This document shows, piece after piece, positions 1 to 64,000 of a stretch of 64,000 nucleotides of DNA. A program made the position numbers and the translations under genes. The stretch is from an uncultured Gemmatimonadaceae bacterium (lineage in GTDB: Bacteria; Gemmatimonadota; Gemmatimonadetes; Gemmatimonadales; Gemmatimonadaceae): contig CAVXGK010000001.1 of NCBI GenBank assembly GCA_963761305.1, positions 1,216,001 to 1,280,000 on the forward strand. The letters run 5' to 3'. The first letter of the stretch is position 1; the number at the start of each line of letters is the position of its first letter. Below the pieces are notes generated by a model, which ran no database searches, was not told where the DNA came from, and worked only from the letters and a program-made list of their open reading frames with translations.

Positions 1-376
1 ACCGCGCGGTGCCGCCGGGAAGGAGCGGAAGATCGGGCACGTGTACTACGAGGTCGAGGAGCCAGTGACTCGGCACGAGCAGGACAACGGTCAAGGCTCC
101 ACGTAGATATTGCGTCGACGCGAAGTACAGAACCCCGAACGCGACGCCTGCGGCGAGCTCCGTGACCAACCCGTGCGACCACGGATAGCTCACGAAATCG
201 AGCGTGAGAAACGGATTGTGCTCCTTGGGCGCGATCCGGACCTGTTCGACACCGGCGAGCAGGAAGATCGGCCAGAGCAAATCGGCCAGCTGCGCCGCGA
301 CGAACGTCGTGCCGAGCGACGTGCGCGGCGCGGCACGTTTCGCGGCGAACGCGAGACCGAAATGGCCGATGAACAT
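1..376 (-). CDS. Membrane-bound metal-dependent hydrolase-like protein (3' end outside window)
   Basis: Not in the ORF track. My translation of the minus strand from ATG 376 gives MFIGHFGLAFAAKRAAPRTSLG...AQLADLLWP...YPWSHGL...SHWLLDLVVH, with the conserved GH/D/SH/SHxxLD pattern and hydrophobic helices. ORF 110..451(+) is its antisense shadow. Confidence 0.8.
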   Translation of the reverse strand, partial: MFIGHFGLAFAAKRAAPRTSLGTTFVAAQLADLLWPIFLLAGVEQVRIAPKEHNPFLTLDFVSYPWSHGLVTELAAGVAFGVLYFASTQYLRGALTVVLLVPSHWLLDLVVHVPDLPLLPGGTAR

Positions 377-694
377 TCAGACTCCGCGTGCGAGGCGAGG
401 GGATCGCCACCGGATGGAACGGTGGCGACGAGCCGAACGCGGCGTCCGTGATCGAACGGTGACGCGGCGGGGGCACGAGCCCTGAATATCTGGTGACGGG
501 CCCGCTCGAACAAGTTGACACAACTCGAACGAAACCGACACAACATCTCGCCAACGAACTCGTAGTCTCGGCTATCCAATCGAGCATGCGCGAGGAGGAT
601 CGCCATGACCAGTTTGTCCGCGAGACTGCGTTTGCAGGGTAGCGCCGGTGGGTCCGGCTCATCCACACACACGCCCGAGTTCGGGCACGTCGCC

Positions 695-1240
695 ATGACT
701 TCATTTGCTGGATTCGTTCGTCGCGCCGTCGTTGGCGGCGCGCTCGCCTGCGCTGTTTTCGCCCCGGCGGTCGCTGCGCAGAGCGCGCAAGTGATCGCGC
801 CCGACGCGCATCATTTCCTGTCTCCCGGCATGCAGGGATTCGAGATGCGCCGCCAGTTCGGTTTCGGCCACTTCATCACCGACAGCGCTCTGCGGGCCGC
901 GCCGGGGATGCGTTTGTCCAACCTGCTGGAGCGGCACATCCCAAGTCTCATGTTCGGCACGAACGGGGTTGCGGGCGAGTTCCCGATCTCGACGCGCGTC
1001 TGCGCCGGCGGTCTCTCCTGCGCCGCGCCGCGATGCTACGTGCGCGTGTTCGTCGACGGGATGCTGACGTTCGACGGGACGCCGCGCATGCGCGACATCG
1101 CAGGGGTCGACGTCGCGCATCTCCGACCGCAGGATTTTAGCGGCATCGAGTACTACGCGGGCGCCTCCGGGCTGCCGGCGCAGTACTCCGGGCAGAACAG
1201 CGACTGCGGAACGCTGTTGTTCTGGTCGCGCGAGACCTGA
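695..1240 (+). CDS. Secreted TonB-dependent receptor plug-like small protein (no beta-barrel)
   Basis: Signal peptide (AVAA/Q); GFEMRRQFGFGHFIT, C-x-VFVDG, GIEYY and CGTLLFW motifs resemble plug domains. Start could be 605 or 695. Confidence 0.6.
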   Translation: MTSFAGFVRRAVVGGALACAVFAPAVAAQSAQVIAPDAHHFLSPGMQGFEMRRQFGFGHFITDSALRAAPGMRLSNLLERHIPSLMFGTNGVAGEFPISTRVCAGGLSCAAPRCYVRVFVDGMLTFDGTPRMRDIAGVDVAHLRPQDFSGIEYYAGASGLPAQYSGQNSDCGTLLFWSRET

Positions 1241-1360
1241 CTCGGCGCTATCGCCTACCCGGCTCGGCCGTTCACCCTTGCCGCCTTCTTGAAGACGTTA
1301 CATATAGAATGGAGAGCGTATTCTAGAATAGCGGACGTATCTCGAGGGCCGGGGGATCCC

Positions 1361-1963
1361 ATGCCACGTCGTTTCACGTCGCTCAGACGCCGCGTGACCA
1401 CGCTTTCCAGCGTGGCGGCCGTCGCGCTGGCGCTTCCCCTTCGGCTCTCCGCGCAACACGCCGACTCGACTGCTACACAGATCGTCGCGCAGGCCGTGCG
1501 TCAGGCGCAGGCTGAGCACAAGAACGTGCTCGTGAAATTCGGGGCCTCGTGGTGTGGATGGTGTCACCGCTTCGACCGATTCCTCGAGTCTCCCGAGCCC
1601 GCGGGCCGGCTGATGCGGGACAACTTCGTCATCGTCCCGCTCACGGTGCTCGAAGCGCCGGACAAGAAGGCCCTCGAGACGCCGGGCGGAAACGAGCTGG
1701 ACGCCGCCATGGGAGGCAAGAACGCGGGACTACCGTGGTTCTACTTCCTCGATCAACAGGGCGCGAAGATCGGCGATGCGAACATCGTCCCCGCGACGGG
1801 AAACATGGGGTCGAACGTCGGGCATCCCGACACACCTCAGGAAGTCGCGGCGTTCGTCGCGCTGCTGGCGCGTGTCGGGCCGCACATGACCGCCCAGGAT
1901 CGCGAAACGATCGGCAAGTTCCTCACCGGCATGCACGACGGAATCACTCGCGCGACGCCGTAG
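1361..1963 (+). CDS. Secreted thioredoxin-family protein
   Basis: Signal peptide, FGASWCGWCH (CxxC) and GLP cis-Pro loop. Confidence 0.85.
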   Translation: MPRRFTSLRRRVTTLSSVAAVALALPLRLSAQHADSTATQIVAQAVRQAQAEHKNVLVKFGASWCGWCHRFDRFLESPEPAGRLMRDNFVIVPLTVLEAPDKKALETPGGNELDAAMGGKNAGLPWFYFLDQQGAKIGDANIVPATGNMGSNVGHPDTPQEVAAFVALLARVGPHMTAQDRETIGKFLTGMHDGITRATP

Positions 1964-2178
1964 GCCCCTGGTTGGCGTGAAGTGGACGTCATGCCGATCG
2001 ACGCCGAGGTGTATGACCCGAACGGCTCGACGTTCCAGACGACGATCGAGCACCGTCTCAATCCACCGACGGGAATCGAGACGCGCATGATCGGCGGAGC
2101 GTTCGACGACGGACGATTCGGGTTATCCGATGCCCGCGCGGGGTCAAGCGGGCATCGATTTTTCATCGCGGCCTCGGC

Positions 2179-4629
2179 TCAGCCCCCTCGTAGCGCCTGC
2201 GCCGGATCCGCGCGCACGGCTCGGCGCGAAGGCAACAGACACGCCAGTGTCGCCGTCGTGACGATCACTGCGGCGACGGCGAAGTATGTGGCCGCGTCCG
2301 TGGCCGTGACATGAAACAACAGCTTCGTCACCAAACGACTCGCCTCGAAGGCAATTCCGAACCCGATCACCAATCCGATCACCACCATGGCGAGCCCCTG
2401 TCGCGTGACGAGCGCGAGCACGCGCGCGGCCGTTGCACCGAGCGCAACTCGAAGCGCAATCTCCGGCAAACGTTGGGTGATTCCGTGTGCGATCACTCCC
2501 GCGAGCCCGACGGCGGTCAGTATCAACGCCACCGCGGCGAACGCGCCGAGCAACGCGGTCGTGAGGCGAGGCTCTGCGAGCTGCGCCCCGCGCACTTCCT
2601 CCAAGGTTTGAACGGCCGACACGGGTTGCTGCGGATCCACGTCGTGCACGGCGGCGCCGAGCGCCTTGATGACCGGCGGCATCGGGCCGTTCGTGCGCAA
2701 GAAGACGCGAAAGTCTCCAATTCCTTGAGTCGCGACCGGTACGTACACCTCGTCGGTAACGTCCTGATCGATCCCGCGAACCCGAACATCGCCGACCACG
2801 CCGACGACGGTGAACCAATGTTTACCGCTGTCCGGGCTGATGCGTGTCCCGATCGGATCGCGTGAGCTCCAGTACGTGCTGGCGAGGCGGCGACTCAGAA
2901 TCACCGGCGGCGCCAGCGTGTCGCGATCTGCGCCATTGAACGCGCGACCGCGGAGCAACGGCACGCCAACAGCGCGGAAATAGTCGGGGCTCACGGCCGT
3001 AAAGTCGGCGTGCGGACCGCGCACACCCGGGGCAGTCGACGCGCGTTCGATCTCGAAGCTGACGTCCGACGGGCGGCCGGTCGCCAGCGGGAGTGTGCTG
3101 GCGAGCGCCGCGACGGACACGCCCGGCAACGCCGTGACCCGTTCGAGAACCGCGTCACCAAAGTTCCGCGACTGTTGTGCCTCCCTGTACTTCGTGAAGT
3201 TCAACGTCAGCCGGGCGGTCAACACGTGGCTCACATCAACGCCGGCGTCTACTCGTTCGAGCTCCATGAGGCTCCGACCGATCAACCCCGCTCCGACGAG
3301 CATGACGACCGAGATCGCCACCTGCGCCGCGACGAGTACTCGGCGCATGCGGTGTTCTCCGCCGGCCGCCATCGACCCGGTGCTCCCCTGTCGCAGCGTA
3401 TCGGCGATGGTCCGACGCGGATTAAACAGGAACGGAACAGCGGCGACGACGAGCGCGATCACGACGCAGGTCGCAAGCGCGAACAGGAACACGGTTCCAT
3501 TCATTCGAATCTCATCGGCGCGCGGCGTGAGCCGGGCGGCGGTGGCGCGGAGAAGTCCGACACCACTTGACGCGAGCATCACGCCGGCCAAACCGCCGCC
3601 GGCGGCGAGGAGCAGACTCTCGAGCGCGAGTTGGCGGTAGAGACGCGAGTTTCCCGCGCCCAACGCGACGCGCACGGCGAGCTCGCGCGAGCGGCGTACC
3701 TGTCGCGACAGGCTCAAGTTGATCACGTTCGCCACGGCAGCGAGAAGCAGAAATGCGGCCGTCGCGAGCAGGAGAAGCAGCACGGGCTTGGCGCGAGCCG
3801 TCATCTCCTCGCGCGCGCTTTCGACGGCAAACCGGAACCGTTGCGAGGCCGGATAGGCTGCCGGGTATTCGGCGTGATATCGGCCGGCGAGCGCGACGAG
3901 CTCCGTGCGCGCGCGATCGAGCGACGCTCCGGGGCGAAGCACGGCGTACGCGTCCACCATGTGCATGCCGCGGTCGTTCATCATCATCGGCGCCGAGCGG
4001 AAGGGGCAGGCCCCGGCCGGCATGAAGATCTCGTCTCGCCCGGGATAGCCGGCCATCGGCGGCAGCACGCCGACGACGGTGTGCACCTTGTCGTTCATCG
4101 TGAACTTCGCGCCGATAATCGCCGAATCGCCGTGGAACTGGTCCATCCAGAATTGATGCGTCAGCACCACGACGGGCGGCGCGCCAACAGCTTCCTCTCC
4201 CGGGAGAAACGTGCGGCCAATGACCGCTCTCACTCCGAGCATGTCGAAGAACTTGTCGGAGACGACCCCCGTCTGAACACGCAACGGCTCGCCGTATCCA
4301 TACAATTGAAAGGACATACTATGATACTCGGCGACGCCGCCCATCGTGTGCAGGTCGCGGCCGAGGTCGCGAACCTCGAGCACAGAAAACCCGTCGTTCT
4401 CGGATTGCGCCGACGGCTGGCTCAGATGGACGAAGCGATCCCCGCTGCCGATGGGGAGCGCGTGCAACAGCACGCCGTTCACCATCGAGAAGATCGCCGT
4501 GCTGGCGGCGACTCCGAGGGCGAGGGTCAGCACGGCCGCGACCGTGAATCCAGGCGATTTACGGAGCGCGCGAGCGGCGTAGCGCGTGTCGCGGCGGATG
4601 GCATCGAGGTATGCGCGAACGTCGAACAT
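2179..4629 (-). CDS. ADOP-type duplicated ABC permease (MacB/FtsX domains x2)
   Basis: RALRKSPGFTVAAVLTLALG start, two RxRELAVR/EIALRVALGA motifs, C-terminal PSRRAVRADP. ATG 4629 with GGGAGG RBS. Confidence 0.9.
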   Translation of the reverse strand: MFDVRAYLDAIRRDTRYAARALRKSPGFTVAAVLTLALGVAASTAIFSMVNGVLLHALPIGSGDRFVHLSQPSAQSENDGFSVLEVRDLGRDLHTMGGVAEYHSMSFQLYGYGEPLRVQTGVVSDKFFDMLGVRAVIGRTFLPGEEAVGAPPVVVLTHQFWMDQFHGDSAIIGAKFTMNDKVHTVVGVLPPMAGYPGRDEIFMPAGACPFRSAPMMMNDRGMHMVDAYAVLRPGASLDRARTELVALAGRYHAEYPAAYPASQRFRFAVESAREEMTARAKPVLLLLLATAAFLLLAAVANVINLSLSRQVRRSRELAVRVALGAGNSRLYRQLALESLLLAAGGGLAGVMLASSGVGLLRATAARLTPRADEIRMNGTVFLFALATCVVIALVVAAVPFLFNPRRTIADTLRQGSTGSMAAGGEHRMRRVLVAAQVAISVVMLVGAGLIGRSLMELERVDAGVDVSHVLTARLTLNFTKYREAQQSRNFGDAVLERVTALPGVSVAALASTLPLATGRPSDVSFEIERASTAPGVRGPHADFTAVSPDYFRAVGVPLLRGRAFNGADRDTLAPPVILSRRLASTYWSSRDPIGTRISPDSGKHWFTVVGVVGDVRVRGIDQDVTDEVYVPVATQGIGDFRVFLRTNGPMPPVIKALGAAVHDVDPQQPVSAVQTLEEVRGAQLAEPRLTTALLGAFAAVALILTAVGLAGVIAHGITQRLPEIALRVALGATAARVLALVTRQGLAMVVIGLVIGFGIAFEASRLVTKLLFHVTATDAATYFAVAAVIVTTATLACLLPSRRAVRADPAQALRGG

Positions 4630-4643
4630 GGTGCCTCCCCTTT

Positions 4644-5636
4644 TTACTGCGCAAACGGTTTGCTGACGAGATCGAATCGGGCTCGATAGTGCTTCGGCGA
4701 GACGCCGAACCGCCGCTCGAACGCGCGGCGAAATGCGTCGTCGCTCGCGTACCCGACGGATCGCGCGACGGCGTCGATGTTCACGCGACGGGCGGCGAGG
4801 CGGCGACAGGCCTCGGTGAGCCGCGTCTCCTCGACGAACGCCGCCGGCGTGACGTCGAAACGATCCTTGAACGCGCGAGCGAAATGCCGCACGCTGAGAC
4901 AGGCGCGGTCGGCGAGCGCCTCGACGGAGAGATCGGAACGCAGGTGCGCCGGAATCCACGCCGCCAGGTCGGCGAACCGGTCTGTGGCCTCGACCTGAAA
5001 GCGAAGCGGCTCGGAATACTGATTCTGTCCGCCGGTCCGCTTGAGGTAAACGACCATCTCGCGCGCGACGGCCAGCGCGGTCTCTGGACCGAGGTCCTCC
5101 TCGACCATCGCGAGGGCGAGGTCGACCCCGGCGGTAATTCCAGCCGAGGTGTAGAAGGGGCCGTCCTTTCTATAGAGGGCGTCGTGATCGACGCGGAGGT
5201 TCGGGAAGGCGCGCTGCACTCTGTCGGCATGCGCCCAGTGGGTCGCCACGTCGCGTCCGTCGAGCAGCCCAGTGGGCGCCAGGCCGTAAATGCCCGTGCA
5301 GACGCTGGCGATGCGGCGAATCTCGGGCGCCCGCGACGCGATCCAGCGCGCCACACGCTCGGCGGCGCCAGGACGCCGCAGGCCGGTGCCACCGGGAACG
5401 ATCAGTGTGTCGAGCTGAATCGTGGTGGGGATGACGTGCGCCGTCGTGAACGTGAGTCCTGAGCTCGCCGTGAAGCGGCGGCCGTGGAGCCCGATGACGA
5501 CGACCTCGTACGGCGGCCCGCCGTTGCGAAGCTCCGGCGCGTCGAGCGCGTCGGATCGAAACACGTCGGCCGGGCCCACGAGGTCGAGCGCCTGAAGGCC
5601 GTCGAAGCCGAGAATCCCGATCCGGCGAGTTGTCAT
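4644..5636 (-). CDS. GlxA-family AraC regulator with DJ-1/PfpI domain
   Basis: IASVCTG, ATHW, TSAGITAGVD, KRTGGQNQYS and a C-terminal double HTH. Confidence 0.92.
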   Translation of the reverse strand: MTTRRIGILGFDGLQALDLVGPADVFRSDALDAPELRNGGPPYEVVVIGLHGRRFTASSGLTFTTAHVIPTTIQLDTLIVPGGTGLRRPGAAERVARWIASRAPEIRRIASVCTGIYGLAPTGLLDGRDVATHWAHADRVQRAFPNLRVDHDALYRKDGPFYTSAGITAGVDLALAMVEEDLGPETALAVAREMVVYLKRTGGQNQYSEPLRFQVEATDRFADLAAWIPAHLRSDLSVEALADRACLSVRHFARAFKDRFDVTPAAFVEETRLTEACRRLAARRVNIDAVARSVGYASDDAFRRAFERRFGVSPKHYRARFDLVSKPFAQ

Positions 5637-5757
5637 TCGTCTTTCCACCGATTTGCTGGTGGATACTACGGTGCGGCCGCGATGTCCTCAATGACCATGT
5701 TCCGACGATTTCGGCCATGGGCCCGGCGCCACCGCCGCTGGACGAAAGCAGCCGCTA

Positions 5758-6186
5758 AGAACCACGGACCTCTACGCCGAGTTGGACCGTGTCACGCCCG
5801 ACTCGCTCAAGTACGTGCTGACGGATCTCTTCACCGAGATGACGTTCTGCGACAACAAGGCCGACACCGCCACGACGACCAAGCGCGCCGACGGGACGTG
5901 GGCCGTCCATCTCGTGCTCGATGCGAAGAGACTCAAGGGCGACTCACTCGGCACGACGCACGAAGTGCCGATCGCCGACTACATCGACGTCGGGGTGTTC
6001 GGCGACCGCGTGCCGGGCCAGAAGCTCGGCGAACCGCTGCTGGTGAAGAAGGTGAAGATCACACAGTCGGTGACGGTGCTCGATCTCGTCGTGGCGAAGG
6101 AGCCGCACAAGGCGGGGATCGATCCGTACAACAAACTCATCGACCGCACGCCCGAGGACAACGTGACCGCGGTAAAGCGGCAATAG
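5758..6186 (+). pseudogene. Orphan C-terminal fragment of an ABC-permease/M1 aminopeptidase-type protein
   Basis: RTTDLYAELDRVTPDSLKYVLTDLF...DYIDVGVF...AGIDPYNKLIDR is a recognisable C-terminal domain. In-frame stop at 5692 and no catalytic HEXXH part upstream. Confidence 0.65.
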
Positions 6187-7330
6187 GAACGCGGCCGGTG
6201 ATCTCAGCTTGGTTGGCGGCACCATCGCACCGGATGGCGCGTTCACCGCACCATACGCGCTGATCACCCCTCTTTTCGCCGCGATTGCCGCTGTTTGAGC
6301 AAATGATCACCGGACCGGTCGCGCCGGTTGCCGATTTGGTTGCGCCGGTCGACGCATCAGACGCGCCTGGCAGTCGGACGGTTGCGACGGTCAACGCGTT
6401 GGCCGAGCCGGCCATTCGACCCGTCGTGACGATCAACGCATTGGAACGCGTCGTCACCGCATCGATCGAAACCGTCAGCCGACCTGTCGTCTGCGTCCCC
6501 GATGCTCTCACGCACGGACACCCGGCCAGAACGCACGATCGCCGCACTCGTCCATCCAGCCGTCGGAGCGGATTAACCAGTTTTTTCAGTAGTTGGCTCG
6601 GCACCGGCCGTACCTGTTCGTGCATCCGACTCGTTTCATCGATCAACTCATCGCCACCAAGGAAAACTTCACCGCCGCCGGCGACGAGTTGGGTTTTCGG
6701 GCCGATGAGCTGACCGTTCGGGTCTAGACACCCAACCGGTTGCGTTGCAGAGATCACCGCCCACGTCGCCTGAAGTCATTGGTCGAATCGGACGATTCGA
6801 CCGGCCGACAGGAAGAATTCATCGAGAACACTGCGGGATTGATCGTACTTCACTCCGAAGGTCAATCGATTCACCCCGCGGTCATCGTTCCACACTGTGC
6901 GCAGTAGTCGACTCACTGCGCGGTCCAGCGTACTCAGTCCCGAGCTCACCGGTTCACACCTGCGAACGAATCGGCCGCAGCGCATGAGCGAGTGCCATCG
7001 TCGCCGAGCCAACCTCTCCCGCTTGCACAGGCCATCGCGACCGTCGCTCGGTTCATCGGCATTGGCCATAGGATCACCGCGCCGGCCGCTGAGCTGACGC
7101 AACCACTGCGGAATCCGGACCGGAACGCGCGCCGAGTTGTGTGGGCCGCGAGAATTGGCATCGGTCGCCATCCATCGCGCACCGCCACCGGCGCGCGAAT
7201 GACCGGTCGGCCGAGCGGAGATCGGTGCGACGGGCCGCCCATCGCCACCATTCCACAGGCCATCGCCACCGTTCCGTGGTGCTTCGCCACCAACAATTGT
7301 TCAATCGCCACCGGCTTCAGGCAGGCTTCG
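6187..7330. repeat. Degenerate 21-bp-period tandem region without a convincing continuous ORF
   Basis: Units at 6318, 6339, 6360, 6381, 6402, 6423, 6444, 6465 (e.g. gtcgcgccggttgccgatttg / gttgcgccggtcgacgcatca / gttgcgacggtcaacgcgttg). (a/t)tcgccacc recurs at 7241, 7262, 7283 and 7304. Confidence 0.6.
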
Positions 7331-7372
7331 CGCAGCACCACCCCCCTTCCCCCATAACCCCTCGACTCTCCC

Positions 7373-7816
7373 CCCTCTACTTGTGTCTTAGCCGCGGGAC
7401 GCGTTTTGGGTACATCGCCTAACCGTCGTGAGAGGTTATCAGCGTCAGGACAGCGTCAGGGCGGGCTATAAAGTCGTTCAATCGGACTTTTGGAAGAAAC
7501 CCGAACTACTCCCGCCACTCTCGCAGCGCCGCGGGCAGCCCGGAATTAACTCAGTCTGCGAGGGGAAAACTTCAGGCCACCCAAGTGATCTCCTAGATAA
7601 ACTAGGAAAGAGATGCCAAGCGCGACTTTCCTAGGTTATCAAGGAGAGCACGGGTTCGCGCCGCGGCCTTTCGTTGATTTGCGCGCGCGTCGAGCGCCAA
7701 GAACGCGTCATTTTGACCGCTCAGGAGAAGCTAAAGTTCTCCAATAAGGCTTTTACACCTCGGCAAAAGTGCCCTGCCACCAAAACGCGGTTCGCGGATA
7801 AGACACAAGTAGAGGG
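7373..7816. mobile_element. MITE-like or structured non-coding element with 37-bp terminal inverted repeats
   Basis: 7373-7409 is the reverse complement of 7780-7816 with 4 mismatches. Internal 21-bp IR at 7590-7610/7626-7646 (2 mismatches). No transposase and visibly lower GC than the flanks. Confidence 0.6.
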
Positions 7817-7962
7817 ACGCGTGCTCGGACTGTCGTTCGCAGGTCAGCGTGGAGGCTCGGGGTGGGACTATCCTCCGCGGAAGATCCGGGCGGCTCGGGC
7901 GCGTGAACAACTACCGCGAATCGATCGGATCCGCGCGCAGATGGGCGAACAAAGGGACTGAG

Positions 7963-9312
7963 CTACGGCTTCCGGCCGGGGACGCTGTAGAGGAATCCCG
8001 TGTACTGCATCTCCTCCCACGTCTGGTCGCCCCACTTCACGTCCTTGCTCGGATCGGGATTGCTCTTGTTCGTCGCCGAGTTGTCGTACCAGGCGGTGGA
8101 CATGATCTTGGAGCCCGGCGCGAGGTCGAGCGGCTTGTCGAACAGGTAGTACGTCTGCCAGTTGAAGTCGTAGTGCGGCATGTCGAGGATGACTTCCGAC
8201 GTGCTGTCCGGCTTCACGAGCATGTAGCGCCAGCGCGTGCCGCGCAGGTGCGTGTGCGGGAAGAGGCCCCAAATGCGCACCGGCTGCCCGGCCGTGATCT
8301 CCGCCGGCACGGCGACGTCCTTCTGCCCCGCAGGAATCGTGAACGCGCCGTTTACGAACTGCGAGGCAAAGATCTCTTCCTGCGGCTTTTCGGCCGCGAA
8401 GCGGAATCCGACGCGCGAGCGATCCGTCATCTCGTGGCCGTGGGCCGTGTAGTGCATCTGGAACGTCAGGACGGTGCCGGCGCGCAAGCGGAGCGCAGTG
8501 CCCTTCGCGAACTCGACGACGTTGGTGCCCGGCGCAGTCGTGCCGATGAGCGCACCGAGACGGCGTGGCGGTGCGTGCAGCGTGTCGGTGCGCGGCGCGT
8601 CAGGTGGAATCCCCTGCGCGCGGTTGAAGATCAGGACCGGCATCACGGCCGGCGCGCCGGCGAGACGAGGGGCTGGCGCAGCCGGCGCGGCGCCGGGTAC
8701 GGGCGGCACGTTCGCGTAGACGAGGACATGGTGCACGACCTCGCGGGCACCCGGCTGAATCTCGATCGCCTGGACCCATTTGTCTTCGGTGAGATTCGTC
8801 GGGACGGTGAAGTACTGATACTCGATCATGCCGGACGCCGGGACGGTGAAATCCTCCGGCATGCTCACGACCATATCGGGCGTGCCGATCGCCCACGTGC
8901 TCGGATAGTCGGGCTTGGGCGGCAGGTCCTTCGGATCTCCTTGCTGGGCGCCGGCGGCGATCCAATCGAGAATCATCTGCTTGTCGGCGTCGGAGAGACG
9001 CCGATCGTTGCGGAAGACGCCGTGCGGACCCTCGGCGTGCCACGGCGGCATCTGGCCACTCGAGACGGCGTCTTCGATCTTGTCGGTTTGCGCCTTCGCG
9101 CTGTCGTAGTCGACGAGTGAGAAGGGACCGAGGCCGCCCGGATGGTGGCAGCTCGCGCAATTCTTGTAGACGATTGGCGCGACGTCCTTCGAGAACGTCG
9201 GCGCGGCGTGGCGCGGCGACGGACCCGATCGGCGCGCGAACGCGACGGCAATAAGTGCGGCGATGGCGACGGCGGCAAGCTGCGCGGCGCGAGTGAATCG
9301 TCGTTGAATCAT
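7963..9312 (-). CDS. Secreted c-type cytochrome fused to a copper type II (PHM/DBH-like) monooxygenase domain
   Basis: Signal/anchor, CASCH heme motif, MPPW, then VVHHVL...QMHY (CuH) and PHTHLRG...EEM (CuM). Confidence 0.8.
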   Translation of the reverse strand: MIQRRFTRAAQLAAVAIAALIAVAFARRSGPSPRHAAPTFSKDVAPIVYKNCASCHHPGGLGPFSLVDYDSAKAQTDKIEDAVSSGQMPPWHAEGPHGVFRNDRRLSDADKQMILDWIAAGAQQGDPKDLPPKPDYPSTWAIGTPDMVVSMPEDFTVPASGMIEYQYFTVPTNLTEDKWVQAIEIQPGAREVVHHVLVYANVPPVPGAAPAAPAPRLAGAPAVMPVLIFNRAQGIPPDAPRTDTLHAPPRRLGALIGTTAPGTNVVEFAKGTALRLRAGTVLTFQMHYTAHGHEMTDRSRVGFRFAAEKPQEEIFASQFVNGAFTIPAGQKDVAVPAEITAGQPVRIWGLFPHTHLRGTRWRYMLVKPDSTSEVILDMPHYDFNWQTYYLFDKPLDLAPGSKIMSTAWYDNSATNKSNPDPSKDVKWGDQTWEEMQYTGFLYSVPGRKP

Positions 9313-9484
9313 TATGGAAGGGGCTGTCGTCGGGGAGGCATCGGGCGGATCTGTAAAGAATCGGCTTCGCGCCCGACGGCGCAAGGCTGACGGTCGCTGG
9401 GGCAAGCCGGCGCGGCCATCTGGCCGCCCTTACCGGACCCAGCGTACGTTAGCGGAGCCGTCCGACCCCTCCGATGGAGCTACA

Positions 9485-12400
9485 ATGTCCGCCTCGGTTA
9501 CATCGAACCGCGCGGCGCGCGCCGCCGCCGCGCTCGCGATCGCCGCAGTCTTCGTTGCTCCGGCGACCGCGCAACAGCCCAAGCCGATCCACTTCGCGCG
9601 CAACGCCGGCATCGCCAACGACGGCCGCGTCGCGTTCACCTACCAGGACGACATATGGCTCGTCGACGCGGACGGGTCGAATCCGCGCCGGCTCACGGTG
9701 AACGTGGCGCACGATTTTTCGCCGCGCTTTTCGCCGGACGGAAAGTGGATCGCGTTCACGAGCAACCGCACCGGCAACAACGACGTCTTCGTGATGCCGT
9801 CGACCGGCGGCGAGCCGAAGCAGATCACGTTCTTCGCAGGCGACGATCAGGCGCTTTATTGGACGCCCGACGGCAAAGGCGTCGTCATCTCGAGCAATCG
9901 GGGCGACAACGCGTGGGGCTCGCCGCTCTACGTCCAACCCGTCGACGGCGGAATCGCCAAGCCGCTCGGCATGGGCATCGCACGAGCGGGGATGATCAGC
10001 CAGGACGGCTCGATGATCGCGTTCAATCGCAACCTGCCATCCACGTGGCGAAAGGAGTATCGCGGCAACGCCGCCGCGAACATCGCCGTGATGAACGTCG
10101 GCAACGGCTCGATTCAGGAGATCACGAACACGGATCTCCAGCAGTACAAGACGTTCGAGAATAACGTGTTCCCGATGTGGGGCGCGGACGGCAACATCTA
10201 TTTCGCATCGGAGCGCGACGGCGCATTCAATCTCTGGCGGATGTCGGCGAAGGGTAGCAACGCGCAGCAGGTCACGAGCTTCAAGGAGCCCGGCGGCGTC
10301 TTCTTCCCGTCGATCTCTCCGGACGGCAAACGCATCGTCTTTCAGAATGAATTCGATCTCTACACGATCGACGTGCCGGGCGGCAGGGCGAAGAAGCTGC
10401 CGCTGGCGATGTCGTTCGACCCGAAAGAGCCCGACGTCCAGGTCCTCACCGCGACGAGTCGCGCCGAGGGATTTGGCATTTCGCCGGCGGGCGACTACAT
10501 GGCGGTCGACTACCACGGCGAGATCGTGATCGTACCGACCGAGACGGGCGTCGGCGAGAAGACGCAGGTGACCAACTCGGCGTGGCGCGAGCGGAACGAG
10601 GTCTATTCACCCGACGGCCGCAAGATCGCCTACGTGTCCGACGAAGGCGGCGAGCAACAGGTGTGGGTCTACGACATCGCCACCGCGTCACGCAAGAAAC
10701 TCTCGGCGCAGCCGGCCGAGAAGGACAACCTCGTCTGGGCGCCGAATTCGCAGAAGCTGGCCTACGGCGCGGACAACAAGATCTACGAGGTGGACCTCGC
10801 AGCCGGTGCGCCGCGCGAGATCGCGCACAACCCGGCCGGCGGAATCACGGTGACGCAGTATTCGTCCGACGCCAACTGGCTCGTCTACAGCCGCCGCGAC
10901 GACGAACAGAACGCCGACGTCTATCTCTACGACATCAAGTCGAAGACAGAATATGACATCTCGCAAAGCCCGTGGAACGAGACGAGCGCGCAGTTGACGC
11001 CGGATGGCAAGACGGTGGTGTTCACGTCGAACCGCGACGCTGGAGTCAATCAGCTGTTCGCCGTGTCGCTGTCGCGGGTCGGGGAAGACCCGAACGATCC
11101 GCTCGTGCGCGAGCGAGTTCGACGCGCCACCGCAGGCGCCGGCCGAGGCGGCCGGGGCGGCGCGGACTCGGCGACGATGGAGGCGAGCATTCACGTCGAC
11201 TTGAAGGGCATTGAGCGTCGCGCGACTCAACTCACGCGCGGCGGCACGGGCGTGGGTGCGTTCTTCTTCTCGCGCGATGGACGCACGATCTACTTCTCGA
11301 CGGGCGGCTTCGGTGGTCGCGGCGGCGGCGGGCGAGGACGCGGCGGCGCGGCGGGTGCGGCGGAATCCGACGCCGGACTCTACTCCGTTGGCATCGACGG
11401 ACGCGATCGGCGTCGCATCGCGGCAGGCACGTTCGCCGGCATGCAGCCCACGGCCGATCGTCGCGCGATCTACTTCCGCGGCGCGGTGCGCGCGCCGGCC
11501 GGCGACGATGCACCTCCGCCGGGACGCGGCGGAGCGGGCGCGGAAGTCGGGTTCCCGATTGAGCGATTGACGATCGGTGCAGGTGCCGGCGGCACGGCTG
11601 CGGTGGGCGGCGGCGGGGTGCGTGGACCCACCGCTGCCGGCACGGCGGGCGGGGCGGCCGGCGAACAGATCAACTTCACGTTCAACGTGCGCGTCGATCG
11701 TCGCGACGAGTGGAAGCAGATACTCGACGAGTCGTATCGCGTGATGAAGTACCGCTACTACGACGCGACGATGCACGGCAAGGACTGGGCGGCGATTTAT
11801 GCTCGATACGCGACGCTCCTTCCTGACGCCGGCACGAACGAGGACGTCTACGACATCGCCAACGCGATGATCGGCGAGCTCAGTACGTCGCACACCGGCG
11901 TGACCGGTCCGGCGAGCGTCGCGATGCCGGCGGTCTACACAACGCGCTATCTCGGATTCGAGATGGAGCCGGCGGGTACGCATTATCGCGTGAGCCACGT
12001 CTATCGCGACGGTCCGGCCGACAAGGAGTGGATCGACATCAACGTCGGCGACTACGTCCAGTCGATCGACGGCAAGGACGTGAAAGCCGGCGACGACTAC
12101 TGGAAGATCTTGAGCGAGGCCGAGAACGAGTACGTGCCCGTGAAGGTTTCCAAAGCGGCCGACGGTGCGAATGCGAAGACGTATCGCATCGCGACGACGA
12201 CCAACATGACGAACATCAAATACGAGGAGTGGGTCGCCAACAACCGCGACTCGGTCGACAAGGCGACCAACGGGCAGATCGCGTACGTGCACATCCGCGC
12301 GATGGATCAGCCGTCGCTCGAGCGGTTCGAGAACGAGATCGACCGCTTCTGGCAGAAGAAGGGCATCATCATCGACATCCGGAACAACGGCGGCGGTAAC

Positions 12401-12883
12401 ATCGACCAGGAGCTGCTCGACATCCTCGAGCGACAGCCATACGAGTTCTGGAACAATAGAAATGGCTCGCGCACGTGGGGCCGCCGTCCGCGCCAGGCGA
12501 TCGTGGGGCCGAAGGTCATGATGATCAACTACCGGTCGGTCTCCGACGCCGAAGTCACGCCGCAGGGATTCCGCACGCTCGGGCTCGGCAAGCTCGTCGG
12601 AAATCCGACCTCGGCGCAGGTGATCGCGACCGGGAGCTACAACCTCATCAACGGCGGCGCGATTCGCACGCCGGGCTCGCTCGTCATCTCATGGGACGCG
12701 TCGAAGCCGAACAACTACGGATTCGATCTCGAGAACCACGGTATTCCGCCGGACGTGTGGGTGAAGAACTCACCCGACGACGACGCCAAGGGCATCGACC
12801 GCGAGTTGAAGACGGCGATCGACGAGGCGATGCGGATGCTCAAGGCCGGCCCCAAGGTTCAGGCGACGCAGCAACAGAAGTAG
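9485..12883 (+). CDS. Tricorn protease homolog (S41 peptidase with PD40 propellers and PDZ)
   Basis: Signal peptide, FSPDG/PD40 repeats, GELSTSHTG, IDIRNNGGG, SVSDAE catalytic region and LENHGIPPDV. Confidence 0.92.
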   Translation: MSASVTSNRAARAAAALAIAAVFVAPATAQQPKPIHFARNAGIANDGRVAFTYQDDIWLVDADGSNPRRLTVNVAHDFSPRFSPDGKWIAFTSNRTGNNDVFVMPSTGGEPKQITFFAGDDQALYWTPDGKGVVISSNRGDNAWGSPLYVQPVDGGIAKPLGMGIARAGMISQDGSMIAFNRNLPSTWRKEYRGNAAANIAVMNVGNGSIQEITNTDLQQYKTFENNVFPMWGADGNIYFASERDGAFNLWRMSAKGSNAQQVTSFKEPGGVFFPSISPDGKRIVFQNEFDLYTIDVPGGRAKKLPLAMSFDPKEPDVQVLTATSRAEGFGISPAGDYMAVDYHGEIVIVPTETGVGEKTQVTNSAWRERNEVYSPDGRKIAYVSDEGGEQQVWVYDIATASRKKLSAQPAEKDNLVWAPNSQKLAYGADNKIYEVDLAAGAPREIAHNPAGGITVTQYSSDANWLVYSRRDDEQNADVYLYDIKSKTEYDISQSPWNETSAQLTPDGKTVVFTSNRDAGVNQLFAVSLSRVGEDPNDPLVRERVRRATAGAGRGGRGGADSATMEASIHVDLKGIERRATQLTRGGTGVGAFFFSRDGRTIYFSTGGFGGRGGGGRGRGGAAGAAESDAGLYSVGIDGRDRRRIAAGTFAGMQPTADRRAIYFRGAVRAPAGDDAPPPGRGGAGAEVGFPIERLTIGAGAGGTAAVGGGGVRGPTAAGTAGGAAGEQINFTFNVRVDRRDEWKQILDESYRVMKYRYYDATMHGKDWAAIYARYATLLPDAGTNEDVYDIANAMIGELSTSHTGVTGPASVAMPAVYTTRYLGFEMEPAGTHYRVSHVYRDGPADKEWIDINVGDYVQSIDGKDVKAGDDYWKILSEAENEYVPVKVSKAADGANAKTYRIATTTNMTNIKYEEWVANNRDSVDKATNGQIAYVHIRAMDQPSLERFENEIDRFWQKKGIIIDIRNNGGGNIDQELLDILERQPYEFWNNRNGSRTWGRRPRQAIVGPKVMMINYRSVSDAEVTPQGFRTLGLGKLVGNPTSAQVIATGSYNLINGGAIRTPGSLVISWDASKPNNYGFDLENHGIPPDVWVKNSPDDDAKGIDRELKTAIDEAMRMLKAGPKVQATQQQK

Positions 12884-12910
12884 ACGGTCGATTCTGGCCG
12901 GAATGCGTGG

Positions 12911-14321
12911 TCACCCACCCCGACGCCGCGGCGGCGTCGGGGCCCACGCGGCCGTGTCGGCAGCGCTCGCCGGACCGATCTTCCCTTCGACCGATTTCAT
13001 CAGCGCGTCGGGATCGTAGACGCGTCCCGCTTTGATGACGACGCGCGGCAGCCGCGCGCGCCGGATGTCGGCGAGCGGATCGCCGCGCACCACGACCAAG
13101 TCCGCCCACTTCCCCGCCTCGATCGTTCCAAGCCGGTCGCCGAGTCCCATGGCGCGCGCGCTGTTGATGGTCGCGATCTTGAGGACGGCGGCGTTGGGAA
13201 TTCCCGACAGCGACAGCGAGAGCAACTCGCGGTGCACCGAGAACGGCGTGAAGAACTCGCCCCAACTCGGATGGTCGGTGCCAAGCGTGATCCAGTCCGC
13301 GCCGCCGGCGTCGTAGAACGCTTTTACTTCCTGGCGCTTCGTCCAATAGATGTTCTCGAACTGCTGATTCACCGCCCGCGGCGGCCGCGCATCGTACAGG
13401 CCGCGCATGTACGGCGTGAGGAATTTCTTTTCGTCCACGAAGTACGTGAACACCTCGGGGTCCTTCTTCCCGAAGTAGCCGTACGCGCTGAGCGTGGCAT
13501 CGTAGTAGACGTGGTGCTCGAGAAACAATGCCGCGATCCGCTTGAACTCCGGCGTGTCGAACGTCATGTGCTCGTACGACGCGTAGGCCGAGCGATCGGG
13601 GGTGAACGCGTCGCCGCCCATGAAGTGCTCGATGCGGTCGATGCCCATGAGGATCGCGTCGCGCGGGTTCACGCTCGTGCCGAACCCGGAGTCGAGGTGC
13701 CCGGTGACGGTGAGGCCGTGGAGATGCGCGCGCTCGACGAGCGCTTTCAGTTGATCCGGCGCGATTCCCTTTGCCTTGAATCCTTTGACGCCCGCCTCCG
13801 CCCAATGATCCACCTCGGCGTAGATCTCATCGCGCGTGATGTTGCGATTCCAACCGGGACGCGCGGTGCCGAAGTACGGGCCGGAACTGAGCAGTCGCGG
13901 ACCCGGCTCGCTGCCGTTCTCGATGCGGATGCGCAGATCGCGCATCGCGTCCGGATCCATCTCGCCGGCGGGGAACGTCGCGGTGACGCCGTTCGCCAGA
14001 AAGAGCGACGGATACGCGACCGTCTCGTCCTTTGCGGCCGGCGCCGAACAATTCCATCGCGTAGTGCGCGTGCAAGTCGAACAGGCCCGGAATCACCGTC
14101 TCGGTGTCGGCCATCTGCACACGCTCGGCGTCCGGCGCGGCGATCGACAGGTCCCCGCCAACGCGAAGAAATTTGCCAGCGCGGATGAGAATCCCGGGAT
14201 TTCGTACGCGCGCGTTGCCGGTCGCGGCGAAGAGCCAGCCGCCGGTGACGACGACGTCGCGCTCTTGAGCGCGTGCGAGACCCGAAAGGAGGACCAGCAG
14301 GAAAAGCGTGTAGCGTTTCAT
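12911..14321 (-). CDS. Secreted amidohydrolase family protein, frameshifted near 14032
   Basis: IPGLFDLHAH in ORF 13827..14321 continues as DETVAYPSLFLANGVT into ORF 12911..13960 (LGTDHP, GTIEAGKWADLVVV). One extra A in ggccgcaaagg explains the shift. Confidence 0.85.
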
Positions 14322-14476
14322 GACGCGTTCGTCCTCTGCATGGCAGCGGTGCGCGAACGATGGGCGGGGTGGCGACGTCTGTCCACCCCGGCGCCGGCCC
14401 CCTTATGTTTTTCGGCGCTCCTCTCTTCCATGAACCCGCGCGCGGAACCGCCTGCCCGATGGTACGATTGATCCGC

Positions 14477-15370
14477 ATGACTCTCGAGTTCGGGCGATTC
14501 GCGCTCGTTGCCGTGATCGTCGGCGCAGGATCGGCGCCAGCCGCCGCGCAGACCGTCGCACCATCCTTGCTCGCGCGACGCTATCTCGTCGGTGATTCCG
14601 TGCACTACGCGATGGTGGCGAGCAATCAAGGGCGCACGGAGACGTTGCGGTATTCCGCCCGCGCAGACGGCGTCGTGAGCAAAGACTCCCTCGGACGGTT
14701 CGTCGAGGACCTCGAGTGGTCGCATCTCACGCGCGACGGTGCGGCCGTGGCGCTCCCCGCGGGCACCGCCGCCGTCCGCCAACGCGTCTCGCTGGCGCCG
14801 GAGGTCATGCTGCCGCCGGACGTCGCGCACGGCGATCCGCGTCTGGTCGGGCCGGTGCTCGATCTCTTCACGTTTTATGTCGATCTCTGGCTCGCGGCGA
14901 AGATGCCGCTCGCCCGGCCGGGCGATCACGTGCGCTTTCCACGTAACACGCCCAACTCGTGGGCGGATCGACACTACGTGATCCTCGGCGAAGACGCGAT
15001 CGACTTCGAGATCACGTTGCTCTCCATCGACTCGGCGAGCGGTCGCGCCAAACTCCAGGTTCGCCACGTGCCGCCGGCCACCGCGGTCGTGCACCCGCCG
15101 GTCACATGGATGCAGGCGCCGCTCTTCGACACGCCCAACAACTGGGTGCAAGTCGAGAAGTCGTCGGACACGTCGTACGTCGCCGGCGTCGGCCGCGAGA
15201 GCTTCGATGTTCAAATCGACGTGCGACTCGCCGACGGGAGCATTCTCGCGGCGACGATGGACAATCCGGTCGACGTCATGGAACGAGTGTGTCGCGACGT
15301 GGCGCTGACGTTGTGCAGCGAGCCGCGTCGATATCGGATTCTCCGCCGGATCTCGCTCGAGGCGCGCTGA
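14477..15370 (+). CDS. Secreted hypothetical protein
   Basis: Signal peptide (AAA/Q) and typical codon usage; no family recognised. Confidence 0.7.
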   Translation: MTLEFGRFALVAVIVGAGSAPAAAQTVAPSLLARRYLVGDSVHYAMVASNQGRTETLRYSARADGVVSKDSLGRFVEDLEWSHLTRDGAAVALPAGTAAVRQRVSLAPEVMLPPDVAHGDPRLVGPVLDLFTFYVDLWLAAKMPLARPGDHVRFPRNTPNSWADRHYVILGEDAIDFEITLLSIDSASGRAKLQVRHVPPATAVVHPPVTWMQAPLFDTPNNWVQVEKSSDTSYVAGVGRESFDVQIDVRLADGSILAATMDNPVDVMERVCRDVALTLCSEPRRYRILRRISLEAR

Positions 15371-15446
15371 CGCCGTCGCGGTAACTCGCGCTATTGCGCC
15401 TTCGAGTCTCCCGGTTCCGGCCGCCGGGTATCATGTTACGGCCATC

Positions 15447-17708
15447 TTGGCCAATATCGATCGTCTCCCCGCGGCGCTCGCCGACCGCTACCGTATCGAG
15501 CGCGAGCTCGGCGCGGGTGGCATGGCGACTGTGTATCTCGCGCGCGACGTCAAGCACGACCGCGCCGTTGCGGTCAAGGTGCTGCACGCCGATCTCGCGC
15601 AGGAGTTGGGGACCGAGCGTTTCCTCTCCGAAATCAGAACCACGGCACGGCTCAGGCATCCGAACATCCTCCCGCTCTTCGACTCCGGCGTCGTCGAGAA
15701 GGATGGAGATCCGGTGCTGTACTACGTAATGCCGTTCGTCGAAGGCGTGTCGCTCCGCACGCGCCTGAACCGCGATCGCCACCTGCCGATCGATGAATCG
15801 CTGCGCATCACCATGGAAGTCGCCGACGCTCTGACGTACGCCCATGACCACGGCGTCATTCACCGCGACGTCAAGCCCGAGAACATCCTCCTCGACGGCG
15901 GGCATGCGCTCGTCGCGGATTTCGGCATCGCGCTCGCCACGACCGCGCCTGGCGCGGAACGGCTGACGCAGTCGGGGATGTCGCTCGGCACGCCGGCGTA
16001 CATGAGCCCGGAGCAGTCGACCGGCGATCGCGACATCGACCCGCGCAGCGACGTGTACAGCCTCGCCTGCGTCCTTTATGAAATGCTCACCGGCGAGCCG
16101 CCGTTCACGGGACCGACGTTCGAGTCGATCCTGGTCCAGCGCTTCACTCGCCAGCCGCCGCGCGTGACGACGAAGCGGAGTGGCGTGCATCGCCATCTGG
16201 ACGCGGCTGTCTTCACCGCGATGGCGCGCGAACCAGCGCAACGACCCGCGTCGATGGCGCGCTTTCGCGAAGCGTTGGCGACACCGGCGGCCTCGCCGCG
16301 CGGCGCCGACGCGCCGAAATCCATCGCCGTGCTGCCGTTCGCGAACATGAGCGCGGACCGGGAGAACGAATACTTCAGCGACGGCATCGCCGAGGAAATC
16401 ATCAACGCGTTGGCGCAGCTGCCCGAGTTGCGCGTCGCGGCGAGGACGTCGGCGTTCTCGTTCAAGGGAAAGAACGAGGACCTGCGTGGCATCGGCGAAG
16501 CGCTCAGTGTCGAGACGGTGCTCGAGGGAAGCGTTCGCAAAGCGGGCAACCGCGTGCGCGTGACGGCGCAGCTCATCAACGTCGCCGACGGCTATCACCT
16601 CTGGTCGGAGCGATACGACCGCGAGTTGACCGATGTGTTCGCGATCCAGGACGACATCGCGACGGCAATCGCCGACAAGCTGAAGGTCACGCTCGGAGCT
16701 GTGCATGCGGGACAGCTCGTTCGTCCGCCGACGGCGAACGTCGAGGCCTACGAGGCGTTTCTCAAGGCCCGCGCCCTCGCTCGCGCCCGCGGTCGATCGT
16801 TGTTCGAGGCCACAGAGTGGTACGAGCGCGCGATTGCGCTGGATCCCGAATACGCGGCGCCGCACGCAGGATTGGCCTACACACTTCTGCTTCAGAGTTT
16901 TTGGGGGATGGTCCGTCCGAACACGGTCCGCGAGCGAGCAATCGCGTCGGCGCGGAGAGCGCTCGAGTTGGATCCGGCGCTCTTCGAGTCCCATCTGGCG
17001 GCGGCCGTGGTCGCGATGTGTTTCGAGCTCGACTGGAAACGCGCCGCTCACGAGTGGGCTCGCGTCCGCGAGATTGATTCGACGACCACGGAGGCGCGCG
17101 CATCGTGGGCCACGTTCTGGATGACGTACGGCACGGGCCGCCTCGACGAGGCAGTGGAGGAGGCTTGCTCCGCCGCCGAGGGCGACCCGCTGAGCGCATA
17201 TGCGCACGCCAACGCCGCCATGGCGCTCGGTTGGAACCGTCAGGTCGACGACGCCGTCGCCGAAGCACGCAAGTCGCTCGAGCTCGATCCGTTGTCGACC
17301 TACGCCCACTGGTCGTTGCTGCACTCGCTGGCGCTGCGCGGCGACGTCGACGCCGTGTCGGCGGCGTTCGGCGACGCATGCGCGCGCGTCGGGCGACATC
17401 CCTGGTTCCTGATGGGTCTCGCGATCGCGTTCTCCCGTGCGGGTCGGCGAGACGAAGCGGGCGCCGCATACGACGAGCTGTCGGCACGGTCGAAGCTGGA
17501 ATACGTCCAGCCGACCGTGCTCGGCTGCGTCGCCGGCCTTTCCGGCCGCATGGACGATGCGCTTCGGTTGTACAACGAAGCGATCGACGTGGGCGACCCG
17601 CTGGTCATCGTGTCGCCACACTGGCCAGCCGTCGATTGGCGCGACGCGAAAGGTTGGGACGAAGTCCTGCGACGCATCGGATCGCCGGCGGCCGTCGCCG
17701 ATCAGTGA
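15447..17708 (+). CDS. Ser/Thr protein kinase with TolB-like and TPR domains
   Basis: GAGGMATVY, VAVK, HRDVKPEN, DFG, GTPAYMSPE; SIAVLPFANMS; TPR-like helices. Confidence 0.93.
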   Translation: MANIDRLPAALADRYRIERELGAGGMATVYLARDVKHDRAVAVKVLHADLAQELGTERFLSEIRTTARLRHPNILPLFDSGVVEKDGDPVLYYVMPFVEGVSLRTRLNRDRHLPIDESLRITMEVADALTYAHDHGVIHRDVKPENILLDGGHALVADFGIALATTAPGAERLTQSGMSLGTPAYMSPEQSTGDRDIDPRSDVYSLACVLYEMLTGEPPFTGPTFESILVQRFTRQPPRVTTKRSGVHRHLDAAVFTAMAREPAQRPASMARFREALATPAASPRGADAPKSIAVLPFANMSADRENEYFSDGIAEEIINALAQLPELRVAARTSAFSFKGKNEDLRGIGEALSVETVLEGSVRKAGNRVRVTAQLINVADGYHLWSERYDRELTDVFAIQDDIATAIADKLKVTLGAVHAGQLVRPPTANVEAYEAFLKARALARARGRSLFEATEWYERAIALDPEYAAPHAGLAYTLLLQSFWGMVRPNTVRERAIASARRALELDPALFESHLAAAVVAMCFELDWKRAAHEWARVREIDSTTTEARASWATFWMTYGTGRLDEAVEEACSAAEGDPLSAYAHANAAMALGWNRQVDDAVAEARKSLELDPLSTYAHWSLLHSLALRGDVDAVSAAFGDACARVGRHPWFLMGLAIAFSRAGRRDEAGAAYDELSARSKLEYVQPTVLGCVAGLSGRMDDALRLYNEAIDVGDPLVIVSPHWPAVDWRDAKGWDEVLRRIGSPAAVADQ

Positions 17709-17928
17709 ATCTGGCGACGTGTAGGACGCGTCGATGATACGCCACGTCTGGCCGTCGCGCCCCAGCCTCGTGCGCATACTGGAATCCATGAACCCGGGGT
17801 CGACGGTTGGTCATGCTGCTTGGTAGCTGACACGCGTGCCCGAGGGTAACTTCTGCTCGCCCTCCCGCCACTGAACAAACACCCCTTCTGCCGCAAATGA
17901 TCGAGACCCTCGCGGAGCCGGTCCGACC

Positions 17929-20900
17929 GTGAGCTCGCTGCTGGCACAGTTGCAAAAAACGCTCGGCGACGCCTACCACCTGGAGCGAGAGCTCGGCGGC
18001 GGTGGCATGAGCCGCGTGTTCGTGGCGAAGGAACGGCGGCTCGACCGAGCCGTCGTCGTGAAGGTGCTTTCGCCCGACCTCGCCCAGGGGCTGAGCGCCG
18101 AGCGGTTCGAGCGGGAAATCAAGACGGTCGCCGGGCTACAGCAGGCGAACATCGTCCCCGTACTCACCGCGGGCGACACGGACGGCCTTCCCTTCTATAC
18201 GATGCCGTTCGTCGAGGGCGAATCGCTGCGCGCGCGTCTGGCGCGCGGGCCGCTCGCCGTCGCGGAAGTTGTCGACCTGATGAAGGACGTGTCGAAGGCG
18301 CTCGCGTACGCGCACCAACGCGGCGTCGTGCACCGCGACATCAAGCCGGACAACGTGCTGCTCTCGGGCGGCACCGCCGTCGTGACGGACTTCGGCATCG
18401 CGAAGGCCATCAGCGCCGCGCGGACAGGCGCCGGCGGCGCGACGCTCACCCAGGTCGGCACGTCCATCGGCACGCCGGCGTACATGGCGCCGGAGCAGGC
18501 GGCGGGCGACGCGAACATCGACCATCGCGCCGACATCTACGCGCTCGGCGCGATGTCGTACGAGCTGCTCACGGGACAGCTCGTGTTCCCGGATCGCACC
18601 GCTCAGCGGATGCTCGCCGCGCACATGAGTGAAACGCCGCGCGCGATCGCCGAGCTGCGTGGCGATGTGCCGGCGCCGCTCGCCGATTTGGTGATGCGGT
18701 GCCTGGCAAAGGATCCGGCGAACCGGCCGCAGAGCGCCGGCGACGTCGTGCGAGTCCTCGAAACCATGTCGAGCGCGAGCGGAGCGGCGATGCCGCCCGT
18801 GTTGCTCGGCGGGCCCGGAATGTTTGGAAAGGCGCTCGCGATCTACGCCGGCGCGTTCATCGTCGTGGCCATCGTCGCGAAGGCGGCGATCGTCGGCATC
18901 GGATTGCCGGAGTGGGTGTTCCCCGGTTCACTGATCGTGATGGGGTTCGGGCTGCCGGTCGTGCTCTGGACGGGCTACGTGCAGCGCGTGACGCGCCGCG
19001 CGCTCACTGCGACGCCGACGTACACGCCCGGCGGCACGCCGTCGACCACGCACGGTACGATCGCGACGATCGCGCTCAAGGCCGGACCGGGCATGAGCTG
19101 GTATCGCACCGCACGCGGCGGGATCTACGCGCTCGGCGCGTTCGTCGCGGCGATTGCCGTGTTCATGGGATTGCGCGCGTTCGGTATCGGGCCGTTCGGA
19201 TCGCTGCTCGCGTCGGGTCAGCTGAGCAAGAGCGATCGGATTCTGCTCACGGATTTCCGCACGACGAATGTCGACTCCACCCTCGGCCGCGTCGTGAGCG
19301 ACGCCGTGCGCGCCGGGCTCGCGGGATCGTCCGCGTTCACGCTCGTACAGCCCGCGGAGATCGTCGCGACGCTTCGGCTCATGCAGCGTGAGCCGACGAC
19401 GACGCGCCTGGACTCGGCCGTCGCGCGAGAAGTCGCGCAACGGAAGAGCATCAAGGCGATCGTCGATGGGGACGTCACCGGCGTGCCGGGCGGCTACATC
19501 GTTTCGATCCGTCTCGTGCGCGCGGACTCGGGCATCGAGCTGGCGTCGTTTCGCGAAACGGGCGACGGACCGAAAGGACTGATCGACGCCGCCGACAAAC
19601 TCGCTCGCGAGCTGCGAGGCCGGGCCGGGGAATCGCTCCGTTCGGTGAACGCGACGCGGCCGCTCAATGAGGTCACGACGACCTCGTTGGATGCGCTGCG
19701 GAAGTACAGCGAGAGTACCCGCCTCAATGCACTCGGTGACCGTCGGTCCATCGCGGTCGCGCGCGAAGCGGTGGCGATCGATTCCACGTTCGCATCGGCG
19801 TGGAGCGGTCTCGCAGCCTCGTTGTCGAACTACGGCGGAACGCGGTCGGCCATCGATTCTGCGATCTCACAAGCGTTCCGCTATGGCGGCCGACTTCCCG
19901 TGTCGGAACGCGCGGCGGTGACGGCCCGCTACTACCAGCTGGGGCCCGGGCGCGACCGCGACAAAGCGATCGCCGCCTATGAAGCGATCCTGCAACGCGG
20001 CGAGACCACATCCGCGACGATGATCAACCTCGGCGAAGCGCTGAGGGACAAACGGGAATATGCGCGCGCCGAAGCACTCAACTGGGCGGCCGCGAAACGA
20101 GCCCCCGGCGATGCAACGCCTCTGGGAAACGCGGTCGAACTCGAGGTGGATCAAGGGAAGTTCAAGGAGGCGGAGGAGACTCTCGCACAACTGAAGAAGG
20201 TCTCTCCGCCGTACGGCGCGAATCATCAGCTTCTGTTGTGGTTCGCGTTGGGCGATTTCCGAGCCCTCCACGAGAGAGCCGACAGCTTGTTGCGCGCGAG
20301 CGAGGAGTCGCGCGAACGTAGCGGCGTCCCAGTGTCGCAGACGCTCGCGCTGCTCGAAGGGCGATGGCACGACTACGCTGCCTTCAACACCGAGCGCGTT
20401 GCCAAGAGGTGGGGCATCCGTCCCGACTTCGCGGTCGAGCAAGTCATGCTCGAGGCGGAGCTCAGAGGTCCAAGTCCAGCGGCCGGGGCGCGCCTGGACT
20501 CGGCGATCGCCAAGGTGCCGTTTCGCGATCTGCCGATGGTGGACCGCCCCTATCTCAACGCGGCGTACGCGCTGGCACGCGTGGGCCGCGCGGAGAAGGC
20601 GCGCGCGATGGTGGCGAGATTCAACGCCGAGGTCACCGACACGTCGCTCAGACGAGTGAGAGAATCCGACTTGCATGGTGTGCTCGGCGAGATCGCGCTG
20701 GCCGATGGTAAACCGCAGGACGCGATCGGCGAGTTTCATCGGTCCGACGTAGCGTACGATGGGGCTCCCGCCGACGAATGCGCGGCGTGCGTGTGGCTTC
20801 TGCTCGGACGCGCCTACGACGCTGCACGCAAGCCGGACTCGGCGATCATGTCGTTCGAGCGCTATCTGGCGACGCCGTTCTGGTCCAAGGCTCAATCGGA

Positions 20901-21102
20901 ACTCGACCCGATCAGCGTGCCGGCGATCCGCGAGCGACTGGGCCAGCTCTACGAAGCGGCCGGCAATACGCAGAAAGCAATCGAGAACTACCAGGCGTTC
21001 ATCGACCTCTGGAAGAACGCCGATCCGGGTCTGCAACCGCGAGTCGCCGACGCCCGCAAACGGTTGGCGCGACTCACACCGGTGGAGAAGCCTCGACAGT
21101 AG
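17929..21102 (+). CDS. Membrane-anchored Ser/Thr protein kinase with extracytoplasmic TPR region
   Basis: HRDIKPDN, DFG, YMAPE; three hydrophobic segments at about aa 300-425; TPR repeats; WKNADP C-terminus. Confidence 0.92.
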   Translation: MSSLLAQLQKTLGDAYHLERELGGGGMSRVFVAKERRLDRAVVVKVLSPDLAQGLSAERFEREIKTVAGLQQANIVPVLTAGDTDGLPFYTMPFVEGESLRARLARGPLAVAEVVDLMKDVSKALAYAHQRGVVHRDIKPDNVLLSGGTAVVTDFGIAKAISAARTGAGGATLTQVGTSIGTPAYMAPEQAAGDANIDHRADIYALGAMSYELLTGQLVFPDRTAQRMLAAHMSETPRAIAELRGDVPAPLADLVMRCLAKDPANRPQSAGDVVRVLETMSSASGAAMPPVLLGGPGMFGKALAIYAGAFIVVAIVAKAAIVGIGLPEWVFPGSLIVMGFGLPVVLWTGYVQRVTRRALTATPTYTPGGTPSTTHGTIATIALKAGPGMSWYRTARGGIYALGAFVAAIAVFMGLRAFGIGPFGSLLASGQLSKSDRILLTDFRTTNVDSTLGRVVSDAVRAGLAGSSAFTLVQPAEIVATLRLMQREPTTTRLDSAVAREVAQRKSIKAIVDGDVTGVPGGYIVSIRLVRADSGIELASFRETGDGPKGLIDAADKLARELRGRAGESLRSVNATRPLNEVTTTSLDALRKYSESTRLNALGDRRSIAVAREAVAIDSTFASAWSGLAASLSNYGGTRSAIDSAISQAFRYGGRLPVSERAAVTARYYQLGPGRDRDKAIAAYEAILQRGETTSATMINLGEALRDKREYARAEALNWAAAKRAPGDATPLGNAVELEVDQGKFKEAEETLAQLKKVSPPYGANHQLLLWFALGDFRALHERADSLLRASEESRERSGVPVSQTLALLEGRWHDYAAFNTERVAKRWGIRPDFAVEQVMLEAELRGPSPAAGARLDSAIAKVPFRDLPMVDRPYLNAAYALARVGRAEKARAMVARFNAEVTDTSLRRVRESDLHGVLGEIALADGKPQDAIGEFHRSDVAYDGAPADECAACVWLLLGRAYDAARKPDSAIMSFERYLATPFWSKAQSELDPISVPAIRERLGQLYEAAGNTQKAIENYQAFIDLWKNADPGLQPRVADARKRLARLTPVEKPRQ

Positions 21103-21115
21103 AGCCGGTATCGCT

Positions 21116-22084
21116 CTAGGGTCGGCCCGCTAGCCAATGCAGCACGTTGAGCACGAACTGGGGATTCTGTGCGGCTTCGGGCGCATTCATTCCCATCGGC
21201 GTGTGCTGAGGTCCTTTGCGCTGGGCGGAGAACATCGCCGCTTCACCGAACACGGCGACTCGCCCGCGGCCGAACGTCACCGTGCCACCCTGCAGCCAAC
21301 CCTCGCCCGAGATGCGCGGCGTGGTGTCCGAGAACTGCCACGCGACGATCGGCAGCTCGAGCCGCGTGCCTTTCGGCAGCGTCATGAGCGCTCGGCCGTT
21401 CGCCACGGTGAGTCGAAACGCCGAGCCGGTGAACGACACGATCGAGTCGATGCGTTCGCCGATGGATTTGCCGGCGGTGATCGGATGCTCGGCGAGACTC
21501 GTGTCGCGGCGGCGGAACGTGATCGGATAGTCGCCCGTGCGAGGGTCGGCGTCGCCGAGCAGCGCGTAGCCATTGGCGAATTGAATGCCGAACGGCGCGG
21601 CGAGTGATGCCACCGCTCCGGCGAACGGCATGTGGTCGGCGATCAAGAGCAGCGCACCGCCCTGCCGCACCCACTCGACCAAGGTCGAGATCTCGCTCGC
21701 GTCGAACGCGCTGTACGCCGGCAATCGCCATTGCGCCGCGCTCTCGTTCCGCGCATTGAGCGCGTTGGCGACGACGAGGACATCAGTGCCGCGCAGCGAG
21801 GCCGGTGTGATCGCCTCGCGGCCGGGGCGAACGGTGAAGCCGTCGGCCTCGAGCAAGGACGCGAATGGATGATAGCGCCCGTCCGCCGTATGAAAATTGT
21901 GATGGGCTTCGTCGACGGTCACCACCGGCCCGGCGCCCGGTCGATACGTCGCCGATCGGAGCGACGGCTTGAACGTGTTGTCGACGACCTGTCCACCGCC
22001 GCTGGTCAGCACCGGCGGATTCTGTGCCCGCGCGACCCCGGCGCTCGCGACGGTCGCGACGGTCGCGAGCACCTTGATTCGCAC
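21116..22084 (-). CDS. Secreted class I GATase-like / DUF4350-type protein
   Basis: Signal peptide; DEAHHNFH, WVRQGGALLLIADH, GRGRVAVFGE and N..FVLNVLHWL motifs. Confidence 0.7.
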   Translation of the reverse strand: MRIKVLATVATVASAGVARAQNPPVLTSGGGQVVDNTFKPSLRSATYRPGAGPVVTVDEAHHNFHTADGRYHPFASLLEADGFTVRPGREAITPASLRGTDVLVVANALNARNESAAQWRLPAYSAFDASEISTLVEWVRQGGALLLIADHMPFAGAVASLAAPFGIQFANGYALLGDADPRTGDYPITFRRRDTSLAEHPITAGKSIGERIDSIVSFTGSAFRLTVANGRALMTLPKGTRLELPIVAWQFSDTTPRISGEGWLQGGTVTFGRGRVAVFGEAAMFSAQRKGPQHTPMGMNAPEAAQNPQFVLNVLHWLAGRP

Positions 22085-22096
22085 GAGCGGCCCTCG

Positions 22097-23536
22097 CTAG
22101 TGAATGGGCGCGCGCTGACCGCGGCCGGGGAACACATGGTCGCGAATTGCGCCGTCCATCACGACCGGCACGCCGTTCACCAGCACGTACTTGAATCCGA
22201 CTGACGTCAACGCCGGCTGCTGATACGTCGCGCGGTCGGCCACGGTGTTCGGATCGAAGACCGTGATGTCCGCGTCGGCACCGACCTTGATGCGCCCCTT
22301 GTTCCTGAAGACGGGCGCGAGCGTCTCCAGCCGCTGCGCCGGCATCAGAGTCATCTTACGGATCGCCTCGATGAGCGTGAGCTGCTTCGTCTCGCGAACG
22401 TAGTGCGCGAGCACGCGCGCCTCCGTACCGGCAACTCGCGGATGTCCCTTGCCGTCTTCCAGCAGGCCGTCGCTCGCGATGGCGGTGAGCGGACTGGTGA
22501 TCGCCATCGCCTCCATCTCCGGCGTGTTGAGAAAGAGAATCACCATGCCCCCCTGCTTCCGGGCGGCGTCGAACGTCGCACGCGTCAGCCGCGCGCCGGT
22601 CGCCACCAGCATGATCCGCTGCATCACGCTGTCCGGCGCGCCCACGTACTGGTCGAGTAACGCCGAGCCGATCTCGGTCATGCCGGCGATGTACGGATAC
22701 GCTTCGGTCGTGACGTCGATGCCGTGATCGCGGGCGTCCTTCACCATCGCGAGCGTCTTGGGCGTCGACTCGAGACTCATGCTGTTGAGATGGACGATGT
22801 GCACCGGCGCACCGGTGATCGCGCTCGCGCCGATCACTTCGAGGAAGGACTCGACGGAACTCCCCGGCTCGCGCGTGCCGAACGAGCGGACGTGCACGAA
22901 CACCGGCGCTTTGTACTTGGCCGCCGCGCGGAACATCTCGAGCACCTCGTAGCGCGTCGCCGCTGGCGTGTACTGCAATCCCATGCCGACGCCGAGCGCG
23001 CCGGCTGCCAGGCCGGCATCGACGCGCTGTTTCATCTCGGCGATCTGGGCGTCGGTCGCAACCGCGTGAGCGCCGGGGCCGGTGGGGAGAAGTCCGGTCG
23101 ACGGATCCTTCATCACAACCAGTCGACCGCGAATGTGGCTGGACGACGCGCCGTAGTTGATCAGCGCCTTCCCCTCTCTACTTCTATAGAATGTCGGGAC
23201 GTCTTCCGTCCCCACCTCCAGCTCGAGCGCGGTCGTCACGCCGTCGAGCGCGAACACGCGGTAGTTCTCGTCGTTCTGGCCGTGCGCGTGGAGGTCGATG
23301 AACCCGGGCGCGACGACGAGCCCCTTCGCGTCGATGGTTGTCTTGCCGCTGATCGGCGTCGCCGAGATCGCTTCGATCTTCCCATTCCGCACGCCGACGA
23401 ATCGCGTTGCGTCGAGATGGGATTCGGGATCGATCACGCGACCGTTGGCGATCACGATGTCGTACGTTGCCTGTTGCGCGGACGCGATCGCCGGCAGCAC
23501 GGAAAGAGCGGCGAGCATCGTCACGAGTTTGCGCAT
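22097..23536 (-). CDS. N-acyl-D-amino-acid deacylase-like amidohydrolase
   Basis: Signal peptide; VAPGFIDLHAH, IASDG, HPR and KGRIKVGADADITVFDP. Confidence 0.88.
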   Translation of the reverse strand: MRKLVTMLAALSVLPAIASAQQATYDIVIANGRVIDPESHLDATRFVGVRNGKIEAISATPISGKTTIDAKGLVVAPGFIDLHAHGQNDENYRVFALDGVTTALELEVGTEDVPTFYRSREGKALINYGASSSHIRGRLVVMKDPSTGLLPTGPGAHAVATDAQIAEMKQRVDAGLAAGALGVGMGLQYTPAATRYEVLEMFRAAAKYKAPVFVHVRSFGTREPGSSVESFLEVIGASAITGAPVHIVHLNSMSLESTPKTLAMVKDARDHGIDVTTEAYPYIAGMTEIGSALLDQYVGAPDSVMQRIMLVATGARLTRATFDAARKQGGMVILFLNTPEMEAMAITSPLTAIASDGLLEDGKGHPRVAGTEARVLAHYVRETKQLTLIEAIRKMTLMPAQRLETLAPVFRNKGRIKVGADADITVFDPNTVADRATYQQPALTSVGFKYVLVNGVPVVMDGAIRDHVFPGRGQRAPIH

Positions 23537-23699
23537 CGCGATCTCCGAGGAGTGGGGCCAGGGCGCAAAGGTAGTGCTCAAACAGCGCTCCGCCATGCCA
23601 TGCATCGAGCACCGCGGCCGGTCGCTTGCCAAGAATGGCGGGGGCGATACCTTCGACCGTCCGTTGCGGTTTTCGCGACCCACTCCCTCCCCATTCGTC

Positions 23700-24947
23700 A
23701 TGACATCCCGAGGCATCCGAGCGCTGGTCCTCGCCCTCGCGCCGATCGTCTCCGGAGCGCGGGCGAACGCGCAAGGCGCACCCCGCGAGCGCTGGATCGC
23801 GACGTGGGCTGCGAGTATGCTCGCCGCCCCGCGGCGCCCGCCGCCCGACTCGGTGGATCGCACTCCGACGCTGGTCAATCGTACGCTCAGAGAGATCGTC
23901 CACGTGGGCGTCGGCGGAGCTCGCGTGCGGATTCGGTTGTCGAATCAGTACGGCGACCGTCCGCTCGTCATCGGAAGCGTGCACATCGCCCTTCGCACGT
24001 CGGGCGCGAACGTCGATCCGTCCACCGACCGGCCCGTGACGTTCAACGGACGCTCTTCTATCGTCATCCGCGCGGGCGCCAATCTGGTGAGCGACGGCGT
24101 GTCGCTCGCGATGCCGAACCACGCCGACGTGGCAATCTCTCTGTTCATCACCGACTCGGCCCGTCTCGCCACGACGCACGCATTGGGCATGCAGACGAAT
24201 TACGTCTCGGCGCCCGGCGACTTCGCGGCGGCGGCGAGCTTTGCATCGGACACCACGCTCCGATTCTGGCCCTTCCTGGCCGGCGTCGACGTCGTCAACC
24301 CCGCGGTCACGGGTGTGATCGTCGCGTTCGGCAACTCGATCACGGACGGTTACGGCTCCACTCCGGACTCGAACGCCCGGTGGCCCGACGTGCTCGCGCG
24401 CCGGCTGCTCGCATCCAAGGAACCCGTCAAGGCGATCGTCAACGCGGGCATCTCGGGCAATCGCGTCCTGTCGCCCGGCGCCGGACCGAGCGCACTGGAG
24501 CGCTTCGATCGCGACGTCCTCATGCAGCCCGGCATCACGCACGTGATCGTGCTCGAGGGCATCAACGACATCAACGGCGGCACCAACGCGGCGAATCCGA
24601 GCAACGAGATCAGCGCCGAAGAGCTCATCGGCGGCCACAAGCAGCTGATCGACCGCGCACACGAGCGCGGGATCGTGATCTTCGGGGCGACGCTCACGCC
24701 GGAGGGCGGGATGCGCGGCGCCAACGCGGCGCGCGACGCCAAGCGCATCGCGCTGAACACGTGGATTCGCACGAGCGGCGCGTACGACGGCGTGATCGAC
24801 TTCGACAAGCTGACTCGCGATCCCACCGACACGACGCGCTTCTTGCCGGCGTACGATTCGGGCGACCACCTGCACCCGGGCGATGCGGGCTACAAAGCGA
24901 TGGGCGACGCGATCGACCTCGCCCTCTTTCGAAAGAAGCCACGATAG
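23700..24947 (+). CDS. Secreted SGNH/GDSL hydrolase
   Basis: FGNSITDG, NAGISGN, GIND and DHLHP blocks. Confidence 0.9.
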   Translation: MTSRGIRALVLALAPIVSGARANAQGAPRERWIATWAASMLAAPRRPPPDSVDRTPTLVNRTLREIVHVGVGGARVRIRLSNQYGDRPLVIGSVHIALRTSGANVDPSTDRPVTFNGRSSIVIRAGANLVSDGVSLAMPNHADVAISLFITDSARLATTHALGMQTNYVSAPGDFAAAASFASDTTLRFWPFLAGVDVVNPAVTGVIVAFGNSITDGYGSTPDSNARWPDVLARRLLASKEPVKAIVNAGISGNRVLSPGAGPSALERFDRDVLMQPGITHVIVLEGINDINGGTNAANPSNEISAEELIGGHKQLIDRAHERGIVIFGATLTPEGGMRGANAARDAKRIALNTWIRTSGAYDGVIDFDKLTRDPTDTTRFLPAYDSGDHLHPGDAGYKAMGDAIDLALFRKKPR

Positions 24948-24973
24948 CGCACTGACTCGACGACGGCACACAC

Positions 24974-25909
24974 ATGCGAATCATCTCCTTCGCCACGAAA
25001 GAGTCCGAATGGAAATCCCCGCGCATGGGGATCGTCCTCAATGCCAGCGGGCAGGACAGCGGCTACCGACTCGATTGTGAAAAGCTGTTCGCGCCGGCCG
25101 ATCGTCCGTCGAATCCGCTCGCCTGGTTCGACATGGACGAGCGTTGGTTTCAGACCGCGCGCGAGACGGCGGCGCATCTCGAGCGCGACGCGAACGCCTT
25201 CGCCGAGGCACGCGACAAGGGGTGGCTGGTGGCGAGCAGAGACGCGTATTGGTTCGCACCCGTGCCGCGACCGGGCAAGATCGTGTGCATCGGCTTGAAC
25301 TATCGCGACCACGCCGAAGAGAGCGGGCTCGCCGTTCCCACGGTGCCGGTGATCTTCTCCAAGTTCCCGACGTGCGTCATCGCGCCCGGCGAACCGGTCG
25401 TCTTTCCGTCGACGAGTGAGAAGCTCGACTACGAGGCGGAGCTCGCGATCGTCATCGGCCGGCGCGCCAAGCACGTGAGCGCGTCACGCGCCTACGACTA
25501 CGTCCTCGGCTACACCGCGTTCAACGACGTCACGGCGCGCGACTTCCAGTTCGGCGACGGACAGTGGCAGCGCGGCAAGTCGTGCGACACGTTCGCGCCG
25601 ATGGGGCAGACGATCGTGACGACCGACGAGATCCCCGATCCGCACACGCTGCGCATCACGATGTCGGTCAACGGAACCGTGATGCAGGACTCGAACACCG
25701 CTCAGCTGATCTTTCGTGTGCCGCAGCTCATCGAGTTCGTCTCGCAGAGCATCACGCTCGAGCCGGGCGACGTCATTCCAACCGGAACGCCGGCGGGCGT
25801 CGGCTTCGCTCGCAAGCCGCCTTTCTTTCTCAAGCCGGGCGACGTGATGGAAGTGAACATCGAGCGCATCGGAGGGCTCGGCAATCCGGTCGTCGCGGCC
25901 GTGACCTGA
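24974..25909 (+). CDS. Fumarylacetoacetate hydrolase family protein
   Basis: KIVCIGLNY, DYEAEL, NDVTARD, GKSCDTF and TGTPAGVG. Confidence 0.93.
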   Translation: MRIISFATKESEWKSPRMGIVLNASGQDSGYRLDCEKLFAPADRPSNPLAWFDMDERWFQTARETAAHLERDANAFAEARDKGWLVASRDAYWFAPVPRPGKIVCIGLNYRDHAEESGLAVPTVPVIFSKFPTCVIAPGEPVVFPSTSEKLDYEAELAIVIGRRAKHVSASRAYDYVLGYTAFNDVTARDFQFGDGQWQRGKSCDTFAPMGQTIVTTDEIPDPHTLRITMSVNGTVMQDSNTAQLIFRVPQLIEFVSQSITLEPGDVIPTGTPAGVGFARKPPFFLKPGDVMEVNIERIGGLGNPVVAAVT

Positions 25910-26063
25910 CACGGGTCCGCTGGCCTCGGCCGCGCTCGCGCGATACCTTAGCGGCGGACGCTTCCCCCTGCCGACGCGCCAACCGCGCGAGCGCCGACGA
26001 ACCCTAGGACCGACCTATCGCGCGAGCGAGAATGAGGGCGACGCTGCCCCGCGAGCACGACGC

Positions 26064-28484
26064 ATGACCGCCGACCTGCGCGCTCAGCTCCAAACCGCGC
26101 TCGGCGACGCGTACACCATCGAGCGGGAGCTCGGTGGCGGCGGAATGTCGCGCGTCTTTCTCGCCACCGAGACCGGGCTCACTCGCAGCGTCGTCGTCAA
26201 AATCCTCACGCCGGAATTGGCGGCCGAGGTGAGCGCCGAGCGCTTTGCGCGCGAAGTGAAGCTCGCGGCGCGGCTCCAGCAGGCGAACATCGTCCCGCTG
26301 CTGAGCGCGGGCCAGGCGAACGGGCTGCCGTGGTATTCGATGCCGTACGTCCGCGGCGAGTCGCTGCGCGCGAAGCTGTCGTCCGGCCAACCTGTACCGA
26401 TCACCGACGCGCTGCACATCCTGCGCGACGTCGCCCGCGCGCTCGCGTTCGCGCACGGCGAAGGCGTGGCGCATCGCGACATCAAACCCGAGAACATCCT
26501 GCTCTCGGGCGGTGCGGCGGTCGTCACCGACTTCGGCATCGCGAAAGCGCTGACCACATCGCGCACGCAAGAGAGCGCGGGTTCATCGACCATCACTCAG
26601 ATGGGCGCGTCGATCGGCACGCCCGCCTATATGGCGCCGGAGCAGGTGGCGGGCGATCCGAACGTCGACCATCGCGCCGACATCTACGCTTGGGGCGTCG
26701 TGGCGTGGGAGCTGCTCGGCGGCAAGCATCCGTTTGCCGGGAAAGCCGACCTCGCAGGGGATGTTCGCCGCGCATCTGGCCGAAACGCCGGCGGCGCTCA
26801 CGTCGATTCGCCCTGACGTTCCGCCGGCACTCTCCGATTTGGTCGCGCGCTGCCTCGAGAAGGATCCAGCGAAACGGCCACAATCGGCGAACGAATTGCT
26901 GACGTCGCTCGATCAGTTGAATTCGACCAGCGGTGCGCGCGCGGCGGAGCCCGCGCCAAAGCGCTTCTCGATGCGCCCGCTCGTGGTGGGCGCAGCAGCG
27001 ATCGTTGTCGTCGCCGGCGGTTGGTTCGCCGCTCATCGGTCGGCGGCCGTGGCGGGCGGCGCCAGCACCGGCAAGTCGCTCGCCGTGCTCCCCTTCGCAT
27101 CCGTCGGCGGCGACACGGCGAACGAATACTTCGCCGAAGGAATGGCGGACGAGCTCACGACCGAGCTTGCGAAAGTGTCGGGCCTGCGACTCGCAGCCAC
27201 CAGCTCGGCTGCCGCCTACCGCAACAAGACGGCCGACGCGCGCGAGGTCGGCAAGGCGCTCAACGTCGCCACTGTGTTACAAGGAACGGTGCGGCGCCAA
27301 GGCACACGCATGCGGGTGTCGGCACAACTGTCGAACGCCGCCGACGGCCTCGTCCTGTGGAGCCAAAGCTACGAGCGCGAAGTGAAGGACGTGTTCGCGG
27401 TCCAGGACGAGCTGACGCGTGACATAACCAACGCACTTCGGGTGACGCTCGCAGGCGGCGCGTCCGGGACGAGGCCGATCCAGGACACCACTGACATCGA
27501 GACGTACGACCTCTATCTCCGCGGCCTCCACTTTCTCAGGCAGCGCGGCAGCAGCGTGATGGGCTCGATCCCCTTCTTTCGTCAGGCGCTCGCGAGAGAC
27601 TCCACGTACGCGCGTGCGTGGTCGGAGGTGGGCGAGGCGTACTGCGTTCTTCCGCTTTATTCGCCGGTGCCGGCCGACTCGTTGATTCCCCTCGGGCGCG
27701 CGGCGATAGCCAAGGCGCATGCCCTCGATCCGACCGACGCCAACGCGTTCGCCGCCGAGGGGTTTTGCGACATTCTTGCGTCCCAGTTCCGCGAGGCGCG
27801 ATGAAGCCATCGTCGCGCGCGCTGGCGCTCGACTCGAGCAACGTCATCGCCAATCGAGTAGGCCTGGTCGCTACTCGCGGCGTCTGGTCGCGTCGACGAC
27901 GCAGTGGCCGCCGAGCTGCGCGCGATGCGTTTCGATCCGCTGAGCGCAACCACCGCGTGGGTCGCCGCGCAGGTCATGCTCATCGCCAAACGCTACGACG
28001 AGGGCCTCGTTTTCGCGCGCCGGTCCGTGGAGCTTGACTCAGCGGCCGCGTGCCCCGGGGCGATTGATTTACGCGCTCATTCTGCAAGCGTCGGGCAAGA
28101 CGGACGAGGCACGCAAGCTGCTGAGCGGCTTCTCCGCCGGTGCGTCGCCGCAGACACTTCCGTGGATGGGATATCTGCTCGCGGCGACCGGCGACCGCAC
28201 GGGCGCGGCCAATCTTCATTCGCCAACTCGAGACGCAGCGCGGACACAATTCATTCGTGAGTTTGGGAGAAGCGTGGGCATACCTCGGGGAGGGCGATAC
28301 GACACACGCGCTCGACGCGCTCGAGCGTGCTGCGCGGGCACATGAGCCCATCGCGTTTTCCTTACAGTTCAACATGCCGGCATACGACGCCTTGCGGCAC
28401 AGCTCCCGGTTCGCCGCAGTGATCAGAGGTTATGGTTTGGATCCGGCGACGTTCAATGTGGTTTCGGCCGGCAGCTCGAAATGA
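26064..28484 (+). pseudogene. Ser/Thr kinase + TM + TolB-like + TPR protein broken by about 5 frameshifts (pseudogene or assembly error)
   Basis: Kinase in 26064..26816 continues into 26734..27804 (SLAVLPF), then TPR pieces in ORFs 27618, 27904, 28034 and 28140. Confidence 0.75.
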
Positions 28485-28586
28485 ACAACGAGACGCTCAG
28501 CACCCTTACCACGCCGCTCGCCGATGGTCGCGGCGGAACCGCGTATCGGGCTCGGCCGGAGATTCGTTCCGATCTTTAGCGGGCGG

Positions 28587-28613
28587 TGTCGATTCGGCGA
28601 CCCGTCTTCCGTC
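28587..28613 (+). promoter_or_regulatory. Putative ECF42-type promoter
   Basis: TGTCGA-N17-CGTC upstream of a DGPF protein plus a TPR-tailed ECF sigma; matches the TGTCGA / CG(A/T)C motif described for ECF42. Confidence 0.65.
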
Positions 28614-28660
28614 ATTCGGATGTCCCGCCACATCATCCACTCCAACCCGGACATCCGACA

Positions 28661-29038
28661 ATGCGCTACGCTCTGCTCATCCACTACCCACAGCCCCCCG
28701 CCGTCTCACTGAGCGAAGACACGATCAAGCAAGGCATGGCCGCCTTTCAGGCCTACGCCAAGGCGCTCGACGACGCGGGCGTCCTCCTCTCCGCCGAGGT
28801 CCTGCAAACCGTCTCCAACGCCACCAGCGTCTCATTGAAGAACGGCAAGCTCGAGGTGCAGGACGGCCCGTTCGCCGACACGAAGGAAGCGTTCGCCGGC
28901 ATCTTCATGCTCGACGTCCCGGACCTCGACGCGGCACTGGCATGGGCCGAGAAGTGCCCGGCTGCGCACTGGGGCACGGTCGAGATTCGCCCGTCGGCGG
29001 TTCGCTTCGTCAATGGCGCGTGGTCGCGCGCGGCCTGA
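28661..29038 (+). CDS. YciI/DGPF-domain protein
   Basis: MRYALLI...QDGPFADTKE...G...VEIRP. Confidence 0.9.
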   Translation: MRYALLIHYPQPPAVSLSEDTIKQGMAAFQAYAKALDDAGVLLSAEVLQTVSNATSVSLKNGKLEVQDGPFADTKEAFAGIFMLDVPDLDAALAWAEKCPAAHWGTVEIRPSAVRFVNGAWSRAA

Positions 29039-29054
29039 TCGCGGAACTCGCCCG

Positions 29055-30291
29055 ATGACGATCGACCAAGCGAGCGCGCGAGCCGAAGAAGTGGCTCGCG
29101 CCTCGTACGGCCGCCTGCTCGCGATCCTCGCGTCGAAGGACGGCGACATCGAAGCCGCCGAGGATTGTCTCGCCGACGCGTTCGCGCAGGCACTGAGCAC
29201 GTGGCCTAGACGAGGCGTGCCCGACAACCCTGAGGCGTGGATCCTCACCGTCGCGCGCAACCGGCGACACGACGTGCGTCGCTCGGCGGCGTATCAACTC
29301 ACCGATCCGATCGACGACGTCGCGCGCGGCCGTGCGCTGGCCGCGACGATGCAGGAGATCGACCCAGACGAGATCCCCGACCGTCGTCTCGCGCTTCTCT
29401 TCGTGTGCGCGCATCCGGCGATCGATCCCGCCGTGCGCACGCCGCTCATGCTGCAAACGGTGCTCGGCTTCGACGCCGACGACATCGGGCGCGCGTTTTT
29501 GGTTCCGGCGGCGACGATGGCACAGCGCCTCGTACGCGCCAAGCGCCGTATTCGCGACGCGCGCATTCCGTTCGCGATCCCGGAGCGCTCGCAGATGCCC
29601 GAGCGACTCACGCCGGTACTCGAGGCGATCTACGGCGCGTATGCCATCGACTTTTCGCTCGTCGCCGGCGCATCGCCGCGCGAATCGCTCTCCGCGGAAG
29701 CACACTTTCTCGCGACGACGCTCGCTGAGTTGCTGGCGGACGAGCCCGAAGCGCTGGGGCTCGCCGCATTGCTCTCGCTCTCACTCGCGCGGCGCGGCGC
29801 GCGGGACTCGGCTGACGAATTCGTGCCGCTCGACGAGCAGGACGCGTCGCGATGGGACGCCGATCTCATCGCACTCGGCGAGCGGCTACCTGCATCGGGC
29901 CAGCACGCTCGGAACAATCGGCCGGTTTCAACTCGAGGCGGCGATCCAATCGGTGCACTGCGCGCGCGCGAAATCCGGTGTCGTCGACGCGGGCGCGTTG
30001 CTCAAGCTCCACGCCGCGCTGGTCGCCGTCTCTCCGACGCTCGGCGCGCGCATCGCATACGCCGCGGCCGTGGGACGCGTCGACGGCCCGCTAGCCGGGC
30101 TCGCCGCGCTCGACGCGATTGTCGACGAAGCCGCGCATCGCTTTCAACCGGCGTGGGCGACGCGCGCGCACCTGCTCGCGGAAGTCGGCCGCGCGAACGA
30201 GGCGCGAGCGGCGTACGATCGAGCGATCTCGCTCACGACAGCCGCCGCCGCTCGCCGGTACCTCGAGCGGCGGCGGCTGTCACTCGCCTAA
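29055..30291 (+). CDS. ECF sigma factor with C-terminal TPR extension (ECF42-like), frameshifted near 29885
   Basis: GVPDNPEAWILTVARN, LLFVCAHPA, MAQRLVRAK and PLDEQD; continues in the second frame as GRFQLEAAIQSVH...EARAAYDRAI. Confidence 0.85.
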
Positions 30292-30302
30292 GGGCTTGTC
30301 CT

Positions 30303-32261
30303 TCAATCGCTTCGCGCCCCTGCCGCCCGACGTTCCCGAACCTCCACCGGCACCACGATTCGGTGCCCGATGGGATCGATCCACACCTCGATCTCCATGC
30401 TCCCCGCTCGCGTCGGCACGTACGTGAAGTCCGCGGTCTCTCCGGGGCCCAGGCGCGCGAGCGCCGGTTTAGAGACTCTTAAAGCGACAGGCAGATCGGC
30501 CCCGTCTTGCGCCAGTGGCCTCCAACGCGCCGGCTGCTCCGGCGTCCCGAACCGGAAGCTCAGGATTTCGTCGGCGTGGATGCTCACGATGCGCAACCGG
30601 TTCGTATCCCCGACCGTCATGACGATCGGCGCCGGCTTGAGCCGCCCGTTCACCAGCAGCGTCGACGGCCCGAGCTTGTAGAACTCCGGCAAGCCGCCGC
30701 CGCCCGCGACGATCAGATGATCCCGCGTCGTGTCGCGCGGCGTGTCGCTCACGATGATCGCGCCGTACATCCCCGAGCTGATCTGCCGCATCTCGTGGAG
30801 ATGCGAATGATACGGGAATGTCCCGCTCCTCGGCGGCGTGAACTCGGCGGCGAACGTCCCGCCCGGTGGAATCGGCGGCATGATTTGGTCGCCCATGCCG
30901 CTCCAGTTCGCAACGCCGTCCGGATAGCTCTGGATCTCCAGACCGTGCCAATGCACGCCGCTCGGCTCATCCAGATTGTTTTTTACAAGAATCCTCACCG
31001 GCTCGCCGCGCTTGAGCTCGAGCACCGGCCCCGGAATCGTCAACGAGTCCTTGGCCGGAACCTCGGTCCCGGTCTGCAGCAAGAACCCGTACGCCGTCTG
31101 GAGACCCATCAGGGCGTTGGCATGCTTCTGTATGAGCAGGTTGATGGTGCGTCTGTTTGCCACCGGCCTCTCGGCGAAGGTCGGCGACGGCGTGACGTGT
31201 ATTCCGATCACCAGGCCGCGCATCGTGTGGCCGCCCGGCTTGTCGTGCTCGGGGATCATGTGGTCGCCCGACGACGCGAGCACCACGTTCGGCTCGGGCG
31301 AGCCGTGCAGGCTCACGATCTCGCCAATGTGCCCCGCGAAGTGGCAATGAAAGACCCAGTTGCCCGGTGTCGTCGGCAGGAACGACAACGAAATCGATCC
31401 GCCGATCGGAACGGTCCGCATGTTCTGCAGCGGCTGGAGCGCCGGGGCGACGACGGTGTCCGCGCGCGCGCCGCCGTGGCGTGACACGCGGAAGTAGAAG
31501 CCGTGCAGGTGGAGCGGGTGCTCGATGGCCGCCGCGTTCACGATCCGAAAGTGCACCGAGTCGCCCTGCGCGAACGTGAGCTGCTCGTTGTACGGCCACG
31601 CCTTGCCGTTGAACGTGAGCGCCGACTCGAACGTCTGCGTCTGGTCGACCGGATAGAACCACTCGGTGATCAGCCATACGCGCTCGTTCGCCGACGGCGG
31701 CGGTGCGTTCGCCGCGTCGACGATGAGCGCGCCGGTGAGCTGCGAGTCGAGCCAATTGCGATCGTCGAAGTTCGAGAGGCCCTTGAGAATCGCCCAATAA
31801 AAAAAGTTACCGGCCTTGTCGAGCTTGAACGTCACCTCGCGGGTCGCGCCGGCCGAGAGCTGCACCGTGTCGCGATCAGCCGGCATCGATCGGCGCAGAC
31901 CGCCGAGCACGAGCGCCGAGTCGGTGCGGTTGTGGACGGTGAGATGGACGGTGGTGCCGACGGAAGCCCGCAGCAGCGGCGCGGGCACGGTCGGCGAACC
32001 GCCGGTTTCCTCGAACGCGAGGATGCGTACGACTGGATCGTGCTCCCCCTCGGGCTGGTAGGCCGCCTCGACGACGTCGAGGGCGAGCGTGAGCGTCCCG
32101 TGCGACAGCGTTCCCGCGGGGCGGCGATTGTCGTTGACTCGAGCGATCAACGCGTTCGCGACCGGTCGCGGCAACGGAACGCGCGGCGCTGGGGGAACGA
32201 CCGATTCCTGCGGTGGGAGCACAGCCGACAACAACAACGCGGCGACCACGGTCAAAGCCAT
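30303..32261 (-). CDS. Secreted multicopper oxidase-like protein with four cupredoxin domains
   Basis: Signal peptide; HPLHLHG and HCHFAGH occur before HWHG and YHSH. Confidence 0.85.
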   Translation of the reverse strand: MALTVVAALLLSAVLPPQESVVPPAPRVPLPRPVANALIARVNDNRRPAGTLSHGTLTLALDVVEAAYQPEGEHDPVVRILAFEETGGSPTVPAPLLRASVGTTVHLTVHNRTDSALVLGGLRRSMPADRDTVQLSAGATREVTFKLDKAGNFFYWAILKGLSNFDDRNWLDSQLTGALIVDAANAPPPSANERVWLITEWFYPVDQTQTFESALTFNGKAWPYNEQLTFAQGDSVHFRIVNAAAIEHPLHLHGFYFRVSRHGGARADTVVAPALQPLQNMRTVPIGGSISLSFLPTTPGNWVFHCHFAGHIGEIVSLHGSPEPNVVLASSGDHMIPEHDKPGGHTMRGLVIGIHVTPSPTFAERPVANRRTINLLIQKHANALMGLQTAYGFLLQTGTEVPAKDSLTIPGPVLELKRGEPVRILVKNNLDEPSGVHWHGLEIQSYPDGVANWSGMGDQIMPPIPPGGTFAAEFTPPRSGTFPYHSHLHEMRQISSGMYGAIIVSDTPRDTTRDHLIVAGGGGLPEFYKLGPSTLLVNGRLKPAPIVMTVGDTNRLRIVSIHADEILSFRFGTPEQPARWRPLAQDGADLPVALRVSKPALARLGPGETADFTYVPTRAGSMEIEVWIDPIGHRIVVPVEVRERRAAGARSD

Positions 32262-32401
32262 CGTCGGCTCCGTGTGCGAGTGAGGGGGGGGTGGCTCAAA
32301 CCTCACACTCTTGCTCACGATGTCAACGACGCGTTGTCACGAGGAACGCTTCACATGTCTTCTATATGTCAGTCCCTCGGTGGCACCGATTACTCTACGT
32401 C

Positions 32402-33208
32402 ATGGAATTTGTCGGCCTGACGCTCCTCGGATTGGCTGTGGGCACCTTCGGCACGCTGATCGGTGCCGGCGGTGGGTTCCTGCTCGTGCCAATTCTCTTG
32501 CTGCTGTATCCGAACGACGATCCGGCGACGATCACCTCGATCTCTCTGGCGGTCGTCTTCCTCAACGCCTCGTCGGGCTCGTTTGCCTACCTGCGGCAGC
32601 ACAAGGTGGACGTGCGGTCCGGGCTGTGGTTCGGCGCGACGGCCGTACCCGGCGCCATCCTTGGAGCTTTGGCGGTGTCGCACGTTCCGCGCACGGCGTT
32701 CGAGGTCATTCTTGGCGTGGTATTGATCGCGGCGTCCGTCTTCCTGCTCGTCTCGCAGCGGCCGGTGTCCGGGCATCACGAGGCTGGTGACTATGATTTT
32801 TTCGGGCCGCAGATCAAGCACCACCGGGCCACCGGTCTCGCGCTGGCATTCGTCGTCGGATTCATCTCCAGCCTGCTCGGGATCGGCGGCGGGATCATGC
32901 ACGTGCCGGCACTCGTGCACGTGCTGGACTTCCCGGTGCACGTGGCGACGGCCACGTCACACTTCGTGCTCGCGATGACCGCCGGCGCCGGCACGGCGGC
33001 GCACATCGTGTCGGGCACGTTCGCCGGCACCGTGCTGAGTCGCACAGCGGCGCTGGGCGCAGGCGTGGTGGTGGGCGCGCAGATCGGGGCGTGGTGGGCC
33101 AAGCGCGCCAAGCCGAAGTTCATTCTTCGCGGCCTGGCCGTGGCGCTGCTGTTGGTGGGAGTCCGGATGCTTTATCACGCGATCGTGACGCGGCGGATGT
33201 TCGACTGA
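32402..33208 (+). CDS. Sulfite exporter TauE/SafE family membrane protein
   Basis: Duplicated G(A/I)GGG..VP motifs, ATATS and about 8 TM helices. Confidence 0.92.
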   Translation: MEFVGLTLLGLAVGTFGTLIGAGGGFLLVPILLLLYPNDDPATITSISLAVVFLNASSGSFAYLRQHKVDVRSGLWFGATAVPGAILGALAVSHVPRTAFEVILGVVLIAASVFLLVSQRPVSGHHEAGDYDFFGPQIKHHRATGLALAFVVGFISSLLGIGGGIMHVPALVHVLDFPVHVATATSHFVLAMTAGAGTAAHIVSGTFAGTVLSRTAALGAGVVVGAQIGAWWAKRAKPKFILRGLAVALLLVGVRMLYHAIVTRRMFD

Positions 33209-33213
33209 CCGTG

Positions 33214-34290
33214 CTACTTCACACCGCGACGCGGATTGACGGCGACAGCCAGATTGAGCCGTGTGTCGTGCGTGTCGTAGCTGATCTGCAGGTTGTACCC
33301 GTTCGGCGTCGTCGTGTGATAACTCTTGAATTGCGCGACGTGAATCTCGGCGCCGTCGGATGTGTCGATCGACCAGGGCAGCCCGCGCTTCACCAACTCG
33401 TCCTTCACCTTGTCCGTGTCCCACGGCGAGATGCCGAACGAGATGTGATCGATGCGACCGCCGGCTCGGGCATTCCCTTGACCAAAAGCAGGATCGAGCG
33501 GGTTGCCGCCGCGGATGATGATGTCGCCGACGTCGCCGATCATCAGCTCGTTCTGACTTCCCTCGTCATACGTCGGCCCCCAGCCCAACAGGTTGACGTA
33601 GAACGAAACGCTCGCCTTGTAGTTCGCGGCGCCATATGACAAGTGGTCGAGCCACACGGTCTGCCATCCCGTCGGCTCGAACGGCGCCGGCGTGGAGAGC
33701 GTCGCGTTCGCGGGCGACTCCGCCCGTGCTCTGCTGAACCGCTTTCCGTTGCCGATCTGGAGATCGAAGCCATCGGGGTCCTTCACATGGAAGCTCTCGA
33801 ACCCGTTCGGTCCATTCTCCGCGACGGGGTTGAGACCACGCTTCCTCAGCTCCGCCTCGACCGTCTTGGCGTTCCACGGCTCGATGTCGAAGCCGAACCC
33901 CTCCACGACCGCGCGTACGGGAACGGCGTTGGCGCGCGCACCGGCTCGCGGCGGCGGAAAGGAATCGGCGGACACCTGCCGGAACACGGCGGTCCCCCAG
34001 TCGCCCATGTCCATCACGATGCGAGTGCCGTCGTCGCTCCGAACTTTCCAGCCCACGATCGCGGCGTAGAAGGCCGCTTCCTTCTTCGCGTCCGCGACGC
34101 GAAACGCGATGTGGTCGAGACCCGTCGTGTGCCAGCCTGTCTTGGCGAAGACCGGCGGAATGGAATCGGTGTTGCACGCCGGTGTGCCGTACGCGCGAAT
34201 GCACCGGCCCTGCGCCATGGCGTCGCGCGGTGCGGCAACCATGGCGCCGCTCAGGACGAGAGCGAATGCGATCGGACGGAAGGTGGTCAT
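33214..34290 (-). CDS. Secreted tandem VOC (glyoxalase-like) domain protein
   Basis: Signal peptide; two repeats of LDH..., FY..x.G, and DPDG/TPNG..LQI. Confidence 0.8.
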   Translation of the reverse strand: MTTFRPIAFALVLSGAMVAAPRDAMAQGRCIRAYGTPACNTDSIPPVFAKTGWHTTGLDHIAFRVADAKKEAAFYAAIVGWKVRSDDGTRIVMDMGDWGTAVFRQVSADSFPPPRAGARANAVPVRAVVEGFGFDIEPWNAKTVEAELRKRGLNPVAENGPNGFESFHVKDPDGFDLQIGNGKRFSRARAESPANATLSTPAPFEPTGWQTVWLDHLSYGAANYKASVSFYVNLLGWGPTYDEGSQNELMIGDVGDIIIRGGNPLDPAFGQGNARAGGRIDHISFGISPWDTDKVKDELVKRGLPWSIDTSDGAEIHVAQFKSYHTTTPNGYNLQISYDTHDTRLNLAVAVNPRRGVK

Positions 34291-34550
34291 GAGAGAGTGC
34301 CTCAGTTCACGGCTTGACCTTGGCGGCGGCCTTCAGAGCGTCGAGGGAGTTGGTCATTCGGGCGCCTGCATCGGCGGACGAGGCGGGGCGGGACGGCCCC
34401 GAATGTAGCGTTCGGAGGAGTCGTGCGCTCGTCCCGCCAAGCGTAGCGCCGAGGGGCCCCGGAGAAACGGAGTGGAGAGCCCCGATCCGGCGCATCCGCC
34501 AAAGGGCCGGCGCATATTTGGCTTGTCCTTTCCTCGACGCGGAGTTCTCG

Positions 34551-37358
34551 ATGCGACCTTACTCATACATACTCCGCGCGGTACAAGTGGGAACGCTGAC
34601 CCTGACGCCAGGTGCATCGCGACCGAGCGCAGCGCCCTCGCCGGTGCATGTGGCCGAGCTGCGCATCGAGTATCTGTCGAATCCGCTGGCGATCGACGCG
34701 CGCGCACCTCGCATGAGTTGGGTGCTCCTGGCGCCCGGCGTCCGCGGCGTGACTCAGAGCGCGTACCAGATCGAGGTTGCCAGCACCGCCGCCAATCTCG
34801 CCGCCGACAAGGCCGATCTCTGGAACTCTGGCAAGGTCACGAGCGACAACCAGAACCAGATCGTATTTGCGGGACGGCCACTCACGTCCCGCGAGCAGGT
34901 CTTCTGGAAGGTGCGCATCTGGGATCAGACCGGCGCGCCGTCGGCGTGGAGCGCGCCGGCCACTTGGGCAATGGGACTCCTCGATCGCGGCGAATGGTCG
35001 GCGCAGTGGATCGGTGACGCAACTCCGTCGACGACGAATGTCGCGGTGACCGCTCTGCGCCGGCGCTTCACGCTCGCCGGGCGTCCGTCGCGCGCCATCG
35101 TTTACGCGAGCGCGCTCGGAGTCTACGAGCTGCACATCAACGGCCAACGAGTCGGCGATCACGTTTTGGCGCCAGAGTTCACCGACTATCACATCCGCAC
35201 CCAGTACCAGGCGTACGACGTGACGTCGCTGCTTCATCCCGGCGAGAACGTGATCGCCGCCTGGCTGGGCGATGGCTGGTACGCCGGCGGAATCGGTCTC
35301 GCGCAGGAGCTGGTGAAGCAGCGTCGGAACATCTACGGCAATCATCCGCGCTTTCTGGCGCAGCTCGAGGTCACGTCGCTCGGGCGCACCACGCGCATCG
35401 TGACCGATTCTTTCTGGCGCGTGACGCGCGACGGGCCGATTCGCTCTTCCGACGTCCTCAATGGCGAAGAGTACGACGCTCGCCGAGAGATGCCAGGATG
35501 GGATACGCCGAGGTTTGTCGATACGCGATGGAGCAGCGCGGACGTCGCCGGCAGCGTGGCGACCGAGCTTGTGGCACAGCCCAACGAGCCGGTGCGCGTG
35601 ACGGCGGACATCAAGCCGACCGCCGTCAGCGAACCGAAGCCCGGTGTGTACGTCTTCGACCTGGGGCAGAACATGGTCGGGTGGACACGGATTGCCGTGC
35701 GCGGCGCCGCGGGCAACACAATAACCCTGACTCACGGCGAAATGCTCGACGACGGCGGCATGGTGTACACCGACAACCTTCGCGGGGCGGAACAGACCGA
35801 TCGCTTCACGCTGCGCGGCGCGGGCGCGCCCGAGCGGTTCGAGCCGCACTTTACTTATCACGGTTTCCGCTACGTGCAGGTGAGCGGACTGACCACGAAG
35901 CCCGCACTCACCGACCTCACCGGACGTCAGGTCAACTCGGATCTCAGTTGGGTGGGAGAGTTGGCCACGTCGTCACCACTGCTCAACACGCTCTGGCACA
36001 ACGTGGTCTGGACGCAGCGCGACAACATGATCGGCATCCCCACCGACTGTCCGCAGCGCGACGAGCGGCTCGGCTGGATGGGCGACATCCAGGTCTTCAG
36101 CGGCACGTCGATGTTCAACGCCGACATGGCGGCGTTCTTCACGAAATGGCTGCGCGACGTGCGCGACGCGCAGACACCGGACGGTCGCTTTGCCGACTTC
36201 TCCCCGCAGCCCTTCCGCGAGCGACTCGACTCGATGCGCGCCGATGATTTCACGGGCGTGCCGGGGTGGGGCGACGCCGGCGTCGTGGTCCCTTGGCGGA
36301 TGTGGCAGCAGTACGGCGACGTGCAGGCGATCCGCGACAGCTACGACGCCGCGAAGAAGTGGGTCGACTACATCCATCGCAACAATCCCGACCTCCTCTG
36401 GAAGAATCAGCGCGGCAACGACTACGGCGACTGGCTCAACGCCGACACGGAGAACGACTCGACGATCCCGCGGAAGGGTGGCGAAGTCCCCAGGCCGGTC
36501 TTCGCCACGATGATGTTCGCCTACGCCACCGACATCGTCGCCCGGATGGCAACGGTGCTGAACCGCGACGCGGAAGCGCGGCAGTACGGCGAGCTCTTTC
36601 GAGACATCAAGGCGGCGTTCAATCGCGCCTATGTGTCGGCCGACGGTCACATCGAAGGCAATACGCAGGCCGGCTACGCACTGGCGCTGCACTTCGACCT
36701 TCTCCCCGACTCGTTGCGCACGGCCGCCGTGCGTTACATGGTCGACGGCATCGACGCCTATCACGGTCACATGTCGACCGGATTTCACTCGAGCTATCGG
36801 ATGATGCTCGAGCTCTCACGCGCCGGGCGTTCGGATGTCGCGTACCGGCTCGTCAACACCACGACGTTCCCGAGCTGGGGTTATTCGATCGCCAACGGTG
36901 CCACCACCATCTGGGAGCGATGGGACGGCTACGTGAAAGGGCGCGGCTTCCAGGACAAGGGGATGAACTCGTTCAATCACTACGCCATCGGCGCCGTCGG
37001 TGAATGGATGTACCGCACCATCCTCGGCATCAACAACGACGATGCACATCCGGGGTACGCGGAGTTCGTCATTCATCCGATCCCCGGCGGCGGACTCACC
37101 TGGGCGCGCGGGACGCATCGCACGATCCGCGGAACGATCGCATCCAATTGGCGAGTCGATGGCAACACGTTCACTGAAGAGGTGACGATCCCCGCGAACA
37201 CGTCGGCGACGGTCTATGTCCCGGCCGCGTCTGCAGATCATGTCACCGAGAGTGAAGTGGCGGCTGACCGGGCGCCGGGTGTGCGCTTTCTCCGAATGGA
37301 AGGAGAGGCGGCGCTGTATCGCGTGGGGTCAGGGACGTATCGGTTCGTGGTGAAGTAG
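34551..37358 (+). CDS. Alpha-L-rhamnosidase (GH78)
   Basis: FDLGQNMVG, FTYHGFRY, PTDCPQRDERLGWMGD, GATTIWERW and NSFNHY. Confidence 0.95.
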   Translation: MRPYSYILRAVQVGTLTLTPGASRPSAAPSPVHVAELRIEYLSNPLAIDARAPRMSWVLLAPGVRGVTQSAYQIEVASTAANLAADKADLWNSGKVTSDNQNQIVFAGRPLTSREQVFWKVRIWDQTGAPSAWSAPATWAMGLLDRGEWSAQWIGDATPSTTNVAVTALRRRFTLAGRPSRAIVYASALGVYELHINGQRVGDHVLAPEFTDYHIRTQYQAYDVTSLLHPGENVIAAWLGDGWYAGGIGLAQELVKQRRNIYGNHPRFLAQLEVTSLGRTTRIVTDSFWRVTRDGPIRSSDVLNGEEYDARREMPGWDTPRFVDTRWSSADVAGSVATELVAQPNEPVRVTADIKPTAVSEPKPGVYVFDLGQNMVGWTRIAVRGAAGNTITLTHGEMLDDGGMVYTDNLRGAEQTDRFTLRGAGAPERFEPHFTYHGFRYVQVSGLTTKPALTDLTGRQVNSDLSWVGELATSSPLLNTLWHNVVWTQRDNMIGIPTDCPQRDERLGWMGDIQVFSGTSMFNADMAAFFTKWLRDVRDAQTPDGRFADFSPQPFRERLDSMRADDFTGVPGWGDAGVVVPWRMWQQYGDVQAIRDSYDAAKKWVDYIHRNNPDLLWKNQRGNDYGDWLNADTENDSTIPRKGGEVPRPVFATMMFAYATDIVARMATVLNRDAEARQYGELFRDIKAAFNRAYVSADGHIEGNTQAGYALALHFDLLPDSLRTAAVRYMVDGIDAYHGHMSTGFHSSYRMMLELSRAGRSDVAYRLVNTTTFPSWGYSIANGATTIWERWDGYVKGRGFQDKGMNSFNHYAIGAVGEWMYRTILGINNDDAHPGYAEFVIHPIPGGGLTWARGTHRTIRGTIASNWRVDGNTFTEEVTIPANTSATVYVPAASADHVTESEVAADRAPGVRFLRMEGEAALYRVGSGTYRFVVK

Positions 37359-37390
37359 CGAGGCCCGGAGATTTTGTGAGGCGCTTGCTA

Positions 37391-37999
37391 CTATCGCAGC
37401 CGTTCAGGCACGATGGTCTCGCCGCGGGCCAGCATCGCGACCAACTCGGCGATTTTCTTCTTCCGGCCCGCCGGCGTCTTCATGTTGTTCGTCCGAAACG
37501 CCAGCGCAAAGAGGTTCTGCCGCCCGAGGGTTTTGAATGTTTTCCGCGCGCGTGCGTTGGCTTGGATGGCGGCGCGAAGATCGTCGGGCAGGGTGGACGC
37601 CGTCGCGCTGCGCATCGGTGCGTACGCGGCATCCCATCGCCCATCCGACTTCGCCGCGTCGACGTGTCGCTGGCCATGCGGCGTCATGCGGCCGGTTTCC
37701 GTGAGGCGACTGATGTGGCCGCGGTTGATTTGACTCCAGATGCTCTTCGCTTTGCGCGGCGTGAACCGCTGAAGGAAAGACCGCTCGTCGAATCCCTTTC
37801 GGATACCGTCGATCCAGCCCCAACACAGCGCCACGTCGAGCGCTTCCGCGTAAGTCACCGTCGGGAGCCGGGTATCTTTCTTGTGGATCTTGAGCCAGAT
37901 CTCCGTCTCGCGATCGTGATTCGAGCTCAGCCAGCCTTCGAATGCCGTTGCCGAAGCAAAGGCTTTGATCTTCCTTGGGTTAGGAATGATAGGCGCCAT
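37391..37999 (-). CDS. YdeI/OmpD-associated family protein
   Basis: ALCWGWIDG, FTPRK..SIWS.IN, GRMT..G, DGRW..AY and PDDL. Confidence 0.9.
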   Translation of the reverse strand: MAPIIPNPRKIKAFASATAFEGWLSSNHDRETEIWLKIHKKDTRLPTVTYAEALDVALCWGWIDGIRKGFDERSFLQRFTPRKAKSIWSQINRGHISRLTETGRMTPHGQRHVDAAKSDGRWDAAYAPMRSATASTLPDDLRAAIQANARARKTFKTLGRQNLFALAFRTNNMKTPAGRKKKIAELVAMLARGETIVPERLR

Positions 38000-38128
38000 G
38001 GGATCCTCGCCGGGCGGGTCGCTGGGCTTCGTTGTGCATCGCGGGCGTTATGCCGCGAGATTTCTCCAGTATAACGCTCGTGAGCCAGCCACGGGTGCAC
38101 CGTCGAACCGTACGCGTCGGAGGACTCT

Positions 38129-38293
38129 ATGAAACACAAAGGCGAACGTAACATCCCCGATTTCTCCAAGAAGCCGAAGGTGACGAACCCCGTCACGCCG
38201 GATGGACGCGCGTCGAATGCAAAGCCGCCGGCGCGCGCGCCGCAGGTCAAGCCACAGGCGACGTCATCGAAGTCCGGGCGCCGCGGCACGTAG
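38129..38293 (+). CDS. Small basic Lys/Pro-rich protein (54 aa)
   Basis: GGAGGA RBS, then MKHKGERNIPDFSKKPKVTNPVTPDGRASNAKPPARAPQVKPQATSSKSGRRGT*. It is below the ORF-track cutoff and fills an otherwise empty gap. Confidence 0.6.
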   Translation: MKHKGERNIPDFSKKPKVTNPVTPDGRASNAKPPARAPQVKPQATSSKSGRRGT

Positions 38294-38333
38294 TTCGACA
38301 CGTCGGAGCGAGTGATCGTCTCCCGTCGATCGA

Positions 38334-38909
38334 CTACTTCTTGGCTGTTCGACGCGACCGCAAGACCTCGTAGCGAAGTCCGACCACGCCGTCGACGTAC
38401 TTCTTCGCCGCGATGAGCCTCAGGTCGATGTCGCGGTGCCGCGGCGCGATCAGCGGGATGCCCTTGCCGATGAGCACCGGGATCACGTGAAGTTGGAACT
38501 CGTCGATCTCGCCGGCGTCGAGGAACGAGGCGATGAGTTGGCCGCCGCCCATCATCCAGATGTTCTTTCCTCGTGCAGCGCGCAATCGGCGTGCGACCAC
38601 TTTGGCGGATTCTGACGTGAACTGGACGCCGGGCAGCGCGCGCTTGGGAGGCTTTCGCGTGAAGACGTAGTGCGGCATCCGCGTATCGAAGACGTTTGTC
38701 CCGGGATGCTTCCTGAGGTATCGGACGGCCCAGTCGTAGGTCCCGCGGCCGAGCAGTATGGTATCGACGCTCGCGTTGAATTTCGCGTATCCGTGGTCGA
38801 CGGTGTCCGGGATGCGGTTGAGCCATTCGACGTCGCCGTCGGGGCGCGCGATGAAACCGTCAGCGCTGACGGCGAGATAGGCGATGATCTTTCTTTCTCG
38901 TTTCATCAT
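38334..38909 (-). CDS. Dihydrofolate reductase-like (RibD C-terminal) protein
   Basis: AVSADGFIA, LLGRGTY, IWMMGGG and IPVLIGKGIPL. Confidence 0.9.
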   Translation of the reverse strand: MMKRERKIIAYLAVSADGFIARPDGDVEWLNRIPDTVDHGYAKFNASVDTILLGRGTYDWAVRYLRKHPGTNVFDTRMPHYVFTRKPPKRALPGVQFTSESAKVVARRLRAARGKNIWMMGGGQLIASFLDAGEIDEFQLHVIPVLIGKGIPLIAPRHRDIDLRLIAAKKYVDGVVGLRYEVLRSRRTAKK

Positions 38910-38917
38910 CGATTCGG

Positions 38918-39469
38918 TCAGCGAAACCGCTCGTCGGCGTCGCGCTCCCAGCGCCACACGAGGCCGTCCTCGGGATCGTCGACCGCGCCTCGTAACTCGA
39001 AACCCGCCCTCGTGAGCACCGACGTCGACGCGTTGCGCTCGGGAAGCGTGTGTGCGCGGATGCGTCGCACGCGCTCGTCGCGGCTGGCGTACTCCACCAA
39101 CCCGCCGGCGGCCTCGGTCGCATAGCCGCGTCCACGGTACGCGGGGGCGATCCCGTAGGCGATCTCGACCACGCCGTCGTCGTCGGGCGGGCCCTTGAAG
39201 GACGCCATGCCGAGTGCGATGCCGGTCATTGTCTCGAGGACGACGAATCCGAATTGCCACGGGTCCCGGTCTACGGTGGCGGCACGCAGGCGCTCCAGCC
39301 AGGCAGGCGAGACGTCGTCGGACACCAGCATCGCACGGAGGCCATCGGCCGGTTTGAGATTCGATTCGGCCGCGAACTGCGCGTCGCCTTCGCGGAGCGC
39401 CAGCAGCTCCGCCGGTGCGAACGGACGGAGCATGAGCGTTTCGGTGATTACTCCGATGAATTGAGGCAC
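38918..39469 (-). CDS. GNAT (RimJ/RimL-type) acetyltransferase
   Basis: FKGPP..G.VEIAYG...RGRGYATEA...N.AS..VL.RAGF. GTG start with GGGAG RBS (ORF extends to 39502). Confidence 0.88.
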   Translation of the reverse strand: MPQFIGVITETLMLRPFAPAELLALREGDAQFAAESNLKPADGLRAMLVSDDVSPAWLERLRAATVDRDPWQFGFVVLETMTGIALGMASFKGPPDDDGVVEIAYGIAPAYRGRGYATEAAGGLVEYASRDERVRRIRAHTLPERNASTSVLTRAGFELRGAVDDPEDGLVWRWERDADERFR

Positions 39470-39859
39470 GACGCTGTGCTCCCGAGCGGGACGCAGTAGC
39501 ATTGTAAATGAGCCGGGCTAGCGACTGCGCGCCAGATCCTCCGATGATTGCGGGACGGTGGGGAAAACCGTCCGAAGTGTTGCTCGACCTCGAAGTCGAC
39601 CGAAACGGATCGGTCCGCGGCGTTGCGAATCCGGCGTGACGTAAGGACGCTCGTCAGGTGAACCGCGCATCTCGCGGCGTGCGGCATCGCGACCGGCAAT
39701 GCTCACTCCATGGGGCCCGCTTCTCACGCTGGATGCGTCGTCCGTCCCATTCAGTTGCGGCTTAGCCCGGCCGGACTAGAATCAAAATCCCAAGACCGCG
39801 CTGACGCTCGAACACCACCCAGCCCCGTTCCCCCGCCGCGCGCACTCAGGAGTCCAGGA

Positions 39860-42305
39860 ATGGAAACGATTCTCCAGGACGTCCGCGTCACGCTCCGCGC
39901 ATTCCGCCGTTCGCCCGGTTTCCCGCTCACGGCCATCGCCACACTCGCACTCGGCATCGGCGCCACGACGGCGATCTTCACCACGCTGAGCGCCGTCCTT
40001 CTCAAGCCGCTTCCATATCCCAACCCGCAGGATCTCTACAGCCTGCGAACCGCGCTCACCGACGGACGCGTCACCACGGGACTTCTGTCGGGCGGAGAGC
40101 TCTACCGGCTGAACGATCCGAAGCTCTCCGTCGAGCACGCGGCGGGATACGCGGCCGGCGACCTCACGCTCATCGCCGCCGACGGGACGCCGTCGCACAT
40201 CGACGCATACCAAGTGAGCGAAGGGTTCTTCGAGCTGTTCGGCCTGCCGATGACGATGGGCGGTTTCAAGCACGACGACTTCACGCCATTCCCGCCGCCG
40301 GCACCCAATGCGCCGCCGCAGCAATTTCCACTTCCCACCGTGGTGATCTCGTCTCGTCTGTGGAAGCAGCTCTACAGCAGCGACCCCGCGGTGATCGGCA
40401 AACCCATTCACTTCGCGGAATTCAACTCCACGGTTGCCGGCGTCGCGCCGCGCGATCTCGACATCCCGCACGGCGCCGACGTCTTCGTGGCCCAGCGCAC
40501 GCCTTCCACCGACGTCAACCACGGGCAAGAGGCGTTCGTGCGACTGCGGCGCGGGTCGACGATCGAACGCGCGAAGAGCGAGATGGCGTCGGTCATGGCC
40601 GGCCTCGCCACCGACTTCCCCGCCGCGGACAAGAACCGGGTCTACGTCCCGAAGCCGCTCGTCGACTCGATCGTCGGCGACTTGGGCCCGATCCTCATCA
40701 TCGTCATGGCGGCGACCGGGTTGCTGCTCCTGCTCGCGTGCGTCAACGTCGCCAACCTGCTGCTCGCGCGCGGCGCGGCGAGAGCGCGCGAGATGGCCGT
40801 GCGCGCGGCGCTCGGCGCGGGATGGAGCCGGCTCGTTCGCCAGCTCCTCACGGAGTCGATGGTGCTGGCGACCGCCGGCACCATCGCCGGCGTGGCCGTC
40901 GGCGCGCTGGGCCTCCGGGCGCTGCTCGCGCTCGGCGCGTCGAAGCTGCCCCGCCTCGACGCCGTTTCGTTCGACGCGCGAGCCCTGCTCTTTTCGCTGG
41001 CCGTGCTCGTCGTCACCGGCGCGATCATCGGCCTGGCCCCGGCGGTTCGTCTGCTTCGCAGCGATATGAAGACGCTCATGAACGACAGCTCACGCTCGGC
41101 CAGCGCCGGCCGCGGCACGGCGCGCTGGCTGATGGCGATGACCGTGGCCGAAGTCGCGCTGGCGATCATGTTGGTGGCCGGCGCCGGCTGGCTCGTTCGA
41201 GGATTCGCGAATCTCCGGAACACCGACGCCGGCTTCGTGCCGGACAAGCGGCTCCTGTTCGACGTGTCCTTTCTGGGACCGCGATATCAGACGCCGGACG
41301 CCGTTCGTCAGGCGCAGCTCGATCTCGTGAGCGCCGTCCGCAAGCATTCGCGGCGTGACCGAGGTCGGACTCGTCTCGGCGTATCCGACACGCAGCAGGC
41401 TCGAGAGCTCGCTGCTCGCGCAGTTTCATGGCGAGCCGTTCGACGCGGCCAATCCGCCCGGTACGCGCCAGCGGTTCGCCGGACCGGGACTCTTCGCCGC
41501 GATGGGCACGCCCATCCTCAAGGGTCGCGATTTCGCCACCAGCGACCTGCCGACGACGCAACCGGTAGCGATCGTCAACCACGTGTTCGTCGACCGCTAC
41601 CTCAAGGGACGCGATCCGATCGGGGTGCAGTTTTCAGCCGGATATCCGGCACCCGATCCCAAGAACGAAGTGACGATCGTGGGCGTGATCGGCGACGTGC
41701 GACAGAAGTCGCTCGCCGAGTCGGCGGAGCCGGCGTTCTACTCTCCGCTGCCGCAGATTCCGCTGCGGCGCGCGACGGCCGTCGTGTCCATGTCGCAATC
41801 GGATCCGGCGCCCGTCGAGCGAGCGATCCGCGCGGAGATACGGAAGCTCAACCCGACGATGGCACTCGATTTCCAGCTCGCGTCGGACGTCGTCGGAGGC
41901 ACGATCCGACGCCAGGAGCTCGGGATGACGCTGATGCTCATCTTCGGCGGCATCGCGATCGTGCTCGCGGCCGTGGGGATCTACGGCGTCGTGTCGTACG
42001 CCGGCTCTCTGCGGCGCGAAGAGATGGCTACGCGCCTCGCTCTCGGCGCGTCACCGCACTCCGTGTTTTTGCTCGTCATGAGGCAGGGTGCGACCCTCGG
42101 CCTCGTCGGCGCCGCGATCGGTCTGGGTCTGGCCTACTTCTCCGGTCAGGTCATTTCAAATCGCGTCTATGCGATCCGGGCGTCGGATCCCCTGATCCTG
42201 TCGATCGCCACATTACTGATCGGGTCGATCACGGTTCTGGCAACCACGATTCCCGCGGCGCGCGCGGCGCGGCTGAATCCCGCCACTGCGTTGCAATCGG
42301 AATGA
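39860..42305 (+). CDS. ADOP-type duplicated ABC permease, frameshifted near 41345
   Basis: RRSPGF..AIATLALGIGA and ACVNVANLLLAR; second half in ORF 41355..42305 ending PAARAARLNPATALQSE. Confidence 0.87.
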
Positions 42306-43111
42306 GGCGAGGAGGAACGTCAGGCTCAGGCACCGCGGTGCGCCTCGGCAACATCGACGTCTGCCGCATCGGACTCGGCACGAATCGGCTCCGGGACACC
42401 GACGCCCACGTCGCGTTCATCCGCGCCGCGGTCGACACCGGCGTCCAAATGATCGACACGGCGCATCTCTACACCGGCGGGGAGAGCGAGAAGACTATCG
42501 GACGCGCGTTGTCGACCCCGCACACCGAGGTCGTCGTGGCGACGAAAGGTGGGTACGGCGACACGGGACGCGGCAGGCCCGAATTGCTGCGACAGGAAAT
42601 CGAGCAGAGTCTCGCGGGCCTGAGAACCGCCCACATCGCGCTCTACTACCTCCATCGCGTGGACCCGGAGACGCCGATCGAGGAGAGCTTGGGCGCGATC
42701 AAGGAGTATGTCGACCGCGGCGCCATCGAGCGAGTCGGGATCTCGAAGGTCGACATTCCGCTCATCGAGCGGGCGCGCAAAGTGATGCCGATCGCGGCGG
42801 TGCAGAACGAGTACAACCTCGCCGAGCGCGGATACGACGATGTCGTCGACTACTGCGCGCGCGAGGAGATCGTCTTCGTGCCGTACTATCCGCTGCGCGC
42901 CGAGCCGAATCGCGCGCTGCGCGAAACGGCGGTGCGGCACGGAGCGACGCCGCGACAGGTGATGCTCGCCTGGCTGTTGAAACGGTCGCCGGCGATGCTC
43001 CCGATTCCCGGCACGCTATCGCTGGCGCATCTCGAGGAGAACCTCGGCGCCCTGACGGTCGAGCTGTCGGACGCCGAGTTCGACGACCTCGCGGGCCCGC
43101 ACGCTGCCTGA
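42302..43111 (+). CDS. Aldo/keto reductase
   Basis: ATGA overlap with the permease stop; IDTAHLY, VATKGG, LYYLHR, VQNEYN and PIPGT. Confidence 0.9.
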   Translation: MRRGGTSGSGTAVRLGNIDVCRIGLGTNRLRDTDAHVAFIRAAVDTGVQMIDTAHLYTGGESEKTIGRALSTPHTEVVVATKGGYGDTGRGRPELLRQEIEQSLAGLRTAHIALYYLHRVDPETPIEESLGAIKEYVDRGAIERVGISKVDIPLIERARKVMPIAAVQNEYNLAERGYDDVVDYCAREEIVFVPYYPLRAEPNRALRETAVRHGATPRQVMLAWLLKRSPAMLPIPGTLSLAHLEENLGALTVELSDAEFDDLAGPHAA

Positions 43112-44480
43112 CGCCGCGACGCTCGCGCCCTCCGACACCCGGCGGCTGCTCGTCTCCTGCTCGATCGGTTCGATCGTCGAGTGGTACGACTTCTTCGTCT
43201 TCGCGTCCGCCGCGGCACTCGTCTTCGATCGAGTCTTCTTCCCGGCCGCCGATCCGCGCAACGGCGTCCTCTTCTCGCTCATGACGTACGCCGTCGGTTT
43301 CGCCACGAGGCCGCTCGGCGGGTTGGTGTTCGGCGTGCTCGGCGATCGATACGGCAGGAAGCGCGCGCTCATATGGAGCCTCCTGCTGATGGGATGCGCC
43401 ACGATGGGCGTCGGCCTCATCCCCGGGTACGCGACCATCGGCGTCGCCGCGCCGGCGTTGCTCGTCCTGCTGCGTCTGATCCAGGGACTCGCCGTCGGCG
43501 GCGAAGTCGGCGGCGCGCTGCTGCTGGTCACCGAGAGTCTCCCCGGCGACCGCCGAGGATTTTGGGCGGCGTGGCCGATGATGGGCGGGCCCGCCGGCAA
43601 CGTGCTCGCATCGGCCGCGCTCGCGCTTCTGGGGTTGTCGCTCGGAGAGTCGGCGTTCGGCGTGTGGGGATGGCGCGTCGCCTTTCTCGCGTCGGGTGCG
43701 CTGATCGCCGTCGGCGTCTGGATGCGCACGCGCGTCACCGAGTCACCGCTGTATCAGGCGTACGCGGCGCGCCGAGCGATGACTCGTCGGCAGCGACTTG
43801 CGCCGACGCTCGTCGCGCACTGGCGGTCGATGTTGACCGTTCTTCTCGTGAAGCTCGGCGAGAATGCGCTCTTTTATGTTTTCACAACCTTCTACGTCGT
43901 CTACGTCACGCGCGTGCTGCACTTGCCGCGCACGCTCGCCCTCACCGCCGCCGCCGTCGGCTCGATCGCCGACGTCATCGCCATCTTCGTCGCCGGCGCG
44001 TGGTCCGACCGCATCGGGCGGCGTCCGGTGACGGCGATCGGTCTGGTCGCCGCGTCGCTCTGGGCGTTCGCGTTGTTTCCGGCGACGGCGACCGGCTCGA
44101 CGACCTCCGTGACAATTGCCGCGATCGTGGGCGGTCTGTGCCACGGCGTGATCGTCGGCGGAATGTCGGCCTACTTCGTCGAGCTCTTCCCCACCAGCGC
44201 GCGCTACACCGGCTTCTCGCTCAGCTATCAAGTCGCCAGCGTGGCGTCGGGCGCCGTCGCGCCAATCATCGGCGTGGCGCTGCTCAACGCATACGGGTCG
44301 ACCGTGCCCGTGTCGATCTACGCGACGGCGATGGCGGTGCCGGCGTTGATCGTCCTTCGCGCGTCGCGCGAGACGCGGGGGATCGATCTCGGCACCGATC
44401 CGGGGACCGATTCTCAGAACTCTCGTCCCTCATCCTCCTTCCAGGTCACCGCACACCGCCACCACACTCCTGATGTCTAG
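43104..44480 (+). CDS. MFS transporter, metabolite:H+ symporter (MHS) family
   Basis: The frame upstream of ORF 43281 encodes SIGSIVEWYDFF; also RPLGG..FG..GDRYGRK, GGEVGGA and ELFPT..RYTG. Start uncertain (CTG at 43104 overlapping the upstream stop). Confidence 0.85.
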   Translation: MPDAATLAPSDTRRLLVSCSIGSIVEWYDFFVFASAAALVFDRVFFPAADPRNGVLFSLMTYAVGFATRPLGGLVFGVLGDRYGRKRALIWSLLLMGCATMGVGLIPGYATIGVAAPALLVLLRLIQGLAVGGEVGGALLLVTESLPGDRRGFWAAWPMMGGPAGNVLASAALALLGLSLGESAFGVWGWRVAFLASGALIAVGVWMRTRVTESPLYQAYAARRAMTRRQRLAPTLVAHWRSMLTVLLVKLGENALFYVFTTFYVVYVTRVLHLPRTLALTAAAVGSIADVIAIFVAGAWSDRIGRRPVTAIGLVAASLWAFALFPATATGSTTSVTIAAIVGGLCHGVIVGGMSAYFVELFPTSARYTGFSLSYQVASVASGAVAPIIGVALLNAYGSTVPVSIYATAMAVPALIVLRASRETRGIDLGTDPGTDSQNSRPSSSFQVTAHRHHTPDV

Positions 44481-44547
44481 GCGAGTGCGGAGACGGAGTA
44501 CGGAGACCTGGAACGGGGGGGAACGAGGCGACGTGCGGAGTCGCGTC

Positions 44548-45024
44548 CTACGCCGACAGGAACTTCCGGATGTTCTCGGCCTGACCGGTCCAGCCGCGCT
44601 CGTTCATGCTGAACGCCTTCGCGCGCCGTGACTCGGGGATGGCGTCGAATCCGGATTCGACGATCGTGAGCCGCGTGCCGGCGCCGGCTTCCTCGAGCGT
44701 GAACGTCACCAAAGTCGTCGGCTCGACGCTGTAATCGACGCCCTCTTCCAGGGCGTATGGATGCCAGCGGAAGGAGAAGAGACGCTCCGGCTCCATCGAC
44801 TCGATCCAGATCGTGATGGGGAGATGCTCGTACCTGCCGGCGCCCAGCTTTCCATTGACGGCGGCGCCGGGAGTGAACGGCGTGGTGAGCGACACGCCGA
44901 ACCATTGATTGAACTGCGTGTACTCGGTGAGCGCGCGCCACACGCGCGAGCGCGGAACGTCGAGGTTGACGAGCTTCTCGATGCGATCGGTCGAGACTGC
45001 GCCGGCGGTCGTTGTCGTTGGCAT
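44548..45024 (-). CDS. SRPBCC/AHSA1 domain protein
   Basis: VWRALT...WFG, FSFRW, TLVTFTL, GTRLTIVESGF and GW; GAGGA RBS. Confidence 0.9.
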   Translation of the reverse strand: MPTTTTAGAVSTDRIEKLVNLDVPRSRVWRALTEYTQFNQWFGVSLTTPFTPGAAVNGKLGAGRYEHLPITIWIESMEPERLFSFRWHPYALEEGVDYSVEPTTLVTFTLEEAGAGTRLTIVESGFDAIPESRRAKAFSMNERGWTGQAENIRKFLSA

Positions 45025-45032
45025 GGTGGTCC

Positions 45033-45383
45033 TCATTCGGAGTGTGAAGGGTCGTCGTTGTCGGGGTGGCGCAGCAGCTCGGCGAGACGCTCGATGCGCG
45101 TATCCCAGAGGCGTTCGTAACCGCGGAGCCAATCGTCGGCGCGCTCGAGCGGCCGAGGATCGATGCGGCAGTAGTGGATGCGTCCACGCACGGTTCGTTT
45201 CACGAGCCCGGCCCTCTCGAGAGTCTGGACGTGCTTCGACGCCGCGGCGAGCGACATCCGATACGGTGCGGCGAGCTCGCCGACGGTCTGCTCGCCTTTG
45301 GCGAGACGCTCGAGCATTGCGCGCCGGGTCCGGTCGCCGAGCGCGCGGAAGACGAGATCGAGCCGTGCGTTTTGTTCAACCAT
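45033..45383 (-). CDS. ArsR/SmtB family regulator (SRPBCC-associated)
   Basis: LDLVFRALGDRTRR, ASKHVQTLERAGLV and Y..LW..R. Confidence 0.92.
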   Translation of the reverse strand: MVEQNARLDLVFRALGDRTRRAMLERLAKGEQTVGELAAPYRMSLAAASKHVQTLERAGLVKRTVRGRIHYCRIDPRPLERADDWLRGYERLWDTRIERLAELLRHPDNDDPSHSE

Positions 45384-45430
45384 ACGGTTGAATATAGGAG
45401 CCGCCGCTCGATTGTCAACGGGTTGGTTGA
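45375..45430 (-). promoter_or_regulatory. Sigma70 promoter plus palindromic ArsR operator(s); leaderless
   Basis: Minus strand TTGACA-N16-TATATT-N7-ATG. Perfect-arm palindrome TTCAACC-N4-GGTTGAA (45375-45392) covers the start codon. A second TCAAC-N6-GTTGA (45415-45430) overlaps the -35. Confidence 0.75.
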
Positions 45431-45664
45431 GGATCAATACTGGACGTGGAACGGGTGCGGCGGCGGTGTGCGGGGACCTGGAACGAGGAGGGGAGGGAGT
45501 GCGGAGTCGAGCTGATTTGGCGATACGCCGCAAACGATCCCCCGCACTCGTCCCAGGTCTCCGCACCCCGTCACCGTACTCGTCCGAGGTCTCCGCACCC
45601 CGTCACCGTACTCGTTCCAGGTCTCGGCACCCCGCCGCCGCACCCGCTCCAGACCTCGCGACCA

Positions 45665-47246
45665 TCATCGTGGGTCGATCACGCTGGGGCCTCTGATTGT
45701 CTCGACAAACGACCGCAGTCGCGCGCCCGATGCCTCGGGATCCGCCAGCGCGACGTGTCCGTCGGGCCGAACGAGGTACAATGCGTCGCGCCGCAGTCCC
45801 GCCGAGCCCATCATCGATCGCCACGGAAACTCGTGGTACTCGAGACCGAGCTCGCGACACGCAGCCTCGAGGTCGGCCGCCGGCTGTCCGTAGCGATGGA
45901 CCTGCCAGCGCCACGATGCGAGCGGTGAGTGGTTGTCGCCTCGATCGCCGGATTCGGGCGGCGACGGCACCCATGGCAACCGATCGCCGCCCTGCACCGC
46001 GCCGGCTCGTCCGCTGCTGATCGCGCTGTCGCGATAGTTGATCGCGATCTGCGAGACGGTGCGAAAGACAAAGCGGCGGAAAGCGGTGACGTGGAACACG
46101 ATGCTCGCGACGGTTGGGAAGATGCGCGTTCGAATCAACGCCGCCGCTCGGCCGCCGCGTGTCACGATCTCGAAGGCGCGGTCGGTGGTCGCGACCAGCC
46201 GTCGCGCGAACGCGATGCGTTCCGGCTCGTAGGTGTCGAGCAGCGCCGGCGATGCGCGGCCCTGCAGAACTTCGGCGAGCTTCCACGCGAGATTGACCGC
46301 GTCGCCGATGCCGGTGTTCATGCCCTGCGCGCCGACAGGACTGTGGACGTGCGCGGCGTCGCCGAGTAGGAAGGCGCGGCCGACGCGAAAGCGGCCGGCG
46401 ACGCGATGGTGAACGTGGTAGGTCGAGAACCAGTTCACGTGCTCCACCTCGAGGCCGAGACGATCGATCGGCCGCCGGCCAACGTCCTCGAACGTCCACT
46501 CTCGCTCTCGCTCCTCCGCGCTCTCGACACGAATCGTCCCCACGAGGCGCACGCGACCTGGTCCCTTCATGTCGAAAACGACGAGCAGCTCCGCGTCGTC
46601 GAGCGCGACGTTCACGCCGTCGTCGACTGCCGGACCATGGGCGATGACGTCCGCGACGTAGAAGATGCGTTGGTACGTTCCGCCGCCGAAGTCGATGCCG
46701 AGGTTCTTGCGAACGACCGAGTGCGTGCCGTCGCATCCGGCGACATAGCGTACCGCGCACGTCTCAGTGTCGCCGCCCGGACGACGCAGCATCGCGTGCA
46801 CGCCGTCGCCGGTTTCGTCGAGGCGAACGAAGCTCGTTCCCCACTCGACCTGAACGTTCGCCGCGGCGAGTCGGGCGACGAGCAGCCGTTCATGCGCGTC
46901 CTGGGCGAAGTCGAGGACGAACGGATACCGCGTGAGGCCGGTGCCGATGTCGTCGAATTGAATGCGTGCGACGCGCCGGCGACTGCCGCCAGAGATTCGC
47001 CGTCTTCGCGATCACGCCTGCATTTACGACGTCGTCAGCGAATCCCAGCTGCCGATAGAACTCGAGCGTGCGCGCGTGAACGCCGAGCGCGCGCGAATAC
47101 GGAGCGACGCCCTCCTTCTGGTCGATGATGCGGACCGCGACACCGAGCCGCGCCAGCACCAGCGCCAGCACGAGGCCAGTGGGACCGGCGCCGACGATGA
47201 GAACTTCGGCGTTCGATGGTGCGAGTTCCAAACTCTCGTTCCTCAT
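45665..47246 (-). CDS. FAD-dependent monooxygenase (PheA/TfdB-like), frameshifted near 46990
   Basis: VLIVGAGPTG, SRALGV, GCDGTHSVVRK and GDAAHVHSPVGAQGMNTG. Confidence 0.88.
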
Positions 47247-47374
47247 CCTCGTTCCGGGTCTCCGCGCTCCGGCTCCGCACTCGTCTTAACCTAAAGTGCG
47301 GTGGCGGCGCGCGGCGACCTGGAACGTGGAACGGGAACGGGAACGAGTGCGGTGACAGGTGGCTCGGTTTGGGC

Positions 47375-48801
47375 CTACAGCGAATTGAGAAATGCGATCA
47401 GCGCTTTTCGATCGCTCGCCGAGAGCGACTTGAAACGCTCGCGAGCGTTTCTTGCTTCGCCGCCGTGCCAGAGCACGGCCTCCAAGCAGATCGCGCGCGC
47501 GTCCATCGTGCAGGAAGTACGTGTGACCGTTCACAATCTGCACGAGCCCAATGCCCCACAGCGGCGGCGTGCGGAATTCGCGACCGGACGCCCTGAAGTC
47601 GGGACGATTGTCGGCGAGCGCGGCTGCCCATGTCGTGCAGCAAGAGATCCGTGTACGGGTGAATCTTCTGGTTCGAGACGGCGGGCACGCCGGGGAGCAC
47701 GCCGGTCGTGAGCGTCGAGACGTGACAGCCGTCGCACCCGATGGCGTGGAACAGCCACTCGCCGTGCAGCGCTTGCGGATCGTCGAGGTTCCGACGCGCC
47801 GGCACGCCCAACGTCTCCGTGTAGAACGCGACGTCGCTCACCGTCTGGTCGTCGAGCTCGGCCGCGTGGTCCTGGCAGCCGGAGAACTCGCCCTTGCAGT
47901 TCTCGGTCGGGAAGTACGACGTCGTGATGCCCATGTCGCCGTTGAACGCTCCGGCCGCCTGGTGCAACAGCGTTCCGACGTTGGCCTTCCAGCCGAAGCG
48001 TCCGATGATGTAGTCCTGCACCGTCACGTCGTACACGACGTTGTAGTGCCCCGAAATGCCGTCCTCATCGGCGTCGTTGCGATCGGCGAGCGCACGAATC
48101 GTCGCCTCGGGAACTGCCTCGAGCAATCCAAGCCCGAAATTGACCGGCGCCACGCGCGGTGACGTGAGCAGGTTGTTGGGTAGCGGGCCGATGAGTCCCT
48201 TGAACGCGTAGTGCGGGACACGCAGCGTGTACGGCGTGCCGTCGCCGAATGGTCCACCGGAATCCGAGTAGGCCACGCGCGCCGATGCTTCGGGAAAGAA
48301 TCCCGGAATCGCGAGCAATTGCAGCTGCCCGCCGAACAACGGCGCGGGATTCGGTCCGCCGTGCGGGTCCTGTCCAGGAATGCTCGCGCGAAACAGCATC
48401 GTCAAGAACGAGACGCCGTCGGCCGGCGGCTGGCCGCGACCGTCGCCGAAGTGACACGCCTCGCACGCGTTGTTGTTGAACAACGGTCCGAGTCCGGTGC
48501 TCGGCGTGAAGATTCCGCCGAACACAGCGTCGCCGGCATTGTGTCGCGCCAGCGCGGCCGCGTCGAGGTTTGGCGCCGGATGGCCGAACGCGCCGGCGGT
48601 CGCGTCGAACACCGTGGTTGCGCCTCCGGACAATGCATCCGGATCGATCCGTCCTCCGAGCGACGCGCTGCGACTCGCAGCCGCGTCGGAAGGAGCAGCG
48701 GGGTTGGAGGGGACTGGCTGGATTGGCTCACTGCACGCGGCGGCGGCGGCGGCGAGTGCGAGCCAAAGGACACGGAACGGCGTGCGGGTGGGGCGACGCA
48801 T
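47375..48801 (-). CDS. Di-heme oxidoreductase (DHOR family) lipoprotein, two frameshifts (~47625, ~47485)
   Basis: Lipobox AAA/C; GLGPLFNNNACEACH, GRFGWKA, GCDGCH and PYTDLLLHDMG; then RTPPLWG, LHDGRAR and WHGGEA in shifted frames. Confidence 0.85.
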
Positions 48802-49298
48802 GGGGGCTCCTGCGTCTGGGGAGGAGAGCACGACTGCGCTGAGCGTCGGCGCTGAGCGGGCAGCGACTTGCGCGTTCGAGAGCGCGGGACGCCAAGGCGA
48901 GGGGAGCGTCGGATGGCGGGCGTGCAACTCGGGCCGCACAGTGCTCGTGTTTGGCTGTGCTGTCAGTGATTGAAGTCACCCGCGGAAAATTGTTCCATCG
49001 GCGCTTGGCGTGCTCCCAGTATGAAAATCTGCAATTCCCAACCCATCAGCTCGCTGGCCGCATCGAGTGCGGCGCTATCTAAGATCTCTTAATGGCGTGA
49101 GTGCGGTGGCGGTGTGCGGAGACCTGGAACGGGGAACGGGAAAGAGTGCGGAGTCAGGGGCTCGGCGACGCTGATCATCTCGTTGGCCGTTGGGGCTACA
49201 TGCCCCTGCCGCGATCATCGACGCGTTGCGGGCGGCATGTGGTCTGCCCCTCGCACCTGAGCGGAGAGATGCTTCACCGCTGAGGTGGCGGCACACCC

Positions 49299-51071
49299 AT
49301 GTTGGTCACGATATCGGCGCTCATCGCCGCGGGAACGATGGCGGCGCATCAGAGCGCCGGGTCGTCCCAGACACCTGACACGTTGGCGCCCGTTCGCCAA
49401 TCGGCAGTCGCTGTCAGCGATCGCGATTCCACGCGCGCGCTGCGCGTCGCGCATCGGGCGCAAGGCGACTTCGAGTCTCTGCGACGGCAACTCTTGCCGC
49501 GCGCGACATTTACCGGCGGCGCCGACTGCGACGCCGTCGTCGGCCGCTACTGCTTTGTCCAGCAGGTCGCGTCCGATCCACCAAAGGAAGCGCCCGAGGT
49601 GGTCGAGGCCCGAGCTCGGCTCCTGACGGTCCTCGACAGTGTCGGCGCGGTGATCCCCGGCGATCGGTGGACCCTCGGCCAGACGGTTCGCTATCTCGTC
49701 GAGGCGGGACGCGCGCACGAGGCCGACAGCTTGGGTGTCGCATGCGCCGCATCAGCGACGGTTCGCGCGACGAAGAGCTGGTGTTTCGCGCTCGTCGGCT
49801 ACACGGCGCAGCAGTACGGCAAGTTTCCGCGCGCCGATGCCGCCTTCTCGTTGGCGCTCGACGAGCTGCCCGAGCCGGATCGTGGGAGATTTGAAGATCT
49901 CGCATTGTTCCTCGGACGCGCCGCCGGACCGTACCGGCGCATGGACGGCGAGCCGCGCGACTCGATGACGGCCGCGTTCTGGCGACTCGTCCAACCGTTG
50001 TACCTGACGAACGTGAACGATCTGCGGACGGAGTTCCTCGCGCGCATCACGCGGATGTACATCGAGCAGGACAGCCGAACGACGATGAGCGATTGGGTGC
50101 GCGGGGACGACCGGGAGACCCTGCTCCGCTATGGCGTCGCGCTCTGGTACACGCAGGGTGATGCGCGCCCGGGTGGGACGGGGCCGCCGCCGATCGCCGG
50201 CATTCGGCGCCAACCGTCGTTCAACTTCTTCCCCGACGCGCACGTGTTCGCGGCGCCGGATCAGCTGGCCCCCGACGATTGGGAATTTCAGAACGTGGAG
50301 AGCCGGCCGACCTATGCGCCGATGTGGGCCACCAGCTTCGAGCCGCTCATCAACAATCAGGTCGCGCTCTTTCGGCGCGGCGACTCGGCGTTCATCGTCG
50401 CGGCGTTCGAAGTGAACGACGGCGGGACGCGCCGCGAACCTCGACAGGCTGGTGTCTTCGCGGCCGCGGTCGATCGTGGCGGCGTGCTTCCTCCATTCGG
50501 CACGACGATCGAGAACGCGCCCCCCAAAGTCGTGTCCACGCTGATGGCGCCATGGCATCCGATGATCATCAGCCTCGAGGTGCTGGATTCGGCGAACCGC
50601 TCGGCAGAACGCATGCGCTTTGCGCCGAAGCTGCCGCTCGCCAGCACGCGGCTGAACCTCTCGGATCTCTTGCTGTACGAGCCGATGGATTCCGTGCCGC
50701 CGAAATCACTCATCGATGCGGTGCCGCTCGCGTTGCACTCCATGACGGCGCCGAGCAGCCGGCAGATCGGCATCTTCTGGGAGACGTACGGCGTGCGTCC
50801 CGAGGGAGAAACGTTCGACTACGCGCTCGTGGTGGAGCCGGTCGACCAAGGCTTGATCCACCGCGCGCTCGTCGGGCTGCACGTGATGGACCCAGACCGA
50901 GGACTCATCCTGCAGTGGCGCGAATCGCCGTCGATCGCCGGTGGAATCGCGTCGCGCGGCCTGACGGTGGATCTGTCGCGTCTCAAACCGGGACAGTATC
51001 GCGTGCGGCTGATGCTGACGTCCGGGGCCAATCTCCCGATCGTCGCCGAGCGGAGCATCGAGGTCCTTTAG
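49299..51071 (+). CDS. Secreted hypothetical protein with a divergent GWxTD-like domain
   Basis: FWRLVQPLYLTNVNDLRTEFLAR...DRETLLRYG resembles GWxTD domains; Ig-like C-terminus (L..LKPGQY.V). Confidence 0.6.
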   Translation: MLVTISALIAAGTMAAHQSAGSSQTPDTLAPVRQSAVAVSDRDSTRALRVAHRAQGDFESLRRQLLPRATFTGGADCDAVVGRYCFVQQVASDPPKEAPEVVEARARLLTVLDSVGAVIPGDRWTLGQTVRYLVEAGRAHEADSLGVACAASATVRATKSWCFALVGYTAQQYGKFPRADAAFSLALDELPEPDRGRFEDLALFLGRAAGPYRRMDGEPRDSMTAAFWRLVQPLYLTNVNDLRTEFLARITRMYIEQDSRTTMSDWVRGDDRETLLRYGVALWYTQGDARPGGTGPPPIAGIRRQPSFNFFPDAHVFAAPDQLAPDDWEFQNVESRPTYAPMWATSFEPLINNQVALFRRGDSAFIVAAFEVNDGGTRREPRQAGVFAAAVDRGGVLPPFGTTIENAPPKVVSTLMAPWHPMIISLEVLDSANRSAERMRFAPKLPLASTRLNLSDLLLYEPMDSVPPKSLIDAVPLALHSMTAPSSRQIGIFWETYGVRPEGETFDYALVVEPVDQGLIHRALVGLHVMDPDRGLILQWRESPSIAGGIASRGLTVDLSRLKPGQYRVRLMLTSGANLPIVAERSIEVL

Positions 51072-51077
51072 TCGCCC

Positions 51078-51382
51078 CAACTGCAACTGCCAACTACAAC
51101 TGCCAACTGCAGCTGCAACTGCAACTGCTTGAACGCAGAGACGCAGAGAACGCAGAGAACGCAGAGGGTTCCTCGGCTCGAACTGAGGGCCGCTCGCAAC
51201 GAGCCGGGAGAAATGCTTTTGTTACAGCCGCTCGGGAAGCTTCCGGCGAAGCGACCCGGCTCCTTCACACCCGGGGCCTCCCGAGCGGCTTTGACAAAAC
51301 GATCCCGTGGCGGCGCCGACCTCGAGTTTGGGTGCAGTTCTCTGCGTCCTCTGCGTTTCCGCGTTGAAGCAGTTGCAGTTGC
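51078..51382. repeat. REPIN/MITE-like nested palindrome between convergent genes
   Basis: 45-bp IR at 51115-51159/51338-51382 (4 mismatches) containing AACGCAGAG units; inner IR at 51217-51240/51276-51299; (CAACTG)n-like run at 51078-51128. Confidence 0.75.
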
Positions 51383-51394
51383 GTGGCGCCGACG

Positions 51395-54064
51395 TCAATC
51401 CGATCGCATGCTCGTGAGCGGATCCACACGCATCGCCCGAAACGCCGGGAGAAAGCAAGCCGCCGCGGCAATCGTGAGCACCGAGGCCACGACGGCGACA
51501 TAGGTCCTGGGGTCGAGCGGACTGACGCCGTAGAGCGAGCTCGCGAGAACTCGGCCGCTGGCCATCGCGCCGGCGAGACCGAGCAGCACACCGATGGCGG
51601 CCGGCGTCAATCCTTGCCGAAGGACGAGCAGCATCACGTCGCGCGGCGACGCGCCGAGGGCGATGCGCACGCCGAGCTCGCGCGAGCGCGTCGAGACCAT
51701 GTACGACAACACGCCATAGATGCCGATCGCCGACAACAGGAACGCCACGACCGCGAACGCCGCGCAGACGGCGAGCGCGAACCGTCGCGGAGCGAGATCC
51801 AGGGCGAGGACGTCGTTCAGCGTTTCCACATCCCGTGTGGCGAGCGAGGGATCAGCCCGGCGAAGGGCTCGCTTGACAACGCCCGCGAGCGCCATCGGAT
51901 CGCCGGAGGTGCGAACGAACAGCACCATCGTCCGCTCCCACGTTTCATGGCGGTGATTGGCGAACAGCGTCGGCTTCGCCGGCGCGTCGAGCGACTGATC
52001 CCGGATGTCGCCGACGATGCCGACGATCGTGATCCAGGTTCCGTTCGGGTTCGGCCCAATGCGAATGCGGCGACCGATAGCATCGCCCTTCGGAAAGAAT
52101 TGCCGCGCCGCCGCCTCGTTGATGACCCCCGTCTCCGGGCCGGTCGCGAGATCCGTCGCGTCGTACACGCGCCCCGCGATCACGGGGATGCGCAGTGCCT
52201 TGAAATAGTCGCCGCGCACCGAGATGTAGCCTAGATCCGGAAGGTGCGTCTCGTCGATCGGCTCGCCCTCGATGCGAATGCTGCTCGATACGCCGCCGCG
52301 CGTGGGAACGCCGCGCGCCGCTCCGACCGCGACGACACCCGGCGCGTGGGAGATCTCATCCAGCAGGCCGTCGTAGAACGAATTGATCGCGGCGGTGCTG
52401 TCGTAGCGTTCGCCGGACGCGCGCACGCGGGCCGTGAGTACGCGATCGGGGTCGAAACCCAACCTGACCTGCGTCAGCTCGGCGAAACTGCGCAGGAGTA
52501 GACCGGTGCCGATCAGCAGGATCACGGCGAGCCCCACCTGCACCGCGACGAGCGTCCGCCGGAGCCGGTCGCCGGCCGGGCTGACCGTCGCGGAACGGCT
52601 GCCTTCCTTGAGAGAATCTTGAAGGTCGGGGCGGGCGGCCCCGAGCGCCGGCACGACGCCAAAGAGCACGCCGGTGACGACGGAGAGCACCGCGCTGAAC
52701 GCCACGATGCGCCAATCCACCGTGGCGACGAACGCCGCGGGAAGCACCTCGGGGTTGAGCGCGAGCATGCGACTCGTCGCCACGCGCGCGAGCGCGACTC
52801 CCAACGCACCGCCGGTCAGCGACACGAGCACCGACTCGGTCAACAACTGTCGAACCAGTCGTCCTCTGCCCGCGCCGAGTGCGGCACGGACGGCGAGCTC
52901 GCGCCGCCGGCCCACGGCACGTGAGAGCGCAAGGTTCGCGAGATTGGCGCAGGCGATGAGCAGCACGATCAGCGCCGCGCCTTGCATGAGGACGAGCGCC
53001 GACGCGACCGACCCGGCCATCGCCGTCCGTAGCGGTTCGACGACCGCGACGCGCCCGGCACTCGCCTGCGGGTACTCGGCTGCCAGTTGCCTGGCGATGC
53101 CGGCGAGATCGGCGCGAGCCGCGGCGAGCGACGTGCCCGGCTTCATCCGACCGACAACGCGGGCGTAGTGCTGACGCCGCGTCACGGCGACGTTCGCCAT
53201 CTCCTCGTGGAAGTCGTCCGAGGTCCACACGTCCTCGTCCAATCCGAGCGTGAAACGCGGCGGCATCACGCCGATGAGGGTGTATGCCAGGCCGTTCAGT
53301 GTGATCGGCTTGCCGATCGCCGACAGGTCGCCGCCGAGCTGGTTGTGCCACACGCGATACGACACGAGCGCCGCTCGGTCGTTACCGGCGGCGCCTTCGC
53401 CGGGAGCGAAGGTTCTTCCGTGCAGCGCCGGCGCTTCAAGAACCGTGAAGAGATTCGGCGTCACCGAGACGCCGGAGAGCATCTCGGGTTCGCCGGCGTC
53501 GGACCGCCACGTGAGTTCACCGTTGCCGACGTACGCGGCCAGGTCGGTGAACGTGTGTTGCCGCGCGCGGTAGTCGATGTAATTGGGTGGGGAAATCGAC
53601 GAACGGCCCGCCGGATCGCCGGGCCAGCTCTCGAAGACCGCCAGCAGGCTGCCGGGAGATCCATATGGTAGCGGCGCGATCAGCACCGCGCGGGCGACGG
53701 CGAAGATCGCCGCGTTCGCGCCGATGGCGAGGGCGAGCGTCAACAACGCCACCGCGGCGAACCCCGGACTTCGCCGCACGGTGCGCAGCGTGTATCGCGC
53801 ATCCTGTACCCAGCCGGCGAGACGGTCGGTCAGGCGTGCTTCGCGCTCCGCCACCTCGTCGACGCGGCGGCAGTAGTCGCGCGTGAACTCGAGATCGCCG
53901 AACTCCTCGCGAGCGCGCGCCACGGCCTCGTCGGGCGACAACCCGCGCGCGCGCAACTCGGCGACGCGCATGTCGAGGTGGAATGACAGCTCGCTGTCGA
54001 CGTCGCGCGCGATCGTCGATCGCGACCGCCACGGAAAGCGGAACCAACGAACGAGCGGCCGCAT
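51395..54064 (-). CDS. ADOP-type duplicated ABC permease with N-terminal prefix domain
   Basis: DSELSFHLDMR...A..EFG prefix, RRSPGF, IACANLANL and RSRELGVRIALGA. Confidence 0.93.
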   Translation of the reverse strand: MRPLVRWFRFPWRSRSTIARDVDSELSFHLDMRVAELRARGLSPDEAVARAREEFGDLEFTRDYCRRVDEVAEREARLTDRLAGWVQDARYTLRTVRRSPGFAAVALLTLALAIGANAAIFAVARAVLIAPLPYGSPGSLLAVFESWPGDPAGRSSISPPNYIDYRARQHTFTDLAAYVGNGELTWRSDAGEPEMLSGVSVTPNLFTVLEAPALHGRTFAPGEGAAGNDRAALVSYRVWHNQLGGDLSAIGKPITLNGLAYTLIGVMPPRFTLGLDEDVWTSDDFHEEMANVAVTRRQHYARVVGRMKPGTSLAAARADLAGIARQLAAEYPQASAGRVAVVEPLRTAMAGSVASALVLMQGAALIVLLIACANLANLALSRAVGRRRELAVRAALGAGRGRLVRQLLTESVLVSLTGGALGVALARVATSRMLALNPEVLPAAFVATVDWRIVAFSAVLSVVTGVLFGVVPALGAARPDLQDSLKEGSRSATVSPAGDRLRRTLVAVQVGLAVILLIGTGLLLRSFAELTQVRLGFDPDRVLTARVRASGERYDSTAAINSFYDGLLDEISHAPGVVAVGAARGVPTRGGVSSSIRIEGEPIDETHLPDLGYISVRGDYFKALRIPVIAGRVYDATDLATGPETGVINEAAARQFFPKGDAIGRRIRIGPNPNGTWITIVGIVGDIRDQSLDAPAKPTLFANHRHETWERTMVLFVRTSGDPMALAGVVKRALRRADPSLATRDVETLNDVLALDLAPRRFALAVCAAFAVVAFLLSAIGIYGVLSYMVSTRSRELGVRIALGASPRDVMLLVLRQGLTPAAIGVLLGLAGAMASGRVLASSLYGVSPLDPRTYVAVVASVLTIAAAACFLPAFRAMRVDPLTSMRSD

Positions 54065-54068
54065 GGAA

Positions 54069-54401
54069 TCAGCCGGTGCTGAGCAACTTGCCGACGGCGT
54101 CGGCGTACGACCGCCACACGGCCGATTCCGCGCGCAGCTCGGCGCGGCCGCCGGTCGTGAGCCTGTAGTACTTCGCCTTTCGGTTGTTCTGCGAGACGCC
54201 CCACGTCGACGCGATCAGCTTGCGCCGCTCGAGGCGGTGCAGCGCCTGATAGAGCGCGGCGCCGTCGACGGCGATCACACCGTCCGTGTGCTCATCGATC
54301 CACCGCGAGATGGCGTAGCCGTGCATCGGTTCCCAGGCGAGCGTGCGCAGAATGAGCACGTCGACGGTTCCCTGCAGGAGATCGTTCGGGGTTTTCGGCA
54401 C
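54069..54401 (-). CDS. PadR family regulator (ADOP-associated)
   Basis: LLQGTVDVLIL, MHGYAI, LYQALHRLE and NNRKAKYYRLT. Confidence 0.93.
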   Translation of the reverse strand: MPKTPNDLLQGTVDVLILRTLAWEPMHGYAISRWIDEHTDGVIAVDGAALYQALHRLERRKLIASTWGVSQNNRKAKYYRLTTGGRAELRAESAVWRSYADAVGKLLSTG

Positions 54402-54405
54402 CGGC

Positions 54406-54432
54406 CCTTCCAGTCATCAGGTGAGTGGAAGG
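54406..54432. promoter_or_regulatory. Putative PadR autoregulatory operator
   Basis: CCTTCCAGTCA-N5-TGAGTGGAAGG (1 mismatch) overlapping the padR RBS. Confidence 0.5.
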
Positions 54433-54455
54433 AATAAGAGCGGGGCCGCGATGCG

Positions 54456-55316
54456 TCAAGGCGCGGCGGGCAAAGCGTGTCGAACGCCGAACAGGTTCAC
54501 CCAGAGATCACCGTGTGCAGCGAGCCGCTCGGGCATCGTCCGCAGCGTGATCGATTGCGGGCCGACCTCGCCGCTCTCGAGTTCGTCCCACGTGCATGGC
54601 GCCGAGGTGGGCGCGCCGGGCTTCGGCCGCACCGCGTACGTCGCCGCGAACGTCGCGCCAAAGTCGTTGCGTCCGGTATCGACGAGAATCTTGCCGCCGC
54701 GGTCGGCCTTGTAGAACTCCTGCGTCAAACGATCGGGCGCGCGACGCACCAACTCGCGTCCCACGGCGTGGGCGAAGCGCGCGACCTGGCCGCTGTCGGA
54801 CTTCTCGTCGAGCGCGAACACGACGTGAAAGCCCTTCGATCCCGACGTCTTCACCCAACTCGCGACGCCGAGCTCGGCGAGGGTGTCGCGGAGGAGCAAC
54901 GTCGCGGAGCGCAGCGCATCCGCGTCGTCGACGAGCGGGTCGAGATCGAACACGCACAGGTCGGGATAAAGCAGCTTTGGCACGCGCGACGTCCACACGT
55001 GGGGCGTGATGGAGTTCTGATTCGCCATCCATAGGATGCCGCGCGCGTCGCGCACGACCGCGTAGTTGACGACGCCATCCGATTTCGGCACGGCCACGCG
55101 TTCGAGCCACGCGGGCGCAGCCGGGCCGAGATTCTTCTGAAAGAACCCCTTCTCGCCGATGCCGCGGTGGAAACGCTCCATCGTCACGGGCCGGCCGGCG
55201 ATGTGCGGAAGCATGACCGGCGCGACGAGCTGATAGTACGACGCGAGCTCTCCCTTGGTGATGCCGGACTCGGGGAATATGACCTTTTCGGGATGCGAAA
55301 TCGCGATCTCGCTCAT
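54456..55316 (-). CDS. LigD-type primase-polymerase domain protein (NHEJ)
   Basis: ISHPEKVIFP, TKGEL..YY, FFQK, FDLDP, KTSGSKGFHV and YAVRP. Confidence 0.92.
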   Translation of the reverse strand: MSEIAISHPEKVIFPESGITKGELASYYQLVAPVMLPHIAGRPVTMERFHRGIGEKGFFQKNLGPAAPAWLERVAVPKSDGVVNYAVVRDARGILWMANQNSITPHVWTSRVPKLLYPDLCVFDLDPLVDDADALRSATLLLRDTLAELGVASWVKTSGSKGFHVVFALDEKSDSGQVARFAHAVGRELVRRAPDRLTQEFYKADRGGKILVDTGRNDFGATFAATYAVRPKPGAPTSAPCTWDELESGEVGPQSITLRTMPERLAAHGDLWVNLFGVRHALPAAP

Positions 55317-56182
55317 GCGGCGGGCGGTTCTCCGCGTACCACGTCGCGCGCCCGAACGTTCGTCGGGACCGCGAGCAATCGGGAGTGTCGCAGCTTGGTG
55401 TGTACGGTCCACTCGATGAACGCCACGCGCACGACGATCTCGGGGCGCACCCAATGCGCGCGCACGCGCGGCAATCCTTTGGCTCTGGTGAACGGCGATG
55501 TCTCGAGTTCCATCGCGTCGAACCGTGCACGAAGCGCGGTCAAGAGCTGCGTGTCGAAGCCCGTGCCGACCTTGCCGGCGAAGACGAAGTCGTTGCCCTC
55601 GAAGAATCCCACGAGCAGCGCGCCGAGCCCGACGCGTTTGCCCTGCGCGTCGGTGAAGCCGCCGACGACGAAGTTCTGCGCCAGCTCGCACTTCATCTTG
55701 AGCCAGTGCTTCGACCGCTTGTGCTCGTATGGCGAGTTGCGGCGCTTCGCGATCACGCCTTCCCAACCCTCGGCGCACGCGCGATCCCACGGTGCCGCGT
55801 CGTCGATCTCGCTCACGCGGTACAGCGGCGCTTCCAGCGGCAACGCGGCCAGCAGCGCACGACGCTCGGCCAGCGGAATTTGCGTGACGTCGCGACCGTC
55901 GAGCCACACGACGTCGAACACGTGATATGCCGTGTGTCCGTCCCACGTGACTTCGCCGTCGAGAATCGCGTCGCCGACCGGCAGCGACGCGACGGCTGAA
56001 GCGATGCGAGGCAGGTCCTTCTCTTTTCGCGTGCGGGAGTAGAGCCGTACGCTGTCGCCCTGTTTGAACGCGATGAGGCGGATGCCGTCGTACTTCCGCT
56101 CGAACATCCAGTCTGGCCCGGTGAAACGCTCCTGCGTGAGCGTCGCCGCCATGGGCTCGATCCAGTCGGGAAAGACCGTCAT
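55313..56182 (-). CDS. ATP-dependent DNA ligase, LigD ligase domain
   Basis: PMAATL, ERKYDGIR, LDGEV, FDV, EGVIAKR, WLKMK, GKVGTGF and WVRPE. Confidence 0.92.
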   Translation of the reverse strand: MTVFPDWIEPMAATLTQERFTGPDWMFERKYDGIRLIAFKQGDSVRLYSRTRKEKDLPRIASAVASLPVGDAILDGEVTWDGHTAYHVFDVVWLDGRDVTQIPLAERRALLAALPLEAPLYRVSEIDDAAPWDRACAEGWEGVIAKRRNSPYEHKRSKHWLKMKCELAQNFVVGGFTDAQGKRVGLGALLVGFFEGNDFVFAGKVGTGFDTQLLTALRARFDAMELETSPFTRAKGLPRVRAHWVRPEIVVRVAFIEWTVHTKLRHSRLLAVPTNVRARDVVRGEPPAA

Positions 56183-57885
56183 GTCACGTCGCCCATCGGC
56201 ACTTGCACCTCGCTCGGCGGCTCGACCACCGGCTGGCCGCTGTCCAGGAGCATCTGTTCGAGATCCAGCTCGTACTGGACGGTCGCCATGACGTCGTCGC
56301 CGATCACGGCGCGGTCGCGAAGATCGAACAGCGCGCGGCGCTCGGCGGCGATCATCGCCGAGCGAATGCGACGGTATTCGACGGCACGGCGCTCGTCGAG
56401 CGCGCCGGCGTCGTGCGACGGCGGCGACGACACGAAATGCTGGTGGTCGATCTCGTCCGTGTGGTCCTGAAGGCGCCGCGCCTCGCTCGCGGCCCATCGC
56501 CGCGCGCGTTGCAGATGCCGCTGGCGCAGATAGCGCTGCACCTCGGGATACTCCAAGTCGTCGCGGGGTAGTTCATCGAGTGCGAGCAGCCCGGCCTCGG
56601 CGGACGCCAGACGCGCGTGGGCCACTTCGTCTTCGACGGTTCCGTCGGCACGCAACTGAAGCGCGCGGGCGAACGGCCGCAACGTCGGCGCCTGCAGCAC
56701 GAGCGACGCGAGGATGACGCAGAAAGTGATGAAGATGATGCGCTCGCGCGCCGGAAACGGCTGCCCCGCTGCGGTCACAAGGGGAAGCGCGAGCGCGATG
56801 ACCAGCGAGTCGCCGCCGCGCACGCCGGCCCATCCCACAAAAAGGAGCTGGCGCCACGTCGGCAGCGGGTCGTGCGTGTGGCGAATCCAGCGGCCGATTT
56901 GCCCGCCGGCGTACGCGCTGGGGAACAGCCAGGCGAGCCGCACCACGACGACAGACGCGAAGACCACGGCCGCCTCGCGCACCAACGACGGGAGCGTCGC
57001 CGGTTCCAGATCGCGCACGACGTACGGCAGCTCGATGCCGATCAGAATGAAGATCAACGACTCGAGGACATATGTCGTGACGGTCCACATGCTCCCGGTC
57101 TGTGTCCGCGACGCCGGCGAGACGATCGCCTGAATGTTGCGCCCGATGTACATCCCCGCGGCAACGACGGCGATCACGCCGGAGAGCCGCACCGATTCGG
57201 CCGCGAGGTACACGGCGAATGGCGTCAAGAGCGAGAGCGTCGTGTCGGCCACGTCGATGCGTTGCGTGAGCCGGCGCAGTCGAAGAATCAGCATGCCGAG
57301 GGCGATGCCGATCGCCACGCCGCCGACGCCGACGACGACGAATTGCAGAGCGGCGGTCCGCGGGGCGAACGTTCCCGTCACAGCCGCGGCGACGGCGATG
57401 CGATACAGGACGAGCGCCGTGGCGTCGTTGAGCAGTCCTTCGCCTTCCAAAATGCGCTCGATCACTCGCGGCAGGCGCACCGACCGCATCACGGACAGGA
57501 CGGCGACTGGATCGGGCGGCGAGATCACCGCGCCAAGCGTGAACGCGGCGGCCCACGTGAACGCCGGGTCGATCGCGCGAACGACGACGGCCACGGCGAC
57601 GGAGGACACCAGCACCATGAGCACGGCCAGGCGCAGGATCGGTCCCGCGGAACGGCGAAGGTCCCGCAGCGGAAACGCGGCGGCTCCCCAGTACAACAGC
57701 GGCGGGACGAACACGAGGAACAAGACGTCCGGCGCCAGCTCGATGCGAGGGAGATGCGGAATCTCGGCGAGGGCGAGTCCGCCGACGACAAGCAGCGTCG
57801 CGTACGGGATGCGCCAGCGCTCGGCGAGGATGCGGAGGCACACCGACGCGGCGAGCAACAGGAGAACGAGCTCGAGGCCGGACAT
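56179..57885 (-). CDS. Na+/H+ antiporter, CPA1 family
   Basis: PPLLY, SPPDPVA, EGEGLLNDA and WAGVRG; many TM helices. Confidence 0.92.
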   Translation of the reverse strand: MSGLELVLLLLAASVCLRILAERWRIPYATLLVVGGLALAEIPHLPRIELAPDVLFLVFVPPLLYWGAAAFPLRDLRRSAGPILRLAVLMVLVSSVAVAVVVRAIDPAFTWAAAFTLGAVISPPDPVAVLSVMRSVRLPRVIERILEGEGLLNDATALVLYRIAVAAAVTGTFAPRTAALQFVVVGVGGVAIGIALGMLILRLRRLTQRIDVADTTLSLLTPFAVYLAAESVRLSGVIAVVAAGMYIGRNIQAIVSPASRTQTGSMWTVTTYVLESLIFILIGIELPYVVRDLEPATLPSLVREAAVVFASVVVVRLAWLFPSAYAGGQIGRWIRHTHDPLPTWRQLLFVGWAGVRGGDSLVIALALPLVTAAGQPFPARERIIFITFCVILASLVLQAPTLRPFARALQLRADGTVEDEVAHARLASAEAGLLALDELPRDDLEYPEVQRYLRQRHLQRARRWAASEARRLQDHTDEIDHQHFVSSPPSHDAGALDERRAVEYRRIRSAMIAAERRALFDLRDRAVIGDDVMATVQYELDLEQMLLDSGQPVVEPPSEVQVPMGDVT

Positions 57886-57996
57886 TGGTGCCCCAAAGTG
57901 AGCGCTGGCGGCCCGCTGCAAGCAAGCGCTGCGCGGCGATCCCACGGAATCGCGTCATCACTCGCGCCGACCCGCGGCTGGCCGTAGCTTGTCCGC

Positions 57997-60656
57997 GTGG
58001 CGACGCCGCCCTTTCCCACCGACCGACTCAGTTCGGCATTCGCCGGCCGTTACCGGATCGAACGGGAACTAGGCGCCGGCGGCATGGCCACCGTCTATCT
58101 CGCCGCGGATCTCACGCACGATCGCAAAGTCGCGATCAAGGTGCTCAAACCGGAGCTGGCCGCGGTGCTCGGCGCCGACCGGTTCGCCGTTGAGATCAAG
58201 ACGACGGCGTCGCTCCAGCATCCGCACATCCTACCCCTCTTCGATTCCGGCACGGCCGACGGACTGCCGTTTTACGTCATGCCCTACGTCCAGGGCGAGA
58301 CGATTCGTCAGAAGCTCGACCGCGAGACGCAATTCGGCATCGACGACGCGATCCGCATCGCGCGCGAGGTGGCCGACGCGCTCGACTACGCGCATCGGCG
58401 GGGCGTGGTCCATCGCGACATAAAGCCCGAGAACATTCTGCTGCACGACGGGCGCGCGATGGTGATGGACTTCGGCATCGCGCTCGCCGTCTCCGCCGCG
58501 GCGGGCGGCCGGATGACCGAGACCGGCCTCTCGCTCGGAACGCCGCACTACATGTCGCCCGAACAGGCGACGGCGGAGAAGGAGATCACCGGCCGCTCCG
58601 ACATTTACTCGCTCGCGAGCGTGTTGTACGAGATGCTCGCCGGTCAGCCGCCGCACCTCGGCGGCTCGGCGCAGCAGATCATCATGAAGATCATCGCCGA
58701 GCCGGTGCGGCCGGTGACGCAGTATCGGAAATCGGTGCCGGCCAACGTTTCTGCCGCCCTCGACAAGGCGCTCGAGAAGCTCCCGGCTGATCGTTTCGAG
58801 AATGCGAAAGCGTTCCGCGACGCGCTGGCCAACGCGACGTTTACGACCACGACTGCCGCGAGGCCCACGCGTGCCGCAGCTGAAGCGCACGGCGGCGTGT
58901 GGCGCGGCGCGCTCGTCGCGACAGCCGCTGTCGCGCTTCTCGCGACGGTCGGCTTCGTGTGGGCGTTGCGCCGGCCGACGGTCGTGCCAGACGAGCCAGT
59001 TGTGCGCGTTGTCGTCGATCTGCAACCGGGCGAACGGCTGCCCTCCGGCACTCTCGGATCGGTGGTCGCCATCTCGCCACAGGGCGACCGCCTCGTGTAC
59101 GGGGCGGTGGGGACGGCCGGCACGCGCCTAATGATCAGGCGCACCGGCGAGACGACCGCGCGCGAACTGACCTCCGCGGTGGGATGGCAGCCCGCCTTCT
59201 CGCCCGACGGTAAGTGGATCGCGTATACGGACGGCGATGAGGTCAGGAAGATCTCGGCCGATGGCGGACCGAGCTCGCTGCTGGCGACCATTTCCAACTC
59301 GGGCATTCGTGGTCTCTGCTGGACCGGGAGCGACACCGTCCTGGTCGGATCGGACGCTGGAATGCTCGCGGTCTCGAGCCGGGGAGGCGCCCCACATCGC
59401 GTTCTCGAGGTGGATTCGACAGCCTCCGCCGTGTATCCGGTGATGCTCCCCGATGAGAAGACGTTTGCGTATACCGTCGGCGGCACGGCTGGTTCGCGAC
59501 GACTCGTGGTGACATCGCTCGCGTCGCACCGAACGACGGTGCTCGAGACCGCCGCCGCGGTTGCGCTGGGAATGCGCGACGGGCACCTGCTGTACGTGAC
59601 GAGCGCCGGTGCGTTGGACGCGGTCCCGTTCGACCTCGACCGGCAGCAGGTGAGCGGCGATCCGATCCAACTCGAGAGCGGCATACAGATCTCTGGTCCG
59701 GGCGCGGCGCTCGCATCCCTTTCCGTAAATGGGTCGCTGTGGTACGTGAGCGGAGAGTCGATGAATCATCTCGTGCGTGCGGCGATCGGGGGGGACGGCC
59801 GGACGTGCCACTGATCGACGACGCGCGCAAGTTCAGGAATCCGCGCTTCTCCCCCGATGGGCGGAAATTCGCCGTCGAGGTGACCGATGCGAAGGGCGCC
59901 AACATCTGGTTGTACGATCTTGCCGGCAAAACCCTCACACCGCTCACCAAGGACGGCGGTGGCGTCCCCGAATGGTCGGGAGACGGAAAGCGCGTCCTCT
60001 ATAGGTCGACCGGCGTCGGAAAGGTCGCCGTCAACTGGCTGCCCGCGGACGGGAGCGCTCCGGCCGAGTTGCTATACCAGCCGGACGAAGCGATCAACGA
60101 GGCCCTTCTGTCGCAGGACGGGAAATGGCTGATCTATCGAACGGCCCCCGGCCTTCACAACCGCGACATCTTCGCCGTTCCACTCGATGGAGACCGCAAG
60201 CCAATCCTTCTCGTGGGTGGGCCGGCGCACGAGTCGCATCCGCGCCTGTCGCCCGACGGAAAGTGGATGGCGTATCAGTCGAACGAGAGCGGCCGGTTCG
60301 AGATATACGTGCGGCCCTTTCCGGGCAACGGCCCTCGCGTCCAGGTGAGCAACGATGGCGGCCAGGAGCCCCTGTGGGCTCGGTCGGGCAACACGATCTT
60401 CTATCGAACGCCGACCGGCGGCCTCGAATCCGCCGCCGTGACGCGCGGGGCGACGATCACGGTTGGAGAGCGTCGCGTCGCGCTGCCACCGGCTGACTAC
60501 ATGGACGACATCACGCACGCGAGCTACGACGTCTGGCCGGACGGCAGCGGATTCCTGATGGTGAAATCTGTCAGCGCGGACGACCGGCCGATTCTCGTGC
60601 ACAACTGGGGCCGGACACTGCGCGAAAAATTCGCTGCGGGCAGCGATTCAAAGTGA
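57997..60656 (+). CDS. Ser/Thr kinase + TM + PD40/TolB-like beta-propeller, frameshifted near 59795
   Basis: HRDIKPEN, DFG and YMSPE; FSPDG repeats continue in ORF 59739..60656 (SNESGRFEIYV). Confidence 0.88.
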
Positions 60657-60701
60657 TTGCTATCAAGCCGGGACTCACGACGCAGCGACAGCGGAAGCCG
60701 A

Positions 60702-61118
60702 ATGCCAGCCAAACTCTGGGCGCGACCCATCCTCCACGTCGGCGACGTCGCCGCGAGCATCGCCTACTACTGCGAAAAACTCGGCTTCGCCGAGGATTGG
60801 AACGAGGGCCGTGACGACTCGCCCGTCGCACAAGTGAGCCGCAACGGCATCGCGCTCATTCTCGACAAGCACACCTACTTTGCCAAAGCGGGTACGCCGA
60901 GCGTCATCAGTCTGACGTTGAACGATCTGCCCAACCGCCCGTCGCTCGACGCGTTGCATCGCGAGTTGCTCGTCGCCGGCGCGAAGATCACGAAATCGCC
61001 GTTCAAGGTGCATTGGGATCCGCACCTGTACGAACTGGACGTCGAAGATCTCGACGGCAACGTGCTCATGTTCTGGGGATTCATGCCGCCCGAGCGCGAG
61101 TTCACCGGGGTGGAGTAA
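60702..61118 (+). CDS. VOC/glyoxalase (bleomycin-resistance-like) protein
   Basis: PILHVGDV..SIAYY..KLGF...EDLDGNVL.F. Confidence 0.85.
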   Translation: MPAKLWARPILHVGDVAASIAYYCEKLGFAEDWNEGRDDSPVAQVSRNGIALILDKHTYFAKAGTPSVISLTLNDLPNRPSLDALHRELLVAGAKITKSPFKVHWDPHLYELDVEDLDGNVLMFWGFMPPEREFTGVE

Positions 61119-61188
61119 CAGCGATGAACACGCTGGTCCGTTCGGGAAACGCTGGCTTTTTCGCAAGTGGCGATCGCGGGCGGCACCA

Positions 61189-61695
61189 TCCTTCGCGCGA
61201 CCGCCCGCAAAACTGCCGATACTGCCGGCAGTATTGCAACGGCTCGCGCTGCGGACGGTGCCACCCGCTCTCTGGGTTGCGTTGAAAGGCGATCATCCGC
61301 GTGAGAGCGATGCCGCGCTTCGTGAAAACGGCGCTACCATGCGGTCATGCCCGCCACGGACCCGATCCCGGCACTGAAGCAGGAGGCCGCCGTCGCGCTC
61401 GTTCCGCTCGTGGAACGCTGGAATCGCAACGATGCCGCGGCGCTGCTCGGTACTGAGGGCGAGCGGATCGCGGACTTGCGATACGGGAGGCTCGATCGGT
61501 TCTCGCTCGAGCGACTGATCCGGTTCCTCGTGCGGGCTGGCGCACGCGTCGAGCTGCGGATCACAGCGCCTCGGCACTGACGCCGAACGCCTCGGGCCTG
61601 GCCACTCGGAGAGCGGAGCGGCCTGGTGTCCGCAGCGCGAGCCGTTGCAATACTGCCGGCGGTATCGGCAGTGTTGCGGGCGGTCGCGCGAAGGA
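61189..61695. mobile_element. Inverted-repeat-bounded mini-cassette carrying an HTH gene
   Basis: 68-bp IR at 61189-61256/61628-61695 with 2 mismatches; an apparent empty allele lies at 62830-62882. Confidence 0.55.
61347..61580 (+). CDS. Small XRE/HTH_37-type DNA-binding protein
   Basis: AAALLG...RIADLRYGRLDRFSLERLIRFL...G..VEL.I. TACCAT -10 box lies 6 nt upstream (leaderless). Confidence 0.8.
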   Translation: MPATDPIPALKQEAAVALVPLVERWNRNDAAALLGTEGERIADLRYGRLDRFSLERLIRFLVRAGARVELRITAPRH

Positions 61696-61766
61696 CATCA
61701 GGCCGCTCCGCTCTCGCCCCTGGCGGCCCATCTCGCTCGCACGAAGAGCGTCAAGCTTACCGCCAG

Positions 61767-62750
61767 CTACCGCTTGCCGCTGATCGGATCGGCGAGCACG
61801 CCCTCTTTCGTGATCCTGACCGGCTGAATGAATCCGCGCTCGTCGAACCGCATCTCGTCGATGCTCACCACGCGGTGATTGCGGTCCGTCTCACCGAGCG
61901 GACGGCGGTGGTAGACGATGTACCACTTCCCGGTCGACGGCGATTGGATCACCGAGTGATGCCCCGCTCCGGTGGCGACCGTCGAATCCTGCTGGAGGAT
62001 CTTCCCGACGCGCTCGAACGGCCCGAAGGGTGATGAGCCGATGGCATACGCGACGGCGTAGTTGGGACCCGTCCAGCCGCCTTCGGACCACATGAAGTAG
62101 TACTTGTCGCCCTTGATCAGCATGAACGCGCCTTCGACGTAGCCCGAGGGCGTGATCTCCTTGAACGTGCTGCCGTCGGGAAGCGGGACGAAGCCGGTGA
62201 AATCGGCGTTCAGCTTCGCGACGTTGCAGTGGCGCCAGCCGCCGTAGACGATGTAATAACTGCCATCACGATCCTTGAACACCATTTGATCGATCGGCTG
62301 CGCGCCGTTGTGGAACGCATCGATGAGCGGCTTGCCGAGGTAGTCCTTGAACGGACCCTCCGGCGTTCGCGCTCGCGCGACGCCGATGCCGCCGACCTGC
62401 TGGTCGTTCTGGATGTCGTTGGCGCCGAAGAACAGGTAGTACCAGCCGTCCTTCTCGATGATCGACGGCGCCCACACGGCGCGCTTGGCCCACTTCACGT
62501 CGGCGACGTCGAGCACGTGCGAATGCTTCTCCCACGTCACCAGATCGCGGGACGAGAACGCGTCGAGGAACGTCTGCTCGTCGTAGGGCGCCGAGTAGGT
62601 CGGGAAGATCCAGTATTGGCCGTCGAAGACGTGCGCCTCGGGGTCGGCGTACCAGCCCGGCAGAATCGGGTTGCCGGAGCGAGGGGCCTGAGCGCGCGAC
62701 GACGCGACGGTGGCGAGGCTGAAGGCGATTGCGACTAAGCAACGTTGCAT
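61767..62750 (-). CDS. Glycoside hydrolase family 43
   Basis: Signal peptide; NPILPGWYADP, WAPS, PID, YVEG and GHHS. Confidence 0.93.
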   Translation of the reverse strand: MQRCLVAIAFSLATVASSRAQAPRSGNPILPGWYADPEAHVFDGQYWIFPTYSAPYDEQTFLDAFSSRDLVTWEKHSHVLDVADVKWAKRAVWAPSIIEKDGWYYLFFGANDIQNDQQVGGIGVARARTPEGPFKDYLGKPLIDAFHNGAQPIDQMVFKDRDGSYYIVYGGWRHCNVAKLNADFTGFVPLPDGSTFKEITPSGYVEGAFMLIKGDKYYFMWSEGGWTGPNYAVAYAIGSSPFGPFERVGKILQQDSTVATGAGHHSVIQSPSTGKWYIVYHRRPLGETDRNHRVVSIDEMRFDERGFIQPVRITKEGVLADPISGKR

Positions 62751-62829
62751 AGGGAAATGGGCGACGGTTCCGAGGTCGGAGGGGAAAATTCCCGGGCGTG
62801 CGGCATTGTCGTTCTTCTTGAGAGGCAGC

Positions 62830-62882
62830 TCGCGGACAGCACCATCCTTTAGGCCGCTCCGCTCTCGCCCCTGGCGTCCCAT
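62830..62882 (+). repeat. Direct repeat of the fused flanks of the HTH cassette
   Basis: 62830-62849 matches 61174-61193 (18/20) and 62851-62882 matches 61700-61731 (31/32). Confidence 0.8.
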
Positions 62883-62910
62883 TTTTCGGTCGAGCGATGC
62901 CGGCTGAAGC

Positions 62911-64000
62911 TCATCGCGGGTTGGCGGTCATTGTCGAGCGATGACCGGTGGTCGTCGTCCAGTAGTCCATCCACCGCAGCCGAATCCCCTCGGTCCGCTC
63001 GAGCAACTCCTTGCTCGGCGTCTTGCCGTGCTCCACCACGACGACCATCCCCGTGTTGAATTCCTTCTGCGAATGGTCCACGTCCGGCAGCCGCGGACCC
63101 GCGACGGCGATCACGTCCTGAATCGACACCTTGGTGCGATCCGCCTTGAAGATCGGATGTCCGTTCGCGTCGCGCCCCTGCGGCACAAGATTTCTGAGAA
63201 TGAAAAAGTCCGGAACCTCGCTCGGCGCGATGAGACCCATGAGATAGAGGTCGAGATACGACCAGCCGGTCGCCGGCACGTAGTAGTCGTCGTCGAGCTG
63301 CGTGAACGTCCCGTCGAAGTTGTCTTGCCAGACGCCGCCGCCCATCGCCGACGCTTCCACAGGGCGCTGATACGGAAACGCGACCGGCGCCTGCAATCCT
63401 CTCGCCCAGTGCGTGGGACCGAGCTGGATCGTTTCGTCGTTCAGTTTCGCGGAGACGAACGCGCTCCATCGATGGCCCATCTCGTGTCCGATCTGCGACA
63501 TCGCGTAGTCGTACGGCGGGATCTTGCCGTTCGACGTTCGCTCGGCGAGTTGGTGCGAGTAGGCGATGATATTGTGCGTGTTGCTATCGACAACGCCGGC
63601 GGGCGGGTACTCAGCCATCTGGTTGGCGCCGACGTACACCGGTTGGATGTACTGCCACTGGAAGCGTCCCTGCGTGCAGTAGTTCGCGAGATTTCTCTGA
63701 TTCGCGCCGATGCCGGTCACCGCGCCGCCGTTCGGGCCGCCGCCGAGTGGGCCTGAGCTCGACGTGCCCGCCTCGGGGTTGTCGATGCGAAAGTCCGAGT
63801 AGTACGCGAGCATGTCGAACTTGTCGCCGAGTGCGTTGATCACCGTGCAAGTGAGATCGACGGCGCGGGGCGGCCTCATGTAGTGGAATGCCTCGTACAC
63901 TGCGGCGAAGGGACCGTCGCTCTTCTTTATGGAAGAAAAATCGACGGCGGCCGCCCGGTCAGCGCCTTTACTCGTGGTCGCGTAGACGCCGACGATGCCG
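62911..64000 (-). CDS. Putative zinc metalloprotease (HExxH), 5' end outside window
   Basis: IGHEMGHRW...THW...AMGG...LDLYLMGL; the frame stays open to the window edge. Confidence 0.7.
   Translation of the reverse strand, partial: GIVGVYATTSKGADRAAAVDFSSIKKSDGPFAAVYEAFHYMRPPRAVDLTCTVINALGDKFDMLAYYSDFRIDNPEAGTSSSGPLGGGPNGGAVTGIGANQRNLANYCTQGRFQWQYIQPVYVGANQMAEYPPAGVVDSNTHNIIAYSHQLAERTSNGKIPPYDYAMSQIGHEMGHRWSAFVSAKLNDETIQLGPTHWARGLQAPVAFPYQRPVEASAMGGGVWQDNFDGTFTQLDDDYYVPATGWSYLDLYLMGLIAPSEVPDFFILRNLVPQGRDANGHPIFKADRTKVSIQDVIAVAGPRLPDVDHSQKEFNTGMVVVVEHGKTPSKELLERTEGIRLRWMDYWTTTTGHRSTMTANPR

Follow-up and report, generated by a model that had tools for sequence, protein, structure and literature searches.

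Does a short site that carries both ends of a small gene cassette, joined to each other, mark a defined place at which the cassette inserts or excises? The question arises in a window of 64,000 nucleotides, the whole stretch of DNA analyzed here, from an uncultured Gemmatimonadaceae bacterium, where a preliminary description reported a filled and an empty version of one locus. The repeats on which it relied were all confirmed. The left repeat (L, 61174–61193) recurs at 62830–62849 with 18 of 20 matches, and the right repeat (R, 61700–61731) recurs at 62851–62882 with 31 of 32 matches (E = 5e-8 against the 5.2-Mb genome); in the joined copy a single T at 62850 separates them. CATC is found at 61187–61190 and 61696–61699, and the cassette contains an inverted repeat of 68 nt (61189–61256 and 61628–61695). 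In the genome as a whole (5.2 Mb in 2 contigs, 93% complete), there are three occurrences of L and three of R, all inside 4.6 kb. They belong to the filled copy, to the joined one, and to another HTH copy whose right hairpin (B) has been deleted; this last copy lies outside the window, just past its end (G000:C1:1280715–1281200) and just upstream of a gene of 586 codons.

L and R had been taken as the flanks of a target. Instead, they are the outer stems of the element's own hairpins, with their pairing partners inside the cassette. The unit has hairpin A at one end, hairpin B in inverted orientation at the other, and an HTH gene of the XRE type between them; it is a dispersed element, of which the cassette is a full-length copy. 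Hairpin A, the left end (61174–61267, minus strand), scores 98.5 bits with model R1, which was itself built including this copy. Its L part (61176–61191) is the outer stem, predicted to pair with about 61250–61267, and the fold is better on the minus strand (z of −6.4, compared with −4.1 on the plus strand). A putative −10 box (61335–61340, plus strand) lies 6 nt ahead of the start codon of the HTH gene (61347–61580, plus strand), which encodes a 77-residue protein of the XRE/HigA type (HTH_37, PF13744) with neither a toxin partner nor a catalytic domain. Hairpin B and its tail occupy 61609–61731 on the plus strand, inverted relative to A; the hairpin itself spans 61609–61716, with z of −8.7 and −7.1 on the two strands, and the R part at 61700–61716 is its outer arm, after which comes the short tail. 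Each hairpin is ∼100 bp long and contains two palindromes of the GGCA-N4-TGC(C) type. The terminal inverted repeats of 68 nt are present, yet lie internal to the outer stems, which are unrelated to each other on the left and right and covary with the inner arms. The joined copy at 62830–62882 has no stable predicted fold (z of +1.4).

An alignment of 47 hairpins shows a conserved predicted fold with covariation. Changes on both sides were observed at 21 of the 26 predicted base pairs, and 94.4% of cells pair, as against 31%–53% when the partners are slid; the shuffle control of pairing is inflated by related rows. Covariation in palindromes could also come from template-switch correction, and the conserved mismatches speak against that process acting alone. 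On one strand, purines make up 90% of the 3 × 3 internal loop, and a GGA/GGA loop is stable in single-stranded DNA. The strand with the purine loop gives the better DNA fold in 43 of the 47 copies and has 59 G-T pairs versus 14 A-C pairs, both comparisons being biased in its favor because the structure had been predicted on this strand. A search of Rfam returned one match, under the gathering score (E of 0.95), and no known structured RNA. A divergent subtype (loci L065, L067, L071, and L072) has a different long hairpin around a related HTH and is mostly missed by the core pattern. In one copy from genome G009 (L033:7284–7813), the outer 38 nt of the two ends are nearly identical, unlike in most copies, which suggests conversion between the inverted ends.

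The element is present in multiple copies across many genomes and is variably present at orthologous sites, in both directions. A profile search of its own genome located about 32–33 hairpins, mainly in inverted pairs with a spacing of 100–500 bp and grouped into four clusters; another HTH_37 gene lies within one widely spaced pair. On inspection, the short pairs keep pieces that align with the promoter side and the 3′ end of the HTH element, and they are therefore read as internal-deletion derivatives. Such HTH-less derivatives are more numerous than the HTH-bearing copies. By inspection, the commonest unit is an intergenic inverted doublet of palindromes, and singlets appear to be decay products. 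A covariance model trained on the 47 hairpins found them in 22 of 31 genomes of the genus, with 1 to 49 matches each. With stricter filters, matches were obtained in 7 of 141 genomes of the family, and the exact core pattern was found in 2 of 301 genomes of the phylum, both within the genus. Viral contigs contained neither an HTH relative nor a hairpin, and plasmids gave no match. The search for HTH relatives retained 118 of 125 candidates, and the related HTH loci were assigned to Gemmatimonadaceae or to higher ranks of Gemmatimonadota. The element family is lineage-restricted.

A hairpin core lies within 350 nt at 42 of 59 HTH loci and on both sides at 20 of 59, compared with 0.2% of 3000 random windows; the 59 loci, from which no rows were dropped, include some near-duplicates and a few distant matches, and being related and partly duplicated they do not give independent counts. 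Within the genus, hairpins were found at 14 of 18 strong-match HTH loci versus 0 of 12 weak-match loci. All 10 genomes with at least 10 hairpins have an element-type HTH. The genus table of hairpins against element-type HTH (16/2/6/7) gives a Fisher p of 0.017, a value that is partly circular and drawn from genomes that are not phylogenetically independent. Six genomes, one of them 99% complete, have 2–7 hairpins without an element-type HTH. The neighboring genes are unrelated between loci.

The substitution pattern of the HTH gene shows purifying selection, with a median dN/dS of 0.21 over 33 close pairs and of 0.43 over all 391 scored pairs. A −10-like box is found 4–8 nt before 19 of 40 HTH starts versus 19 of 390 other predicted starts, which suggests a leaderless transcript; such a transcript would exclude hairpin A. 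A TGATG-like motif ∼30–35 nt upstream and the −10 box are found ahead of the starts of both the HTH and the Uma2 genes (window 61308–61340; L188–L209), possibly as a shared stress-type leaderless promoter. The structure model of the protein (pLDDT 92.7) matched XRE/HipB-type regulators only, and a nuclease fold is absent from its domain and structure matches. An N-terminal DPIPALK motif is specific to the element clade of the HTH, in which no upstream toxin gene was found. Neither a fusion to a catalytic domain nor a longer autonomous form was found; nine longer HTH matches were considered as such a form and set aside, the eight that were read appearing to be mis-called extensions.

Selection on the gene could also mean that the repeats are domesticated, with the HTH as a transcription factor or a nucleoid factor, and with operator arrays or 3′ RNA structures formed by the hairpins, spread through recombination and gene transfer and not by transposition. 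The conserved promoter agrees with this proposal, as do the two GGCA-N4-TGC(C)-type palindromes in every hairpin and a neighboring module that is 98% identical in two species. Against this, the HTH gene is not tied to any conserved locus and has frequently been pseudogenized or deleted, the inferred promoter comes after hairpin A, and a double-strand operator fails to explain the covarying outer stems. Gene 3′ ends face the element in excess of controls (34 of 44 upstream sides and 23 of 34 downstream sides, versus ∼46%), a bias that operators or 3′ structures would predict but that tolerated insertions would also give. Domestication is, in our judgment, quite unlikely.

With L and R assigned to the element, the 53-bp site has to be explained in another way. 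In the best single-step model, 505 bp were deleted between two copies of a shared TC and four substitutions were added, of which the "extra" T at the junction is one; the joined copy differs from the filled copy at 4 of 53 bases. A weakness of this model is that it uses 2 shared bp and a C-to-T change where shared words of 7 and 4 bp were on offer. Crossover at CATC, the word noted at both cassette edges, predicts a junction 4 bases shorter than the real one. Orthologous sites were compared, with junctions read by anchored flanks, in relatives that are different species (about 80%–92% identity in genes). Among 44 element positions in relatives, both flanks lie <400 bp apart in the own genome for 13, which represent nine distinct sites. 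None of these nine sites without an intact element carries an end-to-end join (0/9), and one has a leftover right end. A defined L-R site of insertion or excision is not supported; L and R move with the element.

Other copies have broken elsewhere. The decay breakpoints seen are the tips of hairpins A and B, TC, CGCGGA, and one further end-to-end join in the own genome. The CGCGGA join arose independently at least twice, once in a collapsed element of a sister (A/B) subfamily in the window (7854–7906, plus strand) and once at an orthologous site common to genomes G017 and G019. Contigs of related organisms from soil break at 61615–61680 in two studies. In one soil contig the 3′ end of the HTH is joined to the stop of the 586-aa gene, the gene next to the remnant in the own genome; this arrangement would be expected if the remnant was once filled, and loss of the GH43 interval would also explain it. 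A continuum of random deletion breakpoints had been named beforehand as the pattern that would tell against a site-specific system. The copies do decay at several points, but one breakpoint, that of the sister subfamily, recurs independently, which leaves some small likelihood of a preferred point of excision. Taken together, the 53-bp "empty" site (62830–62882, plus strand), in which the left outer stem is joined to the right outer arm, fits a collapsed third local copy, a dead remnant and not a target. The filled and empty pair is real, yet it is ordinary decay.

The recurrent join leaves room for a second account, in which an enzyme cuts both folded ends and the outer stems are rejoined as a 53-bp footprint, perhaps by end joining. 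The CGCGGA join at two independent loci would suit such programmed excision, and the T at the junction is readable as untemplated. LigD polymerase and ligase genes for non-homologous end joining are present as separate genes in the window (54456–56182), 5 kb from the element. Excision of REPINs likewise leaves part of the element behind (PMC3116915). Yet the breakpoints vary by subfamily and by copy, and CGCGGA is a shared word at the base of the stem, where slippage would be expected. An excised piece lacking its stems could not regenerate the observed copies, all of which have outer stems. We regard programmed excision as unlikely and favor decay.

A trivial origin of the second L-R copy in a local mis-assembly is extremely improbable. 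The junction is bridged by none of the contigs listed from four independent soil runs, which would be in keeping with an artifact; the match of one contig stops at the first base of R, with 91 further letters left unaligned. Nonetheless, the two copies differ at the four bases mentioned, the genome is in just 2 contigs, and other samples join the glyoxalase gene to hairpin A and R to GH43. A separate irregularity concerns the kinase/WD40-type gene (57997–60656), which is in two frames split near 59790; contigs from two soil runs are without 5 letters at 59787, which points to either a frameshift or a mis-assembly at this place in the window.

The direct L/R sites frame a GH43 glycoside hydrolase gene (61767–62750, minus strand), which had been proposed to be a captured cassette. 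Hairpin, L, and R are all absent at its orthologs in 17 of 17 relatives, and its neighbors are retained in two of them; it is a resident neighbor. In genomes G024 and G017, GH43 lies ∼28 bp from the WD40-type gene, and the glyoxalase-family gene (60702–61118, plus strand) is absent from this orthologous gap together with the element. On the other side, the remnant marks the left boundary of a block of three genes, which in four relatives is located elsewhere, and the genes that flank the block there are adjacent to each other in the own genome. The block comprises genes of 586, 550, and 147 codons (window 62911–64000; L001:5238–6890), the first two without an NCBIfam family; the 3′ part of the 586-aa gene, which belongs to no known family, is at 62911–64000 on the minus strand. 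The second HTH copy sits in a gap that is element-free in four relatives.

Within clusters, copies are co-oriented and the genes between them are shuffled among relatives. The differences in gene order include two adjacent genes swapped and a two-gene block moved 40–50 kb; clusters have a copy in nearly every intergenic gap, which weakens the association with breakpoints there. The largest cluster (L004 and L005, G000:C2:3.36–3.40 Mb) has co-oriented copies among Uma2, RelE, HigA-like, and nucleotidyltransferase genes. In this cluster, a Uma2 module (L005:14608–15214) is 98% identical to that of G017 versus 83%–92% for its neighbors, and recent interspecies transfer is therefore indicated. In genome G019 (L035:1139–2635), a hairpin is interrupted by transposase-like genes, presumably of the ISL3 type, which suggests that hairpins are targets for insertion sequences. 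No rule of orientation by replication direction emerged: the clusters oppose the inferred leading strand and three singletons agree with it.

Such arrangements recall integrons, and integron-like capture, in which a site-specific recombinase takes up single genes such as GH43 between direct L/R sites, would account for the co-orientation of clustered copies, the gene order that varies between them among relatives, the remnant at the edge of a relocated block, and the toxin-antitoxin genes in the largest cluster. It is very unlikely, given that GH43 is without sites in the 17 relatives and that the own genome has only two tyrosine recombinases, with best scores to XerD and XerC, and no attC of the genus type. 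Seven genomes of the genus do possess chromosomal integrons with canonical attC (L278, L279, L282, L284–L286, L288, and L293), and none is present in the own genome. The IntI identity was confirmed for one of these integrons, and 19 stretches beside the integrases of relatives contained no significant hairpin. A relation to dif was rejected, since the sole dif-like site found is, by inspection, unrelated to the hairpin.

No mobilizing enzyme, transposition event, or intermediate was found in the present analysis. Target duplications were not detected in 39 elements (shared flanking word of 4.62 versus 4.61 after shuffling); junctions are eroded between species and a short duplication could therefore be overlooked. 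A repeat of 6 bp flanks one lone hairpin. The ends of the element are sharp, and direct repeats, as tandem copies of the terminal bases, are frequent there (40 of 119 element ends versus 84 of 1502 intergenic controls). The reported lack of a recombinase in the window was upheld. Y1_Tnp domains are absent from the own genome at its 93% completeness; in the genus, eight Y1_Tnp/RAYT-like loci in 7 of 31 genomes have no hairpin (best score 18.5 bits). The RAYT-like genes were rejected as mobilizers, as they carry their own short, unrelated repeats without the element hairpin. At L052–L058, RAYT/TIRYT-like genes are flanked by short GGGGTCAGA-type repeats in tandem copies, and several such genes occupy the glyoxalase/hem locus, where G017 bears a lone hairpin B, making it a shared insertion hot spot. 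IS110 is absent from the own genome, which is also without a short GIY-YIG gene, and in five genomes no IS110, DUF559, or GIY-YIG match lies at a hairpin. Inspection of predicted neighbor translations at the 59 HTH loci revealed neither a DDE nor any other transposase. Uma2 (PF05685) lies 3′ of hairpin B at several sites in the own genome, yet a hairpin is present at 4 of 30 Uma2 loci in the genus, and Uma2 was likewise rejected.

From the spread, fold, selection, and decay described above, we infer an enzyme, a target for the HTH, and a slippage chemistry. Probably, a non-autonomous element is recognized in the form of single-stranded, folded DNA by an enzyme that moves it in trans, while the HTH binds its ends and slippage produces the decay series. 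The hairpins would act as single-stranded DNA folded on one strand, with the purine-rich internal loop, and would be moved by an enzyme that is encoded elsewhere or has been lost from these genomes, much as TIR elements and REP dimers are moved. The palindromic ends are the probable binding site of the HTH, which may help or regulate the movement. Replication may further stall at the hairpins, with slippage between short words that they have in common; deletions of the tips, tandemly copied ends, and collapse of whole elements would result, with the L-R site in the window as an end state. Genes would then be shuffled with co-oriented copies as the breakpoints, homologous recombination being the simplest route.

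A bolder version dispenses with the dedicated enzyme. In this nuclease-free replicator, the HTH, derived from an antitoxin, would attach to the folded ends and bring in a host enzyme, so that the element and its HTH-less derivatives are copied, the joins are footprints, and the copies are landing pads. We consider this doubtful, though conceivable. If true, the host enzyme would be part of the repair, end-joining, or replication-restart machinery, and co-oriented copies would be landing pads for gene exchange between species. The preliminary suggestion that the cassette is small, mobile, and non-autonomous, and that its family is undescribed, is supported, in the form of a dispersed hairpin-HTH element.

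By the features tested, the element is not an integron, a pdif module, or a classical MITE. The attC sites of integrons are imperfect hairpins of which one strand folds better, with a purine-rich unpaired region, a variable tip, and co-oriented clusters. The element resembles them in hairpin length, strand preference, purine-rich loop, variable tip, and co-oriented clusters; it differs in having neither RYYYAAC/GTTRRRY ends nor IntI linkage and in its inverted pairs of hairpins. MITEs and mobile insertion cassettes are insertion-sequence ends with passenger genes. The element is similarly non-autonomous, with inverted ends, a passenger gene, and deletion derivatives that outnumber the full form, but has no target-site duplication and, on inspection, no cognate DDE transposase at the 59 loci. 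With HigA-type antitoxins it has in common the HTH_37 Pfam family and the XRE fold. Distant HTH_37 matches lie downstream of putative toxin genes, which we take to be of the RelE/Gp49 type; the HTH of the element, in contrast, has no upstream toxin, contains the DPIPALK motif, and is flanked by hairpins.

The closest likeness is to elements built from palindromic repeats. As in REPtrons/TIRtrons and REPINs (PMC3733652; PMC3116915), a single gene lies between inverted self-complementary repeats, and many gene-less dimers and singlets, intergenic clusters, and decay by internal deletion are found; that the element gave no sign of target duplications is a further likeness. The gene of the element encodes a 77-aa HTH, whereas that of the REPtron is a Y1/HUH transposase (PMC3733652). 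The hairpins, of about 100 bp with conserved internal loops, also differ from those of REPtrons and REPINs, and inspection of the 47-row alignment showed no conserved tag corresponding to the REP foot (GTAG, CGTC, or GGGGWSAS). NTS-ssnA-NTS (PMC11893778) likewise pairs a small single-domain gene with hairpins on both sides and has hairpins alone in many copies. Its repeats are associated with the gene on one side in 71% and on both sides in 42% of cases, and the rates for the element (42/59 and 20/59) are similar. Its SRM hairpins are shorter (20–50 nt), and its gene is a GIY-YIG nuclease (PMC11893778).

The element is real, selected, and apparently undescribed; searches of openly available literature returned no paper on the family, and supplementary repeat lists, for example that of PMC3733652, could contain it. 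The family reaches up to about 50 hairpins per genome and is located at points of rearrangement in a soil lineage that is common. A testable question follows, one that also applies to CGTC-type REPs, for which PMC3733652 describes no linked transposase: what copies palindromic repeats that have no dedicated enzyme? Known hairpin-flanked bacterial elements bear a nuclease, either an HUH transposase or a GIY-YIG enzyme, whereas the present element has the same layout with a DNA-binding protein only. It works like REPtrons/TIRtrons, REPINs, and NTS-ssnA-NTS, minus the linked HUH or GIY-YIG nuclease.
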